Source of the DNA: a virus
Taxonomy: Duplodnaviria > Caudoviricetes
Reading direction: 5' to 3' (one strand)
IMG/VR virus record: IMGVR_UViG_3300021399_000098
DNA length: 64,000 bases
Part shown: positions 1-64,000 of the stretch, piece by piece
How the letters are laid out: every line of letters begins with the position of its first letter
Position numbering within the stretch: position 1 is the stretch's first letter
Notes under the pieces: generated by a model
Seen by the model: only the letters and a program-made list of their open reading frames with translations
Told to the model about the DNA's origin: nothing
Database searches by the model: none
Program-made: the position numbers and the translations under genes

Positions 1-856
1 CGTGTTCTACCCCAAGTTCTGAAATATAATCACTAATTTCCTTTTCATATGAAGAAATGAATCTATTTTTTGACACAACAAGATTTCCAAGTTTCATATC
101 CCTCTGTGCTTGCTCTAGCATATCTTTTGACATAACTCTTGCGTCTGGATATTGCTTCTTAAATTCCACCATTCCCATACCATGTGAGTTTCTAAGGTGA
201 CTATAAGTAATCTTAGGCATTTTTTTTCCACAAATAGGGCATACCACATAGTTATTAGGGTCTTCGAGTCTTATTTCTTTTTCAATCACCTTAGTTTGAT
301 TTTTGAAATATTTATAATCCTCTGGGTGTCTCTCAAGATGTTCCTTAACAGTCATATGGTGAACTGAAGTTAAGTGATGTGTAAAAGCACCACTCTTATT
401 ACCAATATCATTAGTACCCCAATCGCAGTAAGGGCATTTAATAGAATATTCTATATCTTTTTCTTCCACAATATCAAACCATTGCTCCCACCAATAGTTA
501 CCAGTTTCCATATAGTATTTTCTTCTGTCATACAAAGTAGGAACTTTAACATGGTACACTTTCTCTATATGTGTCGTCAGTAGTCCAGCATTGTTCATAT
601 GGTCTTTATATTTAGTACCGTTGTTTTTGTCAACTGCGACATAATGATACCCATCATGTTCTTTGTATTTCTTTACACGATAGTCAGCGACAACAAATGA
701 ACTCTTGTCCATTGGCTGTTTACCTTTTTTCCTCAATTCAACCCCATTGTCGGAGAGTATTTTTTTCACTTTCAATTTGCCAATATGATATTTCTCACAA
801 ACATCATATATACTCATACCATTTTGATAATCATTTATTAATTCCTCTGTATTCAT
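1..856 (-). CDS. Zn-finger-containing putative homing endonuclease (Hef/Vsr-like), 3' end outside window
   Basis: Missing from the ORF track because it runs off the edge. Manual translation from ATG 856 gives MNTEELINDYQNGMSIYDVCEKYHIG... with CPYC..H..H and CPIC..H..H motifs, then SSYEKEISDYI, typical of the start of a PD-(D/E)XK/Vsr-like domain. TATCTTTGCA promoter at 876-885. Confidence 0.6.
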   Translation of the reverse strand, partial: MNTEELINDYQNGMSIYDVCEKYHIGKLKVKKILSDNGVELRKKGKQPMDKSSFVVADYRVKKYKEHDGYHYVAVDKNNGTKYKDHMNNAGLLTTHIEKVYHVKVPTLYDRRKYYMETGNYWWEQWFDIVEEKDIEYSIKCPYCDWGTNDIGNKSGAFTHHLTSVHHMTVKEHLERHPEDYKYFKNQTKVIEKEIRLEDPNNYVVCPICGKKMPKITYSHLRNSHGMGMVEFKKQYPDARVMSKDMLEQAQRDMKLGNLVVSKNRFISSYEKEISDYISELGVEH

Positions 857-971
857 ATAACTTATATTTTTATAGTGCAAAGATATATATTTTTTTCTAA
901 TTTTCAAACATTTATCAATTATATATAATAAATATCAGAAAAAAATAAAAAGGGTTGGATAAAAACGATAA

Positions 972-1004
972 AAAATCTTGAGCGATTTCTCACCCAAGAT
1001 TTTT
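972..1004 (-). terminator. Intrinsic terminator after major capsid gene
   Basis: AAAAATCTTG...CAAGATTTTT inverted repeat just downstream of the gp23 stop. Confidence 0.6.
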
Positions 1005-1029
1005 ATATAAGTTACTGAAGTTCAGCGAT

Positions 1030-3072
1030 TTATCTAAACTCATTAATTGACCAATGTACAAGTCCATCAACACGTACATGTCCATAATAGCGGTTGTTAA
1101 CCATCTTCTTCGCATAACGTGTCATAATTCCCTTTACTGGTGCAAAGTTGAATGGGTTATACATAGTAGGAGTTAACTGCATTGGCACATATGGTGCATA
1201 GATGTAACCTGTGTCAAGAAGTGACTTACCCTTATGACCGATGATAATTGACCAGTGAGGTGAATATGGGTCACGATAAACAGTGTAACGTGCGTTCAAT
1301 GAACCAATCTTCTCAATACCCATATTGTACTGGTCGCTCTCTGCTGATGCGTCTGAAACGTGGAAGTACTCAAGGTTGTCGAACAATGCGCTAATTTCTG
1401 AAGATACAACTATGAAGTTTGCACCACCACGAAGAGTTGACTTGTGAATCTGTGCAGAAATCTGGTTAATCTTAGTCATAAGCTCTTGGTTCCAGTCCTT
1501 CTGAGTGTAGTTAGTTGAGAATGCTGCCATACGTCTCCAACCGTTAACATCCCAACGAGCCTGCCAAGGTGCACCCTTACGAAGGTCACGAAGAATTTCA
1601 CGGTCAATTTCTGCTGCAATCTGCTCTGAAAGGATAGCGGTCAACTCAGCCTCTGCGTCAATGTTGTGGAATGCAGAAACGTCTTGTGCCAACTCTGGTG
1701 ACCATGTAGCACGAAGCTTTCTTTCCTCAACTGATACTGTTACTGAATCAAGCTTGAAGCTAACCTCACCGATTTCGGTCTCAAGCTCAAGAGAATCATA
1801 CTGTGCCCAAGCAATCTTGAACAAACTTGCAATATTTTCCTTAGTTGCCTCGTAGTCGATAGAACCGCCAGTGGTCTTAACGATTTCTGCGTCTAAAGCA
1901 GCAGCGTCAACACCAATGTAACCATCGATAGTACCTGCTTGCTGGATAACTGGTTTAGCCAAATCCAACTCAATATACATCTTACCTTCAGCATCGCAAG
2001 CTGCACCGTATTCTACGATACCCTTACCATACTTCTGAGTAACAACTCTGAAAGGAACAGACTCGAACTTACGGAAAGCTGCGGTCTTAACAGTGTCAGA
2101 ACCAGGAGCATTAGCTGCTGCGAATTCCTTCTGAGTGATAACCTTCAAAGAAGCCAAGAAACCTTCGGTATCCATTTCGTTACCATCAGGACCAGTCAAC
2201 TTTGATGCGTTGAATGATGAGAAACCATCAATCTCAAGAATCAAGTTACGGATAGTTCCGTCAAATCCACTCTGGAAGTACATGTTCAAGTTGTCAGCGC
2301 CAAAAGGACGAACACCACCAGGGGTTAGGAATACTGGAACAGCACCACCAACCTTGATAGTAACCTTACCCTTTGAGTTGTCATACAAGAAGTCGTTGTA
2401 GAATAAGTCATACAAACTCTTCTGGAAATACTGAGTTACCTCTGGACCTGCTTGACGAAGAGCAGTTACACCAAGACCTTCAGCAGCAGCACGCTCTTTA
2501 GCTGCATCGAAGTCGGTTGCATCCTCAAGAGTCTCGTTCAACTGTGGAACGTACCATGAGTTCTTGTCAAGTTCACTTACAGTCTCGTCTGGAAGATAGT
2601 AACGTGGTTCAACACGGCCTTCCTTGTTACGGTTTACACGGTCATAACCCATGAGACCCTTGTGACGACCAGTAGTGCCATCGATGATGTCACCAGGAGT
2701 TGCGCCAGTTGCATCCTCTGGAAGTTCCCACTCTCTCTCTGAAGTAACAGGGAGGATGAAGAACAACTTACCAACTGGAAGGTTCATAGCTTGAACTGAA
2801 ACGATGTCATTAGCAAGCAACTTGCTAAATACACGTCTAATGATTGGGAAAACAACGGTCTCAAATGAACCGCTATTGTCTGAAGCAGTAGCCTCGTAAA
2901 TCAAGTGCTTTGCCTCATTTTCGTACAATGTAGCAACATTCTCCTTGATACCCTCTGGCAAACCTTCGGTAAAGCCGAGCTGGTCCCAGCGGTTCTGAAT
3001 GTCCTCACGTATCTGTCTTTGTGCGTTGTACTCGATATTACCAACTACACCACTTGATAGAAATTCCTTCAT
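1030..3072 (-). CDS. gp23: T4 gp23-like major capsid protein
   Basis: VSVQAMNLPVGKLF, RKLRATWSPELAQD, IDAEAELTAILSEQIAAEIDREI, YAPYVP and GIMTRY motifs; likely maturation site IYE|A at residue 60. Confidence 0.95.
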   Translation of the reverse strand: MKEFLSSGVVGNIEYNAQRQIREDIQNRWDQLGFTEGLPEGIKENVATLYENEAKHLIYEATASDNSGSFETVVFPIIRRVFSKLLANDIVSVQAMNLPVGKLFFILPVTSEREWELPEDATGATPGDIIDGTTGRHKGLMGYDRVNRNKEGRVEPRYYLPDETVSELDKNSWYVPQLNETLEDATDFDAAKERAAAEGLGVTALRQAGPEVTQYFQKSLYDLFYNDFLYDNSKGKVTIKVGGAVPVFLTPGGVRPFGADNLNMYFQSGFDGTIRNLILEIDGFSSFNASKLTGPDGNEMDTEGFLASLKVITQKEFAAANAPGSDTVKTAAFRKFESVPFRVVTQKYGKGIVEYGAACDAEGKMYIELDLAKPVIQQAGTIDGYIGVDAAALDAEIVKTTGGSIDYEATKENIASLFKIAWAQYDSLELETEIGEVSFKLDSVTVSVEERKLRATWSPELAQDVSAFHNIDAEAELTAILSEQIAAEIDREILRDLRKGAPWQARWDVNGWRRMAAFSTNYTQKDWNQELMTKINQISAQIHKSTLRGGANFIVVSSEISALFDNLEYFHVSDASAESDQYNMGIEKIGSLNARYTVYRDPYSPHWSIIIGHKGKSLLDTGYIYAPYVPMQLTPTMYNPFNFAPVKGIMTRYAKKMVNNRYYGHVRVDGLVHWSINEFR

Positions 3073-3108
3073 ATAATTTAATAAATTATTTTTAAGTTAT
3101 TTTTTTAT

Positions 3109-3116
3109 TATAAATA
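3109..3116 (-). promoter_or_regulatory. Putative late promoter TATTTATA (representative copy, gp23)
   Basis: Same octamer on the coding strand upstream of at least 13 structural-type genes (see findings). Confidence 0.75.
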
Positions 3117-3138
3117 CACACAAAAATCAAAAAGTGCT

Positions 3139-4656
3139 TTATTTCATCATTCTGTGCATCAAATCAAGAGAATCTAACATGTCAGGCGACTTGTAGATAG
3201 TTGTCTCATTGATTTTCTTTGAACCTTCAACCGTAAGACTCTTGTCTTCAGTGATGTTCATTTTATTTGATTTCTTTAGGTCACGACTGATGGATTCGTA
3301 AAGATTCTTAGATGCCTCAATTGTTTTAGCCTCCTTTGAGAATCTAGAAATGATTTCTTTCTTCTCATCTTGTGAAGTTGAATTTTCAGAAATCAACTTG
3401 ATAATCTGTGCAAGATTATGGTTGGTTACAGCAGCTTCCTTCAATGACTGCATAACGTCAGTCAAAGTGGTCTTAAGCTCCTTGTTCTCAGAAAGAGCCT
3501 TGTTTGCTCTTCTCATGAAGCTCTCGTTGGTCTTCTCATCACCATTGACAGTAACGGTAACATCTACATCGCCACTGTTGTAACGAGGCGTTGCAGTGCC
3601 CTTAACTCTACTGCCACCCTTACTCATAGAACGAGCGTTACGTCCGTTTGAGTTAGGAACGTGAGACTTAGATGTGCTGTTCTGTTGAACAAAACCACCA
3701 ACGTTAGTAGCCTCTTCTATGTTCTCTTCCTCAAGTTGCTTACCCTTGCTGTCGTTGAATGGCTTGTCTGCCTTATTTTTCTTGCTGCCTTTATATCCTG
3801 ACCAAGGCTTTTCAGTTCCATGAGGAACACCTGCATCCCAGTCGTTTACATTCTTGCCTGGTTCTGACATACCTGGATTGGTCATTACATCCTTTTTCTG
3901 ATAATTGTCAGTGTATCCTACGTTTGAATCATACTCTAAAACTAACTCAAACATTCTTTCTGTTGATTCATTCATATCGTCATAATCATTATTTTCAAAA
4001 TCATCTTCTGCACTGTCATCAGTAATTACTTCATCGTCACTTTCGACTCCAGTTGCTTCACCTTCGTCATCAAGTTTGATTAGGTACTCAGCTCCAGTTT
4101 CATTGTCTTGAATGTTGACATTTCCATTGTCATCTTTATGAACAAGAATCTGGTCATCATTCTTCATTAATTTGTAAACCTTTACGATTTCCTCGTCTTC
4201 CGCATTTGTAAAGTCATACTCATCGTCTGATATTTTGTACTTGTCAAAATCAGCCCATTCATCGCCATCTTCGCCCTCATCTTCTACACCGTCAATTGCG
4301 TCATCTACTTCGCCCTCATCGTCAGTTTCACCTGCGACTTCATCAGACTCCATATCTTCATCACCTTCAGTGTCAGCAGAATCAGCGTCCGTACCAGCGT
4401 CAGTGCCTTCTACGCCATCCGTAGGAGCTTCACTTGATTCGGCATCATCTGTAATATCAGAACTAGTATCTTCCACTTCCTCTTCTTCGTAGTCCTCATC
4501 ATTGCCCTCAGACAATAACTTGGCATATGTATCACGCACAGCTTCATCCAAAAGGGTCTTGACTGCGCTTTCGGTATTTTCCCTCAAAGAGTTTGCGAGT
4601 GTGTTGTAATCTAATAAAGATTCTCTAACTACTTTGCTTCTAATATTTTTGCTCAT
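3139..4656 (-). CDS. Prohead core/scaffold protein (gp22-like)
   Basis: Very acidic, coiled-coil C-terminus, many I/L-x-E sites, immediately upstream of gp23. Confidence 0.7.
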   Translation of the reverse strand: MSKNIRSKVVRESLLDYNTLANSLRENTESAVKTLLDEAVRDTYAKLLSEGNDEDYEEEEVEDTSSDITDDAESSEAPTDGVEGTDAGTDADSADTEGDEDMESDEVAGETDDEGEVDDAIDGVEDEGEDGDEWADFDKYKISDDEYDFTNAEDEEIVKVYKLMKNDDQILVHKDDNGNVNIQDNETGAEYLIKLDDEGEATGVESDDEVITDDSAEDDFENNDYDDMNESTERMFELVLEYDSNVGYTDNYQKKDVMTNPGMSEPGKNVNDWDAGVPHGTEKPWSGYKGSKKNKADKPFNDSKGKQLEEENIEEATNVGGFVQQNSTSKSHVPNSNGRNARSMSKGGSRVKGTATPRYNSGDVDVTVTVNGDEKTNESFMRRANKALSENKELKTTLTDVMQSLKEAAVTNHNLAQIIKLISENSTSQDEKKEIISRFSKEAKTIEASKNLYESISRDLKKSNKMNITEDKSLTVEGSKKINETTIYKSPDMLDSLDLMHRMMK

Positions 4657-4830
4657 TTAGAAAATATTTTTAATACATTATTTTAAATATAAATATAGCA
4701 CAAATACAAAAAAATTACGTTAAATCCCTAAAATAATAGCATTTAACTGTTTTTTCATACCTGCATTATATATAAGCTATTATATAAATATTTACATTGT
4801 CTCAAATATTTATAATAAAAAAATACTAAA

Positions 4831-5568
4831 ATGGAAAAAAACGAGCTAGATATACAGTTATTGAAAGCAGGTGTTAGAAGACCTGATTTGGAAATCATTA
4901 AAGAAGGAAAAACAGGTCATGGCATCCTAATTGAACACGATGGATATATGTACATCAAAGAAAACAGACAAATTAAAGAAAGTCTTGAAAACGGTGAGTG
5001 GCATGTTCCATACCCATTCATTGTTGACGCTGTGTTCCAAAAATTTGGAATAAAAAACGCAAACGGAAGAATATATCCTGAAGAAGTTTTGAAAAAACAA
5101 GTTGAATTATATCAACAGAAAATTGATGAAAGAAGAGCAATAGGTGAGTTAAATCACCCAGCAGAGTCAACAATTGACCTTGATAGAATTGCAATCAATA
5201 TCATAGAGCTTCATTGGGAAGGCAGAACACTAGTTGGAAAACTTGAAATAAACACTTCATATGGCTTCAGAAAACATGGAATAGTTTCAACTCGCGGAGA
5301 CCAAATGGCCAATTTGCTACTCAATGGAATAAAGATAGGAGTATCTTCTAGAGGTGTCGGTTCTGTAGAGCAAAAATTAGGACAATATATCGTTGGTGAC
5401 GATTTTGAACTAATCTGTTGGGATGTTGTTAGTGACCCTTCAACTCCAGGTGCTTACGTTGGACAACCAGAGGAATTGCAACAGTATGTTGAAAATGACA
5501 CAACAAACAAAGGAAAATCAGCCATCAATGAAAAAATAAATAAGATTAAAAGCATACTTAATTCATGA
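4831..5568 (+). CDS. gp21: Prohead core protease (gp21-like)
   Basis: NANGRIYP, GELNHP (His), GVSSRGVGS (Ser), WDVVSDPS (Asp). Confidence 0.93.
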   Translation: MEKNELDIQLLKAGVRRPDLEIIKEGKTGHGILIEHDGYMYIKENRQIKESLENGEWHVPYPFIVDAVFQKFGIKNANGRIYPEEVLKKQVELYQQKIDERRAIGELNHPAESTIDLDRIAINIIELHWEGRTLVGKLEINTSYGFRKHGIVSTRGDQMANLLLNGIKIGVSSRGVGSVEQKLGQYIVGDDFELICWDVVSDPSTPGAYVGQPEELQQYVENDTTNKGKSAINEKINKIKSILNS

Positions 5569-5612
5569 AAATTATAATCACTGAACAAGGAAAATTTAAG
5601 GCAATGATATAG
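5565..5612 (+). CDS. 15-aa mini-ORF MKIIITEQGKFKAMI (leader motif only)
   Basis: ATGA overlap with the gp21 stop; resembles the head-protein leader motif. Confidence 0.3.
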   Translation: MKIIITEQGKFKAMI

Positions 5613-5718
5613 CAGTTGACCCACAATAATTTAGCAAATGTAGTCAAAAATAACTACCTTTTTTTTTTACTTATAGTTATTTTTATTATTAAAATAACAA
5701 ATTAAAACGTATTATAAT

Positions 5719-6042
5719 ATGAATAAGAAACTAATTAGATTAACAGAATCAGACCTTCACAAGATTGTGAAAGAGTCGGTAAAAAGGGTGCTTAAAGAAG
5801 ATGATACTCAGAATTTGGGTATAAATAACTATGACCCTACTAATTATGATGAACTTACTATGAAGATAAAGGCTATAATGTCAAAAGTAAGTGAAATAAG
5901 AAATATGATAGAGGACATTTCCACAAGCCAACTTGATGTTGCTCAAAATGCTGGAAATTTGGATGGTCTTGCTGAAGAACTTTATAGGCAACTGCGATAT
6001 ACATTGCATAAAGCCAATACAAGTAACTACATAGAAGCTTAA
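5719..6042 (+). CDS. Putative internal head protein with LTESDLH leader
   Basis: N-terminus MNKKLIRLTESDLHKIVKESVKRVLKE. Confidence 0.6.
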   Translation: MNKKLIRLTESDLHKIVKESVKRVLKEDDTQNLGINNYDPTNYDELTMKIKAIMSKVSEIRNMIEDISTSQLDVAQNAGNLDGLAEELYRQLRYTLHKANTSNYIEA

Positions 6043-6150
6043 GCAGCCACAAGACCCACTCTAATCTCAGACCATTTACGAAAATTTTAGCTAAAAAATT
6101 TGCTTTTTGAAAAATAATTCTTATATTTTATATATAAGAATTATTTTTTT

Positions 6151-6585
6151 ATGAAACGATTGAACAAAGAATACAAACTAGATGTATGCAATCATGTGAT
6201 TGTAAAATATGGGAGTGTCAACAAAGACAATCCACAAGTTATTTATGTGAGCGGAAAATGCTGGGTGTCCCCCAAAACTCAAATGGACTATGAATATGTC
6301 ATATCGAGTATAGAGAAAGAAATGAAAAAAAACATAAAGTTATTCTTGATTGACGAGATAAATTTTATTAATAGGTTTATATTGGATTTTGACATCAACA
6401 CAGATAAATTCAATATTGGCGATAAAAAGTTTCTATCCTTTGATTTTTATCTGAAGCAGAATGATTCTGATATAAAGAAACTAAAGGATTTGAAAGAAAT
6501 GCTTTCTAATAAAGTAAGCACGGTTGTCAACAACTTAGTTTACCTTTTCAAGGAAAATGGCTTTACTGTGGAGAAAAGAAAGTAA
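6151..6585 (+). CDS. Hypothetical protein in head module
   Basis: 144-aa ORF with AT-rich leader. Confidence 0.6.
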   Translation: MKRLNKEYKLDVCNHVIVKYGSVNKDNPQVIYVSGKCWVSPKTQMDYEYVISSIEKEMKKNIKLFLIDEINFINRFILDFDINTDKFNIGDKKFLSFDFYLKQNDSDIKKLKDLKEMLSNKVSTVVNNLVYLFKENGFTVEKRK

Positions 6586-6621
6586 TCTTATGTTATATTT
6601 ATATTAAAATATAAATTAAAT

Positions 6622-6879
6622 ATGAAAAAAAGAATTAAACTTACAGAACAAGATATTCATAAAATAGTTAAAGAAACAATTAAAAATGTTCTAAACGAAA
6701 GTGATATTTATGAATATGATGCTAATTATGAACAGCTTATTAAAAATGAAATGCATAATTTATATGATTTAGAGGGTAAAGTCCCCTATTCATATAGGCA
6801 AGAGATACATTCTATGGTAAATACTCTACAAGGAATATTATCCAGTATTAGAATGAATGATTCCATATCAAGTATTTAA
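6622..6879 (+). CDS. Putative internal head protein with LTE leader
   Basis: MKKRIKLTEQDIHKIVKETIKNVLNE; TATTTATA at 6596-6603. Confidence 0.6.
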   Translation: MKKRIKLTEQDIHKIVKETIKNVLNESDIYEYDANYEQLIKNEMHNLYDLEGKVPYSYRQEIHSMVNTLQGILSSIRMNDSISSI

Positions 6880-6918
6880 CAAGTAGGGTCAAATAATATA
6901 TAATTACCTAAATTAAAT

Positions 6919-7296
6919 ATGAAAAAGATTATAAGATTAACAGAATCTGATTTACATAGGATTATTAAGAATTCAGTATCTAGGATATTAAAAGAAGATA
7001 TTCTAGGAAATGACTGGCATCAAGGTGATGATAATTCAGTCATGAACAACTATGAGCCATTTGATGGCCAGATTGATAGATATGAGGCTGAGAATGAATT
7101 CAGAAATCAGCACGATTGGGGAGCAGAGGGAGAAGAGCAATTTGACCCAACACATTACAACCAAGACGGCAACGTACTAGGTTGGAATGATGATGAAGCA
7201 GAAGGGTATGAAGAAGACCCAGATTGGTATAGGAATGATGTAAATCCGATTAACGATAGTCCGTCAGATGGAGATTTATATCATGGTACGTTGTAA
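6919..7296 (+). CDS. Putative acidic internal head protein with LTESDLH leader
   Basis: MKKIIRLTESDLHRIIKNSVSRILKE followed by a D/E-rich body. Confidence 0.6.
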   Translation: MKKIIRLTESDLHRIIKNSVSRILKEDILGNDWHQGDDNSVMNNYEPFDGQIDRYEAENEFRNQHDWGAEGEEQFDPTHYNQDGNVLGWNDDEAEGYEEDPDWYRNDVNPINDSPSDGDLYHGTL

Positions 7297-7325
7297 AAAA
7301 AATAGGTGAAAAATGATAATACAAT

Positions 7326-7357
7326 AAAAAGAGCAACTAATTAAAGTTGCTCTTTTT
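7326..7357. terminator. Bidirectional intrinsic terminator
   Basis: AAAAAGAGCAAC-loop-GTTGCTCTTTTT between convergent genes. Confidence 0.75.
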
Positions 7358-7360
7358 ATT

Positions 7361-7591
7361 TTACATTGACATCATCTGTTGTAGTTTTCTAAGCTCCATG
7401 ACTATACTTCCAAGTTTTTCTATGGTAACTTCATGTCTAGATACGCCATCGCCAAGGATTTGGTTGTACAAACCTTCTAATTGGTCTGCGCACACCCTAA
7501 CCGTTTCACTGTCATTAGGATTCTTATATTCTTTTAGCATTTCCTTACTCCTTATATATTCATTAATTACTTCATTGATAATATCCTTCAT
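7361..7591 (-). CDS. Small head-module protein
   Basis: MKDIINEVINE..MLKE, coupled to the upstream gene. Confidence 0.55.
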   Translation of the reverse strand: MKDIINEVINEYIRSKEMLKEYKNPNDSETVRVCADQLEGLYNQILGDGVSRHEVTIEKLGSIVMELRKLQQMMSM

Positions 7592-7596
7592 AACAG

Positions 7597-8529
7597 TTAA
7601 TCATCCATTAAAATATCTCTTATTTCAAGTAACTTTGCGATGTCCTTTACAATTGATTCTTTGTTGAACTTCTGTTCTTCCAACTGTGACTTCAATTGCT
7701 TCAACTCTGTATTTTCAGCGTCTTCCTTCAACATCTGGTTTATCTTTTCAATGCATTCGTTTTTGAACTTGTTGAAAAGCTTTTCCTTTCTCTTCTCTGC
7801 GATTGGACTTCTGAAATCAGTTATCTGCTGAACGAATGACATTTCAGACTCAGTAAGAGTGTCCTTCAACTTGCTTTCAAAGTTCTTTACAAGCTTGCTA
7901 GGGTCTACTGACTCATTTATAACATCACCCTTGTGCTTGTTCATGTATTTACATATGTTGTTGGTGCTCTCAGCCAATGTTGCAACGTTAGCTACAGAAT
8001 TCTTCTTGGTGAAGATGTTATGACCAGACTCATATAAGGTTCTCATTTCATCGTTGATAAAATCAGTAGGAATAATATTGTTCTCTTTAAGTATGTTCCT
8101 AAACTTTGCGTTTGACTTCAACAATGTTTCCCTATTGATTGTAGGTACAACTGCTTCATATAGTTTCTGTGCCAACTCTTCTGGCTTTAATACATCAGCC
8201 ATCTTACCACGATAGTTTCTTATTGCATTGTAATAGTTAAACTGACTTGACAAATTGCTGTCTTCTTTGATTAGCTTTACAACATCCCTAACGACTTTCT
8301 TGTCGTTTTTGAACAATTCTGGAAGTCTTTCTTCAAATATATGGTTCAAGATACCAAAGTTATTTGTATTAAGTTCAGCAGTAAGTTCATCCTCATGTCT
8401 GCTGTCTTCAACTGCTTCGTCTAGCATCTCTTTTACATAATCATAAGCCTTGTAATCGCCTTTCTTAAGTGCTTCGGTCATTATGCTTATGTAGTTTGAA
8501 AACTCTTCTTGATACTTGTTATTTTTCAT
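7597..8529 (-). CDS. Hypothetical prohead protein
   Basis: Helical, several I/L-x-E sites, downstream of portal, TATTTATA at 8563-8570. Confidence 0.6.
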   Translation of the reverse strand: MKNNKYQEEFSNYISIMTEALKKGDYKAYDYVKEMLDEAVEDSRHEDELTAELNTNNFGILNHIFEERLPELFKNDKKVVRDVVKLIKEDSNLSSQFNYYNAIRNYRGKMADVLKPEELAQKLYEAVVPTINRETLLKSNAKFRNILKENNIIPTDFINDEMRTLYESGHNIFTKKNSVANVATLAESTNNICKYMNKHKGDVINESVDPSKLVKNFESKLKDTLTESEMSFVQQITDFRSPIAEKRKEKLFNKFKNECIEKINQMLKEDAENTELKQLKSQLEEQKFNKESIVKDIAKLLEIRDILMDD

Positions 8530-8617
8530 ATTGTTAGTATTTTCTTTTATTGCTTTATTTCTTATAAATATAAGTAAACAACAAAAGGTGCAACATTTGA
8601 GTCACACCTTTATCATC

Positions 8618-10648
8618 TTATTTTTCATCAACGAATTTGCTTAATGCATTTATCATTTTATCAAACTCCTCATTTATTAGCAAAGATTCACTATCATATA
8701 TATCAGCTCTCTTATATTCAGTTTCTTTTGGGCTTCTTTTATGCTCTGTGAGAACGTTCATATATTTTTTAAAGTAATCTTCAGTTATTAGTGGTTTGTT
8801 CTTGCTTACAGACTCCATCGGTGCGTTAGGGTCATTTCCCATATCGGCTGTTGGCATTGAGCCTTCTGTGCCAGCGATGTCTCCTGTATCGTCACTTCCT
8901 GGAGAGCCAAGTCCATCGAGTTCACCTCCTGCGTCCATTGGTGGTGGAGCACCGCCTCCTGGCATGCCTCCTGCCATGCCACCTCCGCCCATTCCACCGT
9001 CAGCACCCATGCCGCCTTGTCCTTGCTGGTCATCCATATACTCAGCTCCAGGCTCTCCATAGATTCTGTCAACGGTGTCGAAGATACCAGTCTTCTTGAT
9101 GATTTGAGTGGTCTTTTCAAGTTCAGCAGCGATACCCTTCTCAAGACGTATCTCTTCAAGGTTCTCCTTAATTTCTTTCTCAGACCATTTCATAATCTGC
9201 TTCAATGCACGAGTCTGTGACATAACTGGTAGGCCATTACCTGGGTCTGACACAGCGTCTCTAACGGCATCAATCTTCTTCTGCATGTTTTCAATCTCAA
9301 GTTGTTCTGCTTGTGTTGATGGGTTATTCATTGACAACGTGAAGTTGGTCAATTCATCATTGAAGCCTAACAAGAACAAGTGTATTGATGCGACCTTAGT
9401 CAATTCCATCAAGAACGCTTGCTGTATTCTGTTCACCGTTCTAGTGAAACGAATGTCCATAAGTGCTAGGTTTTTACCTTCACCAACACCCTCTTCAAAG
9501 TTCAAGAATGACTTAGGAATTCTAAGTGCTGTTAACACCTTATTCTGCACGAACTTGATGTCATCCAATGCCGTCATGTTCTGAGCAGCAGAAAGCGTGT
9601 CAATAGGTGTTGGCGCATTTTCATCACGAACAGGTATGAAAATATCTTGGTCAACTGACAATATGTTCTTACGAAGGTCAACTTGGCCAGTCATTGGGTC
9701 GATAATTGGAGTTCTCTTAAACTCGTTGGCAATTCTTTCAACATAAGCACCTACGTCAGCATCGTCAATAGCACCAACGAATATCTTATATACACGCCTT
9801 TCAATAGAACGCTCAAGACGATAAATAAGCATCATGTCTTCCATCAAGGAAAGCATACGCCAGTGTCTACGAGCAGCGTTAAGGTAACTCACTCCATAAG
9901 GAAGGTATAGTGAATTGGTAAGTAAACGGAAATGAGCAACTTGCCAGTCACGGAATGGAATTTGAGATTGATTATCATCCAACCAAATGAATTGGGTTGA
10001 CATATCAGCATCATCTTTTGTTATGCCGTTAACTGCTATTGAAGCGCCTGCTCCATAAGGATTTTGTATTCCGTTTTCAATTCTCTCTACATTAAAAACT
10101 GGAAGCTGTTTCCAACTTTTAACACCATTCTTATGGTCAATGTCCAATAACATAAACTGATTACCATACTTACACATCGCACGGATAATCATTTGACCAG
10201 TAAGCTGAATATTAAGTCTGTTTACAAACAAATCCTCCAATATGTTTTTAATACGGTCTGATTTTGAATAAACATTAACGACCATACCCTTATCGTTGGT
10301 TATGGTACTCTCTTCAGAAACAATATCCAATGCTGCGCCTATCTCTGGAAACGCATCCATCAAGTCAGCATCACGATACATAAGTTTAACGTTGTTCAGA
10401 CCAGCATATGCAGTAACGGATAGATTAACGTTTGCCTTAATCCATCTGTTTTTTAAAAACTTATCTTGTTGAAGCTCTAGTTTTTTTTCAATGTAATCCT
10501 CTTTGTCAGTTGTCTTATACAAGACTTCTTTGTCAGTATGGCTCATGTCATATGTATTGACATGAGGAGTGACAATATCTTGCGGATTCCACTGGCCTCT
10601 TATGGCTTTATCTAGGGCTTGAAATACTGTTGTACTTTTCTTTGCCAT
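8618..10648 (-). CDS. gp20: Portal protein (gp20-like)
   Basis: LMEDMMLIYRLERSIERRVYKI, DIFIPVR and ALRIPKSFL motifs; G/M/P-rich tail. Confidence 0.92.
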   Translation of the reverse strand: MAKKSTTVFQALDKAIRGQWNPQDIVTPHVNTYDMSHTDKEVLYKTTDKEDYIEKKLELQQDKFLKNRWIKANVNLSVTAYAGLNNVKLMYRDADLMDAFPEIGAALDIVSEESTITNDKGMVVNVYSKSDRIKNILEDLFVNRLNIQLTGQMIIRAMCKYGNQFMLLDIDHKNGVKSWKQLPVFNVERIENGIQNPYGAGASIAVNGITKDDADMSTQFIWLDDNQSQIPFRDWQVAHFRLLTNSLYLPYGVSYLNAARRHWRMLSLMEDMMLIYRLERSIERRVYKIFVGAIDDADVGAYVERIANEFKRTPIIDPMTGQVDLRKNILSVDQDIFIPVRDENAPTPIDTLSAAQNMTALDDIKFVQNKVLTALRIPKSFLNFEEGVGEGKNLALMDIRFTRTVNRIQQAFLMELTKVASIHLFLLGFNDELTNFTLSMNNPSTQAEQLEIENMQKKIDAVRDAVSDPGNGLPVMSQTRALKQIMKWSEKEIKENLEEIRLEKGIAAELEKTTQIIKKTGIFDTVDRIYGEPGAEYMDDQQGQGGMGADGGMGGGGMAGGMPGGGAPPPMDAGGELDGLGSPGSDDTGDIAGTEGSMPTADMGNDPNAPMESVSKNKPLITEDYFKKYMNVLTEHKRSPKETEYKRADIYDSESLLINEEFDKMINALSKFVDEK

Positions 10649-10701
10649 TATAAACCTTTTCTATAAAAAATAATTATTTTTATATAAATATCAAGACTAT
10701 C

Positions 10702-12579
10702 TTATTTAACCCCACCCATAAGCCACATATACGTTCCATTTGGAACATTATCATATTTATGTAGATTTTTTCCTGAATAGAATGGCAAACCAACAGAAGG
10801 TGAAATAGCAGAGCCATAATTGATTCTAGGCTTGTTCATCCTAATTGCATTTGTCATCATATAGGCATTAAGAATTGATTTGTCCTTATTTACGGTATTC
10901 TGTATTCTATTGACGGTAAACTGCATTACAAATAATCCCATTGCCAATGCAGTAAGGGTATCGTCATGCGCACCGTCTTGGTGGTCTATTCTAGCATTTT
11001 CACCCTTGAATATCCATGTCTCCAATTCGTTGATAACCCTAGCAGAACGAATCTTAAATTCATCATTACGAACAAGTCCTGCAAAGTTAGCCAATACTGG
11101 ATAACGGTTTCCTTGGAAATGAAAACCAGGAAGTTTATCTGTATATCCGTCATAGTTTTTAGTTGACCTCTGTACTGTATATGTCTTTTGGTTTGAATCT
11201 TCATAGTAAAGGTTTTTGTACCCCATTTGAAGCATCGTCAATATACAAGCGTCACCTTGGCCACCAGTACAGTCAACTACAACAAACGCATTATTGTACA
11301 ACGTGCCATACTGATAGCACAGCGCACCGATGTCATCACCTAGCTTTTTACCAACATATTCCGCAACTTGTTCTATGATAGGCATTCCGTTTTCATCCCT
11401 ACCATCCATATCAATTATCTCTATGGCAGTTCTATCGGCTGACACACCTCTAGATGGGTCGCAAGCTAGAATGTATCTATGCCCTTCAATTGGTTTCTTC
11501 CAGAACCAAGTCTCTTCAACCAATGGGTCAGCGAAATCCTCAAGCGGCTCTCTGTTGTTAAGTTTCTCTTGCATTTCAATAAACTCTGGAGCAACAACGT
11601 TGTCAGCAGAACCCATGAACGATACGTCTAGCTCTTGGGCTATTTTCATTGAGTCGTTATTGAACGACTTACACATATCTTCATACCAAGGTGCTGTAGG
11701 CTTCCATCCCTTATGCTCTAATTCTGCCCACCTTTCCTCATCATACTTAACGCTACCTTCATCATCTATGATTGGGTCTTGGTCGTACATCCACTCACCT
11801 GTGTCTTCATTTTTCTTTTTCCACACAAGGAACTTGTTGAATCGTGGGTCTTGATACCAACGGAACTGAACAGCCACAAAGTTGTTTTCACGGCTTAAGG
11901 CTTGTCTGTATGTGTTGTAATACAACTCATCCCTACCATTAGGCGTAGACACCATCACAGTCTTGGAATTTGGGTTTGAGGCCATTGTAGCGGCAGCAGT
12001 GGTAAATACTGCCACACCCTCTTCAATGAACGCAGCCTCGTCCAATATAAGCACAGATACAGCAGAAATACCACGAGCAGCATTAGGGCCGCTAGCACGT
12101 GCAATCACTCTGCAACCGTTGAAAAGTTTTAACTCACCTTTTGCGTCTTTAACGAATATTGATTTTATGTTTTTTTCTGAATTTGGGTCAGGACTAAAAT
12201 ACTCACTTCCCCAAATCCATCTTGGAACTTGCTCAAGAAAGTCACGGATTTTAATAATAATTTCTTGTGCTTGTTCAAGTTTGTTTGCAATACACAACAC
12301 AGTCTCTGGGGAATCTTTTGATGCAAACGCGCACTGAGCAGTTACCCACGCGCTTGATAATGTTGTGATACCACACTGTCTAGGCTTAATTGCAACCACA
12401 TTTCTGTTTTCAGCCAATGCCCTCAAGAAAGCCCTCTGTCTAGGAAAACAATGGAATTGGGTCTTCTTACCTTTAATTGCATTGAAAGTAGATAGGTACT
12501 TTTCAATGAACGCTATCCTAGATTTGTCCGCATAACACATTGCATAGTCTTGCTGGATTTGTTTGTAATCGTATATCAT
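10702..12579 (-). CDS. gp17: Terminase large subunit (gp17-like)
   Basis: Deviant Walker A KPRQCGITT, Walker B LILDEAAF, VSTPNG coupling motif, nuclease motifs ACDPSRG and HDDTL. Confidence 0.93.
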   Translation of the reverse strand: MIYDYKQIQQDYAMCYADKSRIAFIEKYLSTFNAIKGKKTQFHCFPRQRAFLRALAENRNVVAIKPRQCGITTLSSAWVTAQCAFASKDSPETVLCIANKLEQAQEIIIKIRDFLEQVPRWIWGSEYFSPDPNSEKNIKSIFVKDAKGELKLFNGCRVIARASGPNAARGISAVSVLILDEAAFIEEGVAVFTTAAATMASNPNSKTVMVSTPNGRDELYYNTYRQALSRENNFVAVQFRWYQDPRFNKFLVWKKKNEDTGEWMYDQDPIIDDEGSVKYDEERWAELEHKGWKPTAPWYEDMCKSFNNDSMKIAQELDVSFMGSADNVVAPEFIEMQEKLNNREPLEDFADPLVEETWFWKKPIEGHRYILACDPSRGVSADRTAIEIIDMDGRDENGMPIIEQVAEYVGKKLGDDIGALCYQYGTLYNNAFVVVDCTGGQGDACILTMLQMGYKNLYYEDSNQKTYTVQRSTKNYDGYTDKLPGFHFQGNRYPVLANFAGLVRNDEFKIRSARVINELETWIFKGENARIDHQDGAHDDTLTALAMGLFVMQFTVNRIQNTVNKDKSILNAYMMTNAIRMNKPRINYGSAISPSVGLPFYSGKNLHKYDNVPNGTYMWLMGGVK

Positions 12580-12691
12580 AATTGAAACTTTTTAAATTTT
12601 AATAAATATAGCGTAACTTTCAAAAGTTATTCATTTATAAATATTTACGAATAAAAAAAGAGCGAATCGTAAAAGATTCGCTCATATATCA

Positions 12692-13912
12692 TCATTCATC
12701 TTCTTCAATTACATCACCATCACCTTCCTCTGAATCTAGTTCATATCCATTGGTTTCAGCACTAGTGAAATATGAGTCCTTAATTAAAGATTTGTCAACA
12801 TTTCTAGCATTTATTCTATTTGTAAACTGTTGGTATCCGTTGTCATATTCGGCTTCCTTCATCAGTTCTCCGATTATTTCGTTTCCCTTTTCAGTTGATG
12901 CTAGTATTTCCTTAACCACATCGTTGAACTCATCTATGGAAATCCTGACAAATGACGTGAACATATAAGGAATCATGTTAGTGTCTTCAACCCTTCCGAA
13001 AATCATATCCCAAAGGCCAACGCCAAGCCTTAAATCCCAAGGCTCTGCAAGCACGAAATCAGCTTTCTTTATGATATGCATTGCATTTTTCTTATCCTTT
13101 GGAAGTCCATGTGATGAGAACAATTCAAACATACCTCTTATTGCCTCTTGGAACAACAAAGGAAATATAATGCCTTGAACCTTTATTGTTGTTTTTGAAT
13201 CACCGACACCCAAATGTGTTTCAACGTAAGAACCTTGCATTGGCTTGTCATCTGTCATTTTTTCCTTTTTAATGAAAAGCAAATAGTCATTGATTATCCT
13301 TATTCTTCTGTACAATCTAGGAAGTTCAGGATTTATCCTATCAATGTCGCTTATATAAAGTCCTTCAACCTTTGCATATGTGTATGAAGCACCTTGTATT
13401 AAAGCATCTATAAATCTTCTCTTTTCAATTGCCTTATTTGAAAACTCTATATCCTTTATGTCCTTAAACGTGTAATTTAAATCCACATTTGACTCTGGTC
13501 TCAATCTAATTGCACTCTTAAACTTGATTCTGTCAACCAACTTAAAAATCAAGTTAATACTTTCCTCTGGAATTGCAAACAACTTGTTCAATGCATTTTC
13601 GCATATCTTTTCCAACGAATCCCTGACAGGCGTTTCCAATTCTTTTGCCCTTTTCAGAAGTTCGCTAAGTTCAGTCATAAGCTCATCCTCAGTACAAGAC
13701 CCCAATCCGATAGACTCAATTTCATCGCACACCTCATTATACCTTGTTTTCAACAAAGTATAATCAAACGGATAGTCACCAACATTAGGGAACGCGCCAT
13801 TATCACCTAATGATGTACAGTGGGCTTTAACCATCTTATACAAAAACCTAGGCAATAGTCTTCCGTTTATAACACTAGATACAGAATTTTCGTTTATGTA
13901 TATTTTTTTCAT
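12692..13912 (-). CDS. Hypothetical virion-module protein
   Basis: 406 aa, MKKIYINE leader, co-transcribed with head genes. Confidence 0.65.
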   Translation of the reverse strand: MKKIYINENSVSSVINGRLLPRFLYKMVKAHCTSLGDNGAFPNVGDYPFDYTLLKTRYNEVCDEIESIGLGSCTEDELMTELSELLKRAKELETPVRDSLEKICENALNKLFAIPEESINLIFKLVDRIKFKSAIRLRPESNVDLNYTFKDIKDIEFSNKAIEKRRFIDALIQGASYTYAKVEGLYISDIDRINPELPRLYRRIRIINDYLLFIKKEKMTDDKPMQGSYVETHLGVGDSKTTIKVQGIIFPLLFQEAIRGMFELFSSHGLPKDKKNAMHIIKKADFVLAEPWDLRLGVGLWDMIFGRVEDTNMIPYMFTSFVRISIDEFNDVVKEILASTEKGNEIIGELMKEAEYDNGYQQFTNRINARNVDKSLIKDSYFTSAETNGYELDSEEGDGDVIEEDE

Positions 13913-14394
13913 TATAAGCTATTTAAAAACTTGCTTAATTCTTTCTTTGTGAAAGGAATGGAATTCCTTCTCATTTCATCCATAACCTTTCTAGGTGAAA
14001 CTGAATTTATTTCCAAAGAACTAGAATCTGAAGAAGTGTTGGACGTTGCTGGTGTTAAATCTATTGATATGTCATCATTTTCAGGTTTACTAGCCAAATT
14101 TTGAACTCTACTTATTTGTGCACCTGTAGCATTAGCTGGCAAACTAACTTTTAAACCTTCACCAGTATTTGAGTCATTCTGATTATCCATTTGACCCAAT
14201 TGATTTTGAACAAGTTTTGTGCTAGGGTTTTGATTCATTATTTTAGACCCTTGGGTAACAAATTGTCTTACATTTTTAGCATTTGGCGCAGTGGCAACGA
14301 AACCTTCTTCGTTTAGCCTCAACTGGCTTTTTGAATAAATTCTACCCTCACCAAGGTTTACCAATTTATTATTTTTTTTAACCAATATTTTCAT
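13912..14394 (-). CDS. Hypothetical late protein
   Basis: TATTTATA at 14410-14417; LRLNE site. Confidence 0.6.
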   Translation of the reverse strand: MKILVKKNNKLVNLGEGRIYSKSQLRLNEEGFVATAPNAKNVRQFVTQGSKIMNQNPSTKLVQNQLGQMDNQNDSNTGEGLKVSLPANATGAQISRVQNLASKPENDDISIDLTPATSNTSSDSSSLEINSVSPRKVMDEMRRNSIPFTKKELSKFLNSL

Positions 14395-14466
14395 ATTACA
14401 AATTTTATATATAAATATTTAGACAAAATAAAAAAGGGATACTTCTAAGTACCCCTTTTGTTTATT

Positions 14467-15003
14467 TTAGAATGGAGATATAAATGGACTCACCATATCT
14501 CTGTATGCCCTAGGCAACTTTTTCTGTGGCCTTGTTGTACCTACCCTATCATCTAGCACATCATTTATCGTTTCATCAATAATTGATTTCATATTTACTC
14601 TAGATTCCATTGGCATGTCACCTTGTGGTATTTCACCACCTTCTGAGTTATCTGCCATACTTTTTGCATACTTTGTCACAGCTGCCTTGTCTTCAATTGA
14701 AAGTCCGTTGATGATACCCATTAGTTCATCATCTTCACCTCCCATTGGCTCTTCATCTCCCATTGGAGGTTCTTCACCCATTGCGTTAGGGTCTTCTCCA
14801 CCCATATCGTCTGGAGCACCACCCATAGGGTCAGTCATTTGGCCTTCTCCACCCATGTCATCAGCTCCCATTGGTGGCATTGGAGCATTATCTAAATCAC
14901 CCATGCCATCCACATCGCCACCTAGGGTGCTGTCAGGTATTTCAAGTTTCGTTGGTCTTTCTTCAAAAAAAGCTTCCGTTAACTTACTTGTTTCTTTTTT
15001 TTT
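14467..15003 (-). CDS. Acidic G/M/P-rich head protein segment, probably translated as a frameshift extension of 14984-16711
   Basis: Protein-like from the A10 run onward (KKKETSKLTEAFFEE...); no convincing own start or promoter. Confidence 0.55.
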   Translation of the reverse strand, partial: KKKETSKLTEAFFEERPTKLEIPDSTLGGDVDGMGDLDNAPMPPMGADDMGGEGQMTDPMGGAPDDMGGEDPNAMGEEPPMGDEEPMGGEDDELMGIINGLSIEDKAAVTKYAKSMADNSEGGEIPQGDMPMESRVNMKSIIDETINDVLDDRVGTTRPQKKLPRAYRDMVSPFISPF

Positions 15004-16711
15004 TAAGACGGTCAAATGCTTCAGCAATTGCATTGTCAATTGAATCTGGGTCAATTTCGAATGGAGCACCATCACCAATTCTCTCACCGTAAGGCATGTC
15101 GTTCTTAACAGAATCATCATTCATATCATAATAATCTGGGAACTCTTGCAAATCCTTTGGAGGTAATGTCATCACTTTCTTCTGATATGCTGGGTGCTTT
15201 CCGAAATCATCCAACTTGTTCATGTTTCCTTGTGGAACACGACCTGCATCCTTAAATGGAGTCATACCCTCTTCGTTCATTCTTTGCTTGCGCATTGCAT
15301 TTCTAAATGCTCTCGTCTCGAAAATCTGAACACCATTTCTACGTCTGCTTTCCATTGGCATTTCATCATCATCCTCAAATTCATCATTACCCATTTCATC
15401 ATCTGGACCGAATCCTTCCTCGTCATCCATTGGCTCTTCATCACCGAATTCATTCTCTTCCTCGTCACCGAAGAGGTCATCGTCATCATATTCAGCATCG
15501 TCAACTGGAGCCTCTCCAACACCAAGCTTTGCAGCGATTTGTGTCAAAAGGTCTTCAATTGCCTCAACACGCGACTCAAGGTCATCCTCATAGATGTCAT
15601 CGTCTTCAACTTCCTCATCACCGAACTCATCATCTGCTGGTTCTTCATCACCAAGGTCATCACCCATTGCATCAGCATCAATTGGTTCACCTTCGCCCAT
15701 GTCATCGCCCATTTCGTCACCTACTGGTTCACCTTCGCCCATGTCATCACCCATGTCATCGCCAAGGTCATCCTCTGCTCCAAAATCGTCAATAGCTTCG
15801 TCCAATTGCTTACCCTTCTCAGCATCAAATGGTTTGTTGTTGTCATCAGATGGGCCTTCACCTACACCAACTGCTGGCTTATTCTGGTCATCAGTATCGT
15901 GCATTGAAGTTCCATGATTCTCTACAACACCGTTCTTCATTTCACCAGTCTTGGTTACTTTCTTGTCACCGTCATCGATGTTTCTTGCTGTTGCATCATC
16001 GAAAGGTGCGCTGTCACCAATTTCAGTTCCATGAGACTTGTCCATATAATCCTTATCGTTACGATTCCAACCAAGAACCTTCTCGCTTGTTTCCTTAACA
16101 ACACCTTCTCCCATAGTAGTAGCTTCAGGAGCGTCATCAACTGAAATAGCTCCACCACATTCCGTTTCTACCTTTTCGATGTTTCCCTTTTCAAGTTTTT
16201 CTATTCCTTTCATATCCTTTGATGCGCAAACGCCATTTGCACAGTCCTTACCTTTCTTCTCTGCAATCATCATTGCATTCTTCATAATCTGGCGTTCACG
16301 AAGGATTTCTTTCTTCATCTTGTCAGTTGCTTCGATGACAACATTTTCCTTCTTGTCCAAATCCCAAGAATTGATGTTGAAGTCAGTCTTGCTAGCAGCC
16401 TCCTTCAAAGACATCATCTTTAGGTCAAATTGCTTCTGAGCGTTTGCGAAAGAAGTATACTCATTGTCTTTTCTATTTCTGAATCCTCCAATGTAATTGA
16501 AGTCTTCCTTTACTAGGTTTTGCTTGTTAGGAGCAGACTTGATGTAGTATTTTGCACCCTCGCGGATAATAGCATATACTTTTCCATCAGCAGCAAGCTT
16601 CTGGTTCTCTACAGAACTGTAAGGAGCTTTTTTGTTTTCAGTCTGAAGACCATAACCCATTAAAGTCTTCATTCTTGCCAACTGCTCGTTTGTATTCATT
16701 TTATTGTTCAT
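14984..16711 (-). CDS. Large acidic prohead core-like protein
   Basis: D/E-rich; shares DxxKPFxxxKGKQL(D/E)E with the gp22-like protein; TATTTATA at 16749-16756. Confidence 0.7.
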   Translation of the reverse strand: MNNKMNTNEQLARMKTLMGYGLQTENKKAPYSSVENQKLAADGKVYAIIREGAKYYIKSAPNKQNLVKEDFNYIGGFRNRKDNEYTSFANAQKQFDLKMMSLKEAASKTDFNINSWDLDKKENVVIEATDKMKKEILRERQIMKNAMMIAEKKGKDCANGVCASKDMKGIEKLEKGNIEKVETECGGAISVDDAPEATTMGEGVVKETSEKVLGWNRNDKDYMDKSHGTEIGDSAPFDDATARNIDDGDKKVTKTGEMKNGVVENHGTSMHDTDDQNKPAVGVGEGPSDDNNKPFDAEKGKQLDEAIDDFGAEDDLGDDMGDDMGEGEPVGDEMGDDMGEGEPIDADAMGDDLGDEEPADDEFGDEEVEDDDIYEDDLESRVEAIEDLLTQIAAKLGVGEAPVDDAEYDDDDLFGDEEENEFGDEEPMDDEEGFGPDDEMGNDEFEDDDEMPMESRRRNGVQIFETRAFRNAMRKQRMNEEGMTPFKDAGRVPQGNMNKLDDFGKHPAYQKKVMTLPPKDLQEFPDYYDMNDDSVKNDMPYGERIGDGAPFEIDPDSIDNAIAEAFDRLKKKRNK

Positions 16712-16784
16712 AATTAATATATTAATTTTTTTTCAAACTTATTTTTAATATAAATATTTCGTACTAATGAAAAATACTTTATAC

Positions 16785-19700
16785 TTAATAATTTCTAACG
16801 TCATCATAAGTGCCCCTTACATTATCAAAGCCCCTATTATCGAATTGCATGTTTCTTCTGATGTTTGGAGTAAACTTGTCTAACGCCCTAATATAAACAA
16901 CGCTCTTAGGTTTCATCTTAATTTCATCCCATTGGACGCAGAGGCAATAATTATACCCTATAAGGTTTGATAGCCAAGTGTCCGTAAAGCACTTGTAAAG
17001 CTTTCCTTGCTTGTTATCTTCCCTTGACTGCATAAGTACGCCATTGTTGCAAATAAAGTCCTTCAGAACCTTTCTTTCGGTTTCCCAACGCTTTTTATAT
17101 GGGTTTGAATTACTGCTTCCGTCTAATGCGAACTCTTCCTTTAGAACTGTGATATATTTCTTTACAGATTCATCAACGTGAATGTTTTTTTCCTTAAACC
17201 ACTCAATGTTTTTTTGCATGTATTTCGCAATTAATGCTTCTTTGTCTTTAACAATAGCATGATTAAGCAATTCAAAATTAAACAATACGTATTCAGTATC
17301 AAACTCAAAACCATCAATACCTAATGATAGGTATAATTTTGACAACTGTTTATCAGGGTCTCCATCAGAATACCACAATAAAGGTATGTGGTTATTTAAG
17401 TAGAAATAAGTTAAATCATTTTCATCACTTTCCGAAATAACTTGAATGATGGCATTTAGCAAATCTTTGTCAACAGTATTATCATATTCTTCAATCATTG
17501 AAGAAATTCTGTTATAGTCTCTGTTGTTTTTTGCATTATCAAGTTCATTTTGTAACAAATAATATTCTTTTTGTTTGTCCAAGAAAATATTATTGTCTTT
17601 GTTAATCTTATCCCTTAAATTAATAATGTCAAAACCATTTATATTTGCTATTATATAATGTCCATCTGTATAAGTGGTATATTTTTCGCATTTATATGCG
17701 TGGGCTGTAAAATATATTCCATAGCCGTATGTTCCTCTGCTTCCACCTTTTATCCTTGTTGGGTCAACAGTATCCCACTCTGTTCCATTTCCATCTTCTC
17801 CAGTGCCATGAAAAACATATCCATCTTCTGCCATTTCGCCAATAACCTTATATCTAGCCATTTGGTTATTCCTGAAAATGTCGTATCTAGCACCTTCCGT
17901 TACAGACTCTGTAATTGAATTCGTCTTGTCATAAACAACATTAGAAATCTTCCAAAGACGGTCAAGATAACCTGTTCTGCGAAGTATCTTATACACGATG
18001 TTTCCGCTTCCGCTTTCACCATGCTTCTCAAGACTGCTCTTGCGCATTTCCTTTACCTTTTTCCAAAGATAATCTGCATCATCACCAATCTGTTCTATTT
18101 CATAAGAATCATCCGTAGCTGCAAGAGCGTCATACATATCGTCAATGATTGTCATGATTTTTGCTGCCTTGTCCTTAATTGGAAACTTGTTCAACCTTAT
18201 TGGTTTAATATCATCAGGATTTGGCTCTTTTATCCAATCATTTTCCTCCAAGTCATAAATACCATTGGATTCAGGCATTTCTCCAACATTCTGAACATAA
18301 AGCTCAACTTGGTATCCCATTATCTGAAGACCTTTATGCTCATTATTCCATTCATTTTTCTTTGCATCTAAATAATCACGGACGAACTCTGTCTTTTCAT
18401 CAATTTCATCAAAATCTACGATAAGATGTAGGTCAATGTCAGAATATTGAGACCAATTGAAATTACAGATTGAACCTGTTAATATTATGCCACTAGGCTC
18501 AACCCAAGTCAAATTTACATATTTCCAAAAATCGTCTGCAATGTCTAATAGCTTAAGCCTAATTCTTGAATCTAGTTTGCCATCTGGTTTCCATATATTT
18601 GGAACTAATTCATGTTTTTTCTTGAATGAAGACAAATCTATTTCAGAACTATCTACCTCAAAATCAAAATTCTCTTTAATTGATTCTAATTGATTTTCAT
18701 GAATTAATATCTTCTTATTTTTATTCTTTGATTCACTTAACGATAAATTACCGCTAGTGTCAAGTTTATATACATTACCATTAAGTTTAACCCTACCAAA
18801 ACCTTCTTTGAAATCGCCAACATAGTCAAACCATTGGTCACTTAAAAACCTACCTTCTTGATTGATGTAATTCCACTTGCCATTAAGTTTAACCCTACCA
18901 AAACCTTCACTGAAGAAATAGTCAGCATAATCAAACCATTGGTCACTTAAAAACTTACATTCTTGAGTAATATAATTATACTTGTTATTAAGTTTAACCA
19001 TAGCAAAACCTCCATAGAAATTGCCAGCATCGTCAAACCATTGGCCGCTTAAAAGTTTACCTTTTTGATTGATGAAATTCCACTTGTCATTAAGCTCAAC
19101 CGCAGCAAAACCTTCATTGAAATTGTAAACATCGTCAAACTCAAACCATTGGTTACTTAAAAACTTACATTCTTGATTAATGAAATTCCACTTGCCATTA
19201 AGTTGAACCCTAGCAAAACCTTCACGGAATTCGTCACCATAGTCAAACCATTGGTTACTTAAAAACTTACATTCTTGAGTAATATAATTATGCTTGTTAT
19301 TAAGTTTAACCATAGCAAAACCTCCATAGAAATCGCCAACATAGTCAAACCATTGGTCACTTAAAAACCTACCTTCTTGGTTGATGAAATTATACTTATC
19401 ATTAAGATTAACCCTAGCAAAACCTTCACGGAAATAGTCAACACTATCAAATATAGTACGAGGGTCTTCTCCATTTCCTAGACGTTGTATAGCATTAGTT
19501 AATAAGTCTTTCCACTTGTTGTTTGGCTTAAACACATCAAAGAAATTCATACCAATTACTTGGCTCACTTCCTTTGCGTTCATAATACTGTCATCACCAC
19601 CATTGTCATGATTCCAACGACAAGTGCAAGTGTTCAGCATACCATTTTCATTAACACTCACAGCTATCATAGAAAGTCCATACTCATCCAATGGACAGCC

Positions 19701-21788
19701 TTCAGATGGCACTTCCTCAACATTCTCAAAGCCATTTCTTAAGCAAAAATAGAACTGGTTTATACCATCACTAGTGTAGGAATCGAACATATTCTCATCG
19801 TGCGTCACACACCAAGATACGTAATCACCGTATTCCTCTGCTTGTTCAAATGAATCAATCCTTACAATCTCATAATCAGAAGGGGTGTTAAACACCATTT
19901 GGCCAATTTCAGCCTTCTCAGCCTCAAGATTGTCACTCATTGCTTTTGAAAACCTTTGAACGAGTTCTTGACAAGACATTCCATTTAAGTTTCTATCATA
20001 CTCATTGATATGAGCATCTGAAGCAACAAGTTTCAACGTTGAATTAAGGTTGCCAATATCATTGGCAGTCCTTAGTTCACCGTCACAGAACATCCTTGTC
20101 ACGCCAAGGATGAACTTACCTCCTTGTGGCGTTCTTAACATTGGTATATCATTTCTGAGCTTAATCCTTATAAATTCATCAGCTTCTTGCTCATTATAGT
20201 TAAGCCTTTGCATCACAAGCTTTTTTGCTGCTGCAATAGACTTTGATTCTTGTGACTCTATAATTAAATGAGAATTATTCATGTTTTTATTTTCATATTG
20301 CACGTTTCCCATTGGTTTTATTCCATCCTCATAATATCTCCTTATATCTGCAACAACAGCTTGAGGTTTAGCATCTGAGTATGAAACTGAATGCAAGGTA
20401 TTTCCTTTGTCATCGGTAAAATCTATGTCAACGTCAACAGCCTTTCTCACAAAATCCTTTATTGCGTAGAATTGTTCATTTGTAGGCTCTTTCGTCATAT
20501 CGAGTATTCCGCTATTGACATCGCATCTAATTGCTCCATGATTCATAAAATCAACAACGTAGTTATAACGGTACTCGTCATCCCATATTTTTATCCCATT
20601 CTGTTTATAGACAGCTGCTATTTGTCTATGGTCTGTTTCTCTATATCCATCACTTCCAAAATTCAACAATTTCCCATCTGGAAGAATATATCCAGCTTGG
20701 TTTAATCTGCTAGTTAAGCCAAACTCTTCGATGGCTAAAGAAATAATATCATAAATTTCTTTTGGTTGTTCTAAATCCTTTTCGCTTTCTTCTTTGTTAT
20801 TTTCGTTAGTCCAAAGTTTAGTAATTTTATGAAGTCTATCACTTAATGCTGTATATATCTTAATATCTTTTGGGTCTACACTTATTTCTGGGTGTGTCTT
20901 TTTCATCCAAGAGCTTATATACCAACCATCAGTACCATATTTTTCTTTTCCTTGCTTCAAAAAATATTGTAGGTCGTAATTTACCTTATTAAACAAATCG
21001 TCATATTTATTTTCTACAATTTGTTTTTTAGAGTTTTTTGATTCATAATATTCATTTCCTTGCGGTATTATACCTTCTGAATAAAATCTAGCAGATTCAT
21101 TGATGTGATAACCGTTACCGCCTACTGGTGGATTATCACTTTCAGCGCCAATTTCATATTCATCAACCTCTGGTGCTGCTTCGTTCACACTTTCATTAAT
21201 GTTTTCCCCAAGTATGTTCTTCATAATCATTGGGAAATACTTCTCCCACTTACGAAACAGCAAATTAGGGAACATTGTTTCATTGTCTTGCACCTCATCC
21301 ATGAAATAATCGAACAAATTTCCAACTCTTTCTAAAGGGTAGCTTTCACCTTCCTTCACATACCTTTCATAATTTCTTTTAATTGCACCGCTTGACATTC
21401 CACAAATCTTTTCTATCTTAAGGTTGTATGCAGAAATATCTAACTCGTCATCCTTTGAAACAGCTTCGGAGTTGTTCATCATGTTGAACTTCTCTTCAAA
21501 CTCATTACTTGGAACTTCTATTGAAAACAATGCCCCTCTGTTGAAATTGTCTCCTTCTTTCAACGAAAACCAATTCATACCATAAGTCTCACCATTTTGT
21601 CTTCCACGCTTTGCAGACATTATACCACTTTCCATGATTATTAGCAAAGCATCAACAGTAGTTCCATGATACAATTTGACAGAAACGTCATTATGGCTGA
21701 CACCATCAGTGCCAACCATAACTTCGTTTAATCTATTTTTAATCATTATTAAACTGTCTTCACTAAATCTAACAGTCTTACTCATCAA
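16785..21788 (-). CDS. 1667-aa polyvalent protein: ART-like + unknown domains + WG repeats + pol-beta nucleotidyltransferase + second ART-like domain
   Basis: LYHGT (N-term), GYILPDG..DHRQI, SWCVT..QFYF, about 7 FxEGFAxVxLNxKWNFI repeats, LTGS..SDIDLH, VFHGT..GIYFT. Confidence 0.75.
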   Translation of the reverse strand: MMSKTVRFSEDSLIMIKNRLNEVMVGTDGVSHNDVSVKLYHGTTVDALLIIMESGIMSAKRGRQNGETYGMNWFSLKEGDNFNRGALFSIEVPSNEFEEKFNMMNNSEAVSKDDELDISAYNLKIEKICGMSSGAIKRNYERYVKEGESYPLERVGNLFDYFMDEVQDNETMFPNLLFRKWEKYFPMIMKNILGENINESVNEAAPEVDEYEIGAESDNPPVGGNGYHINESARFYSEGIIPQGNEYYESKNSKKQIVENKYDDLFNKVNYDLQYFLKQGKEKYGTDGWYISSWMKKTHPEISVDPKDIKIYTALSDRLHKITKLWTNENNKEESEKDLEQPKEIYDIISLAIEEFGLTSRLNQAGYILPDGKLLNFGSDGYRETDHRQIAAVYKQNGIKIWDDEYRYNYVVDFMNHGAIRCDVNSGILDMTKEPTNEQFYAIKDFVRKAVDVDIDFTDDKGNTLHSVSYSDAKPQAVVADIRRYYEDGIKPMGNVQYENKNMNNSHLIIESQESKSIAAAKKLVMQRLNYNEQEADEFIRIKLRNDIPMLRTPQGGKFILGVTRMFCDGELRTANDIGNLNSTLKLVASDAHINEYDRNLNGMSCQELVQRFSKAMSDNLEAEKAEIGQMVFNTPSDYEIVRIDSFEQAEEYGDYVSWCVTHDENMFDSYTSDGINQFYFCLRNGFENVEEVPSEGCPLDEYGLSMIAVSVNENGMLNTCTCRWNHDNGGDDSIMNAKEVSQVIGMNFFDVFKPNNKWKDLLTNAIQRLGNGEDPRTIFDSVDYFREGFARVNLNDKYNFINQEGRFLSDQWFDYVGDFYGGFAMVKLNNKHNYITQECKFLSNQWFDYGDEFREGFARVQLNGKWNFINQECKFLSNQWFEFDDVYNFNEGFAAVELNDKWNFINQKGKLLSGQWFDDAGNFYGGFAMVKLNNKYNYITQECKFLSDQWFDYADYFFSEGFGRVKLNGKWNYINQEGRFLSDQWFDYVGDFKEGFGRVKLNGNVYKLDTSGNLSLSESKNKNKKILIHENQLESIKENFDFEVDSSEIDLSSFKKKHELVPNIWKPDGKLDSRIRLKLLDIADDFWKYVNLTWVEPSGIILTGSICNFNWSQYSDIDLHLIVDFDEIDEKTEFVRDYLDAKKNEWNNEHKGLQIMGYQVELYVQNVGEMPESNGIYDLEENDWIKEPNPDDIKPIRLNKFPIKDKAAKIMTIIDDMYDALAATDDSYEIEQIGDDADYLWKKVKEMRKSSLEKHGESGSGNIVYKILRRTGYLDRLWKISNVVYDKTNSITESVTEGARYDIFRNNQMARYKVIGEMAEDGYVFHGTGEDGNGTEWDTVDPTRIKGGSRGTYGYGIYFTAHAYKCEKYTTYTDGHYIIANINGFDIINLRDKINKDNNIFLDKQKEYYLLQNELDNAKNNRDYNRISSMIEEYDNTVDKDLLNAIIQVISESDENDLTYFYLNNHIPLLWYSDGDPDKQLSKLYLSLGIDGFEFDTEYVLFNFELLNHAIVKDKEALIAKYMQKNIEWFKEKNIHVDESVKKYITVLKEEFALDGSSNSNPYKKRWETERKVLKDFICNNGVLMQSREDNKQGKLYKCFTDTWLSNLIGYNYCLCVQWDEIKMKPKSVVYIRALDKFTPNIRRNMQFDNRGFDNVRGTYDDVRNY
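18770..19445 (-). repeat. About 7 tandem 102-108 bp WG (KWG-like) repeats
   Basis: AAACCATTGG recurs near 18828, 18933, 19036, 19143, 19246 and 19348. Confidence 0.85.
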
Positions 21789-21808
21789 TAAAATTTAAAA
21801 CACAAACA

Positions 21809-22129
21809 TTAGTTTTCACAATCATATGCCCACTGGTATGTACCTTTACCGCCACACTTACAAATCTGCTGTCTAAGGTCAGTATAGTTTGCACCGTTCT
21901 CACCAACAAACTGAGGAACTTCCTTGTACTTGTTAGCATTTTCAGTTGGAAGAGCTTCTTGGTATCCAGTGATGTTCCAATCATTAGATGAGAATGTCTT
22001 CATGCCATTGTCACTGTAGCCATCCTTATCCAATGCAGTCTTATATGAGTCTACGTCTGTATAAAGCAATTGGTTATCCATATCATAACCATAACCTTCA
22101 TACATGTAATCTAATATGTTAGTAACCAT
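21809..22129 (-). CDS. Hypothetical late protein
   Basis: TATTTATA at 22163-22170; leads the polyprotein operon. Confidence 0.6.
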   Translation of the reverse strand: MVTNILDYMYEGYGYDMDNQLLYTDVDSYKTALDKDGYSDNGMKTFSSNDWNITGYQEALPTENANKYKEVPQFVGENGANYTDLRQQICKCGGKGTYQWAYDCEN

Positions 22130-22207
22130 AATTTAAAAATATTTTATTTTGTTATTTTTTTCTATAAATATTACCCAATAAAAAAAGGTACTACAAACGT
22201 AGCACCT

Positions 22208-22765
22208 TTATTTGTTAAAAACAGCGAAAAATCCATTTGAATTTCCTTCTTCGTCTTTTTTGCTTGCCAATTCTATAATGTCTGACATCGGAACTTTCAT
22301 AGTTAAGTCGTTATGACCCCAATAACTTCTAGTGTATGGTACAAAAAAATCTTTTGGCCTATACGTAATTGGTTTTTTATCTCCTAGCTTCTCTTCGGCA
22401 TATTTCCTAAGAATATCTCTCTTGATATAAACAATTTGTGTAAACGTCTTGAACGCAAGATATTCTTCTTTACCGTAAAGCCATCCAGGAAGACCAGGAT
22501 TGTTACGAAACTCAAGCCATTGGAAAGTATCATCATACTCACCTTCATCGTTTTTACGGATACCTTTCACATCCATTCCGATGCGTCCTTTTTTTGGTGA
22601 ATCCCACCAGAAATCCACGTGTAACGATTTATCTTCCCACTCAGTAGATTTCTCTACCTCTCCACCAAAAGTGTCCTTTGTAATCTGCATTACTTCGTAT
22701 TCGACCTTTCCATATAGTTTCCTATATTCCTCTTGTCTTTGTTTTATATATCTTGATACAGCCAT
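22208..22765 (-). CDS. Putative PD-(D/E)XK nuclease-family protein
   Basis: VDF..DVKG..WLE pattern. Confidence 0.45.
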   Translation of the reverse strand: MAVSRYIKQRQEEYRKLYGKVEYEVMQITKDTFGGEVEKSTEWEDKSLHVDFWWDSPKKGRIGMDVKGIRKNDEGEYDDTFQWLEFRNNPGLPGWLYGKEEYLAFKTFTQIVYIKRDILRKYAEEKLGDKKPITYRPKDFFVPYTRSYWGHNDLTMKVPMSDIIELASKKDEEGNSNGFFAVFNK

Positions 22766-23982
22766 TATCCTACATTTAATGGATACTTAATCGGTGGGTC
22801 TGGATTATATCCAATAATTTCAAAATCATCATATTTGAAATCTTCAATTTTCTCCACCTTTCGGTTTATTTTTAAAATTGGTAACTCATTACCTTTTCTT
22901 CCAAGTTGTTCTCTAACTCCGTCAAAATGATTGCTGTAAATGTGGCAATCGCCAAGAGAACCAATCAACATATCTGGTTCCATGTTAACCAAACTAGCTA
23001 TCATGTGAGTTAAAAATGCATAGCTTGCAATATTAAAAGGAAGTCCACATGCACAATCTACACTGCGCTGAACCCACATACAGCTTAATCCATATACAGG
23101 TATTCCTTCCTTATCCAACTCCTTCTTAAGTTCTTTTTTACGTTCCTTCCTTGTCCAAGGGCTGACAGCCTCACCATAGGTTTCAACATACTCATTTGTT
23201 CCATGTTCATTAAGAGGCTCATCTAAGTGTCTTTTCCTATAAGACTCCCATCTTTCATTATCTGTAAGACCTCTAGTGTAAAACTGGAACATCACATGAC
23301 AAGGCGGTAAAGCCATATCCCCAATTTGGTCTGGGTTATAAGCAACGCACAACATTCTTCTGTCGTTTGGATTTGTTCTAAGAGTATCTATGATGTTTTG
23401 TATTTGGTCAGTATAACCATTGCCACCAAAACACCTCCATTGTTTTCCATAAACTGGACCTAAGTCACCAAATCTATACCTAGACATGAAAGAACCCCAA
23501 ATTTCAACCCTCTGCAACGTAAGGTCTATGAATTCTTCCTTGGTAATGTTTTGAAGCCATTCAGCATCATCTTTCCTTAGTTCATTTTCAATCCAATACT
23601 CAAACTCACCCTTGTGCAGCACTGACGTTTCGTCATCGTTAACACAAACCATATATTGTTTTGGCTTAAACTCTTTTGAAATTGTGTTTTTAAACCAACG
23701 GTAAGCGTCATCATCCCAAATATGTACACCATTTCTGATAAGGTATTCAATGTTCATGCTATTGTGGGAATTATATGACCTCTGTAAAAACCACAACAGT
23801 TCGTGCAATATGCCCTTTGTGAATACCTTTTTTGTGGTCAACAATGGAAAACCTTCTTTAAGGTCAAACCTCAACTGTGCACCAAATACAGACTTAACAT
23901 GGCCAGCTCTAGTATCTTTTTCATAACCATACATCATGATATTGTTCAATAAATGAAGATATACGGAATCAACTTTGTTCAT
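22765..23982 (-). CDS. thyA: Thymidylate synthase
   Basis: GFPLLTTKK, LGPVYGKQWR, DRR, ALPPCH, QRSVD, GLPFNIASY, GDCHIY. Confidence 0.95.
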   Translation of the reverse strand: MNKVDSVYLHLLNNIMMYGYEKDTRAGHVKSVFGAQLRFDLKEGFPLLTTKKVFTKGILHELLWFLQRSYNSHNSMNIEYLIRNGVHIWDDDAYRWFKNTISKEFKPKQYMVCVNDDETSVLHKGEFEYWIENELRKDDAEWLQNITKEEFIDLTLQRVEIWGSFMSRYRFGDLGPVYGKQWRCFGGNGYTDQIQNIIDTLRTNPNDRRMLCVAYNPDQIGDMALPPCHVMFQFYTRGLTDNERWESYRKRHLDEPLNEHGTNEYVETYGEAVSPWTRKERKKELKKELDKEGIPVYGLSCMWVQRSVDCACGLPFNIASYAFLTHMIASLVNMEPDMLIGSLGDCHIYSNHFDGVREQLGRKGNELPILKINRKVEKIEDFKYDDFEIIGYNPDPPIKYPLNVG

Positions 23983-24445
23983 TTTTCAAGCTATCAATGT
24001 ATTGCATTATTATTGGAGAATTGCCAATAAACTCGCCAAAATGAGACAATTTATGTTTATAGCAATTTTCAGATTCATCATCGTCTATTTCCTTTACCCA
24101 CTTGGCAAAATCCTTATCCAAAGCTTGTATGTACTTTGGCTTTACTCTTTTCCTGACTTGATTTTCAATGAATTCACCCCTTCTTTCTTCCGAAGGATAG
24201 AACACGTCATAATCTACAGCTTTGGCATTGAAAGCCTCTCTAATCTTTTCTGAGGAGTCAATGAAAACAATGTCATTTTCATCAACAACAGACAAAACCT
24301 TATTGACATAACCATCTAATGCGTCATCTGTGACCTCATCCATTGGGATTTCTTCAACTGCATCAAATATCTTAACCTTATCACCATAAGAGTTTTTTAG
24401 ATATTCTCTACCACAACCAATAAAACTACTAATTATTATTCCCAT
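23969..24445 (-). CDS. P-loop kinase-like protein (degenerate Walker A)
   Basis: N-terminal IIISSFIGCGRE. Confidence 0.4.
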   Translation of the reverse strand: MGIIISSFIGCGREYLKNSYGDKVKIFDAVEEIPMDEVTDDALDGYVNKVLSVVDENDIVFIDSSEKIREAFNAKAVDYDVFYPSEERRGEFIENQVRKRVKPKYIQALDKDFAKWVKEIDDDESENCYKHKLSHFGEFIGNSPIIMQYIDSLKNEQS

Positions 24446-24648
24446 ACGTTATAGTCAAATTCTTTAGGTTTATTTTCTTCACTTTTATTGTCTTTTATAC
24501 CAAAATTGACAACTTCGCAATTCTCTTTTGTACAACCATCACTATATCCCCAAGTTATTTCTAACTCGTTATAGTAATTATCGCCAATATTAACAACAGC
24601 ATCTTGATTAAACTGTTTTAACTGCTCTATCAATGCTCCAAGTTTCAT
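24436..24648 (-). CDS. Hypothetical protein
   Basis: MKLGALIEQLKQFNQDAVV start typical of phage ORFs; overlapping operon. Confidence 0.55.
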   Translation of the reverse strand: MKLGALIEQLKQFNQDAVVNIGDNYYNELEITWGYSDGCTKENCEVVNFGIKDNKSEENKPKEFDYNVWE

Positions 24649-24919
24649 TTTTTTCTATACGTTCTTTTAACCTGTTTAATTTATATTCCTTTTCTTTTTC
24701 AAAAGCTTCATATCCAAATAACGTTGCCATCTGTTCAACCATTATTGAAACGTCTGCAAGTTCTGTTATCACGTCTTTCTCTTCAACGCGCATACGGTCA
24801 AACTTTCCAATTGCTGAAAACAATTCACCAACCTCTTCCATCAGCATTTTCTGTTGGGCTAGAACTCCCCATTTAGAAAGGGCTTTCTGATAAAGTTCTA
24901 TCCTTTTCTCTTTCTCCAT
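24608..24919 (-). CDS. MazG-like NTP pyrophosphohydrolase
   Basis: EEVGEL...ELADV motif; start moved to MEKEK. Confidence 0.75.
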   Translation of the reverse strand: MEKEKRIELYQKALSKWGVLAQQKMLMEEVGELFSAIGKFDRMRVEEKDVITELADVSIMVEQMATLFGYEAFEKEKEYKLNRLKERIEKNETWSIDRAVKTV

Positions 24920-25394
24920 CTTCAATGAAATTTTTACCTTCAGTGTATAACTGCTTTCCAACAGCCTCCAATGCGGAGCAAATCGTGTTAAATGCAGCCT
25001 CTGTTATTTTTACATCCTTTTCACAAATCACTTTATCCTTATTGTCTTTCATTGTGAATTTGCCATCATCGTAATATACGAATATACCATCTTCCATTCG
25101 GAATGTCAATTCACCATCTAGAGTTGCAAGGTCAGCGTTTTCTAGCTTCTCATACTCATATCCTTTCGGCTTAATGAATTCATTAAGTGCCTTTCCTTGA
25201 GACGATGCATCGCGGAAAAGCAAATAATCGCGCACATCCACGTTTTTATACTCATACTGAGTACCATTATTAAATACAACCTTAAGTGTTTTTAGTGCAT
25301 TATCGTGGTCAACACACTCAGAATACTTAATGTTGGATGACTGATACCAAGTCCTATCAACATCATTTGAATACAAATTAAAAATTTTACTCAT
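24873..25394 (-). CDS. KTSC-domain protein
   Basis: SSNI..LKVVFNNGTQYEY..V..Y..F..ASSQGK pattern. Confidence 0.7.
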   Translation of the reverse strand: MSKIFNLYSNDVDRTWYQSSNIKYSECVDHDNALKTLKVVFNNGTQYEYKNVDVRDYLLFRDASSQGKALNEFIKPKGYEYEKLENADLATLDGELTFRMEDGIFVYYDDGKFTMKDNKDKVICEKDVKITEAAFNTICSALEAVGKQLYTEGKNFIEDGEREKDRTLSESPF

Positions 25395-26496
25395 AACTTT
25401 GCCTGTCTATCGCTTTTACAATTGGAAACCTAAGTAAACCGTCAATTGTTATACCAAAATAACAAACTGTTGCCATTTTACCTATGTATTTTTCCTTATT
25501 TTCTAATATTTCTTTACATTTATCGTCTGGAAATGCCAACGTAGCGTTGCAAACAGCACCATTTTTAAGTTTAACTGTTACACTCTCAGCTATCGTTTGG
25601 TTTTTCCCTATGTTCACATCAAGAATTTCAAACTCTTCGTCAACAAATTCCTTGTATTTCAACAAATTATTGCTCCTTTTATGTTCGTATGGGTCATCTG
25701 TCCTAATTATAGCACCCTCATACCCATCTGAAACGAATTTCCTGAAATATTCATCCACTTCATCGGAGCTTCCTATTTTAAATGTAGGAACAATTACCAC
25801 ATTTTCAAGATTAAACAAGAATTGATTTATAATTGAATTTCTGTCTGTGAATGACATGTTTGGATTGTCATCTACCCAGAGGTCATAAACGTAATACTTG
25901 ACAGTTGACTCAATTTCTTGTCTGTCTTTATCTGTTATCTTCTGTTTCTTTACCAAAGAAACGATTTTGTTGAAATTGTCATGCAGTTCATGGTTGTACA
26001 ATTCCCCATCTAAGTGTATTAGCGGATGCGCCTTGAAAAATTCTTCCAACTCAACTTCAATGTGCTTGGTTGAATTGAATGGCTTGTTCCTGCGACTGAT
26101 GGCTTGTATCTTACCATCCTTCAATGACATATTACACCTTATACCATCTAGTTTCGGTTGTATATATTTCATATTGTCCGCATACAACTTATTATATATC
26201 TTAGCTAGCATTGGAGGTTGGAATTCAACGTCATTTACAGTTTCTATGTCAGTAACAAAATTCTCCATAGACTGTTTTTTCTTCCATATTGCAGTTGCTT
26301 CCAACACGGCTTGCTCATCATCAGATGTCTCATTTGAACGTCCCTTGTTCTTTCCAACGCAATACGTTTTTTCAGACTGTTGTATTGCTCCATTTACTTT
26401 TCCAAACTCAGTCCAATAACAGTTTTCTTCAATGAAAATTGTCCATTTGTTGATGGTTTGATTTACAGTTAATTTGTATAATGTTGGCAAATTCAT
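25387..26496 (-). CDS. ATP-dependent DNA ligase with WGR-like N-terminus
   Basis: QPKLDGIR, LDGELY, YVYD, EGAIIR, LLKYK, LRFP; start at MNLP after the promoter at ~26507-26516. Confidence 0.9.
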   Translation of the reverse strand: MNLPTLYKLTVNQTINKWTIFIEENCYWTEFGKVNGAIQQSEKTYCVGKNKGRSNETSDDEQAVLEATAIWKKKQSMENFVTDIETVNDVEFQPPMLAKIYNKLYADNMKYIQPKLDGIRCNMSLKDGKIQAISRRNKPFNSTKHIEVELEEFFKAHPLIHLDGELYNHELHDNFNKIVSLVKKQKITDKDRQEIESTVKYYVYDLWVDDNPNMSFTDRNSIINQFLFNLENVVIVPTFKIGSSDEVDEYFRKFVSDGYEGAIIRTDDPYEHKRSNNLLKYKEFVDEEFEILDVNIGKNQTIAESVTVKLKNGAVCNATLAFPDDKCKEILENKEKYIGKMATVCYFGITIDGLLRFPIVKAIDRQSYE

Positions 26497-26611
26497 TTTA
26501 TTTTTTGGCAAAGATATATAAAAAAATGTTAAAAACAAAATTTATTATGAACAATTTTACTTGATTTTTGCCTGACAATGATTATATTTTAAATGTAAAA
26601 TTGAAAAAATT

Positions 26612-29128
26612 ATGAGCAAATTTAAAGAAAGTGATTACACATTGGAGTTTAACGAAGTCATGGAATACATGACAGACACGCTTTTCAATGAGTTTCCAAC
26701 AGATGTTCTTACATTGGAATATTTGATTTTGGCAATATTGGACAACAGAAGCTGTCACGCAAACATGATTCTTGACAACTGCTTGATGTCGAACAACATA
26801 GAAGAACTTAGGAAAATATACGGTTCTGTGTTGGAAAAGCATGTAAAGCCGCAGCTCAAGACAAATAAGGTGATATTCAGTGAAGACTTGATTAAGGCTT
26901 TAGATTGTTCTAAAATCGAAGCAGATAAGTTATCAAATAAGCCAATAGGAACTGAACACATATTGTTGGCAATATTAAACAAAGAAAACAAGTTCAAAGA
27001 ATTTGAAATATTTGAGAAATTTCGCCTTGAGTATGATTTCATTTTTGGTAAATGTTCAATGTCCAAACAAACTGAAAACATTGAAACGAATGAAAAAGCG
27101 AGTCCAAAGCTAAAGGCCAAAAGAATAAGCAAAACAAAGCAAAATAACGAAATACCATTGAAAAGTCAAGTTAATACCAAAACAATATCTACCTCAGAAT
27201 CAAATAATTTCATCGGACAATACACAACAAGCCTAAACAAGCTTGCTAGAGAAGGTAAAATAGATGAAATTGTAGGTAGGAAACAAGAGATTGAAGAAAT
27301 TATCAAAGTCCTTGCTAGAAGAAAGAAAAACAATGCCGTTCTAGTTGGAGAGGGTGGATGTGGAAAAACTGCAATTGTATATGGAATCGCAAATATGATT
27401 GAAGAGAACAAAGTTCCTGAAGTATTGGAAGGAAAGGAAATAATAATGCTGAATCCTATGGCACTTGTCAGTGGAACTCACTTCAGGGGAATGTTTGAGG
27501 AAAGAATCAACGGACTTTTCAATGAAATTAAAAAGACTGACAAATATATTCTTTTCATAGATGACATTCACACGGTGCTAAAAAGTGGCAGCAAAGAAAA
27601 AGATGCAGATATTAGCGGAATGATTGGAGAGGCACTTTCTGAGGGTAGCATCAAAATTATAGGAACTACCACTTTCAAAGAATATAGGAATTCAATTGAA
27701 AGCAACTCTTCAATTTCTAGAAAGCTTCAAAAGATAGTGATTGAACCAGCTTCAATAGAAGAGGCAGTTAAGATTCTAACGAACAACAAGAGATATTATG
27801 AAGACTATCACAGTGTGGTCTATACTCAGAAATCGATTCTAAAGGCTGTTGAATTGGCTGACAGATACATTACGGATAGAACACTACCAGACTCAGCATT
27901 TGACATTATTGACCTTGCAGGTGCAAACACGTCATTAATTGACAGAGAACCAATGCAAGTTCAAAATATGAAAAAAAGACTTAGGGAAATAGAAATAGAA
28001 AAAGCAAATGCCCTAAACAATGGTGACTTTGAAAAAATAGATTCATTGGATGCTGAAAACAACGTTCTTTCTTCTGACCTTGTTGATTACAAGAGAAACA
28101 GTAGTAAAACTCCGTTTAAGACAATAACAATCACTGAAACAGAAATTTCAAATGTTGTATCTGAAATCACAAAGATACCTGTAAGCAAACTTTCATCAAG
28201 TGAAAAAAATAAAATCGCGCACATTGACGAAATATTAAAGAAAAGTATCGTAGGACAAGATGAAGCAATTGATAGCGTGTGTAGGGTTATTAAGCGCAAT
28301 AAGGTTGGACTTGGTGATAAGACAAAAACAATGGCAAATATCCTAATGGTAGGCCCAACTGGTAGTGGTAAAACCCTCATCGCAAAGAAACTTGCAGAAG
28401 AGATTTTTGGTGATGAAAAAGCACTTATCAGAATCGACATGTCTGAATATTCTGAAAAGAACTCTGTTTCAAAGCTAACAGGTGCGGCACCAGGATATAT
28501 TGGCTATGAGAATGGTGGACAACTCACAGAAGCCGTCAAGCACAAGCAGCATTGCGTTCTTCTACTCGATGAGATTGAAAAGGCTGACCAAGAGGTTTAT
28601 AACGTGTTCCTACAGTTGTTTGATGAAGGTAGGCTTACAGATAGTGCAGGACAGATTGTAAACTTCAAAAATGTAATTGTTCTTATGACATCAAACATTG
28701 GTGCTAGAAAGGCAGCAGAACTTGGAAATGGACTAGGTTTCGTAAGCAATGAGGAAACAAATAAGAAATCCATAATAGACAAGGAGTTGAAGAAGAAATT
28801 TACACCAGAGTTTATCAACAGAATAGACCAAATAGTATATTTTAATTCATTAACAGATGATAATTTAAAGAATATAGTTAAATTAGAAATTAATAAGTTT
28901 AATAATAGACTTAATAATATAGAATATAAAATAGAATATACTGACGATGTAGTAGAATATATACACGCTAAAGCAATTAAGAACAAGGAAATGGGAGCAA
29001 GACCAATTATCAGGCTTATCCAAACTGACATAGAAGACAAGATTACGGAACTTATGCTGGAAAACGAATATCATCCAAATTACGTATTCCATGCTTCATG
29101 CAGTAATAACGAAATTGTAATACAATAA
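26612..29128 (+). CDS. clpC: ClpC-type AAA+ unfoldase
   Basis: Clp-N repeats (GTEHILLA), GEGGCGKT, GPTGSGKT, RIDMSEY, LLDEIEKA, M-domain, LGF loop. Confidence 0.9.
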   Translation: MSKFKESDYTLEFNEVMEYMTDTLFNEFPTDVLTLEYLILAILDNRSCHANMILDNCLMSNNIEELRKIYGSVLEKHVKPQLKTNKVIFSEDLIKALDCSKIEADKLSNKPIGTEHILLAILNKENKFKEFEIFEKFRLEYDFIFGKCSMSKQTENIETNEKASPKLKAKRISKTKQNNEIPLKSQVNTKTISTSESNNFIGQYTTSLNKLAREGKIDEIVGRKQEIEEIIKVLARRKKNNAVLVGEGGCGKTAIVYGIANMIEENKVPEVLEGKEIIMLNPMALVSGTHFRGMFEERINGLFNEIKKTDKYILFIDDIHTVLKSGSKEKDADISGMIGEALSEGSIKIIGTTTFKEYRNSIESNSSISRKLQKIVIEPASIEEAVKILTNNKRYYEDYHSVVYTQKSILKAVELADRYITDRTLPDSAFDIIDLAGANTSLIDREPMQVQNMKKRLREIEIEKANALNNGDFEKIDSLDAENNVLSSDLVDYKRNSSKTPFKTITITETEISNVVSEITKIPVSKLSSSEKNKIAHIDEILKKSIVGQDEAIDSVCRVIKRNKVGLGDKTKTMANILMVGPTGSGKTLIAKKLAEEIFGDEKALIRIDMSEYSEKNSVSKLTGAAPGYIGYENGGQLTEAVKHKQHCVLLLDEIEKADQEVYNVFLQLFDEGRLTDSAGQIVNFKNVIVLMTSNIGARKAAELGNGLGFVSNEETNKKSIIDKELKKKFTPEFINRIDQIVYFNSLTDDNLKNIVKLEINKFNNRLNNIEYKIEYTDDVVEYIHAKAIKNKEMGARPIIRLIQTDIEDKITELMLENEYHPNYVFHASCSNNEIVIQ

Positions 29129-29306
29129 CTCTCATAATTTTCAATTTTCATAATTTTCAAATATTTTATAGTTAAACTGAAGGGGGAAGCGATTTATATA
29201 AACAATAACTTCCCCTAATTTTTTTTGGAAAATAAGCAAAAATATGTTAAAATCTTTTGTTAATTCAATTTTTTTTCATATATTTGCACTTGTAAATCTA
29301 TAAAAC

Positions 29307-29879
29307 ATGGGAATAGATTTATGCAACAAGCTCATAGACAACGAATTAACACGTGAAGAGCTGTTGAATCGCGTAGAGATACGCAAGACATCTGAGGATG
29401 ACTTAATGCAGATTTGTGAGACTTTAGCGAAAGCCTTTAATCTAAATTCGTACCTTGAAGCTCTCTGGCAACTAGAGAATTCTAAAGTACAATTAGGTGA
29501 ATCTGTGAAATTGGTAGACAAGGATACCAACGAAATATATGGCCTTCTAATCTTCTGTGAATATCCAATAGCTTTGGGTTCGCCAATACGTCTTTTCGCG
29601 GATGATTTGTCTGAATATCTGAATGAATTTAAACAAATAAATGGTCATTCATTTATAATAGATGAACGTCTCAGAAACAGTGGGCTAGACAAGAAAATGC
29701 TGCATTTTAATATGAATTTCCTAGCGGAAAACTATGATTTCATTTGGTGCGGTGTTGAAATTGGCTTGAAAAGCCACAGATATTGGGAAAGACTAGGGTT
29801 TACGGAAGTGTTTAGAATACCAGAGGCTGTGTTTTATCTTATGCCGTTAAGCAAAAAGATGATAAGCGAATATTTATAA
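29307..29879 (+). CDS. GNAT acetyltransferase
   Basis: IDERLRNSGL and YWERLGF motifs; promoter at 29279-29288. Confidence 0.7.
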   Translation: MGIDLCNKLIDNELTREELLNRVEIRKTSEDDLMQICETLAKAFNLNSYLEALWQLENSKVQLGESVKLVDKDTNEIYGLLIFCEYPIALGSPIRLFADDLSEYLNEFKQINGHSFIIDERLRNSGLDKKMLHFNMNFLAENYDFIWCGVEIGLKSHRYWERLGFTEVFRIPEAVFYLMPLSKKMISEYL

Positions 29880-29895
29880 TAAATGTACATTTTTT

Positions 29896-30249
29896 ATGAA
29901 AAGAATCATAATGTCTGAAAACGGATTAAATAAGATAAACAGTATCATATCTGAAAACTCAAAATATGATGCCTACATAGCTGACGGTAAAAAATACCTT
30001 GATGCCAATTATCATACGTCAATGTTTGATAACAATGGAGATTATGTCACAACGTATGTTAAAATGAGCAATGGAATGCCTACTAGCAAAGTGGTGTGGA
30101 GGCAAGATGTATTAGACGCTTTAGATAAACATTTTTTTAAAATAATAAAAGATGAAAAGGAAAGAAAGGGCTTTATAAACCAATTGCTATCAGATTGGGA
30201 AACAAACGGTTTTAGCAAATATGGTAGCCTAAGTAACTATAATTGGTAA
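29896..30249 (+). CDS. Late hypothetical protein with leader motif
   Basis: MKRIIMSENGLNKINSIISE; TATTTATA at 29871-29878. Confidence 0.6.
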   Translation: MKRIIMSENGLNKINSIISENSKYDAYIADGKKYLDANYHTSMFDNNGDYVTTYVKMSNGMPTSKVVWRQDVLDALDKHFFKIIKDEKERKGFINQLLSDWETNGFSKYGSLSNYNW

Positions 30250-30348
30250 AAATAAATAAGAGGAGTAGTGTGACGTAACTCGCTCTCACATATCGTCACC
30301 AATCGGATTCATAGCAGACTATGGTCTGAGCCTCACGCAAATTTTAAA

Positions 30349-30993
30349 ATGATGAGAAAAAAAGAACAATTAATTCTAATGTACATCGTAGTGTGTACAT
30401 GGTTAAGCACCCTTCTTGCTTTGTCAATGCCTAGGATAGTACCTACATATGGCATAAATGAAGACAAAACAACCGTCCTTATTGATTCAATTGAAACGAC
30501 CCCATCGGTCAATCCAAAGGACAGCATTAAGGACAAACTGATTGAAGAAGTGGAAAACTACATTTATGGTAGATTCCCAAAAGCACACGAAACAATTCCG
30601 ACATCTATTGTAGAAAACGGACTAGAGAGTGGGATAGACATCGTGTTTATGATGGCACAAACCCAAATTGAGACAAGTTTCGGTACTGCTGGAGCAGGAC
30701 GTGAAGCATCTAGACGTTCATTATTCGGAGTGGCAATTAAAAAGTATGCGTCATACGACTTGGCCATCAAAGACTACATTGGCATTCTGAAAAAGTGGTA
30801 TCTGACTAGAGGAAGAACTGAACAGCACCTAATGAATAGGTATACGACAAGTGGAGGCGGCAGATATGCGGAGAATCCAAGATATGAAGTAGAACTAAGA
30901 GGTGCATACGCTGATATTAAAAGACAAACAAATATTAGCAGTCTTCAAACTGAGTACAGAGAGTTATCTAAAAAAGAAGAGAGTGAAACTTAA
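30349..30993 (+). CDS. Membrane-anchored glucosaminidase/lysozyme-like peptidoglycan hydrolase (endolysin candidate)
   Basis: N-terminal TM/SAR segment; AQTQIETSFG, SLFG and YAENPRY (GH73-like). Confidence 0.65.
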   Translation: MMRKKEQLILMYIVVCTWLSTLLALSMPRIVPTYGINEDKTTVLIDSIETTPSVNPKDSIKDKLIEEVENYIYGRFPKAHETIPTSIVENGLESGIDIVFMMAQTQIETSFGTAGAGREASRRSLFGVAIKKYASYDLAIKDYIGILKKWYLTRGRTEQHLMNRYTTSGGGRYAENPRYEVELRGAYADIKRQTNISSLQTEYRELSKKEESET

Positions 30994-31074
30994 AACGTTA
31001 TGAAATATTAAAAATGGAGGCAAATAACCTCCATTTTTTTGTTTTTTATAAAAATAATGTATATATTTGCACAT

Positions 31075-31398
31075 ATGAAACAGTTAAAGATACCATTCGA
31101 GTTTATAGATGATTTTAAAAAAATCAGATTATATAAGGCAGAAAATTGGATTTTAGTAAACAGCAAAGAACATGACCCAATAGCATCACGAAATACTGAA
31201 ACTACCCATATATTTGTCATTAACCTTAATAATGGCAAAATACATGATAGCTTAACTCTTCAAGCTGACGTCTTACCATCGGATATTACAAAAGCAAAAA
31301 GATTGACAATAAAAGATTACATTGAACTAAGTAATGTGTTAAGATTCAAGAGGTTAGCCCTAAATAAGAAAAAAATAGAAATATGCGCAATGAACTAA
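31075..31398 (+). CDS. Hypothetical protein
   Basis: ATG follows a TATATTTGCA promoter. Confidence 0.55.
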   Translation: MKQLKIPFEFIDDFKKIRLYKAENWILVNSKEHDPIASRNTETTHIFVINLNNGKIHDSLTLQADVLPSDITKAKRLTIKDYIELSNVLRFKRLALNKKKIEICAMN

Positions 31399-31543
31399 AC
31401 AAAAAAAAAAACAATTGTATAGTTGTTTTCACAAATAAGTAGGGAATTTACTATTTATTGGTAGGAAATCCCTATTTCAACGGTTTGGGGTTGTATTTTA
31501 CAAAAAAAACCAATATCTTTGCAATAGTTATTTAAAAACACAA

Positions 31544-32104
31544 ATGCGTATGAAAAAGATTATTGGAATTTTGGTGTCATTAATGCTATGTTTTACATTG
31601 ACATCTTGTGTAACAACTGCCACAGCGCAGACTGATGATATGTATGATGACGTTGACATCAGCGTTGTTGTAACATATGGAACTCCTTTCTACAACACTG
31701 AGGGCTTGATTATCTATTATCTGTATCGTGATATGTTCTATTATCCTTATTTCTATCATAACAGATACTATTTGCACAGATACCATAGGCCATTGCCTCC
31801 AGAGAGGTTGAGAATGTATAGGCCAGTGCCTAGAGACTTTTACAGACCTAATCCTCCTAGAGGACACAAACCTCACGTAAGACCAAATAACCCTCCACAT
31901 AGAGGAGATATGAGGCCAAATAACCCACCTAGAAGGAATGGTGATGTCAGACCTTCACAACCAAATACAAGACCTAATATTAATAGAGGTATAGGCTCAA
32001 GACCAACAATGCCTAATATTAATAGAGGTGGTGGAAATGTAAGGCCAACAACTCCAAGGACAACAAATAGTCATGGCGGTTTTGGTGGGGCTAGAAGAAG
32101 ATAA
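31544..32104 (+). CDS. Lipoprotein with Tyr-rich core and Pro/Arg-rich disordered tail
   Basis: Signal peptide ending in LTSC lipobox; RPNNPP repeats. Confidence 0.7.
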   Translation: MRMKKIIGILVSLMLCFTLTSCVTTATAQTDDMYDDVDISVVVTYGTPFYNTEGLIIYYLYRDMFYYPYFYHNRYYLHRYHRPLPPERLRMYRPVPRDFYRPNPPRGHKPHVRPNNPPHRGDMRPNNPPRRNGDVRPSQPNTRPNINRGIGSRPTMPNINRGGGNVRPTTPRTTNSHGGFGGARRR

Positions 32105-32130
32105 ATGTATAACTAATAATTAATAATGTT

Positions 32131-32604
32131 ATGAAGCGAATTATTTTAACTATGTTGTTTGCAATTTTTGCAACGTTTTCTATGGTGGCGCAGCCAAAAA
32201 TGGCACGTCCGATGCACTTTAACAAAGTATATACAGTTATAGACTCACTTACTCTAGAGCAGATACCCACACCTTTCCCAACTGAGGAAAACGATTATCT
32301 CATGGAACTGCCTCGCAACGGAAAGATGGTGATAGCCTACAACGCAGACAAGACAAAGGCAATTGTCTTACGCAATGGATATACACATGGCCGACACATG
32401 CAATTCAACGTTGAAGAGAATACAGCTAGGCTAATTCTGTATTACATGGATGAGACCATTTTCTGTGGGTACATATATGATAAGGCTGCAAAGGCATGTA
32501 AGTATTTTGAAGCAATAGATGGAAACGAAAAGGATAAATTGGTTGAAAAACTACCTTTTATAAGGTTCATGCCAACGTTTTCATACGAGAATTCCAAAAA
32601 ATAG
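32131..32604 (+). CDS. Secreted protein
   Basis: Signal peptide ...SMVA|Q (Bacteroidetes-style N-terminal Gln). Confidence 0.6.
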   Translation: MKRIILTMLFAIFATFSMVAQPKMARPMHFNKVYTVIDSLTLEQIPTPFPTEENDYLMELPRNGKMVIAYNADKTKAIVLRNGYTHGRHMQFNVEENTARLILYYMDETIFCGYIYDKAAKACKYFEAIDGNEKDKLVEKLPFIRFMPTFSYENSKK

Positions 32605-32694
32605 TTGAAAAAATTTGGAAATTAAGAAAAAAAAACATATCTTTGCATTGTTAAACTAAAAAAGAAAGTAATAGTTACAAATTCAATTTAAATT

Positions 32695-33180
32695 ATGGAA
32701 GCAAAAATTTTTGTTATCGCATTCCCAACTATGGAAACAGTTGCGGAAAAAATCGGTTCTCTCCTTGAAGAGACTTTCAAGCCAAAGAGAACAAAGTGTT
32801 GTGATTCACCTAAGAGGGTGAATAAGGATTTGACACCGCCTAAGTTTAGAGTGAACAAGCCTTGCAGAAACACGCAGCCTTGGGGCGTATGTGGAACTCC
32901 AGCCGATGAAAACTTGAGATTCGGTGCTGAGTTTGCTGTGGACGAGCCACGTTGTGAGAATTATGACAAGCGTTGGCAGTTTGAAAGCGACCATGCTGCA
33001 TTTGACCGCTTCGTAGAAGCAGGAGAAGATTGTGTTGCTCGTGGTCTAGCTAGACCAGAGGGTGTTACGGCACACAGATGCAATGCAATTCGCAAGCCAC
33101 TTTGTTGTCCTCCTCCTATGGACAAGGAACTTATCGGTGAGACTCATTGGTGGGAAACCTTTGAAGATTTTGATTTTTAA
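32695..33180 (+). CDS. Cys-rich hypothetical protein
   Basis: Own promoter at 32638-32647 and a terminator after the stop. Confidence 0.6.
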   Translation: MEAKIFVIAFPTMETVAEKIGSLLEETFKPKRTKCCDSPKRVNKDLTPPKFRVNKPCRNTQPWGVCGTPADENLRFGAEFAVDEPRCENYDKRWQFESDHAAFDRFVEAGEDCVARGLARPEGVTAHRCNAIRKPLCCPPPMDKELIGETHWWETFEDFDF

Positions 33181-33299
33181 CCTAATTTAACGTGGAGAGT
33201 TTGGAATCTCCACGTTATTTTTATATATTTGCATTATGAGTAAAATTATAGGCAAATACGAGTTCACAGATGTAACAAAAGATTTTAAATTATCAAAAA

Positions 33300-34127
33300 A
33301 TGGGAAAGCAAAAACTTAGGGATGGCTTGGGTAATCGTATGAAAGAAAACTATGAGAACAGAGCTAAAACCAAACTGATTAGAAGAATGCCTGTCATTAT
33401 AAGATTGGACGGTAAGGCATTCCACACCTTTACAAGGGGGTTTGCAAAACCCTTTGATGCTAGGCTTATGGAAACCATGCAAGAGACCACATTGGAGCTT
33501 TGCAAGTCAATACAAGGCTGTGTGTTCGGCTATACACAGTCTGACGAAATCACACTTGTGTTGGTTGACTATGCAACATTGGACACTGATGCGTGGTTTG
33601 ACTACGAGGTGCAGAAACTATGCTCAATCTCAGCAGCAATGTGTACATTAATATTTAATAGACTGTTTGCTAGAAAAGTGAATGAGTTTATTAAAGAGCA
33701 CAGCAATGTGGCTAGAGACAAAGAGACTTATGGCGATGTCTCAAACCAAGTTGAAAAATTAATCTCAACTTATAAAAAAGCTGTGATAAGAGGTGGTTTG
33801 TTTGACTCAAGATGCTTCAACATTCCTATTGAAGAGGTGACGAATTGTGTGTTGTGGAGGCAGAAAGACGCAGAAAGAAACTCTGTGTCCTCATTAGCCC
33901 AAGCATATTTCACACACAAGGAACTACAAAACAAAAAGTCAAACCAAATGCAAGACATGCTAATGGAGAAATATGGCATCAATTGGAACAACTTGGAAAT
34001 TCCTCAAAAAAGAGGAACAGCAGTAATAAAAAATGACCGCAACGAATGGGTCATTGACAAGGAAATGCCAATCTTAACTGGCGATGGACGCGAATACATT
34101 GAATCTAGAATTACATTCGAAGATTAA
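33300..34127 (+). CDS. thg1: Thg1-like 3'-5' polymerase / tRNA-His guanylyltransferase
   Basis: IRLDGKAFH, YTQSDEI, FDSR, WRQKD. Confidence 0.9.
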   Translation: MGKQKLRDGLGNRMKENYENRAKTKLIRRMPVIIRLDGKAFHTFTRGFAKPFDARLMETMQETTLELCKSIQGCVFGYTQSDEITLVLVDYATLDTDAWFDYEVQKLCSISAAMCTLIFNRLFARKVNEFIKEHSNVARDKETYGDVSNQVEKLISTYKKAVIRGGLFDSRCFNIPIEEVTNCVLWRQKDAERNSVSSLAQAYFTHKELQNKKSNQMQDMLMEKYGINWNNLEIPQKRGTAVIKNDRNEWVIDKEMPILTGDGREYIESRITFED

Positions 34128-34202
34128 ATAACGTTAAAAAATTGGGCTGAAATTTTGACAATCCAACTTTTTTTCGTATATTTGCAAAAAATTAAACTTA
34201 TT

Positions 34203-35477
34203 ATGCTTAAAGATACATTTGAAACAATTGCCAATGATGGAAGACTCCTTTTTGAATATGTAAGAGGAAGTCATCTATACGGACTTAACAACGAGGATTC
34301 TGATGTAGACACAAGCGGTCTATACATTGCACCAAAAGAAGCCCTCGTTGGTCTTGGCATGGACTATCAGCCTCAAGTATCAGATGAAAGACATGATACA
34401 ACTTGGTATGAAATAGGTAATTTCTGCAACCTACTGTTGAAATCAAACCCAACAGTATTGGAGGCGTTGTTTGTTCCAGACTCTAAGATTATCACGCCTC
34501 CTTCAAACGCAGTAATGCCACTGTTTGAGAATAAAGAGCAGTTTATTACCAAACAGTGCTTCAAGCCATTTGTATCTTATGCAATCGAACAGATTCACAA
34601 GGCTAGGGGATTGAACAAGAAGATTGTAAACCCTGTTACAGAAAGGCTCACTCCATTTGACTTCGCGTATACATTCTATAAGCAAGGTAGCACGAAAATC
34701 AAGAATTGGCTTGAAAATCGTGGCCTTAACAAAGACTTCTGCGGACTTGTTCACATTCCAAATATGCACGATGTATATGGCGTATACTACGATTGGGGTG
34801 CTCATTTCGCGCATTATAAAATTTCATATGAAGAACTAGAGACTTGTATGTTTGGTAGAAGCATAAAAGATATTATTCTAGGAAATAAAGTTTATTTTTT
34901 TAGTAATATTATAATAAAAAATACTAAGTTTATTGCTGATTTCTATGAAATCAACAAAAAGTCTGAACTTGAAAAGTGGTTTGATAAAAACAAAGAAATC
35001 ATCCATTATCGTGGAATGTGCCTTGACAACGCTACTGATATGAGAGGTTCTTCTGTATCTAAGGGAGAGAAGCCACTTTGTTGGATGACCTATAACGAAA
35101 GCGGATTCCAAGCCCATTGCAGAGTTTATAAGGAGTACCAAGAGTGGGTGAGGGAGCGTAATCCAAAACGTTACGAATCAAACCTTAACAAGAACTATGA
35201 CTCAAAGAACATGATGCACTGCGTAAGACTTATGCACATGGGTCAAGAGATTGCAGAAGGTAAGGGTATCAACCTTGAAAGAACTTGGGATAAGGAATTA
35301 CTTATGAATATCCGTAACCATAAGTTTGAGTATGATGAGCTTATGGCTAAGATAGACGAAGATAAAGTGAAGCTTGATGAGGCCATCAAAAACTCTGTCA
35401 TCAAAGAAACTATTGATGTTAACTTTGTAAACGATTTGCTAATTGATATAAGAAAAAAAGCTTATGGGATGCTTTAA
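34203..35477 (+). CDS. Pol-beta superfamily nucleotidyltransferase (RlaP/YcgL-like)
   Basis: GSHLYGL..SDVD, KSNPTVLE, YDSKNMMHCVRL. Confidence 0.8.
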   Translation: MLKDTFETIANDGRLLFEYVRGSHLYGLNNEDSDVDTSGLYIAPKEALVGLGMDYQPQVSDERHDTTWYEIGNFCNLLLKSNPTVLEALFVPDSKIITPPSNAVMPLFENKEQFITKQCFKPFVSYAIEQIHKARGLNKKIVNPVTERLTPFDFAYTFYKQGSTKIKNWLENRGLNKDFCGLVHIPNMHDVYGVYYDWGAHFAHYKISYEELETCMFGRSIKDIILGNKVYFFSNIIIKNTKFIADFYEINKKSELEKWFDKNKEIIHYRGMCLDNATDMRGSSVSKGEKPLCWMTYNESGFQAHCRVYKEYQEWVRERNPKRYESNLNKNYDSKNMMHCVRLMHMGQEIAEGKGINLERTWDKELLMNIRNHKFEYDELMAKIDEDKVKLDEAIKNSVIKETIDVNFVNDLLIDIRKKAYGML

Positions 35478-36594
35478 TAAAACTGCATTTTACAGCCATT
35501 TACCAATCACTGCTAGTGATGAGATAGTAATGTTTGTGTGCGCTGATTCAATATCAAGCTACACTAGAAGGGATAATACACCAATAAGTGTTGTTGGTAC
35601 TGGTTTAGCACCAATAGCACCACCTTTTTTCGGAAGATATAACGATTATGGTTCAATCGAACTTGTAGAAGATGACGTGAACCATCAACTGTTCAATGAA
35701 AAATTTGGGATGCATCTTGAAAAATTCTGCGATATTATGAATGACTTAAGCGGCATAACAATTGAAGACCTTATAAAAGGCATTGAGGAATATCGTGCAG
35801 AAAAAAAGAACGTTAACAAATATCATCATGAAACGCTTGAGGACTTTGAAAAACTTCTAGCCATCTATGAAAACGTTTTTGGTAAAAAACCTGAGCTAGA
35901 GAAAATCGCAAGACGTGAAGGTCTTACAAAAGAAGCAGAAGAACAAGTTGCTAAAGTTGAACAGCAAATGTATGAGTATGACTTAAAAAAATACATGAAT
36001 TCTTCTATCATGGTCACTATGGAGCATAGGTCAGTCTATGACAAAATGGTTGAACTTGGCAAAGAACACTATTTTGACCATTGGATTGGCATTGGCGATG
36101 AAAAGAAAGTAACACCAGAAGAAGCGTTTGACAACTCTGTTGAAGTGATTAAAAAACTAACAGAGTTGTCCGAAGAGTATAAAGGCTCTAATATATTTAC
36201 GTTTGGCATCAATGGTATTAATATAACTAATTTGATTAAATCAAATATTTCATCAAATGAAGGTTTAGTAGAAGAGTTATTTGAAATAGCTTTAAACGTT
36301 GATAAGAATATGCGCAATTTCTTCGGTATCAAATCTTGTTTGCATGATACTGTATATGCCTCTTTTGAGGACTATGTTCTTTACAATAACTTAAAGGGCG
36401 ATTTGTCCAAATACAAAGAGATTGCTTGCAATTATGTTTATTTCTTGCAGTCGTTTAAGCACACATGTACGACATTTGACGTTTCTCCATATCATAACCA
36501 AACCGTTGATTATGAAAGACTTATCCTAATATATGAGGAAATTTTAAATACGCTAAAAACACAGTTTAAAAAATATAAAGGAGAAGATTGTTAA
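35464..36594 (+). CDS. Hypothetical protein
   Basis: 376 aa, overlaps the upstream stop. Confidence 0.65.
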   Translation: MGCFNKTAFYSHLPITASDEIVMFVCADSISSYTRRDNTPISVVGTGLAPIAPPFFGRYNDYGSIELVEDDVNHQLFNEKFGMHLEKFCDIMNDLSGITIEDLIKGIEEYRAEKKNVNKYHHETLEDFEKLLAIYENVFGKKPELEKIARREGLTKEAEEQVAKVEQQMYEYDLKKYMNSSIMVTMEHRSVYDKMVELGKEHYFDHWIGIGDEKKVTPEEAFDNSVEVIKKLTELSEEYKGSNIFTFGINGINITNLIKSNISSNEGLVEELFEIALNVDKNMRNFFGIKSCLHDTVYASFEDYVLYNNLKGDLSKYKEIACNYVYFLQSFKHTCTTFDVSPYHNQTVDYERLILIYEEILNTLKTQFKKYKGEDC

Positions 36595-36671
36595 AAAGTG
36601 TTAAAACATTTTGAAATTAAAAAATATTTTTATATCTTTGCAGTGAACAATTTTTAATTAAAGAAAAAAAA

Positions 36672-37502
36672 ATGAATAGACAAAAATTACAAACATTAGC
36701 TAGCGAATGGGTTCGCATGGCTAAAAATGACATTCGAAACAAGGTAATGGACTTTATGCGTGAAGTCGATGCTACGCCACATGACCTAGCTTATGTATTG
36801 GCTATTTCTGATGGAGAACTTGAGCAGATTCTTAGAGGCAATGGAGAAATTACACTTACCACCTTTGCAAAACTGCTTATCGCAACTGGCAATGCACTTG
36901 AGATTAAACCCATTGAGGAAACTCCTATGGGTAACTATGACAATCTTCCAACTGAGGAAGAGTTGCGCAATCCGATTCCGCGTCCAAACGTATTTAACCG
37001 TCAGCGTCCACCGATGCCACTGCATCCTAATTTTGGAATGCCTAACTTTACCCAAGAGCCGCCTCGTTCTCGTTTCGGAGGTGGGATGAATATCCCAGTA
37101 GAAGGATTTGACGATAACGATGAAGACGAAATGGGTGAACCTATGGAGGAAGAGTTTACTCGTAAACCACAGCCTCGTGACGCACATGGTCGTTTTGCAC
37201 CTCGTGAACCACGCAATCAGCCCCAGCGTCCTATCTCTCCGTTCAGCCGTATGAGCCGTGCTGAAATGATTAAAATCATCCAAGAGCGTCTTTGGGATTC
37301 TGAAATTGACGTTGACAATGTATCTGATGAGCAGTTGGTTCGTTTTTTGAACGAAAAGGACAAGCGCATGAAAGAATACAAGCGTATGCGCGACATAGAG
37401 AGCGACCCAAAGGTGAACGAGTTTAAGAACAAACTCAAGAACACCGTTAACACTAATCCCCATCTTCGTGAATGGGTGAAGAAATTCGTTGGAGAACTCT
37501 GA
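36672..37502 (+). CDS. XRE-type HTH protein with Pro-rich linker
   Basis: DLAYVLAISDGELEQILRGNGEITLTTFAKL helix-turn-helix pattern. Confidence 0.6.
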   Translation: MNRQKLQTLASEWVRMAKNDIRNKVMDFMREVDATPHDLAYVLAISDGELEQILRGNGEITLTTFAKLLIATGNALEIKPIEETPMGNYDNLPTEEELRNPIPRPNVFNRQRPPMPLHPNFGMPNFTQEPPRSRFGGGMNIPVEGFDDNDEDEMGEPMEEEFTRKPQPRDAHGRFAPREPRNQPQRPISPFSRMSRAEMIKIIQERLWDSEIDVDNVSDEQLVRFLNEKDKRMKEYKRMRDIESDPKVNEFKNKLKNTVNTNPHLREWVKKFVGEL

Positions 37503-37603
37503 TTATCTTAATTCTCATATTTAGGGGTGGGGGATGGAAATTTCCCACCTCTTTTTTTGTTTTTTTAACTTTTTTTTTATATATTTGCAAAAAAAAAGTT
37601 AAA

Positions 37604-39394
37604 ATGAGTAGGAAAAAAAAGGAAGTTACTAAAATAGAATATGATTGGTCTCCATACCAAAAAGCGATTTTTGAATACATTGAAAAAGGAAAAGGGCATC
37701 TTGTAGTTGAAGCTGCCGCTGGCAGTGGCAAGACTAGCACCCTTATCAAATGTTTGGATTTGATACCAAGCACCAAAAAAATCCTTCTATCAGCCTTTAA
37801 TCAAGACATTGTGAAAGAACTGAAAAAAAGGACTGTAGGGATGGAAAACGTAAACGTTAAAACGTTACATGGTTTAGGACTTACATTTTTAAAGAAAAAC
37901 ATACTAGACAAAGAACTTGTTCCAACTCAATTTAAATATGAGTCACACATCAAAAACCATATAAAAGAATATACATCCATCAACACATACACATTAAAGG
38001 GAAGAGACTATTTTAAGTTTTTTGACAACATCAAGAAATATGTTGACTTTGGCAGGTATTATCTATGTCAAACCGTAAAGGATTTGGATTTCATTGAAAA
38101 CAGATATGGAATAGAGACTATTGCCGATGAGAAGGAAGTTGCACTGCAAGTCATGGAATGGGGCAAGACTGCCTTAGACACAATAGACTATACAGATATG
38201 ATATGGTTGCCTCATGTGCTGTTTTTAAAGCCTCTAGGACTGCTTTATGACTTTATAATGGTAGATGAATGCCAAGACATGAACAAAGCCGAGAGAGAGC
38301 TTATATTGAAGTGTTGCAAGATGGGCACAAGAATCATCAGTGTCGGTGATTCACAGCAGATGTTATACTCATTCGCTGGTGGAGACCCAAATTCGTTTAA
38401 CGCCTTGAAGTCAATTCCAAACACAGTGTGCCTACCACTTAGCATTTCATACAGATGCGCAAGAAAGATAGTTGAATACGCCAAGAGGATAGTTCCGTCA
38501 ATAGAACCAAACAATGACGGTAGAGAAGGACGAATAATGTATAACGTTTCATTGGATGAAATATGCGATGGTGACATGATTCTCTGTAGAAACAACGCCC
38601 CACTAGTACAAGTATATAACGGATTCTTGAAGCTAGGCAAAAAAGCGTTTATCAGAGGAAAGGATATAGGAAACAACTTGCAGAACCTTGTGAAAAGCAC
38701 AAGACAAGAAAAGCTTAATGCAGACTGTAAGGAAGATGGTGTGTTTGTAAGGCTGTATGACGATTTGTTCGTCACTAGGAATAAACTTATAGACAGATAC
38801 GGAATAGACGAAAAGACAGCAATGAACTCGCCACAAATCCTAACCAAATTGGATATGATTAAGGCGTTGGAAATACTGTCAGAAGGTCTAACAACATCGG
38901 AAGAAATAATTGAAAAAATAAACGAAATATTCTCAGACAAGAAAAAGGAAGGTATAGCACTTTCAACAATACATAAGGCAAAAGGACTAGAGGCAGACAA
39001 CGTATACATTGCTTGCGATTCTCTAATGCCTAGCAAATCAGCACAAAAGGATTGGGAAATAAGGCAAGAACACAACCTTATGTATGTCGCATATACTAGG
39101 GCAAAAAATATATTGGGCTTCATAGATGACAAGGAGTTTACAGACTTTGACTTTTCTAGCACCAATAACATGAAAATACTTAACAGAATAGAACTGCTTG
39201 TCAATAAGGCACTTAATAAGTCAACAAAGACAATCATAAACGAAAATACAGCTAGAGATATAATAGAGAACGCTAAAAAAATAGATGCTAATATTTATAC
39301 AAGCGTCACAATTAATTCAAGCAATTCTTTGAATAAAAGAAAGGTAAATTCGTTTGCGGATTTGCTTAAAAATAAAAAAACTAAAAAACATTAA
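37604..39394 (+). CDS. UvrD/PcrA-like SF1 helicase
   Basis: AAAGSGKT, VDECQD, VGD..Q, SYRC, STIHKAKGLE, YVAYTRAK; start at MSRKK after the promoter. Confidence 0.9.
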   Translation: MSRKKKEVTKIEYDWSPYQKAIFEYIEKGKGHLVVEAAAGSGKTSTLIKCLDLIPSTKKILLSAFNQDIVKELKKRTVGMENVNVKTLHGLGLTFLKKNILDKELVPTQFKYESHIKNHIKEYTSINTYTLKGRDYFKFFDNIKKYVDFGRYYLCQTVKDLDFIENRYGIETIADEKEVALQVMEWGKTALDTIDYTDMIWLPHVLFLKPLGLLYDFIMVDECQDMNKAERELILKCCKMGTRIISVGDSQQMLYSFAGGDPNSFNALKSIPNTVCLPLSISYRCARKIVEYAKRIVPSIEPNNDGREGRIMYNVSLDEICDGDMILCRNNAPLVQVYNGFLKLGKKAFIRGKDIGNNLQNLVKSTRQEKLNADCKEDGVFVRLYDDLFVTRNKLIDRYGIDEKTAMNSPQILTKLDMIKALEILSEGLTTSEEIIEKINEIFSDKKKEGIALSTIHKAKGLEADNVYIACDSLMPSKSAQKDWEIRQEHNLMYVAYTRAKNILGFIDDKEFTDFDFSSTNNMKILNRIELLVNKALNKSTKTIINENTARDIIENAKKIDANIYTSVTINSSNSLNKRKVNSFADLLKNKKTKKH

Positions 39395-39399
39395 CAATT

Positions 39400-39699
39400 A
39401 TGAACACTAATAAGGTAAAGAAAGTAATTAAATTGTCAGCTACTTGGTGTGCACCTTGTAGAGTATATGCTCCAAAATTCCATAATGTATCAAAGTATGA
39501 GGAATATAAAGACTTGGAGTTTAAGGAGTACGATATAGAAGACGAAGAAGGTGAAAAGATAGCAATGCAGCACAATGTAAGAAGCGTGCCAACAACTCTA
39601 TTGCTCGATGAAAACGATGAGGCAATATATAAGGTAATGGGAAATATCCCAGAACATGAGTTGGCGAAGATAATAAATGAAGCGTTAAAAGAAAAATAA
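39400..39699 (+). CDS. trxA: Thioredoxin
   Basis: WCAPC and VRSVPT. Confidence 0.88.
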   Translation: MNTNKVKKVIKLSATWCAPCRVYAPKFHNVSKYEEYKDLEFKEYDIEDEEGEKIAMQHNVRSVPTTLLLDENDEAIYKVMGNIPEHELAKIINEALKEK

Positions 39700-39700
39700 T

Positions 39701-40564
39701 ATGATTATTGGTTTTGCTGGAAGAATGCGAAGTGGTAAGACAGAGCTAGCTAAAATATGCGAACAAAATGACTATCAAAAACTATATTTCGCTTTGCCAT
39801 TGAAACAGCTTTGCGCAGATATTCTAGATATATCAATCGATGAACTTAATAGGGCAAAAAATGAGAACACCCCTATTCGACTTACTATTATGGATGATGT
39901 TTGTACCATCCTATCTGAAGAAACTGATATTCCAATAGAAACAACAAGAGAACTGTGTAATGGAAAATATATACATACAGTGAGGGATATGCTACAGTTT
40001 ATTGGTACTGACTACATAAGACGTTATAATATTGACTGGCACGTTAACAAGGTTAGACAGATGATAAATGAAGGTGTTAAATATGTAATTGATGATGTCA
40101 GATTCCCAAACGAAAAACAAATGATAGAAAGTCTAGGAGGTGATGTTTGGTTTATTAGCCGCCCAACATTGGATAACATTTCAAATCATGAATCAGAAAC
40201 ATCTATCACTTGGAACCAGTGTTGGAATAGAATTATAATAAATGATTCAACATTGGCGAACCTACAATTCAAATGGGAAATATTCATGGATGACTATAAA
40301 AAGTCGTTGGAAACAAGAGAAAAAGAATTTAATAGAATACTAGAAAATGGCTTGGACACAAACGAAATTTCACCGTTATCAATACTTGATGTGCTAATGC
40401 TGTCAAAAGCAATGTTTACATATACGCCAAAAGAGTTCTTCAAAGGAGATATTAAAAAAGCAACAATGAACGAGGATAAAACAGTATTTATCACTCACAA
40501 TGACGATTCAATAGAGATTATTGAAAACCCATTGAATATAGAAGATTTAAAAATGTTTTTATAA
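39701..40564 (+). CDS. Deoxynucleoside monophosphate kinase (T4 gp1-like)
   Basis: GRMRSGKT, FALPLK, LQFIGTD, DDVRFPNE, HESE. Confidence 0.85.
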   Translation: MIIGFAGRMRSGKTELAKICEQNDYQKLYFALPLKQLCADILDISIDELNRAKNENTPIRLTIMDDVCTILSEETDIPIETTRELCNGKYIHTVRDMLQFIGTDYIRRYNIDWHVNKVRQMINEGVKYVIDDVRFPNEKQMIESLGGDVWFISRPTLDNISNHESETSITWNQCWNRIIINDSTLANLQFKWEIFMDDYKKSLETREKEFNRILENGLDTNEISPLSILDVLMLSKAMFTYTPKEFFKGDIKKATMNEDKTVFITHNDDSIEIIENPLNIEDLKMFL

Positions 40565-40622
40565 AAAAATGCAACTTCTCATAAATGTTAAATGATAACG
40601 TAAATAAAATTAAAAAACAAAT

Positions 40623-41260
40623 ATGTCAAAAAAGGTAGACTTTAAATATGATAATGGGTCGGAGGTGTTTTTCACCTCCGACACCTAGGTACTCATTTTG
40701 GACATTCAAATATAATCCAATTTTGTGACCGACCATTCTCAAACGTAGAAGAAATGGACTACAACTTGATTAAAAATTGGAATGAAAAAGTTCCTACAGA
40801 TGGGTTGGTATTCCACCTTGGGGATTTCGGATGGGGAGGCTATCAAGAGTATAAGAAAATTAGAGACCAACTTAATGGAAAAATCATACTGATTAAAGGA
40901 AACCATGATTTCCGCAATGGCTGTCAGTCAGAAGCACAGTATAACGAATTGTTTGAATATACGACACAGCAATTGCTCATAGAAATCGAAGGTAGAAAAA
41001 TCTACCTTAATCATGTACCTTTTCTTTGTTATGGTGGAACATACCGTGACCCCAAAGGTTTGGTATATCAACTTTTCGGTCACGTACACTCTGGTCCTGG
41101 AAAAAAAGGAGAAGACCTAGTTAGATTAAAATATCTTTTCCCAACACAGTATGACGTTGGCGTTGATAACAATAACTATACACCAATATCATGGAAAGAA
41201 GTTGATGAAAAAATAGGAAAACAACTTTTAAAAAGCAAATTTAAAAATGGCAAGAATTAA
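40623..41260 (+). CDS. Calcineurin-like metallophosphoesterase, split by an 8-nt insert with an in-frame TAG (putative translational bypass)
   Basis: Frame A gives MSKK...FFTSDT-stop; frame B gives THFGHSNII..HLGDF..GNHD..NHVP..GHVH; joined they restore SDTHFGH. Confidence 0.8.
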
Positions 41261-41780
41261 TCATAATTATCTCACATACGAAAGGAATTACCATAAAATG
41301 ATTGGATATAAGGATTTGTATATGGAAGATGCTTATAAGCACTTTATACATTTTCTTAAGTATATCAAAGTCTACGGTTCTTTCCGTCTGCAAATGACGA
41401 AACTGTTTGGTTCTTTTGCTCAACTATATAAAATATATTTTGAAAAAAGAATATTACACTACCAAGATTTTTGTGATTACCAGTATAGAAATGGTGTACG
41501 CACAACCACTACACTATACCATTGGTATGAAGACCGTATACTACTGTTTCCATTCCTTTACGATTATGATGAAGATAATTATGATGATATACTAAGACGC
41601 GACTTAGACAGAAAAACAATAACCAATTGGTTTGCAGTTAAAGACCTTTGGCTAGAATATTGCAACGAAAATAAACTATACAATTCAACAATTATATTAA
41701 GGAAAACAGATTATGAAGATACTTGTGATACCAGACGTACATGGCAGGAAATTTTGGAAGAATGCGGTTTCATTGTATGA
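41247..41780 (+). CDS. Hypothetical protein
   Basis: Overlaps both neighbouring genes in the operon. Confidence 0.5.
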   Translation: MARINHNYLTYERNYHKMIGYKDLYMEDAYKHFIHFLKYIKVYGSFRLQMTKLFGSFAQLYKIYFEKRILHYQDFCDYQYRNGVRTTTTLYHWYEDRILLFPFLYDYDEDNYDDILRRDLDRKTITNWFAVKDLWLEYCNENKLYNSTIILRKTDYEDTCDTRRTWQEILEECGFIV

Positions 41781-42429
41781 AAACGATTGCAATAAAATCA
41801 TATTCCTAGGAGACTATCTAGACCCATACGAATGGGAAGGAATTACTAGGAAAGAAGCTATAAAAAACTTTGAGGAAATCATAGAATATAAACGCAATAA
41901 TAAAGATAAAGTAATATTGCTGTTGGGAAATCATGACATGTCCTATTGGTCAAAAGAATTCCATACACGCTCAAGATATGACTCAAGCAATGCATACCAC
42001 ATTTCAGATGACTTCAATAAAAATAGAAGCCTATTCCAATTGGCATACGAAGAGAAAATTGGGGATAAAAACTTCCTATTCACTCACGCTGGAGTCATGA
42101 ACTCATGGGTTAAAAGAAATGAAAAAGTGATAGGAACACCAACAGTCGAAAGCCTAAACCATTTGCTACAGATTCCAAGTGGAATTAAAACACTAACAGA
42201 TGTGTCAAACTATAGAACTTGGTTTGGTGATGAGACTGGCAGCATCGTGTGGTCAGACATGAGGGAAAAACAAGACAAACCAAAAGATACTGATGTAGAA
42301 GGATATGATTATCAAATATTCGGTCATACACAACAAGACGAAGACGCAGTAATTACAGATAAATGGGCTTGCCTAGATTGTAGAAAAGCATTCATATTGA
42401 CAGAAGACGGAAAATTACAAGAATGCTAA
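41713..42429 (+). CDS. Metallophosphoesterase
   Basis: DVHG, GDYLD, GNHD, THAG, GHT. Confidence 0.88.
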   Translation: MKILVIPDVHGRKFWKNAVSLYENDCNKIIFLGDYLDPYEWEGITRKEAIKNFEEIIEYKRNNKDKVILLLGNHDMSYWSKEFHTRSRYDSSNAYHISDDFNKNRSLFQLAYEEKIGDKNFLFTHAGVMNSWVKRNEKVIGTPTVESLNHLLQIPSGIKTLTDVSNYRTWFGDETGSIVWSDMREKQDKPKDTDVEGYDYQIFGHTQQDEDAVITDKWACLDCRKAFILTEDGKLQEC

Positions 42430-42461
42430 AAAAAGAGTGAGGGTTTTACCCCACTCTTTTT
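42429..42461. terminator. Bidirectional terminator
   Basis: AAAAGAGTG..CACTCTTTT between convergent operons. Confidence 0.7.
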
Positions 42462-42521
42462 ATGTTAGTAACATACCAAAATTATCATATTTGATGCGTT
42501 TTGTATGCGTTGTTTGTTTAT

Positions 42522-44030
42522 TTATTTTTTCTTACCAAAGTTTCTAGCAAAATTTGCCTTTTTTTCCATTTTAGGGGAGTATTTCTCTGGATTTGTCAAC
42601 ACTTCATTAGCAAACTCTTGTACTCCCATGTTGTGCTTCGTTGCAGCAGCCGTGAAAGTACCTTCTTTTGATTTAGCTATTTTAATTGGTTTTTTTTCCT
42701 TTGATTCAGTAATCCCCTCATGCTGTTTCTTCTTCAAATAATTAATACCATTGTAAGAGTAAGCCTCCAATATGTTGACAATGGAATTCTTTACCATTTC
42801 CTTAAGCTCTAGTTCGGATAATTTAACCTCTTTGTTTTCATTTTTCGCATCTAAAGCTTCAAGTTCATTTTGGTATTCTTCAAAATCTTCTGGACCACTA
42901 CCATTTAATCCTAAACTGTGCATTGCAAGCTCATGAGCATGACTGCTACCATTTTCTATTCCGCGATGCGCAGCCATAGCCATTTTTTTTATGTTATTAT
43001 ATTCTTGTATCAAATTGATTGTAGCCTCTTTAACCACTTGTTTAAGTTCTGCCTCAGTTAATCTAATTTCATTACCCTCTTCAACGCTATTCCTAACATC
43101 TGGAGTCATTTTTTTCAATTTTTCAAGGCTACTTTTATATAATTTGTCATTTAATCCTTTACGAGCTTTATCCAAATGCTCTTCTTCATTTTTGTCAAAC
43201 CATCTGTTCATAAAATTATTTTTATCAATTGATTTGTTTCTTATTTTTTTATCCTCTAGCTCATCATATAATTCCTTCCCAAGATTCGAAAACTTGATGT
43301 TAGCCTTATACTTACCATCACCAACTTCAATGAAATCTATCATACCTTTATATGTCTTTCCATTATCAGCATTAAGACTTACAATAATCATATCATCAAC
43401 AGTATCCTTATACTCCAAAGAACCAACCTTTTCCAAATTCCTCTTGAAAAACTTAAAAGCATCATCCATGCTATCAAATGTCCTTGAGTTGAATTGGCCA
43501 TTCTTCCCACTTGAAATCGCATCCAAACGCTTCAATATGCCGCTATCAGAAGATGGCTTGGTGCCAGGAAATATTGTACGAATGTTCTCCTCCTTCCTAT
43601 AACCCTCGTTAATTTTGTCTCTAAGCCTCCTTTTTAACTCCTCCTTAAGAGTAAAATTTACAAGGTATAACTTCCTCTGCATATCACTTAAAAAACTTTC
43701 GCAGTCACTTCTCATACCAATATATTTATCGCCCTTTTCTCCAAGTTTTTTATAAAATTTATTGGTACAATCAATTACAGATTCCACAAATTCCTTTAAC
43801 GTGCCAACTTCGCCAAATTCTTGATTCGTTGGTTTGAACATTTCTTTTGGCAACTTGCCACTTATTGACTGTTCAACTTCTGACACTTGGTCTTGAAAAT
43901 CTGCAATCCTTTCAGCAATGTCATCACATAACTCATGCTGTGACAATGAATTGGCATCCCAATGCAATGCCTTTATCTTAGTCTTAAATACCTCTAATTT
44001 TTCAATAAAAGCTAATATACTCTTGTCCAT
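42522..44030 (-). CDS. Multi-module late protein: ferritin/Dps-like N-terminus, internal LTE repeats, basic C-terminal module
   Basis: LHW..QHELCD..D...E ferritin-like pattern; IRLTEAELKQVVKE and VKLSELELKEMVKNS. Confidence 0.6.
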   Translation of the reverse strand: MDKSILAFIEKLEVFKTKIKALHWDANSLSQHELCDDIAERIADFQDQVSEVEQSISGKLPKEMFKPTNQEFGEVGTLKEFVESVIDCTNKFYKKLGEKGDKYIGMRSDCESFLSDMQRKLYLVNFTLKEELKRRLRDKINEGYRKEENIRTIFPGTKPSSDSGILKRLDAISSGKNGQFNSRTFDSMDDAFKFFKRNLEKVGSLEYKDTVDDMIIVSLNADNGKTYKGMIDFIEVGDGKYKANIKFSNLGKELYDELEDKKIRNKSIDKNNFMNRWFDKNEEEHLDKARKGLNDKLYKSSLEKLKKMTPDVRNSVEEGNEIRLTEAELKQVVKEATINLIQEYNNIKKMAMAAHRGIENGSSHAHELAMHSLGLNGSGPEDFEEYQNELEALDAKNENKEVKLSELELKEMVKNSIVNILEAYSYNGINYLKKKQHEGITESKEKKPIKIAKSKEGTFTAAATKHNMGVQEFANEVLTNPEKYSPKMEKKANFARNFGKKK

Positions 44031-44040
44031 AACTTAAAAT

Positions 44041-44358
44041 TTATCTCAATGTTTTATTTAATTCTTTTGGCATTTCAGGGTCATTGAATACATATCCCAA
44101 ACGCTTCGCATAATTCATTAATCCATTGCTATATTTCGATGGGTAATAATACCCATGACAAGGGGAAACCTCTTTCTTAAAATGATTTACAAGACCAATA
44201 GAATAACCGTTGTCAGTCAAAAATTGGCAGTCCTTGTTGTCATCGCCATTAAAAGAATATTTGTCACCCTTTCCAAAACCCTCCAATATTATAGCTACAG
44301 ATTCTTTTACAATCTTATGCAAATCGGATTCAGTAAGCCTAATTACATTTTTATTCAT
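44041..44358 (-). CDS. Putative internal head protein with LTESDLH leader
   Basis: MNKNVIRLTESDLHKIVKESVAIILE. Confidence 0.6.
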   Translation of the reverse strand: MNKNVIRLTESDLHKIVKESVAIILEGFGKGDKYSFNGDDNKDCQFLTDNGYSIGLVNHFKKEVSPCHGYYYPSKYSNGLMNYAKRLGYVFNDPEMPKELNKTLR

Positions 44359-44373
44359 ATTTTTTAATTCCTT

Positions 44374-44790
44374 TTAAGGTTCATCTGTTATATCATCACC
44401 ACCATCATCAACACTGTCATCCATGTCAACAATCTGGTTTTTCTTTCTTCTTTTCATTCTTCTTTCACTTCTCAAGTCCTCCAAATCTTCTTCTGTTTCA
44501 ATCTGCATCTTCTCGTTTTCAACCCAAGAACGAGTCTTCAACCTAGAGTCAACATAAGCCTTTGGAGCACCACTGCCAAGAATGTAAATGCCACTAGCCA
44601 TCAACAACATAGCCATGTCTCCCATATCAGTATCTACCTTGCCATCATAAACAACATCAAACACCAATACAAAACACATGACCAAACCCACAATTACACC
44701 CATAAGGGCAGATACCAACAACGTTATGCTGTTAACACTCATTGACGATTTGTCATCAATTGAGGCTTTTATATTCCTAATTACTCCCAT
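44374..44790 (-). CDS. Two-TM membrane protein (holin candidate)
   Basis: Two hydrophobic segments, charged tail, late-promoter variant TATTTATG. Confidence 0.45.
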   Translation of the reverse strand: MGVIRNIKASIDDKSSMSVNSITLLVSALMGVIVGLVMCFVLVFDVVYDGKVDTDMGDMAMLLMASGIYILGSGAPKAYVDSRLKTRSWVENEKMQIETEEDLEDLRSERRMKRRKKNQIVDMDDSVDDGGDDITDEP

Positions 44791-44846
44791 ATTACATAAA
44801 TATTAAATAAAAAACAAAAATGCAGCCATTTCTAGCTGCATTTATT

Positions 44847-46082
44847 TTATTCTGTGGCGATTATACTTTCGTCATCAGATACCTTCTTAAGAAATGTTCT
44901 TTGGCCTGGAATTCCACGAACCTCAACATCGTTTGCTACCATTTCACCATTAATTACCTCTTCAATGGTTTCCCTTATTATTTGCTTGTAATCTTTCATT
45001 TTGTTTTCTGTTATGAATCCGTTATCTTTAGCATATTTGTAAACAATCTTCGCATACATGCTCTTATTTACAGCAAATGAGCTGTTTTTAAAGTTCAATG
45101 ATTTTACACCGTTGAAATTTAAATTAATATTATCAGTTTTCCAATCAATAGTCATAACCATTTTAAAGTTGGAATTTGGCTCTGTCAACTCATACTGGTT
45201 AGTATTCTTACGATTTGCCCAAATTTTTTCATACATAGAATTTAAAGCTTTGCCAAACCAATTCAAATAATCTTCATCAGACATTTTCTTAACATCCTCA
45301 GTGTCTTCGAAATCTGGATTTATAACAGTCCTTTCAATAAACTCCATCTGGTGTTCCTTAATTTGTTTGTCCTTTTCGTCAGAAGCAGTCCACCAACCCC
45401 TTGATGTCTGGTTCTTCAATCTTATGTCGTTTTCATCAAAACTCCTATACCAATCAACATAAGCACTCCAATTCCTATAATAGCTATGAGTGGTTATCTC
45501 TTGTATGTACTTCCTCATGCCTAATTTGTTCGTTTTAATTTTAAACCAAGGTTTTACTGCTGTCTTTCCAATTTCCCTTATATATCCAATAATAGCACCT
45601 TCACTGTTTTTTTTGTTAATCTTCTCTTGCTCCTTTTCAGACCAATGCATTTCACTTGACTGCCATTCAGCAACTTTAGTGTGAACTGTGAAACCCAAAT
45701 TCATTGCATTAATCCTATTACACTCAGATTGAAACCAACTGCCATGAGAATCATAACCCCTAACTGCCGCATAAGTAATGCCACGATAAGTGTACCTCTT
45801 AGTGACATAATGTTGAGGATTAGTACAATAATCCAATATATGTATCATTTCATGAACAAGAATGCTCTCTTGGGCATTTTCTGACATATCACGCTTATCA
45901 GTCATTTCTATAAAAACTGGAGTCACAGTGCCATTGCGCCATGATATAGTACCCCTAGCTCTACCCCAAGCCCTAGTAAGACGGTTATTTATGGCGAACC
46001 TTATCATAGGTAACTGACCACCAAATAACGATTTATTGAACTTGTCATAATTGACACGCATCCATTCTGTAGTAACTATCAT
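44847..46082 (-). CDS. SprT-like zinc metalloprotease
   Basis: FNKSLFGGQLP, HEMIH, HGSWF; TATTTATA at 46108-46115. Confidence 0.8.
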   Translation of the reverse strand: MIVTTEWMRVNYDKFNKSLFGGQLPMIRFAINNRLTRAWGRARGTISWRNGTVTPVFIEMTDKRDMSENAQESILVHEMIHILDYCTNPQHYVTKRYTYRGITYAAVRGYDSHGSWFQSECNRINAMNLGFTVHTKVAEWQSSEMHWSEKEQEKINKKNSEGAIIGYIREIGKTAVKPWFKIKTNKLGMRKYIQEITTHSYYRNWSAYVDWYRSFDENDIRLKNQTSRGWWTASDEKDKQIKEHQMEFIERTVINPDFEDTEDVKKMSDEDYLNWFGKALNSMYEKIWANRKNTNQYELTEPNSNFKMVMTIDWKTDNINLNFNGVKSLNFKNSSFAVNKSMYAKIVYKYAKDNGFITENKMKDYKQIIRETIEEVINGEMVANDVEVRGIPGQRTFLKKVSDDESIIATE

Positions 46083-46167
46083 AATTGTAAATAAAAACTT
46101 AATTAAATATAAATATTTCTTGTTCTTATTTTGTATTTACAAAATTTATATATATCTTTGCCCTAAT

Positions 46168-46632
46168 ATGAAAGTAATTAGAACAAATCAACCGTATACA
46201 AGAAAATTGGTAACAGAAGATAAAACGTCAATGTATATCTTCACAGACAATACAGATAGGGATAGTGGGAAGACACTCATCCCATCCGATTCATGGTATG
46301 TACAGAAATATGGGGAAGGTAAACACTACCCAACAATGACAACAGCACTCATCAGAGGACTAGATAACGCTTACCCAATCACAACACAACGTTGGTATAA
46401 TTCACAACATAAAGGAAACACTGGACGTTGGACAGACAATGACCTAGAAGAGTTTAAAAAAGTCATAGATGACGATTTCCAAGAAATAATAAAGAATGCA
46501 GATAAATTCGAACAAATTGTATTCCCAATAGGAGGGATATTCAATTCAAAAATATCTGCAATCAACAAACAAAGAACACCAAAATTGTATGAATATCTTA
46601 TGAATAAGTGTATGACATTACTTGATGTCTAA
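46168..46632 (+). CDS. Conserved phage hypothetical protein (YIFTDN motif)
   Basis: ATG after a TATCTTTG promoter. Confidence 0.55.
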   Translation: MKVIRTNQPYTRKLVTEDKTSMYIFTDNTDRDSGKTLIPSDSWYVQKYGEGKHYPTMTTALIRGLDNAYPITTQRWYNSQHKGNTGRWTDNDLEEFKKVIDDDFQEIIKNADKFEQIVFPIGGIFNSKISAINKQRTPKLYEYLMNKCMTLLDV

Positions 46633-46633
46633 C

Positions 46634-47140
46634 TTATTCCCAAACATTGAACTCACAAATAACCTCAATCTCTTCGTCATAGTTGACACTAACACTACAT
46701 GCCTTGTAGTTGCGAGGATTAATGGCATCTTCCAACATTTCACCAATCTCCGCAATCTTATTGGTGTACTCTTCATAGCTAGCATCATCACCATATAATG
46801 TGGTTGGGTCAATACCCAAACCTAAGACATACTTGAAAGACAAGCCTTCGTTTGGGTTGTCACAAAAGTCTTCCAAGTTGTTCTCAATGTCACTGACATT
46901 AAGCCCATAGTTCTGAACACACTGAGACAATACATTGAAAAAAGTATTGTACTCTTCAATGAAAAGCCTAATCTCTTGGGCATATCTCTCAAATCTCTCA
47001 GCAACCATGCTGATGTCACTAGTAACCTCACCAACATTGGCAGAATCCAAGGCAGATGCCTCAGAAAGCACCTTGCCAACAGATGCGCCAAATATCTTGT
47101 TTAAACTCTCTTCAGTTAACCTTACAATTTTCTTACCCAT
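46634..47140 (-). CDS. Putative internal head protein with LTE leader
   Basis: MGKKIVRLTEESLNKIFGASVGKVLSE; TATTTATA at 47163-47170. Confidence 0.6.
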   Translation of the reverse strand: MGKKIVRLTEESLNKIFGASVGKVLSEASALDSANVGEVTSDISMVAERFERYAQEIRLFIEEYNTFFNVLSQCVQNYGLNVSDIENNLEDFCDNPNEGLSFKYVLGLGIDPTTLYGDDASYEEYTNKIAEIGEMLEDAINPRNYKACSVSVNYDEEIEVICEFNVWE

Positions 47141-47263
47141 AAGTAAATCTGTTTATTTAAACTATAAATAGTTAAAATTATATAAAAAAACATACATACA
47201 TTATATAATTAAAAAACTTTTTTATATATTTGCACAAAAATCATTTATAAACATACATAGAAC

Positions 47264-47623
47264 ATGAGCACAAACGACATTGCAATGAAACACAGTAAAG
47301 AACTTAAACTCAAGTTCCTACAGTTCCTTAAAGCAAATGATGCATTAAAAAAATATAAACAAAACATCATCGCACAATCAATCGATAAAACAAGATTGGG
47401 CGATGTCTTGAGCATACTGTCTTGCCAAAAGTTTATAGCGGTAAACAGCAGATGCGGACAAAACTTTCCGTATTACCAATATTTCATACAACTAATCAAC
47501 TACGCATTCTGCTGGTCAGATACCCCACAAGGGCATGACTATTGGTCAGAATTGAGCGTAGAGTGGGGAGACGAAGTGGAAGCATTCATATTAGAAAAAA
47601 TTCGTATTAGAAAAAGGTGCTAA
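47264..47623 (+). CDS. Hypothetical protein, paralog A1
   Basis: Shares LKLKFLQFLK and QLINYAFCWSDTPQGH with the next ORF. Confidence 0.7.
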   Translation: MSTNDIAMKHSKELKLKFLQFLKANDALKKYKQNIIAQSIDKTRLGDVLSILSCQKFIAVNSRCGQNFPYYQYFIQLINYAFCWSDTPQGHDYWSELSVEWGDEVEAFILEKIRIRKRC

Positions 47624-47626
47624 AGT

Positions 47627-47980
47627 ATGAAACCAATTTATGCTAATAAAATAGCAAAAGAACATAGTGGGGAACTTAAACTCAAGTTCCTACAGTTCCT
47701 AAAGGAACATGATGCATTAGACAATTATAAGAAAAACATCATGAAATTTATCAATAAATCAAGATTTGGTGACGTTATGAACGTATTGTCATGCCCAAGG
47801 ATAATAGATTTGCTGTATAAAGGAAATGGGGAAGTTAATTACTATGAATATTTTATACAGCTAATCAACTACGCATTCTGCTGGTCAGATACCCCACAAG
47901 GACACTACTATTGGTCAGAATTGAATATCCTATGGAGAGGCGAAGTATTAAATTTTATTCAAAATAAAGTAATGATATGA
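47627..47980 (+). CDS. Hypothetical protein, paralog A2
   Basis: Tandem duplicate of 47264-47623. Confidence 0.7.
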   Translation: MKPIYANKIAKEHSGELKLKFLQFLKEHDALDNYKKNIMKFINKSRFGDVMNVLSCPRIIDLLYKGNGEVNYYEYFIQLINYAFCWSDTPQGHYYWSELNILWRGEVLNFIQNKVMI

Positions 47981-48363
47981 ACATAAGATATTATCCATTT
48001 AACCATCAAATAAAAACAGTGGGAGAACTACGACAATATGTAGGACTACCACTCTATTTCTATTATGATGACCACCACGTAGGAACAAATAAAATACTCT
48101 ACGCTTGGATAAAGACATTAGCATATGTGAATGGATTATATGACGCCAATAGACCAGTAAGTGGAGTGACAACATGGGGATATAATACACTGCAAATGAT
48201 TAAAAACTATAAAGATAATATACAATTTATATCAACAGAAGACCATAAAATACAAAAACACTCAAACGCACAACAATATATAAGAGCACTTACGAGAGAA
48301 GAATTTGACCTCTATAAAAAAATGACATTAAAAAGAAGACTTGTACCCAATTGGATTAAATAA
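47977..48363 (+). CDS. Hypothetical protein, paralog B1
   Basis: IKTVGELRQYVG...RALTREEFDLYKK. Confidence 0.6.
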   Translation: MNIRYYPFNHQIKTVGELRQYVGLPLYFYYDDHHVGTNKILYAWIKTLAYVNGLYDANRPVSGVTTWGYNTLQMIKNYKDNIQFISTEDHKIQKHSNAQQYIRALTREEFDLYKKMTLKRRLVPNWIK

Positions 48364-48402
48364 GAAGAATATAAACCATATTCATATTCATTCATGTAAA
48401 TT

Positions 48403-48771
48403 ATGAGTAACATTACAACAATAGAAGAATTAAAACAAAGAATAGGAAAATTCGTAGTCCTATCTAATGACTGCACAACTTGCATTAAACTACTCACAAA
48501 AGTGGAAGATGGATGGCTAAGACATGCACCACTATGCGCAAAAGAAAAAGAACTGTCAGAACTCTACGGATATACAGTGTGGGGAAAATACTCAGCACAA
48601 ATAAATCCATTCAAACCTTTCGCATATGACATCAATAAAGAATCATACTCCAATTGCTATATGTGCGCAAGAGACCCAACAGAACAAGAATTAAAAGCAT
48701 ATAAACAAAAATGGAGAGAAATATTTTTCCTACATAAAATGAAAAGAAAAAATCTACCTTGGATGATGTGA
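48403..48771 (+). CDS. Hypothetical protein, paralog B2
   Basis: ITTIEELKQRIG...RDPTEQELKAYKQ. Confidence 0.6.
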   Translation: MSNITTIEELKQRIGKFVVLSNDCTTCIKLLTKVEDGWLRHAPLCAKEKELSELYGYTVWGKYSAQINPFKPFAYDINKESYSNCYMCARDPTEQELKAYKQKWREIFFLHKMKRKNLPWMM

Positions 48772-48983
48772 GAAAAAATAAATTTTTTTTTCCAGAATTT
48801 TTTCAAACACCCCCACATTGATAAAAATTGGACCACCCACTTGGGAAATGATGAAAAAATTTTTCCAGAATTTATTTAGCAAACTGTGCGACCCATGTAG
48901 CATAAAAAAACCCTCGGTGGGGCCGAGGGTTACATAGGTGGGGGGATGGGTGGGGAGTATGCTCCCCATGCTGTGCCGTGCTG

Positions 48984-49151
48984 TTACTCCTTTTCAATAG
49001 TGTACGTCCGTGAGGGCGTAGTGTAGCAGCGTTCTTTTAAGTAGGCGTTTGCCTCGCGCTTAGTGAGGCCGCTTACTTCTGTGTAGGTGTTTTGTCTGTC
49101 GCGGTAACTCAAATGCACCATGATTTTGTAGGTAGTCTTTTTTCTTGCCAT
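48984..49151 (-). CDS. Small basic hypothetical protein
   Basis: MARKK start downstream of the sigma gene. Confidence 0.5.
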   Translation of the reverse strand: MARKKTTYKIMVHLSYRDRQNTYTEVSGLTKREANAYLKERCYTTPSRTYTIEKE

Positions 49152-49229
49152 AGAGCGTTTTTTTTTAAGTTGTTGGATAGTGTTAAGGTAGTGGGCTGTG
49201 GCGTGTTCCACAGCCCTTTGAGAGAGTTG

Positions 49230-49922
49230 TTAGGCAAGTTGCCGCATCTTTTCCAATGCGGCAATTTTGATTTGCCTAATTCGTTCCTCTGTGCAGTGGT
49301 ACTGCAAAGAAAGTTCGTATTGGGTGTGTTCACGTGTGCCGATACCGAACAGCTTGCAAATGATTTGCTTTTCCCTCTCGTCTAAGCCATTCATTAAGGC
49401 AGTGATAGTGTGACGTGCGGCCTCAACGTCTGTGTGGCTGTCTGTGCGGCTGTCGGCTGCAAAAGTGTCTAACATACACTTTTCATTGCCCTCGTCATCC
49501 CCACCTATAGGGGCATCCATACTGACTGCAATATAGCTGCCTCCGATAGCGTGTTTGGGCATACGGACCACGCGCCCTTTGTTGGTGAGTGCCTCTGTAA
49601 TGGCCTTGCGAATCCACCCCAAAGCACAAGTTGTAAACATTGTGCCGCGTGAAGCGTCATAGCGGTTTACGGCCTCACAAAGGCCGATATTACCCTCTTG
49701 AATGAGGTCCTCTAACGTCAGCCCTTGGCCTTGGTAGCCCTTGGCAATAGAGATAACCAACTTTAAGTTAGCGTTGATTACAGCCTCTTTGTGGCCGTTT
49801 GCGATGGCAGCAACAACTTGGTCGTTATCCATCACCTTATAGCGGTTGCAGTCGCGCATATAGGCGGCAAGTTCTTCACTACGGAAAGTTGTTGTTTCGC
49901 TGAAAATAATAGTCTTTTTCAT
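49230..49922 (-). CDS. RNA polymerase sigma-70 family factor (regions 2-4)
   Basis: NLKLVISIAKGY, DLIQEGNIGL, WIRKAI, ERIRQI; start at MKKTII after the promoter. Confidence 0.9.
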   Translation of the reverse strand: MKKTIIFSETTTFRSEELAAYMRDCNRYKVMDNDQVVAAIANGHKEAVINANLKLVISIAKGYQGQGLTLEDLIQEGNIGLCEAVNRYDASRGTMFTTCALGWIRKAITEALTNKGRVVRMPKHAIGGSYIAVSMDAPIGGDDEGNEKCMLDTFAADSRTDSHTDVEAARHTITALMNGLDEREKQIICKLFGIGTREHTQYELSLQYHCTEERIRQIKIAALEKMRQLA

Positions 49923-50522
49923 TGTCTTTTGGGTTTTGGTGAATACTATTGTTCTGAATTGCGGTGCAAAGGTAATACATTTTTTTGGACCTTGCAAACA
50001 TTTTCTCACTTTTCGGCAAAAAATGCCATTCTCTTGATATAAATCAATTTTTTAACATTTCGGCTACCTTTCTGTATTGTTTTGTTGTTGTTCTGTTATA
50101 TTAGTACATTAATTTTTAGAATTGTTAAATAGACCATTTTAAGCGTTTTAAGCGCGTTTTATGTAGTCGGATGATAAAGTTATCCACAAGTATGAAGAAA
50201 AGCCGTTAAAACGGCTGCAAATGGCCTTAAACGGCTTTATCCGTATTTGTGTGGCTATATGTTTGCGTATATGTGCATGATTCTATCTTTTCTATTGATA
50301 GGCTGCAAAGGTAGCAAAATGTGTTGCACAAAAAGCGAAAAATGTGCAGTTTTATGTTGATTTTGTAAAGGAAATGGAAAAAATAGGCCCCAAATTGCAT
50401 TTTTTTGAAAAAATGTTTGGCCGATTCAAAAAATTGTCGTACCTTTGCAACGTCTTTCAGAGACAAGCGTTCTTTTAGCGAGTGAGACAACACTATTTAT
50501 TAACTTTCAAATCCAACCGAAT

Positions 50523-51140
50523 ATGGAGAGGAATGAAATCATGGCTTTAATTGCCACCGAGTTCGTAAAGGGTGCAGCAAGCACCATAGTAGTTAATAAG
50601 TCAGCCGACAGCGCAATGAATAAGGGGCGTGGGGCGAACACCAACCCTTTCTTGGGTAGGGTGTTGATAGTAAAAACCTATTGCGGTTACGTTATGGGTA
50701 CGGACTATCAAAACTCCATCGAGGCCACCGCAGAGCGCATGGGTAACGATGCAGAGGCCCACCTCAAAAAGGTATGGCACAAGCCTACTGCCCAGTTTGG
50801 TGAATGGTTCAGCACCGACAAGGCCACCGAGAGCAAGGTGTATCTAAAATTGCAGCGCAACGCCAAGCAAGTTGGCTGCAAGACCACTACCACCTACATC
50901 GTGGATGGCCACGAGGCCACCGCTGCCGAGGAAGCTGCCATCACCCTTTGGCTGAAGAAGAAGAACAACACCCAGAGCAGCACCCAAGTGGAAATGGGTA
51001 TCGACAAGGAGCACGAACAGACGTTCATCCTTCCGCAACTTGATACCATCGTCTGCATCAAGCAAGGTGCGCGAGAGGTCTATCCTCAGAGGGAGTTGGC
51101 CGATGCCGAGGCTATGGCTTACGCAGTAGCAGCAGTCTAA
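50523..51140 (+). CDS. Hypothetical early protein (GC-rich codon usage)
   Basis: Own promoter (50415-50450) and terminator (51143-51165). Confidence 0.7.
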   Translation: MERNEIMALIATEFVKGAASTIVVNKSADSAMNKGRGANTNPFLGRVLIVKTYCGYVMGTDYQNSIEATAERMGNDAEAHLKKVWHKPTAQFGEWFSTDKATESKVYLKLQRNAKQVGCKTTTTYIVDGHEATAAEEAAITLWLKKKNNTQSSTQVEMGIDKEHEQTFILPQLDTIVCIKQGAREVYPQRELADAEAMAYAVAAV

Positions 51141-51661
51141 AGAAAGGGGGAGCAATCCCCCTTTTGCTGTTTATGTGGATAGGTGTACTTTTTTAAGTCT
51201 CAAATAGCAAAAATGTTTTGTCAATTCAAAAAAATGTCGTATATTTGCAACGTCAACCAAGGATGGAAGACGTACTTAAATAAGTCTAACAAATAAAAAG
51301 AAAATAATCATGCGTAAGTTGATTTGGTAATTTAGGGAAAATTTAGCCAGTAGGTGCAATAGAAGTAATAAGCCTCGCACAAACGACTGACAATAATGCC
51401 AAGGTCATGTGTAATTAGAGTAACTTATAATCCTACCTCTCTCTAAAGTGCAAGAAGAGTATCTTAATAGTAGTAGAATGGCAGCACAGAGAATAATGCC
51501 TACAAAGGGTTTGGAAGTAACCTATTCAGTGGTGATGATACTATTCCACAATTACAGAGAATTGATTTGGGTTGAAATAAAGTGAATAGTGTGAATTGGT
51601 TGGGTTGGGGCTTCTGCCCCACCCCACCTTAAAAAAACAACCCATCTAACATAGCAATATC

Positions 51662-51874
51662 ATGGCAAAGAGAATAATTTTCAAGTATCAAGTTAAGAGT
51701 GTTCGGCACATGTTTGAACTGAATAGTGTTGAACATTACGAAGTTCGTGAGTTAACTCATGAGTGTGACCCCAACAAGTCAGACAGAGAGAATCTTGATG
51801 ATGCTTTTGTAAAGGCTTGTGACCTTGGCGCAGACCCCAACAAACAAGTAAGATGGAGGTTTATTGAAGAATAG
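51662..51874 (+). CDS. Hypothetical protein
   Basis: 70-aa ORF with A-rich leader. Confidence 0.55.
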   Translation: MAKRIIFKYQVKSVRHMFELNSVEHYEVRELTHECDPNKSDRENLDDAFVKACDLGADPNKQVRWRFIEE

Positions 51875-51909
51875 TCCATAGATGTACTTATTTAAGTCCA
51901 TAGTTATAT

Positions 51910-51981
51910 CGCGGTGGTGGTAGCAATGGTAGCTCGTCAGCCCCATAAGCTGAAGACGTGGTTCGAATCCAACGTCCGCAA
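51910..51981 (+). tRNA. Degenerate tRNA-Met(CAT), initiator-like
   Basis: CGCGG..CCGCA acceptor with C1:A72, GGTAGCTCG, TCAGC-CCCATAA-GCTGA anticodon arm, TTCGAAT T-loop; imperfect stems and no CCA. Confidence 0.65.
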
Positions 51982-52199
51982 CACATATTAATATTATTTC
52001 TTTTATACAATGCTAATTCAGTGGCTTACGTTGTGAAACGTAAGCCATTTTTATTACGCCCTACGATGTACTTAATCAAGTACAGATATATAGTTTATTA
52101 TAGTCTGATAATAAATGCTCTCAGAACGTCTTAAAATAAGAATGGGAAGCATCTGTGTGATGCCTCCCACCCCTATGATGTACTTATTTAAGTCCAAGA

Positions 52200-52505
52200 T
52201 TAGTTTCTGCGTGAACATGCTTCCATCTGTTTCCTCACAGCCTCTTTCCACTCAAGGTACTCCTTACGGCATTGTGCTGCCAACTTATCACGATTCTCCT
52301 TCGTATCAGCGTAGAAGCCATCAAGGTCTTTCATGCGTAGGCGAATCTTAATTCCTTCGCTGTCGATAATGACCATATCCTCTGCCTCATTGACAGAAAG
52401 GATAACACTCTTTGTCACTACATGATGGCACTGCATGTTCAGTCCAATTGACACGGCCTTGCAAGGTAAGGCACACTTAACTCCGTTGATGATTGCTGTT
52501 TCCAT
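52200..52505 (-). CDS. Hypothetical early protein
   Basis: Promoter at 52524. Confidence 0.6.
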   Translation of the reverse strand: METAIINGVKCALPCKAVSIGLNMQCHHVVTKSVILSVNEAEDMVIIDSEGIKIRLRMKDLDGFYADTKENRDKLAAQCRKEYLEWKEAVRKQMEACSRRN

Positions 52506-52591
52506 ATTGTTTAAGTTTCACGTTGCAAATATACGACAAAAAATTGGAATAACCAAATGATTACTCCAATTATTTTCAATTTATTTTAATT

Positions 52592-52744
52592 TTACATTGG
52601 CTCATATTCAATTCTCTCGCCCATTTCTTTTGCGATGCGCTTATACTCTCTCACGCCATCCCAAGGAACATTGGACGTGTCTTTGTAGTTATAGCCGCCA
52701 CTTGTAAACCATCTGACGTAGTATAGTTTCTTTTCTTTTGCCAT
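52592..52744 (-). CDS. 50-aa hypothetical protein
   Basis: MAKEKKLYYVRWF..., below the ORF-track cutoff, in operon. Confidence 0.5.
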   Translation of the reverse strand: MAKEKKLYYVRWFTSGGYNYKDTSNVPWDGVREYKRIAKEMGERIEYEPM

Positions 52745-52748
52745 AGCT

Positions 52749-52979
52749 TTAGTCCTCTTCAAATGTTATTTCCTTGATGCTAACACTGAGGTTCTTGCTG
52801 TCATAATAGCCATTGTCAAGTGCCTCTTCAATCTCTTCCTCGTCTGTCACATCGAACTTTTCTTTCAGAATCTTTGTGAAGTACGCTTCGGCTTTCTCCG
52901 TCTTGTTGAAAGCCTTTTCCTCTGAGGTGTTGAGGTTTTCTGCCTCTATGACCTCTACTAAGATAATTTCTCTGTTCAT
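52749..52979 (-). CDS. Acidic hypothetical protein
   Basis: Start moved to MNREII. Confidence 0.55.
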   Translation of the reverse strand: MNREIILVEVIEAENLNTSEEKAFNKTEKAEAYFTKILKEKFDVTDEEEIEEALDNGYYDSKNLSVSIKEITFEED

Positions 52980-53008
52980 AGTTTGTTTTCCGTATAGAAG
53001 TGGTAGGG

Positions 53009-53269
53009 CTATTTCAGCCCCACCATTGCTTTCAGTTCTTTCTTGATGGCCTTTGCGGTGTCGCCACGCCAAGTGGATGCGTTTGCCAAGAAGTAGAGGA
53101 CAATGCTCTTTGCCGAATCCCATCCGTAGTTGTCCTCAATGGAATCGAGCGTAGCCATTGCGTCAAGGTAAGGCTTTGCACCGAAGTAGGGGTTCTTCCA
53201 ATCGTTGCGGATGTCGCGTGCAATCGCATGGAGAGGTCTGTTCTGAATGTTCTTTGTTATCTTTGCCAT
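53009..53269 (-). CDS. Conserved small phage protein
   Basis: RPLHAIARDIRNDW..AKPYLDAM..YFLANASTWRG, a pattern I recall from many phage early regions. Confidence 0.65.
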   Translation of the reverse strand: MAKITKNIQNRPLHAIARDIRNDWKNPYFGAKPYLDAMATLDSIEDNYGWDSAKSIVLYFLANASTWRGDTAKAIKKELKAMVGLK

Positions 53270-53488
53270 AATTGTTATTTGTTTATTAGTAATTACCTCT
53301 TAACATTCGAGAAATCGCATGATGCCTTTCTCTCTGTTTTAATTCTGCTATCCATTTTTTAAAAGAGTATTCTTCTTCTTTTATTTCTTCCATAATTATT
53401 ATGGATTTAATTGTTTAACTTGTTTCGTGATGCAAATGTACGAAAAAAAACTGAATTGACCAAATCAATCCAGTTTTTTAACATTTAT

Positions 53489-55045
53489 TTAACACTTCTC
53501 GATGTTAGCAGTCAACAAGGCATTTTCTTCCATGTCAACAAATATCAGTTCTTTCCTTGCCCTTGTGATGGCCACATATTTCAAGTTGATTTCTTGTGTC
53601 AACTGCCAAGGCTGTTGCTGCCGCCATGTGAGAGGCAGTTTATTGGGTAACAGAATAAGCACTCTATTTGCTTCAAGTCCTTTGCTCTTATGTGCCGTTG
53701 AGAGCATAATAGCGTTTTCTATCTTATCATCTGTAAACAGCTTGTCAATGTAGTTTTTAAGCTGTCTTGTGTTCTCAATGCTGTATAGGCAAATGTTCTC
53801 AATGCATTTGCATCTGTCCTCTAAATTGAGATACTTCTGTGCTTGTTTGGCCTCTGCCTCTGTGCATTTCCTATCGCTCTTAATGGTAGCTAACATCTTT
53901 TGCTTTTCATTTTTGAGATAGGCCAACACGCTTTCAATGCTATCTGTATTAGCGTTATCAATAAGCATCTTGAGGCTCAAAGCTATATCCTTGCCCTTGA
54001 CAACTGCTGTGATACCATTCTGTATTAACTTCATGCAAAGTCCTACAAGTGGCGCAGACGTTCTACAAAGCACCATGTCGTTGCTCTTAAACAAGCTTGT
54101 GGTGAGTTTATTAACGTGGTCTATTTCTCCGTCTATTGCTCCTTTGTGGGCTTGAATTTGCGGTACGATTTCTTGTGCCAACTTCACCATGTTTGTGCCA
54201 CATCTGTAATTAACTGACAATGGCAATTCAATAGTATTTGGTAGTGATGCAATTTTGTCGAAAGAGGCGCAATCAGCACCAGCGAAACCATTTATGGCTT
54301 GATTTCTGTCACCAACTGCAATAAATCTGCCACCCTTTGCAGCACACAACATCAATTCCCTTTGTGCCATGTTCAAGTCTTGACATTCATCTATAAAGAC
54401 ATACTTGAACGTTGGAATATGCTCCTTATGAAACAATGGCAACACAATCATATCCACAAAGTCTATTGTGAGGTTGCGAGGCATTTCATAAGCGTTTTCA
54501 AGCAGTTCGTTGCACACATCTACTTCATCAAATAACAGAAGCAAATTATGTTCGTCACAAATGGCATTTAACTTGTCTTTTTCGCCATACTGAACAAAAT
54601 TAACCCTTGCAAGGTTAAACAGCTTCTGAACGTTGCAACAGAAACCAAACACCTTTGCAGCTTGTGTCTGTGGAGTAATAATATGCGAAAGAGAATAAAC
54701 ATTCTCCTTAACATACTTCTGATACTTCCAATCATCCACTTTAATTCTCATACCATATTCTGGGTGATTATAGATGCGTTTCAAAATGTCATATCCAAAT
54801 TTGTGCATGGTTGAAACATCTGCAAACCCTTTGAGTTTTGTTTTCAATTCCTCTGCAATTAACTTATTAAATGCAAGGAACTTAACGTCACGTTCATTAA
54901 GATGCAAACGCTTACAAGCTGTAACAATGGTAGTTGTCTTGCCACTACCAGCAACAGCGTTAATGGCAATGTTTTCTGTGCCATTCTCAACGGCCTTAAA
55001 GATGTCAAGTTGATAAGGGGAATATTGTAATCTTACTAATGCCAT
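53489..55045 (-). CDS. Second UvrD-like SF1 helicase
   Basis: AVAGSGKT, IDECQD, VGDRNQ, NYRC, STAHKSKGLE, YVAITRAR. Confidence 0.9.
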   Translation of the reverse strand: MALVRLQYSPYQLDIFKAVENGTENIAINAVAGSGKTTTIVTACKRLHLNERDVKFLAFNKLIAEELKTKLKGFADVSTMHKFGYDILKRIYNHPEYGMRIKVDDWKYQKYVKENVYSLSHIITPQTQAAKVFGFCCNVQKLFNLARVNFVQYGEKDKLNAICDEHNLLLLFDEVDVCNELLENAYEMPRNLTIDFVDMIVLPLFHKEHIPTFKYVFIDECQDLNMAQRELMLCAAKGGRFIAVGDRNQAINGFAGADCASFDKIASLPNTIELPLSVNYRCGTNMVKLAQEIVPQIQAHKGAIDGEIDHVNKLTTSLFKSNDMVLCRTSAPLVGLCMKLIQNGITAVVKGKDIALSLKMLIDNANTDSIESVLAYLKNEKQKMLATIKSDRKCTEAEAKQAQKYLNLEDRCKCIENICLYSIENTRQLKNYIDKLFTDDKIENAIMLSTAHKSKGLEANRVLILLPNKLPLTWRQQQPWQLTQEINLKYVAITRARKELIFVDMEENALLTANIEKC

Positions 55046-55183
55046 AATCTTATTTTGATTTTAACTTTGCAAATATACGACATTCCCATAAACTGACCAA
55101 ATTTTGGGGCATAAAAAATGGAACTACTTTCACAAGCAGCTCCATTTTACATTTATGAACAAAAAACTTAATTGAAAAATAAG

Positions 55184-55298
55184 TTGGTAGAGACAGATTT
55201 GCACTGCCGAAGCCACCGAAGTGACACATCAAGCACGAACTTGATGCCGATTTGTCTACATCTACCCTTGCGGATAGTTCTCCTCTCGTATCTACCAA
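55184..55298 (-). ncRNA. tRNA-like structured RNA
   Basis: 7-bp acceptor, T-arm, UUCG- and GCAA-capped hairpins; downstream of an ORF-less promoter. Confidence 0.55.
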
Positions 55299-55482
55299 AA
55301 GGTGGTTTTTAATAGGTTGTCCACCGCAACCATGTATCTTGTAAGTAAGGCACTTATCGCTATAAGTTTTAAGCTTTGTTTCAACCTCTGAACCTTACTC
55401 AATGTCTATCGTTTCAAAGACAATGCAAAGATATGAAAAAAATTTGAAACCACCAAATAACCTTACGTATTTTAACAATTTT

Positions 55483-55800
55483 TTAGATTTCTATATTCTC
55501 AATCATGTCGCATACATGGGTAATGATGGCAACCCACAGATAGGGCTTCTTCTTCATAACCTCGCCAAGAGAGTAGGAAAATGTCTCTCTATTTTCTTTC
55601 ACAAACCAACACTCAATTTTTAAGTCTGAATTTACTCGCAAACACAATAGGTCAGCATTGCAGCCATAGCTGAAATTGATGCCCTTGCTGAAACAAGATG
55701 GCAACTTGGGGAAATATGTGAATCCCTTTCCAATTTGCTTACCCATAGCAATGACAAACATTACCACAAGTGCTTCAATTTCTATTGATTTAACTTTCAT
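55483..55800 (-). CDS. Hypothetical protein
   Basis: In operon behind promoter 56064. Confidence 0.5.
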   Translation of the reverse strand: MKVKSIEIEALVVMFVIAMGKQIGKGFTYFPKLPSCFSKGINFSYGCNADLLCLRVNSDLKIECWFVKENRETFSYSLGEVMKKKPYLWVAIITHVCDMIENIEI

Positions 55801-55802
55801 AT

Positions 55803-56042
55803 TTATAATTTAATTTTTTCGATTTCAACTTTAGTTTCATCTTTACCTTTGAGGGTTATCAAGAAGCACATATTCCCTCTTACCCACTCCTCTGGAGTTT
55901 TCATATCAAGTGTTCTTTCTCCGCTTAACATAGAATACTCAGCAATGGTTTCGCCATCATACTTCATCAATAGTTTATACTTATGATGGGTTTTGTCAAT
56001 GGCTTTAACCTTTCGTACTAATCTGTTTAATGTAACGCTCAT
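55803..56042 (-). CDS. Hypothetical protein
   Basis: ATG follows the promoter. Confidence 0.55.
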   Translation of the reverse strand: MSVTLNRLVRKVKAIDKTHHKYKLLMKYDGETIAEYSMLSGERTLDMKTPEEWVRGNMCFLITLKGKDETKVEIEKIKL

Positions 56043-56233
56043 ATTTCTTTTTGTTTATTGTAATGCAAAGGTACGAAATTAATTTGAAATAACCAAACAA
56101 TTCCGTACCTTTAACATTTATTCAACGTTTCCGCTTTGGCTGATAAACGCTTGGGGCAGTTACTTCACTTTGGTCTTTAATCAACTGACCATAATCCGTG
56201 TACTGCGTGAAAAAAAATGCTATTGGTTTCATG

Positions 56234-56524
56234 TTAATATGTACTTAAATTGTTTAACTTGTTGTTTGTAATGTCACCATCAAGGTGCTTAATACGCTTC
56301 GGCCAACGTACCTTATTCTCATTGAAAGCGTTATAAACGATGTATGAGAGTGTGTATTGCTCCGTAGCGTTCCAATACTCACTATACAACCACACTTGTG
56401 GATGCTTGTGTGACTTGGTGGGATTGGTGGCGAGAATCTTACCACTTTTACGATTGCGAACCCTACCCAAGTTAGATACCTCATACAAAGGCCTCCAATC
56501 TATTGTTCTCCAAATTTCTTCCAT
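56234..56524 (-). CDS. NUMOD4 + degenerate HNH protein
   Basis: EIWR..YEVSNLGRVRN and HLDG..NNKLNNL. Confidence 0.75.
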   Translation of the reverse strand: MEEIWRTIDWRPLYEVSNLGRVRNRKSGKILATNPTKSHKHPQVWLYSEYWNATEQYTLSYIVYNAFNENKVRWPKRIKHLDGDITNNKLNNLSTY

Positions 56525-56539
56525 ATTATAAGTCTATTT

Positions 56540-56770
56540 TTATGCCCAACGTCTCCAATATTCTTTTGCGCCACTGAAGCCAAAATATTCACGAACTCGA
56601 TGTTGCGTTGCATCGTTGTCTCTCACATAGAATGTGGCTCTCATATCCCACTTTCCACGCTTTTCAACACCATTGTTGAACACTTCACCTATAAGGTTGC
56701 CCTTTGGCGTTTTCCAAATGACGAGCAATGCGCCATCATTTTCTCTTTTAAACATTGAAATCTTTGTCAT
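56540..56770 (-). CDS. Hypothetical protein
   Basis: Promoter and AGGAGA upstream. Confidence 0.6.
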   Translation of the reverse strand: MTKISMFKRENDGALLVIWKTPKGNLIGEVFNNGVEKRGKWDMRATFYVRDNDATQHRVREYFGFSGAKEYWRRWA

Positions 56771-56877
56771 AATTATAATCTCCTTTGTTTGTTAATTACA
56801 TTGCAAATATACGACAAAAAATTGGATTAACCAAATGATTAACCCAATTTCTTCCAGTTATTTACAATATTTAACAT

Positions 56878-57150
56878 TTAACCCCTTGCATTAAGGTCAT
56901 AAGACCGATTGGTCTCTCGCAGATTAACCTTAAACTCACGCAGCGTCTTCTGATAGCCACGCACCTTTTCCCTACCCTTGAAAAGTTCCTTGGAGAGACC
57001 TTGAACCTCTGCATCGCGCTCCTTGTCAGTCCAAATGGGTGTAATCTGCTTACGTAACTCCTTGTTACGCTCTTCACGCTTCTGTAGTGAAATACGGATG
57101 TTCTTCTGTTGAACGCGAATCTCACGCATTTTTTCTAATTCCTTTGCCAT
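56878..57150 (-). CDS. Basic coiled-coil hypothetical protein
   Basis: K/R/E-rich heptads. Confidence 0.55.
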   Translation of the reverse strand: MAKELEKMREIRVQQKNIRISLQKREERNKELRKQITPIWTDKERDAEVQGLSKELFKGREKVRGYQKTLREFKVNLRETNRSYDLNARG

Positions 57151-57171
57151 TGTTTTATTCTGTTTTAATGA

Positions 57172-57633
57172 TTATATTTGTCTTTTTGCAGTTTCAATAG
57201 ATAAAACCTTAATCTTCTCGTCTTTCGGTGTCATTGTATGAACCACTTCAAACTTCAATGAATTAAGGAATTCACGCAACTCTCCAATAGATGTGTCCTT
57301 GGGAACGTCAAGTTTTAGCCATGTGACAACCTCTTGCTCTGTGATGAAACTTCCCTCTCGCAACACTCCCACTTGCTGCAACACATATTCCTCAATCTGC
57401 TTTCTAAAGCACGGAGAAACAAGCATAAAAGCCTCAACGTTCTCATAGGCATATACCCTTGTATAGGTAAACTTATCTGCGTCCTTATGGTATTCAACTT
57501 CAAGATGATAGGTGTCAATGTCTATCATATCACCAAAGATAACAACATAGGTGTCATCATTAAGCCAATATTCGTCTACAACTTCATAGACAACCTCTGG
57601 AATTTTTTTACTTGTAAACTTCTTGTTTGCCAT
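57172..57633 (-). CDS. Hypothetical protein
   Basis: Promoter at 57653. Confidence 0.6.
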   Translation of the reverse strand: MANKKFTSKKIPEVVYEVVDEYWLNDDTYVVIFGDMIDIDTYHLEVEYHKDADKFTYTRVYAYENVEAFMLVSPCFRKQIEEYVLQQVGVLREGSFITEQEVVTWLKLDVPKDTSIGELREFLNSLKFEVVHTMTPKDEKIKVLSIETAKRQI

Positions 57634-57697
57634 ATTCTAATTCTTTTTATGTTGCAAATATACGAAATTTATTTGAATTGACAAAACAAAATTGAAA

Positions 57698-57967
57698 TTA
57701 TTTTAAGGTGAAAAAAATTGTTTCTTCAACTCCAAACTCATATTCAAAAATATTAGCAAACTCATGGTGAGCAATGGCCTTTGCAATATCAGTCTTATGC
57801 TCTACAATGAAATCGTTATGCGAAAACACTTCACCAATGGTTTCAGCTACCTCATTGACAACTTCACTCCCACGTATATCTATCTCACTTGGAATGGCGC
57901 ACAGACTTTCTTTAATGTTTGTGTTAATATCTACATAGTAGATTATCTTAATGTTCTTCTTTTCCAT
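57698..57967 (-). CDS. Hypothetical protein
   Basis: Start at MEKKN. Confidence 0.5.
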   Translation of the reverse strand: MEKKNIKIIYYVDINTNIKESLCAIPSEIDIRGSEVVNEVAETIGEVFSHNDFIVEHKTDIAKAIAHHEFANIFEYEFGVEETIFFTLK

Positions 57968-57983
57968 TATCTTTTTTGTTTTA

Positions 57984-58232
57984 TTATTTAATTTTATTTG
58001 CGTTTTCAAACACGTTCATTAACTCTTCTTTGGTGATTGCTTCAAGTGGTTTGTCACTTTTCTCAATATACTTCAAAACCGCTTTCTTACCACGTTTGTA
58101 GCCATTGATAACGTCTTTCGTATATTTCGTGCAAGCGCTTGTGTAAAGCCTTTCCTCGTGATACCTAACATCATTTGCCTCATAGAAATGATTGAAAATA
58201 GGCGCGACTTTTAATTTAACTTCGTAATCCAT
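57984..58232 (-). CDS. Hypothetical protein
   Basis: Promoter at 58262. Confidence 0.55.
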   Translation of the reverse strand: MDYEVKLKVAPIFNHFYEANDVRYHEERLYTSACTKYTKDVINGYKRGKKAVLKYIEKSDKPLEAITKEELMNVFENANKIK

Positions 58233-58348
58233 AATCTTATGTTTTTTAATTGTTTATCTGTTGCAAATATACGACAAAATTTTGGACTGACCAAATAATC
58301 AGCCCAAAATCTTCACATTATTTTTACCCTTTTATTCAGATGATTTCA

Positions 58349-59008
58349 TTACCAATCTTCGATGAATTTAACCTTTGCTGTCGTGTCCTTAACGCCTTGT
58401 GATTTCAAATAGGCTTCAATCACCTTTGCTAAACCCTCTTCAAACTGCTTGGGGTCTTTGATGCGTTTGCACTCTGTTGCGGTGTAAACCTCGAACTTCT
58501 CACGAAACTTGTGGCTTTTTCTCACCAATTCAATATAACCCTCATAGTCACCCTCTGAAAGCAAACCAGCTTCGGAATGGAAATTAGCGTCAACCAATCT
58601 ATCTTCAATCAAGATTTTAATGCGCTTGTCAGCTTTTTGGTGCTCTTTGAGAACCTTCATAAGACTATCATAGCCATACGCCCACCCACACTTTTGATTT
58701 GGCTTGTAGACGTATTTCTCGCGTTCCTCGGCAGTGAAATAGATTGAATCGTCTTTGATGAAATTGTCGATACACTCCTTGCACTCCTTGATGTTACTTG
58801 CCCATGCGCCATAGTGCTGCGATGGCTTTTTCTCGTTACCCTCTTTGCAGAAATCGAAATGTACGTCTTTGCTCTTTGGCCAATTAGAATAACGTGATGG
58901 GTCGAAGATACTGCGCTCATACTCTATCTCCGTTACTTTGATGATACTATAACCTTTGTAGGATTCTTTAATTTCCCTACTTGTCTTCCTTCCACTTCTA
59001 ACTCCCAT
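58349..59008 (-). CDS. Hypothetical protein
   Basis: 219 aa, AGGAGA upstream. Confidence 0.65.
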   Translation of the reverse strand: MGVRSGRKTSREIKESYKGYSIIKVTEIEYERSIFDPSRYSNWPKSKDVHFDFCKEGNEKKPSQHYGAWASNIKECKECIDNFIKDDSIYFTAEEREKYVYKPNQKCGWAYGYDSLMKVLKEHQKADKRIKILIEDRLVDANFHSEAGLLSEGDYEGYIELVRKSHKFREKFEVYTATECKRIKDPKQFEEGLAKVIEAYLKSQGVKDTTAKVKFIEDW

Positions 59009-59028
59009 AATTTAATCTCCTTTTTAAG

Positions 59029-59538
59029 TTAAAATAAATTTGTTTTATTGGTTTGCGGCTCATAGCCCAAATCTTTTACCATTTTATTGTATTTGGCCTC
59101 AACTTCAATTAGTCTGTTGTACTCTACACGAACTTTGGGCAGATTTACACAGCTTTCCCACCAAAGGAAATACTTAATCTCTTCCAAAATCTTTTCCAAA
59201 TCAGACGTAAACAAATCTGTAAGAGGCACTTTATTAACGAACTTTCCACTGCATCTGTTGTAGCAGATAGGGTACTTTTTAATCAATGCTCCCCACTCTG
59301 TGAAATCTTTGTTGTTGTTGTACTGCAAGAAACAGCTAACATACACATACTTTCTTGTGATGGTGTTGTAACTCATTTCACCTACCCCAACTCTCGGATG
59401 CACCTTGTTGATGTACGCATCAGAAAACGTGAACTTCTTACTACCAATGATTTTGCAAATGTCGGCAAGCAACTTGTCTTGCTTTTTGCGTAGCTTCATC
59501 TGTTGCTCATTTGTGCCAATGTCTGTGATGTAACTCAT
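59029..59538 (-). CDS. Hypothetical protein
   Basis: Promoter at 59567, AGGAGA upstream. Confidence 0.65.
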   Translation of the reverse strand: MSYITDIGTNEQQMKLRKKQDKLLADICKIIGSKKFTFSDAYINKVHPRVGVGEMSYNTITRKYVYVSCFLQYNNNKDFTEWGALIKKYPICYNRCSGKFVNKVPLTDLFTSDLEKILEEIKYFLWWESCVNLPKVRVEYNRLIEVEAKYNKMVKDLGYEPQTNKTNLF

Positions 59539-59681
59539 AATCTAATCTCCTTTGTTTGTTTGACACTGCAAATATACGACATTTTGCTGACATGGCCAAA
59601 TTTTTTACCAAAAAAAGCACCCAACTCACCATTTTTTTGTAAGTTGGATGCCTAGGAAAAGGAGATAGAAAGATATATTTC

Positions 59682-59910
59682 AAAAGTGTGGGAAAGATGA
59701 CGTATCAAAGGAATTATCGTACAGGACGTATTATCGTCACAAACATCTTTACGAGGACGGATGATTACAGTCTCCCTCTGTCTTTTATCCTCGTCTTTCG
59801 ATGCTGAAATTTCTTGTGCTTAGTGCAGCCGCAGGGACTATTAGCCATCCCCTTGATGCGCCACCACCGCTAATCTGCGCAGAAACTTAGCGATGTTTTG
59901 ACCCACTTTT
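59682..59910 (-). ncRNA. Candidate structured ncRNA
   Basis: Nested long-range inverted repeats in an ORF-free gap. Confidence 0.4.
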
Positions 59911-59912
59911 AT

Positions 59913-60329
59913 TTACACTTCTTCATCGTCTGTGCGCTCAATGTGCTGATGTAGGATGTTGTGTAGCTGTTCAAAATCAATGTCCTCACAGCCCCATACA
60001 AGTTCCTCTTTTCGTGCGCGAAGCAGTTCAACGTCAAAGTAGTCTGAACCAACGTTGTAATAAACCCTTACACGCCCTCTGTGCAACATTCCGCTCACCT
60101 TGAACTCTATGCCGTAGCACCCATCTGTGGCGCACACATACCTGACACTTGTTACTCCCCACGTCAAATACTGACGCAAACGCTCTGTGATATAGGTAAC
60201 ACCATTACCACCAATCCGTACACTGCTGCTGTCACCCTTGATGTAACGCATGATGGTGACGTACATTTCATGCAGCGTTTTCACGTCCATGTTGGGCTGC
60301 TGTGCGATTGTTTTCTTTTCGTATGCCAT
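59913..60329 (-). CDS. Hypothetical early protein
   Basis: Promoter at 60356. Confidence 0.65.
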   Translation of the reverse strand: MAYEKKTIAQQPNMDVKTLHEMYVTIMRYIKGDSSSVRIGGNGVTYITERLRQYLTWGVTSVRYVCATDGCYGIEFKVSGMLHRGRVRVYYNVGSDYFDVELLRARKEELVWGCEDIDFEQLHNILHQHIERTDDEEV

Positions 60330-60703
60330 AATTCTTTATTCTTTGTTGTTTACGTTGCAAATATACGAAACTATTTTCACATAACCAAATATTTTAATAT
60401 TTTTTTTGAAAAAAAGAAAAGAGAGACTAATTAGTGGTGGAGTCGCACTTTCCTTACTTGACTTACTGCCAACCTCTTCTCCGTTGTGCACACGGATGCC
60501 AAACGACCTACTCTTACGGTTAGGCTACCTTATCTCTCTAATCTTTATTTTCTATTCTTAATCTCCTTTTTAATCGTTCCCCACTCACACTATCGTGAGT
60601 GGGGGTAAGTCAGTGTCCTTCTGAATTACGTTGCAAATATACGACATTTTTTTAAATTAGCAAAACTTTTGGGGAGTTTTTTTTACGCTCCCCACGAAGT
60701 TTT

Positions 60704-61414
60704 TTAATCGTCCTCGTAGAATATTGCGTGCGTAGCATCGAATAACAGATAGTAGTGTCCATTGCCGCAGCCTCTGTATTCCTCTGAGTACCAACCCCTT
60801 GGGTAGTCCTTATCAAACCGCAGTTCAAGTGTGTTGTCATAGCCATTAGTCCAACATCTGCTGTAATTCCTTTTTTCGTTGATAGCTTTCTGCACTTCTT
60901 CGTTGTAGTGCTGTCTGTTCCACTTGTCATAAGCGATAGACTTCCAACACCTTTTGCTATAAAAACTCTCAAAGACTTGGTGAGTGCCGCACCATGCGTA
61001 TTTCTGACCCTCGCCACGCTGACAATAGAAATTATCGTAGCTGCCTTTTGCCATGTCCTTGCAGAACTCTTCGATAATACTATCATCTGACAAGAAATAC
61101 TCTATTTCCTTTTTGATGTCAACCCAAAAGCCGCTTGCCGTCAAATACTTCAATGCGTCTTGTGCACGCTTCTTGACGAGTTTAACCTTGTCAGACTGCG
61201 TATGCTCAACAAGTTTCAGCGTTACCCAATCCTCTATCCCATCCCACGAGGAAAGATAGTGCCCATAGTGCCGTCTACCCTTGGCAATAATGGCAACACA
61301 ATTACTGCTATGCAACCATAAGCGCACTATTTTGCTTGTGCCGCCAATCATTGACACGCGATACTCCTTTGTGTCGCTGTGATTTACGATAGTTTCAATT
61401 TCTTTAATAGTCAT
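60704..61414 (-). CDS. Hypothetical protein (WYSEEYRGCGNGHYY C-terminus)
   Basis: Promoter at 61440, AGGAGA upstream. Confidence 0.65.
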   Translation of the reverse strand: MTIKEIETIVNHSDTKEYRVSMIGGTSKIVRLWLHSSNCVAIIAKGRRHYGHYLSSWDGIEDWVTLKLVEHTQSDKVKLVKKRAQDALKYLTASGFWVDIKKEIEYFLSDDSIIEEFCKDMAKGSYDNFYCQRGEGQKYAWCGTHQVFESFYSKRCWKSIAYDKWNRQHYNEEVQKAINEKRNYSRCWTNGYDNTLELRFDKDYPRGWYSEEYRGCGNGHYYLLFDATHAIFYEDD

Positions 61415-61559
61415 AATCTGTTCTCCTTTTGTTTGACATTGCAAATATACGACATTCTGCTGACATAGCCAAATAAAAACCGAATTATTCTCAATTTAAA
61501 ATAAAAAAGGTGGGAAATAGGTTTAGACCCATTCCCACACCCAAACAAAAAGAATAAGA

Positions 61560-61967
61560 TTATGAATGAAAATTCTCTATGATGTCACGGAACATGAAAG
61601 GATAATTCTTATTGCTCTGTTGGTCAGCAATGATGGTATCAAAGTTCCGCTTTACGTATTTTGAAAGGATATTGTGTGTTGTTTCCTCGTACTTAAACTG
61701 AGGTATTGTGATGAGGGCATTGCTCTTGCCTCTTGCCTCCATTGCAGCCTTATGGATAAACTTGAACTGCCAAGGAAGATTATATTTCTCTTTCAGAATC
61801 TTCTCCACAAGGCAAATGACACTGCACGAGGGGTCATGGAAGAACGCCTTGCAAATCTGATAGTTGGTTACAAACGACTCACGCTTCTTATATTCGCTGT
61901 AAATCTTTTCGCTTTTTGTCTGTGGCTTTTTGCCGTTTGGTTTGTTCTGTTTCATATCTTTATTCAT
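61560..61967 (-). CDS. Hypothetical protein
   Basis: Promoter at 61984. Confidence 0.6.
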   Translation of the reverse strand: MNKDMKQNKPNGKKPQTKSEKIYSEYKKRESFVTNYQICKAFFHDPSCSVICLVEKILKEKYNLPWQFKFIHKAAMEARGKSNALITIPQFKYEETTHNILSKYVKRNFDTIIADQQSNKNYPFMFRDIIENFHS

Positions 61968-62217
61968 TTTGTTTGTTTGACATTGCAAATATACGACATT
62001 TATTTGGATTGACCAAACGTTTTCAAACTTTTTTCTTGAAAAAAAAGGTTTGGCCACTCCCCAATGGCCAAACCAATCAATTTAAAAAGGTTTTTCTTCC
62101 TTAAATACCCAAAATGTTCCTCTCTCACTTTGGGTAGTTTCCAATCGCTTTACAAAAAAATAAAAAATCAATTTAGAAACCAAATATAAATATCAACGAT
62201 TTTTAATTTTTTCCATT

Positions 62218-62808
62218 TTATTTCCTTGTTATATTATACTTTTCAAGAATCCAAAGAACATCAAGAACACTAATAGAGGTACGGCAATTCTCGTTTATTT
62301 CTTTTGCCAAAGCAACTGCGTAGCTGTAATCGTCTGTGTACCTTGCCGATTTAAATGCCTTGACAAAAATCTGTTTGTCGTTGAGTATTCCCACGTTAGG
62401 ATGGCTTTGACCGCAATAGGTACGATAGTATTCAACGTTGAGTGTAACGTTTTGCCTTGTCCAAATAACGTTGTCTATTATTTCCTCATACTCATTGCCG
62501 ATTTTGAAATCAACTGCTGACATAGGGATATAAAGACGAATAGAGTTCTTCTCGTCAAACCTACTTCTCCTTGTCACCTTAACACCAAAGGCTTCGTTCT
62601 TTGTGAAATCTACCTTTTTGTGCACCTTGAAAGAATTGACGTTCTTTAAAGGCAAGCAGAACTGACAGCCATATTCCAAATTCACGTCATACGTTTCTCC
62701 ATTGTCATTGTAGAACGTAATGCAAGCGTCAGCAATGTGGAATCTGCGCATATCTCCGTTGAAGAAATAACCTTTAAAAGGTTGCCATCTAATGAATACG
62801 TTTAACAT
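62218..62808 (-). CDS. Hypothetical protein
   Basis: AGGAGA 7 nt upstream of the ATG. Confidence 0.6.
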   Translation of the reverse strand: MLNVFIRWQPFKGYFFNGDMRRFHIADACITFYNDNGETYDVNLEYGCQFCLPLKNVNSFKVHKKVDFTKNEAFGVKVTRRSRFDEKNSIRLYIPMSAVDFKIGNEYEEIIDNVIWTRQNVTLNVEYYRTYCGQSHPNVGILNDKQIFVKAFKSARYTDDYSYAVALAKEINENCRTSISVLDVLWILEKYNITRK

Positions 62809-62829
62809 ATTCTAATCTCCTATATTTGT

Positions 62830-63105
62830 TTACTCTTCGCAAAGTTCTGCGGTATATGGGGAATATATTGTACCACTTTCAACTGCTTCGCTTTCTACTG
62901 CGAAAAGGCCAGTTCCCTTTTCGTAATATACTTCCAACTCAAACTCCATATCACGAACAACTGCTTCTGCTTCTTCTTGCGTAGAGCAAACCTTTTCTTC
63001 AAGTAGTTCTTCCACTTTTGCAGCAAATGCTTTTGGGAATTGTTCTTTGGTGAGTTTAATCACACCTATACTTTCGTATTCATCTGAATTGTTTAATTTA
63101 ACCAT
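62830..63105 (-). CDS. Acidic hypothetical protein
   Basis: Promoter at 63146, AGGAGA upstream. Confidence 0.6.
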   Translation of the reverse strand: MVKLNNSDEYESIGVIKLTKEQFPKAFAAKVEELLEEKVCSTQEEAEAVVRDMEFELEVYYEKGTGLFAVESEAVESGTIYSPYTAELCEE

Positions 63106-63250
63106 AATCTTTTCTCCTATTTTTATTGTTAATATTGCTTTGTGATGCAAATATACGACATTTTGCTGAATTAACCAAAGAAAAAGCCCCAAATGTTAGT
63201 CAGTATTCAACTTTTAACACTTAGGGCTTGAAAAAAAGGAGATTGAATGA

Positions 63251-63526
63251 TTACTCACACTTGATGAAAACAAAGCCACCATTCGTGCGCTGCCATGTGA
63301 ACACACACTCAAAGGTATAATCGTCATAATTGAACGTCACCTTGTCATGCGTCTCGTCTATTGCCTCAATCTTAAACCCTTGGATTGGGGGTATAATTGA
63401 AACGTGAGCACTACCATGTATTTTTGTTCCCAATGTACGAAGCATATAATCATGGTCACGATTCTGAAAAACTATGTGCCTAAATGCCTCGTTTATTGCT
63501 TTGATATAAGAATTTGCTATTGTCAT
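63251..63526 (-). CDS. Hypothetical protein
   Basis: ORF in early minus-strand operon. Confidence 0.5.
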   Translation of the reverse strand: MTIANSYIKAINEAFRHIVFQNRDHDYMLRTLGTKIHGSAHVSIIPPIQGFKIEAIDETHDKVTFNYDDYTFECVFTWQRTNGGFVFIKCE

Positions 63527-63757
63527 TTGTTCTTTTGATAACCTTTTAGTTTATGTCTCTTCGGCTGAAACTGCACATTGGTAGGTTTCACGATGTCACT
63601 TACCTTTGGCATATAATAATAGGTAGGAGTTAAGTAATATACGTACATACCTTATTCCTCCACTTCTTTAAGCATTTTCCTAAACTTTGGGTCATTTTTC
63701 CACGTGTCATAGAACATATACACGATGCAACCCACTATGAATAATGCAATCCACATA

Positions 63758-63973
63758 TTACTTTTCTATTTTGGTTATTGTACCCTTGTTTCCGTCAATC
63801 TTATAGCCAACTTCCTCGGCAATGATAGGGAAGAACACATCGTCAAAATAGATGCTTCCATCGCCCTCACAATACACCTCCGTGTCAAACTGATAGGCGC
63901 ATGGGTAAAGCATAACACGCTCGAAAATCTCTCCCCAAAAGGCCGTAATGATGTTTTTAACGTTCTTCACCAC
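63758..63973 (-). CDS. Hypothetical protein (start uncertain, at window edge)
   Basis: ORF in early minus-strand operon. Confidence 0.4.
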   Translation of the reverse strand: MVKNVKNIITAFWGEIFERVMLYPCAYQFDTEVYCEGDGSIYFDDVFFPIIAEEVGYKIDGNKGTITKIEK

Positions 63974-64000
63974 CTTAATGGACTTGTCGTTAAGTGAAAG

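Follow-up and report, generated by a model that had tools for sequence, protein, structure and literature searches.

To our knowledge, programmed translational bypassing in bacteria and phages has essentially one well-studied natural example, that of T4 gene 60. Pairing of the exiting mRNA through a 5′ stem-loop has been suggested as the forward driver of this bypass (10.1101/2024.12.09.627546). It is part of the MobA element, which comprises an element-encoded N-terminal segment and for which tight genome pairs are known, one genome carrying the element and the other lacking it; the bypass gives protection against nicking, and it is retained by some phages after the endonuclease has been lost (10.1101/2022.08.31.505936). 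Shorter hops over stop codons have been obtained in E. coli with laboratory constructs, which are of low efficiency without stimulators (Weiss et al. 1987, reviewed in PMC5009743). Natural stop-hops have long been expected, and a 2016 review stated that no natural in-frame case was known (PMC5009743). The closest published short candidate is the terminase of Streptomyces phage Hau3, for which a bypass of 7–10 nt at a UUA codon has been put forward, with three genes known (PMC10732093). In the mitochondria of Magnusiomyces capitatus, many short inserts called 'byp', which translation skips, lie between matched or near-matched codons and behave as mobile DNA (PMC5009743).

We analysed a stretch of 64,000 nucleotides from a virus of the Caudoviricetes (IMG/VR record IMGVR_UViG_3300021399_000098, hereafter the window), in which a metallophosphoesterase gene is interrupted within a catalytic motif. 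The first-pass annotation of this DNA, made from the letters alone, had read the interruption as a ribosomal bypass, and our comparison of homologs, with its 17 modules and the covariation of their hairpins, supports that reading. It is likely that the enzyme is produced by a short programmed translational bypass, or 'stop-hop', carried on a small mobile module. Literature searches for this phosphoesterase site found no description of it.

The site resembles T4 gene 60 in the match between its take-off and landing codons, its stop codon directly after take-off and its stem-loop 5′ of take-off (PMC5462505), and in both cases the gap splits the metal-binding region of a phage enzyme. The likeness extends to the MobA element, with a link to free-standing homing endonucleases (seen here in the relatives L007, L013, L033 and L043), an element N-terminal segment distinct from the parental sequence, close genome pairs of which one member has the element and the other lacks it, and probable loss of the endonuclease. 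The two systems differ in the interrupted gene (a topoisomerase subunit in T4, a phosphoesterase here), in the codons used (Gly GGA against Thr or Leu), in the spacing of the 5′ hairpin (9 nt against 0 nt) and in the type of endonuclease (HNH against LAGLIDADG or GIY-YIG). The gap is 50 nt long in gene 60 but only 5–14 nt here, too short for an A-site or extended stem-loop. In contrast with the KKYK-type nascent-peptide signal of gene 60, none was seen here, where the nascent chain would be only about 20 residues long at take-off. The T4 cassette has no sequence homology to the modules described below.

The synthetic stop-hops have in common with our site the proposed re-pairing of the peptidyl-tRNA on a matching codon past the stop, and their +5 and +6 shifts are also those of several variants found here, but the present site is natural, conserved and equipped with a dedicated hairpin, and the form in the window is +8. 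The Hau3 candidate likewise has a short coding gap at a conserved junction of a phage gene, a slow A-site codon and a proposed 5′ stem-loop stimulator; there the trigger is a sense codon that is rare and linked to the tRNA supply of the host, whereas the present site has a stop codon as its proposed trigger, many variants and a link to endonucleases. The 'byp' elements differ in being mitochondrial, 27–55 nt long and largely context-independent, with an unused codon in the A site.

A catalytic motif interrupted behind a hairpin

The gene starts with a short open reading frame, ORF1, and continues past a stop codon in another frame (Table 1). The undecoded stretch would comprise 8 bases, that is, the 5-base coding gap and the landing codon. 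The downstream open frame (P0001) has 189 residues with the ACT codon included; joining the frames at the Thr codon gives 21 + 188 = 209 residues, in agreement with the joined protein proposed at first pass, whose positions for the ATG, ACC, TAG, GT, ACT and hairpin are all correct to the base. The ORF that can be annotated, from the ATG at 40754 (168 residues), is only the distal part of the resumed frame.

Table 1. Features of the interrupted locus and of the tRNA complement of the window
Feature	Position	Strand	Remarks
tRNA Arg-CCT	31851–31937	-	sole ARAGORN tRNA in the window
Deoxynucleotide monophosphate kinase gene	39701–40564	+	upstream neighbour; Pfam PF21448, E 2.9e-12
Spacer, kinase stop to ORF1	40565–40622	+	58 nt; 0–5 nt in uninterrupted alleles
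ORF1	40623–40685	+	21 codons, Met to Thr; last codons GAC ACC; encoded peptide ends ...SDT
Hairpin	40658–40682	+	perfect 10-bp G+C-rich stem, T5 loop; 3′ end is the Asp codon, at the base before take-off
Take-off codon ACC (Thr)	40683–40685	+	proposed P-site codon while the stop occupies the A site
Coding gap TAG + GT	40686–40690	+	TAG 40686–40688, GT 40689–40690; missing from the nearest relative, G001
Landing codon ACT (Thr)	40691–40693	+	proposed re-pairing with the same peptidyl-tRNA-Thr; would not be decoded
Resumed frame from CAT (His)	40694–41260	+	stop at 41258–41260
Second metallophosphoesterase, NinI-like	41713–42429	+	intact; PHROG 246; overlaps the end of a 177-residue unknown gene (41247–41780)
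tRNA-like gene (Rfam)	51911–51980	+	anticodon CAU; mismatched acceptor stem; 31 bits; not called by ARAGORN

The resumed frame matches Pfam PF12850/PF00149 (Metallophos_2, Metallophos) and carries the His of D-x-H, followed by the GD, GNHD, H and GHxH motifs of calcineurin-like metallophosphoesterases. Motif I is split, with its Asp in ORF1 and its His in the resumed frame, and the full set of motifs (D-x-H, GD, GNH(D/E), H, GHxH) is complete only when the frames are joined. For the intact homolog of G001, the PHROG match is 547 'phosphoesterase' (E 3e-48) and the best PDB match is 1xm7, with ORF1 aligning to 1xm7 residues 4–14. In the AlphaFold model of this homolog (pLDDT 92; best structural matches 1xm7, YfcE and a Pseudomonas nuclease MPE), residues 15–19 form a core strand that leads into D20-T21-H22, and the break therefore separates the Asp ligand of motif I from its His ligand. 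ORF1 is thus predicted from the model to encode a core β strand and the motif I Asp, and not a dispensable leader.

Synteny of the upstream kinase gene with the phosphoesterase gene extends to most relatives (~60 loci). Downstream, the second phosphoesterase could partly back up the interrupted enzyme. In one relative the NinI-like gene is itself split (L061:4138–4457) by a full-length match to the group I intron family RF00028 (43 bits, E 2e-9, below the gathering score of 50); L062, a close relative, has this gene intact.

Coding density in the window is high under genetic code table 11. A suppressor tRNA was sought in the window and none was found, the only tRNA genes being Arg-CCT and the CAU tRNA-like gene. 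An alternative genetic code was ruled out on these two grounds, and also because no genetic code can join frames that lie 8 bases apart. An assembly or sequencing artefact at the inverted repeat is effectively excluded and is the least probable of all the explanations that we considered: the identical 8-base insert is shared by at least five assemblies made independently from several metagenomes (L006/L044, L045, L047, L043), so that a one-off assembly error is excluded, and dozens of further assemblies, from different samples, carry related inserts. The first-pass annotation had drawn attention to the palindrome formed by this insert. It is real in the window but missing from most other variants, and we therefore regard it as incidental.

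The hairpin is a perfect 10-bp stem abutting the take-off codon, as described at first pass, and it dominates the local fold. Over the 33 nt preceding take-off, the folding energy is −18.3 kcal/mol in the window and −17.1 to −20.3 kcal/mol in 10 of 10 distinct interrupted alleles, against a median of −3.6 kcal/mol, and −14.2 kcal/mol at the strongest, for the same 33 nt of 65 distinct uninterrupted homologs. As this separation is complete (p = 4e-7, a value inflated by the relatedness of the sequences), the hairpin of the window is more than a chance structure. Its stem ends at the base directly before take-off in all variants. The covariation test suggested by the first-pass annotation was positive: over 11 distinct sequences, 100% of the cells are paired and 4 of the 10 pairs are changed on both sides, a score reached by 0 of 500 shuffles. 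The compensatory changes in the arms are mostly synonymous, as in Ser TCG/TCC swaps, and G·U pairs are tolerated in the stem, which fits a sense-strand RNA structure. The hairpin could, however, act at the level of DNA and not of RNA, for example by blocking an endonuclease.

When viral contigs were searched with a degenerate hairpin pattern, all 15 matches fell within the phosphoesterase gene, each with a gap, and other hairpin-plus-stop sites were sought across the window, with terminator-like hairpins as the only result. A Shine–Dalgarno role for the GGAGG of the 5′ arm was ruled out, as some variants replace GGAGG and keep the stem. Weaker hairpins are kept in two intact alleles, L040:2976–3000 and L067/L068 (−14.2 and −10.6 kcal/mol), which possibly arose by precise loss of the gap ('hit and run').

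Recurrence of the module and selection on the interrupted gene

Homologs were gathered by scans of viral and metagenome contigs, their proteins being 46–93% identical; phage GenBank records yielded two weak, unannotated matches only. In about 35 related loci we distinguished 17 modules (a tally that includes L033), each made up of the hairpin, a codon X, a stop, 0–8 further bases, a matching codon X′ and then His. The Thr–stop–spacer–Thr layout whose conservation the first-pass annotation had proposed as a check is thus found with stronger support than expected. Written as take-off, gap and landing, the 5-base form is ACC TA ACT, in which there are zero further bases and the stop overlaps the landing codon. 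Shifts of 6 bases are represented by ACC TAG ACT, ACT TGA ACT, CTG TAG CTG and CTG TAA CTG. The 8-base shifts comprise ACC TAG followed by GT, GC, TG or TA and then ACT or ACC, as well as ACG TAG TT ACG, ACT TAG GT ACA and two forms (L062, L065) that take off at ACG and land at ATG. Longer shifts are found in L131 (12 bases) and L026/L127 (14 bases).

All three stop codons (TAG, TAA and TGA) are used across the variants, always directly after take-off. The codon pairs seen are ACC/ACT, ACC/ACC, ACG/ACG, ACT/ACT and ACT/ACA, together with CTG/CTG in D-L-H subfamilies; the replacement of Thr/Thr by Leu CTG/CTG is found in two separate subfamilies of this kind (L033, L128). Take-off and landing codons match in 15 of the 17 forms, where a single tRNA can read both, and the pair in the remaining two, ACG to ATG, which is the sole second-position codon change among the variants, can still form through G·U. 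A hop-specific nascent-peptide motif shared by the ORF1 peptides of interrupted as compared with intact alleles was sought and none was seen; these peptides are alike except for the S-E/D/G-V residues that encode the stem.

The set of shifts bears on how the frames could be joined. Shifts of 5, 8 and 14 bases change the frame and those of 6 and 12 do not, and neither frameshifting nor readthrough can therefore explain the whole set; re-pairing of the P-site tRNA, as proposed from the sequences, can account for all five lengths. A conventional recoding event, namely a −1 (or +2) frameshift in the T-run or at the stop, or readthrough, might seem suggested by the T5 run in the hairpin loop and by the same net frame change required in the 5-, 8- and 14-base forms. 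Nevertheless, one mechanism cannot serve these and the in-frame forms as well, the catalytic Asp is replaced if the ribosome slips in the T-run, and D-x-H gains 2 or 4 residues if the in-frame forms are read through. An X XXY YYZ heptamer is also missing, as is a structure downstream, the hairpin lying upstream. Conventional frameshifting and readthrough are thus effectively excluded, the 6- and 12-base variants bearing out the dismissal of a −1 slip at first pass.

The ATG landing codon of L062 and L065 could alternatively reflect reinitiation there, and 70S ribosomes can slide spontaneously and reinitiate after stops (PMC11194080). Both points would suit a split enzyme, in which termination at the TAG and reinitiation a few bases on produce a 21-residue peptide and a 188-residue protein that may assemble. 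We hold this minor rival to be very improbable, as the other 15 forms have ACT, ACC, ACG, ACA or CTG before the His, none of them an efficient bacterial start, as the peptide must supply the core strand β1 and the metal-ligand Asp in trans, and as the hairpin and the matching codons are left without a role. Furthermore, the 21 codons that separate the landing codon from the first internal Met are conserved, and L109 has no internal Met within its first 45 codons, which argues against internal initiation.

The main rival to the stop-hop is a knock-out allele, in which the insert would be a selfish endonuclease-immunity scar in a dispensable gene and the downstream frame would be intact through recent insertion. 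In G001, the nearest relative of the window, the gene is uninterrupted, there is neither a hairpin nor a spacer after the kinase gene, and the flanks are 95–97% identical; taken alone, this comparison would suggest a pseudogene. A knock-out would also agree with the movement of the module between backbones, with the near-identical intact sisters of interrupted alleles and with the presence of a second, different phosphoesterase 450 bases downstream. It leaves unexplained, however, why the stop always directly follows take-off, why the landing codon matches even after the switch from Thr to Leu, and why the ATG and the frame of ORF1 are always kept.

Selection on the interrupted copies weighs further against a knock-out. 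All of them retain an ATG-started ORF1 in frame with take-off and the full downstream frame, invariant catalytic residues included, and a second lesion was found in 0 of ~35 copies, even though the modules are widely diverged (17 forms, 5 stem variants). The dN/dS values of interrupted sisters are 0.071 (L045–L047), 0.075 (L044–L047) and 0.086 (L061–L062), i.e. 0.07–0.09 within interrupted-only clusters, that of the window and L045 is 0.057, and intact comparisons give 0.035–0.055; as the module spreads horizontally, the low values of the gene bodies could partly predate each insertion. Of the two signs of a pseudogene named by the first-pass annotation, an uninterrupted relative does exist (G001), but relaxed selection was not seen. 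The dN/dS of 0.06–0.09 and the lack of a second lesion speak against pseudogene status, and we consider the knock-out allele unlikely.

A second interruption of ~1.1 kb is present in the phosphoesterase gene of L026 (positions 1890–2990) and L089, right after the GNH of GNHD. Within it lies a 253-residue ORF that has LAGLIDADG-like motifs, and the interruption resembles an intron or the insertion of an endonuclease; an Rfam search for an intron in these two loci gave no match. This copy has the 14-base gap too.

Mobility of the module and homing endonucleases

A quick maximum-likelihood tree (IQ-TREE) was built from 98 distinct downstream proteins; mapped onto it, the interrupted state requires 12 changes, and well-supported branches force at least 6 of them. 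The 71-nt module of the window, from the ATG to the landing codon, is 98.6% identical to that of L045, the gene bodies being 83% identical. With L007, L043 and L065, the identity of the modules is 95.8% each and that of the gene bodies 79, 69 and 70%, respectively. In the comparison with L065, it is at the landing codon that identity breaks off.

Homologous genes for LAGLIDADG-plus-HTH endonucleases are located between the kinase gene and ORF1 in L007, L013/14/53 and L033, ending at the start of ORF1, and in L043 a GIY-YIG endonuclease gene occupies this place and abuts ORF1. Three uninterrupted alleles (L008, L010, L071) also have an upstream endonuclease gene, ~140–150 nt from the start. Most interrupted loci, including that of the window, have no adjacent endonuclease gene. 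Judging from these arrangements, the module (ORF1, hairpin and gap) most likely entered the gene together with a free-standing homing endonuclease located between the kinase and phosphoesterase genes. The window has probably lost that endonuclease since, the 58-nt spacer being a probable remnant of its gene: the last ~30 nt of the spacer resemble the 3′ end of the LAGLIDADG endonuclease ORF of L007, a match that is suggestive only, owing to its AT-richness. By analogy with T4 MobA and gene 60, the gap probably destroys the target of that endonuclease. The tuning of enzyme output to RF1 or tRNA availability, which the first-pass annotation had envisaged, is unsupported; the data point to an insert that came with a homing-endonuclease cassette.

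Some of these loci have further peculiarities. The endonuclease ORF of L007 (2063–2998) lacks a stop of its own, runs in frame into ORF1 and ends at the TAG of the gap. The LAGLIDADG ORF upstream of the CTG TAA CTG gap of L033 (2013–2933) contains three in-frame TAG codons and no frameshift, next to normal genes; either this ORF is in decay or its expression depends on TAG suppression. The gap stop of this phage is TAA, not TAG. In G001, a relic of a window-type 3′ end (L003:2290–2400, 97% identical) follows the stop of its own divergent phosphoesterase gene, which implies that recombination replaced the 5′ part of the G001 gene.

The proposed hop and its implications

Termination at a stop codon in the A site is slow relative to the decoding of a sense codon. 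We infer that ORF1 is translated up to ACC and that the entry of TAG into the A site, followed by slow termination, would then give a pause. While ACC occupies the P site, positions −1 to −10, in the E site and the mRNA exit channel, would be taken up by the 3′ arm of the hairpin, and the loop and the 5′ arm would by then be at or beyond the mRNA exit. Zipping of the stem could pull the mRNA through the ribosome by up to ~10 nt, which would fit the 5–14-nt shifts observed. The peptidyl-tRNA-Thr would leave ACC and re-pair on the first matching codon, ACT, 8 bases downstream. Decoding would restart at CAT (His) and the product would be a single 209-residue enzyme with D-T-H intact, containing the tryptic junction peptide YDNGSEVFFTSDTHFGHSNIIQFCDR.

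Neither an A-site nor an extended stem-loop was found in the local fold, and the 5-base gap takes part in no structure. We tentatively suggest, while leaning somewhat towards a less simple arrangement, that a 25-nt hairpin, a codon, a stop and a matching codon may make up a self-sufficient, portable minimal bypass module, in which the refolding of the exiting mRNA alone would drive an efficient hop of 5–14 nt without a nascent-peptide signal or A-site structure.

If this reading of a minimal module is true, the phosphoesterase sites would be the first natural family of stop-hops, and a ready-made allelic series for the study of ribosome sliding, with at least 17 natural variants, among which the length of the gap, the stop codon, the pair of codons and the sequence of the stem vary. 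They would represent a far simpler bypass system, reduced to one hairpin, one stop and two matching codons. Gene callers truncate such genes, as exemplified by the 168-residue ORF in the window. The modules would also be a second, independent case of a homing-endonuclease cassette travelling with a bypass, which suggests that bypassing may be a general route by which selfish inserts can settle in conserved catalytic motifs without killing the gene.
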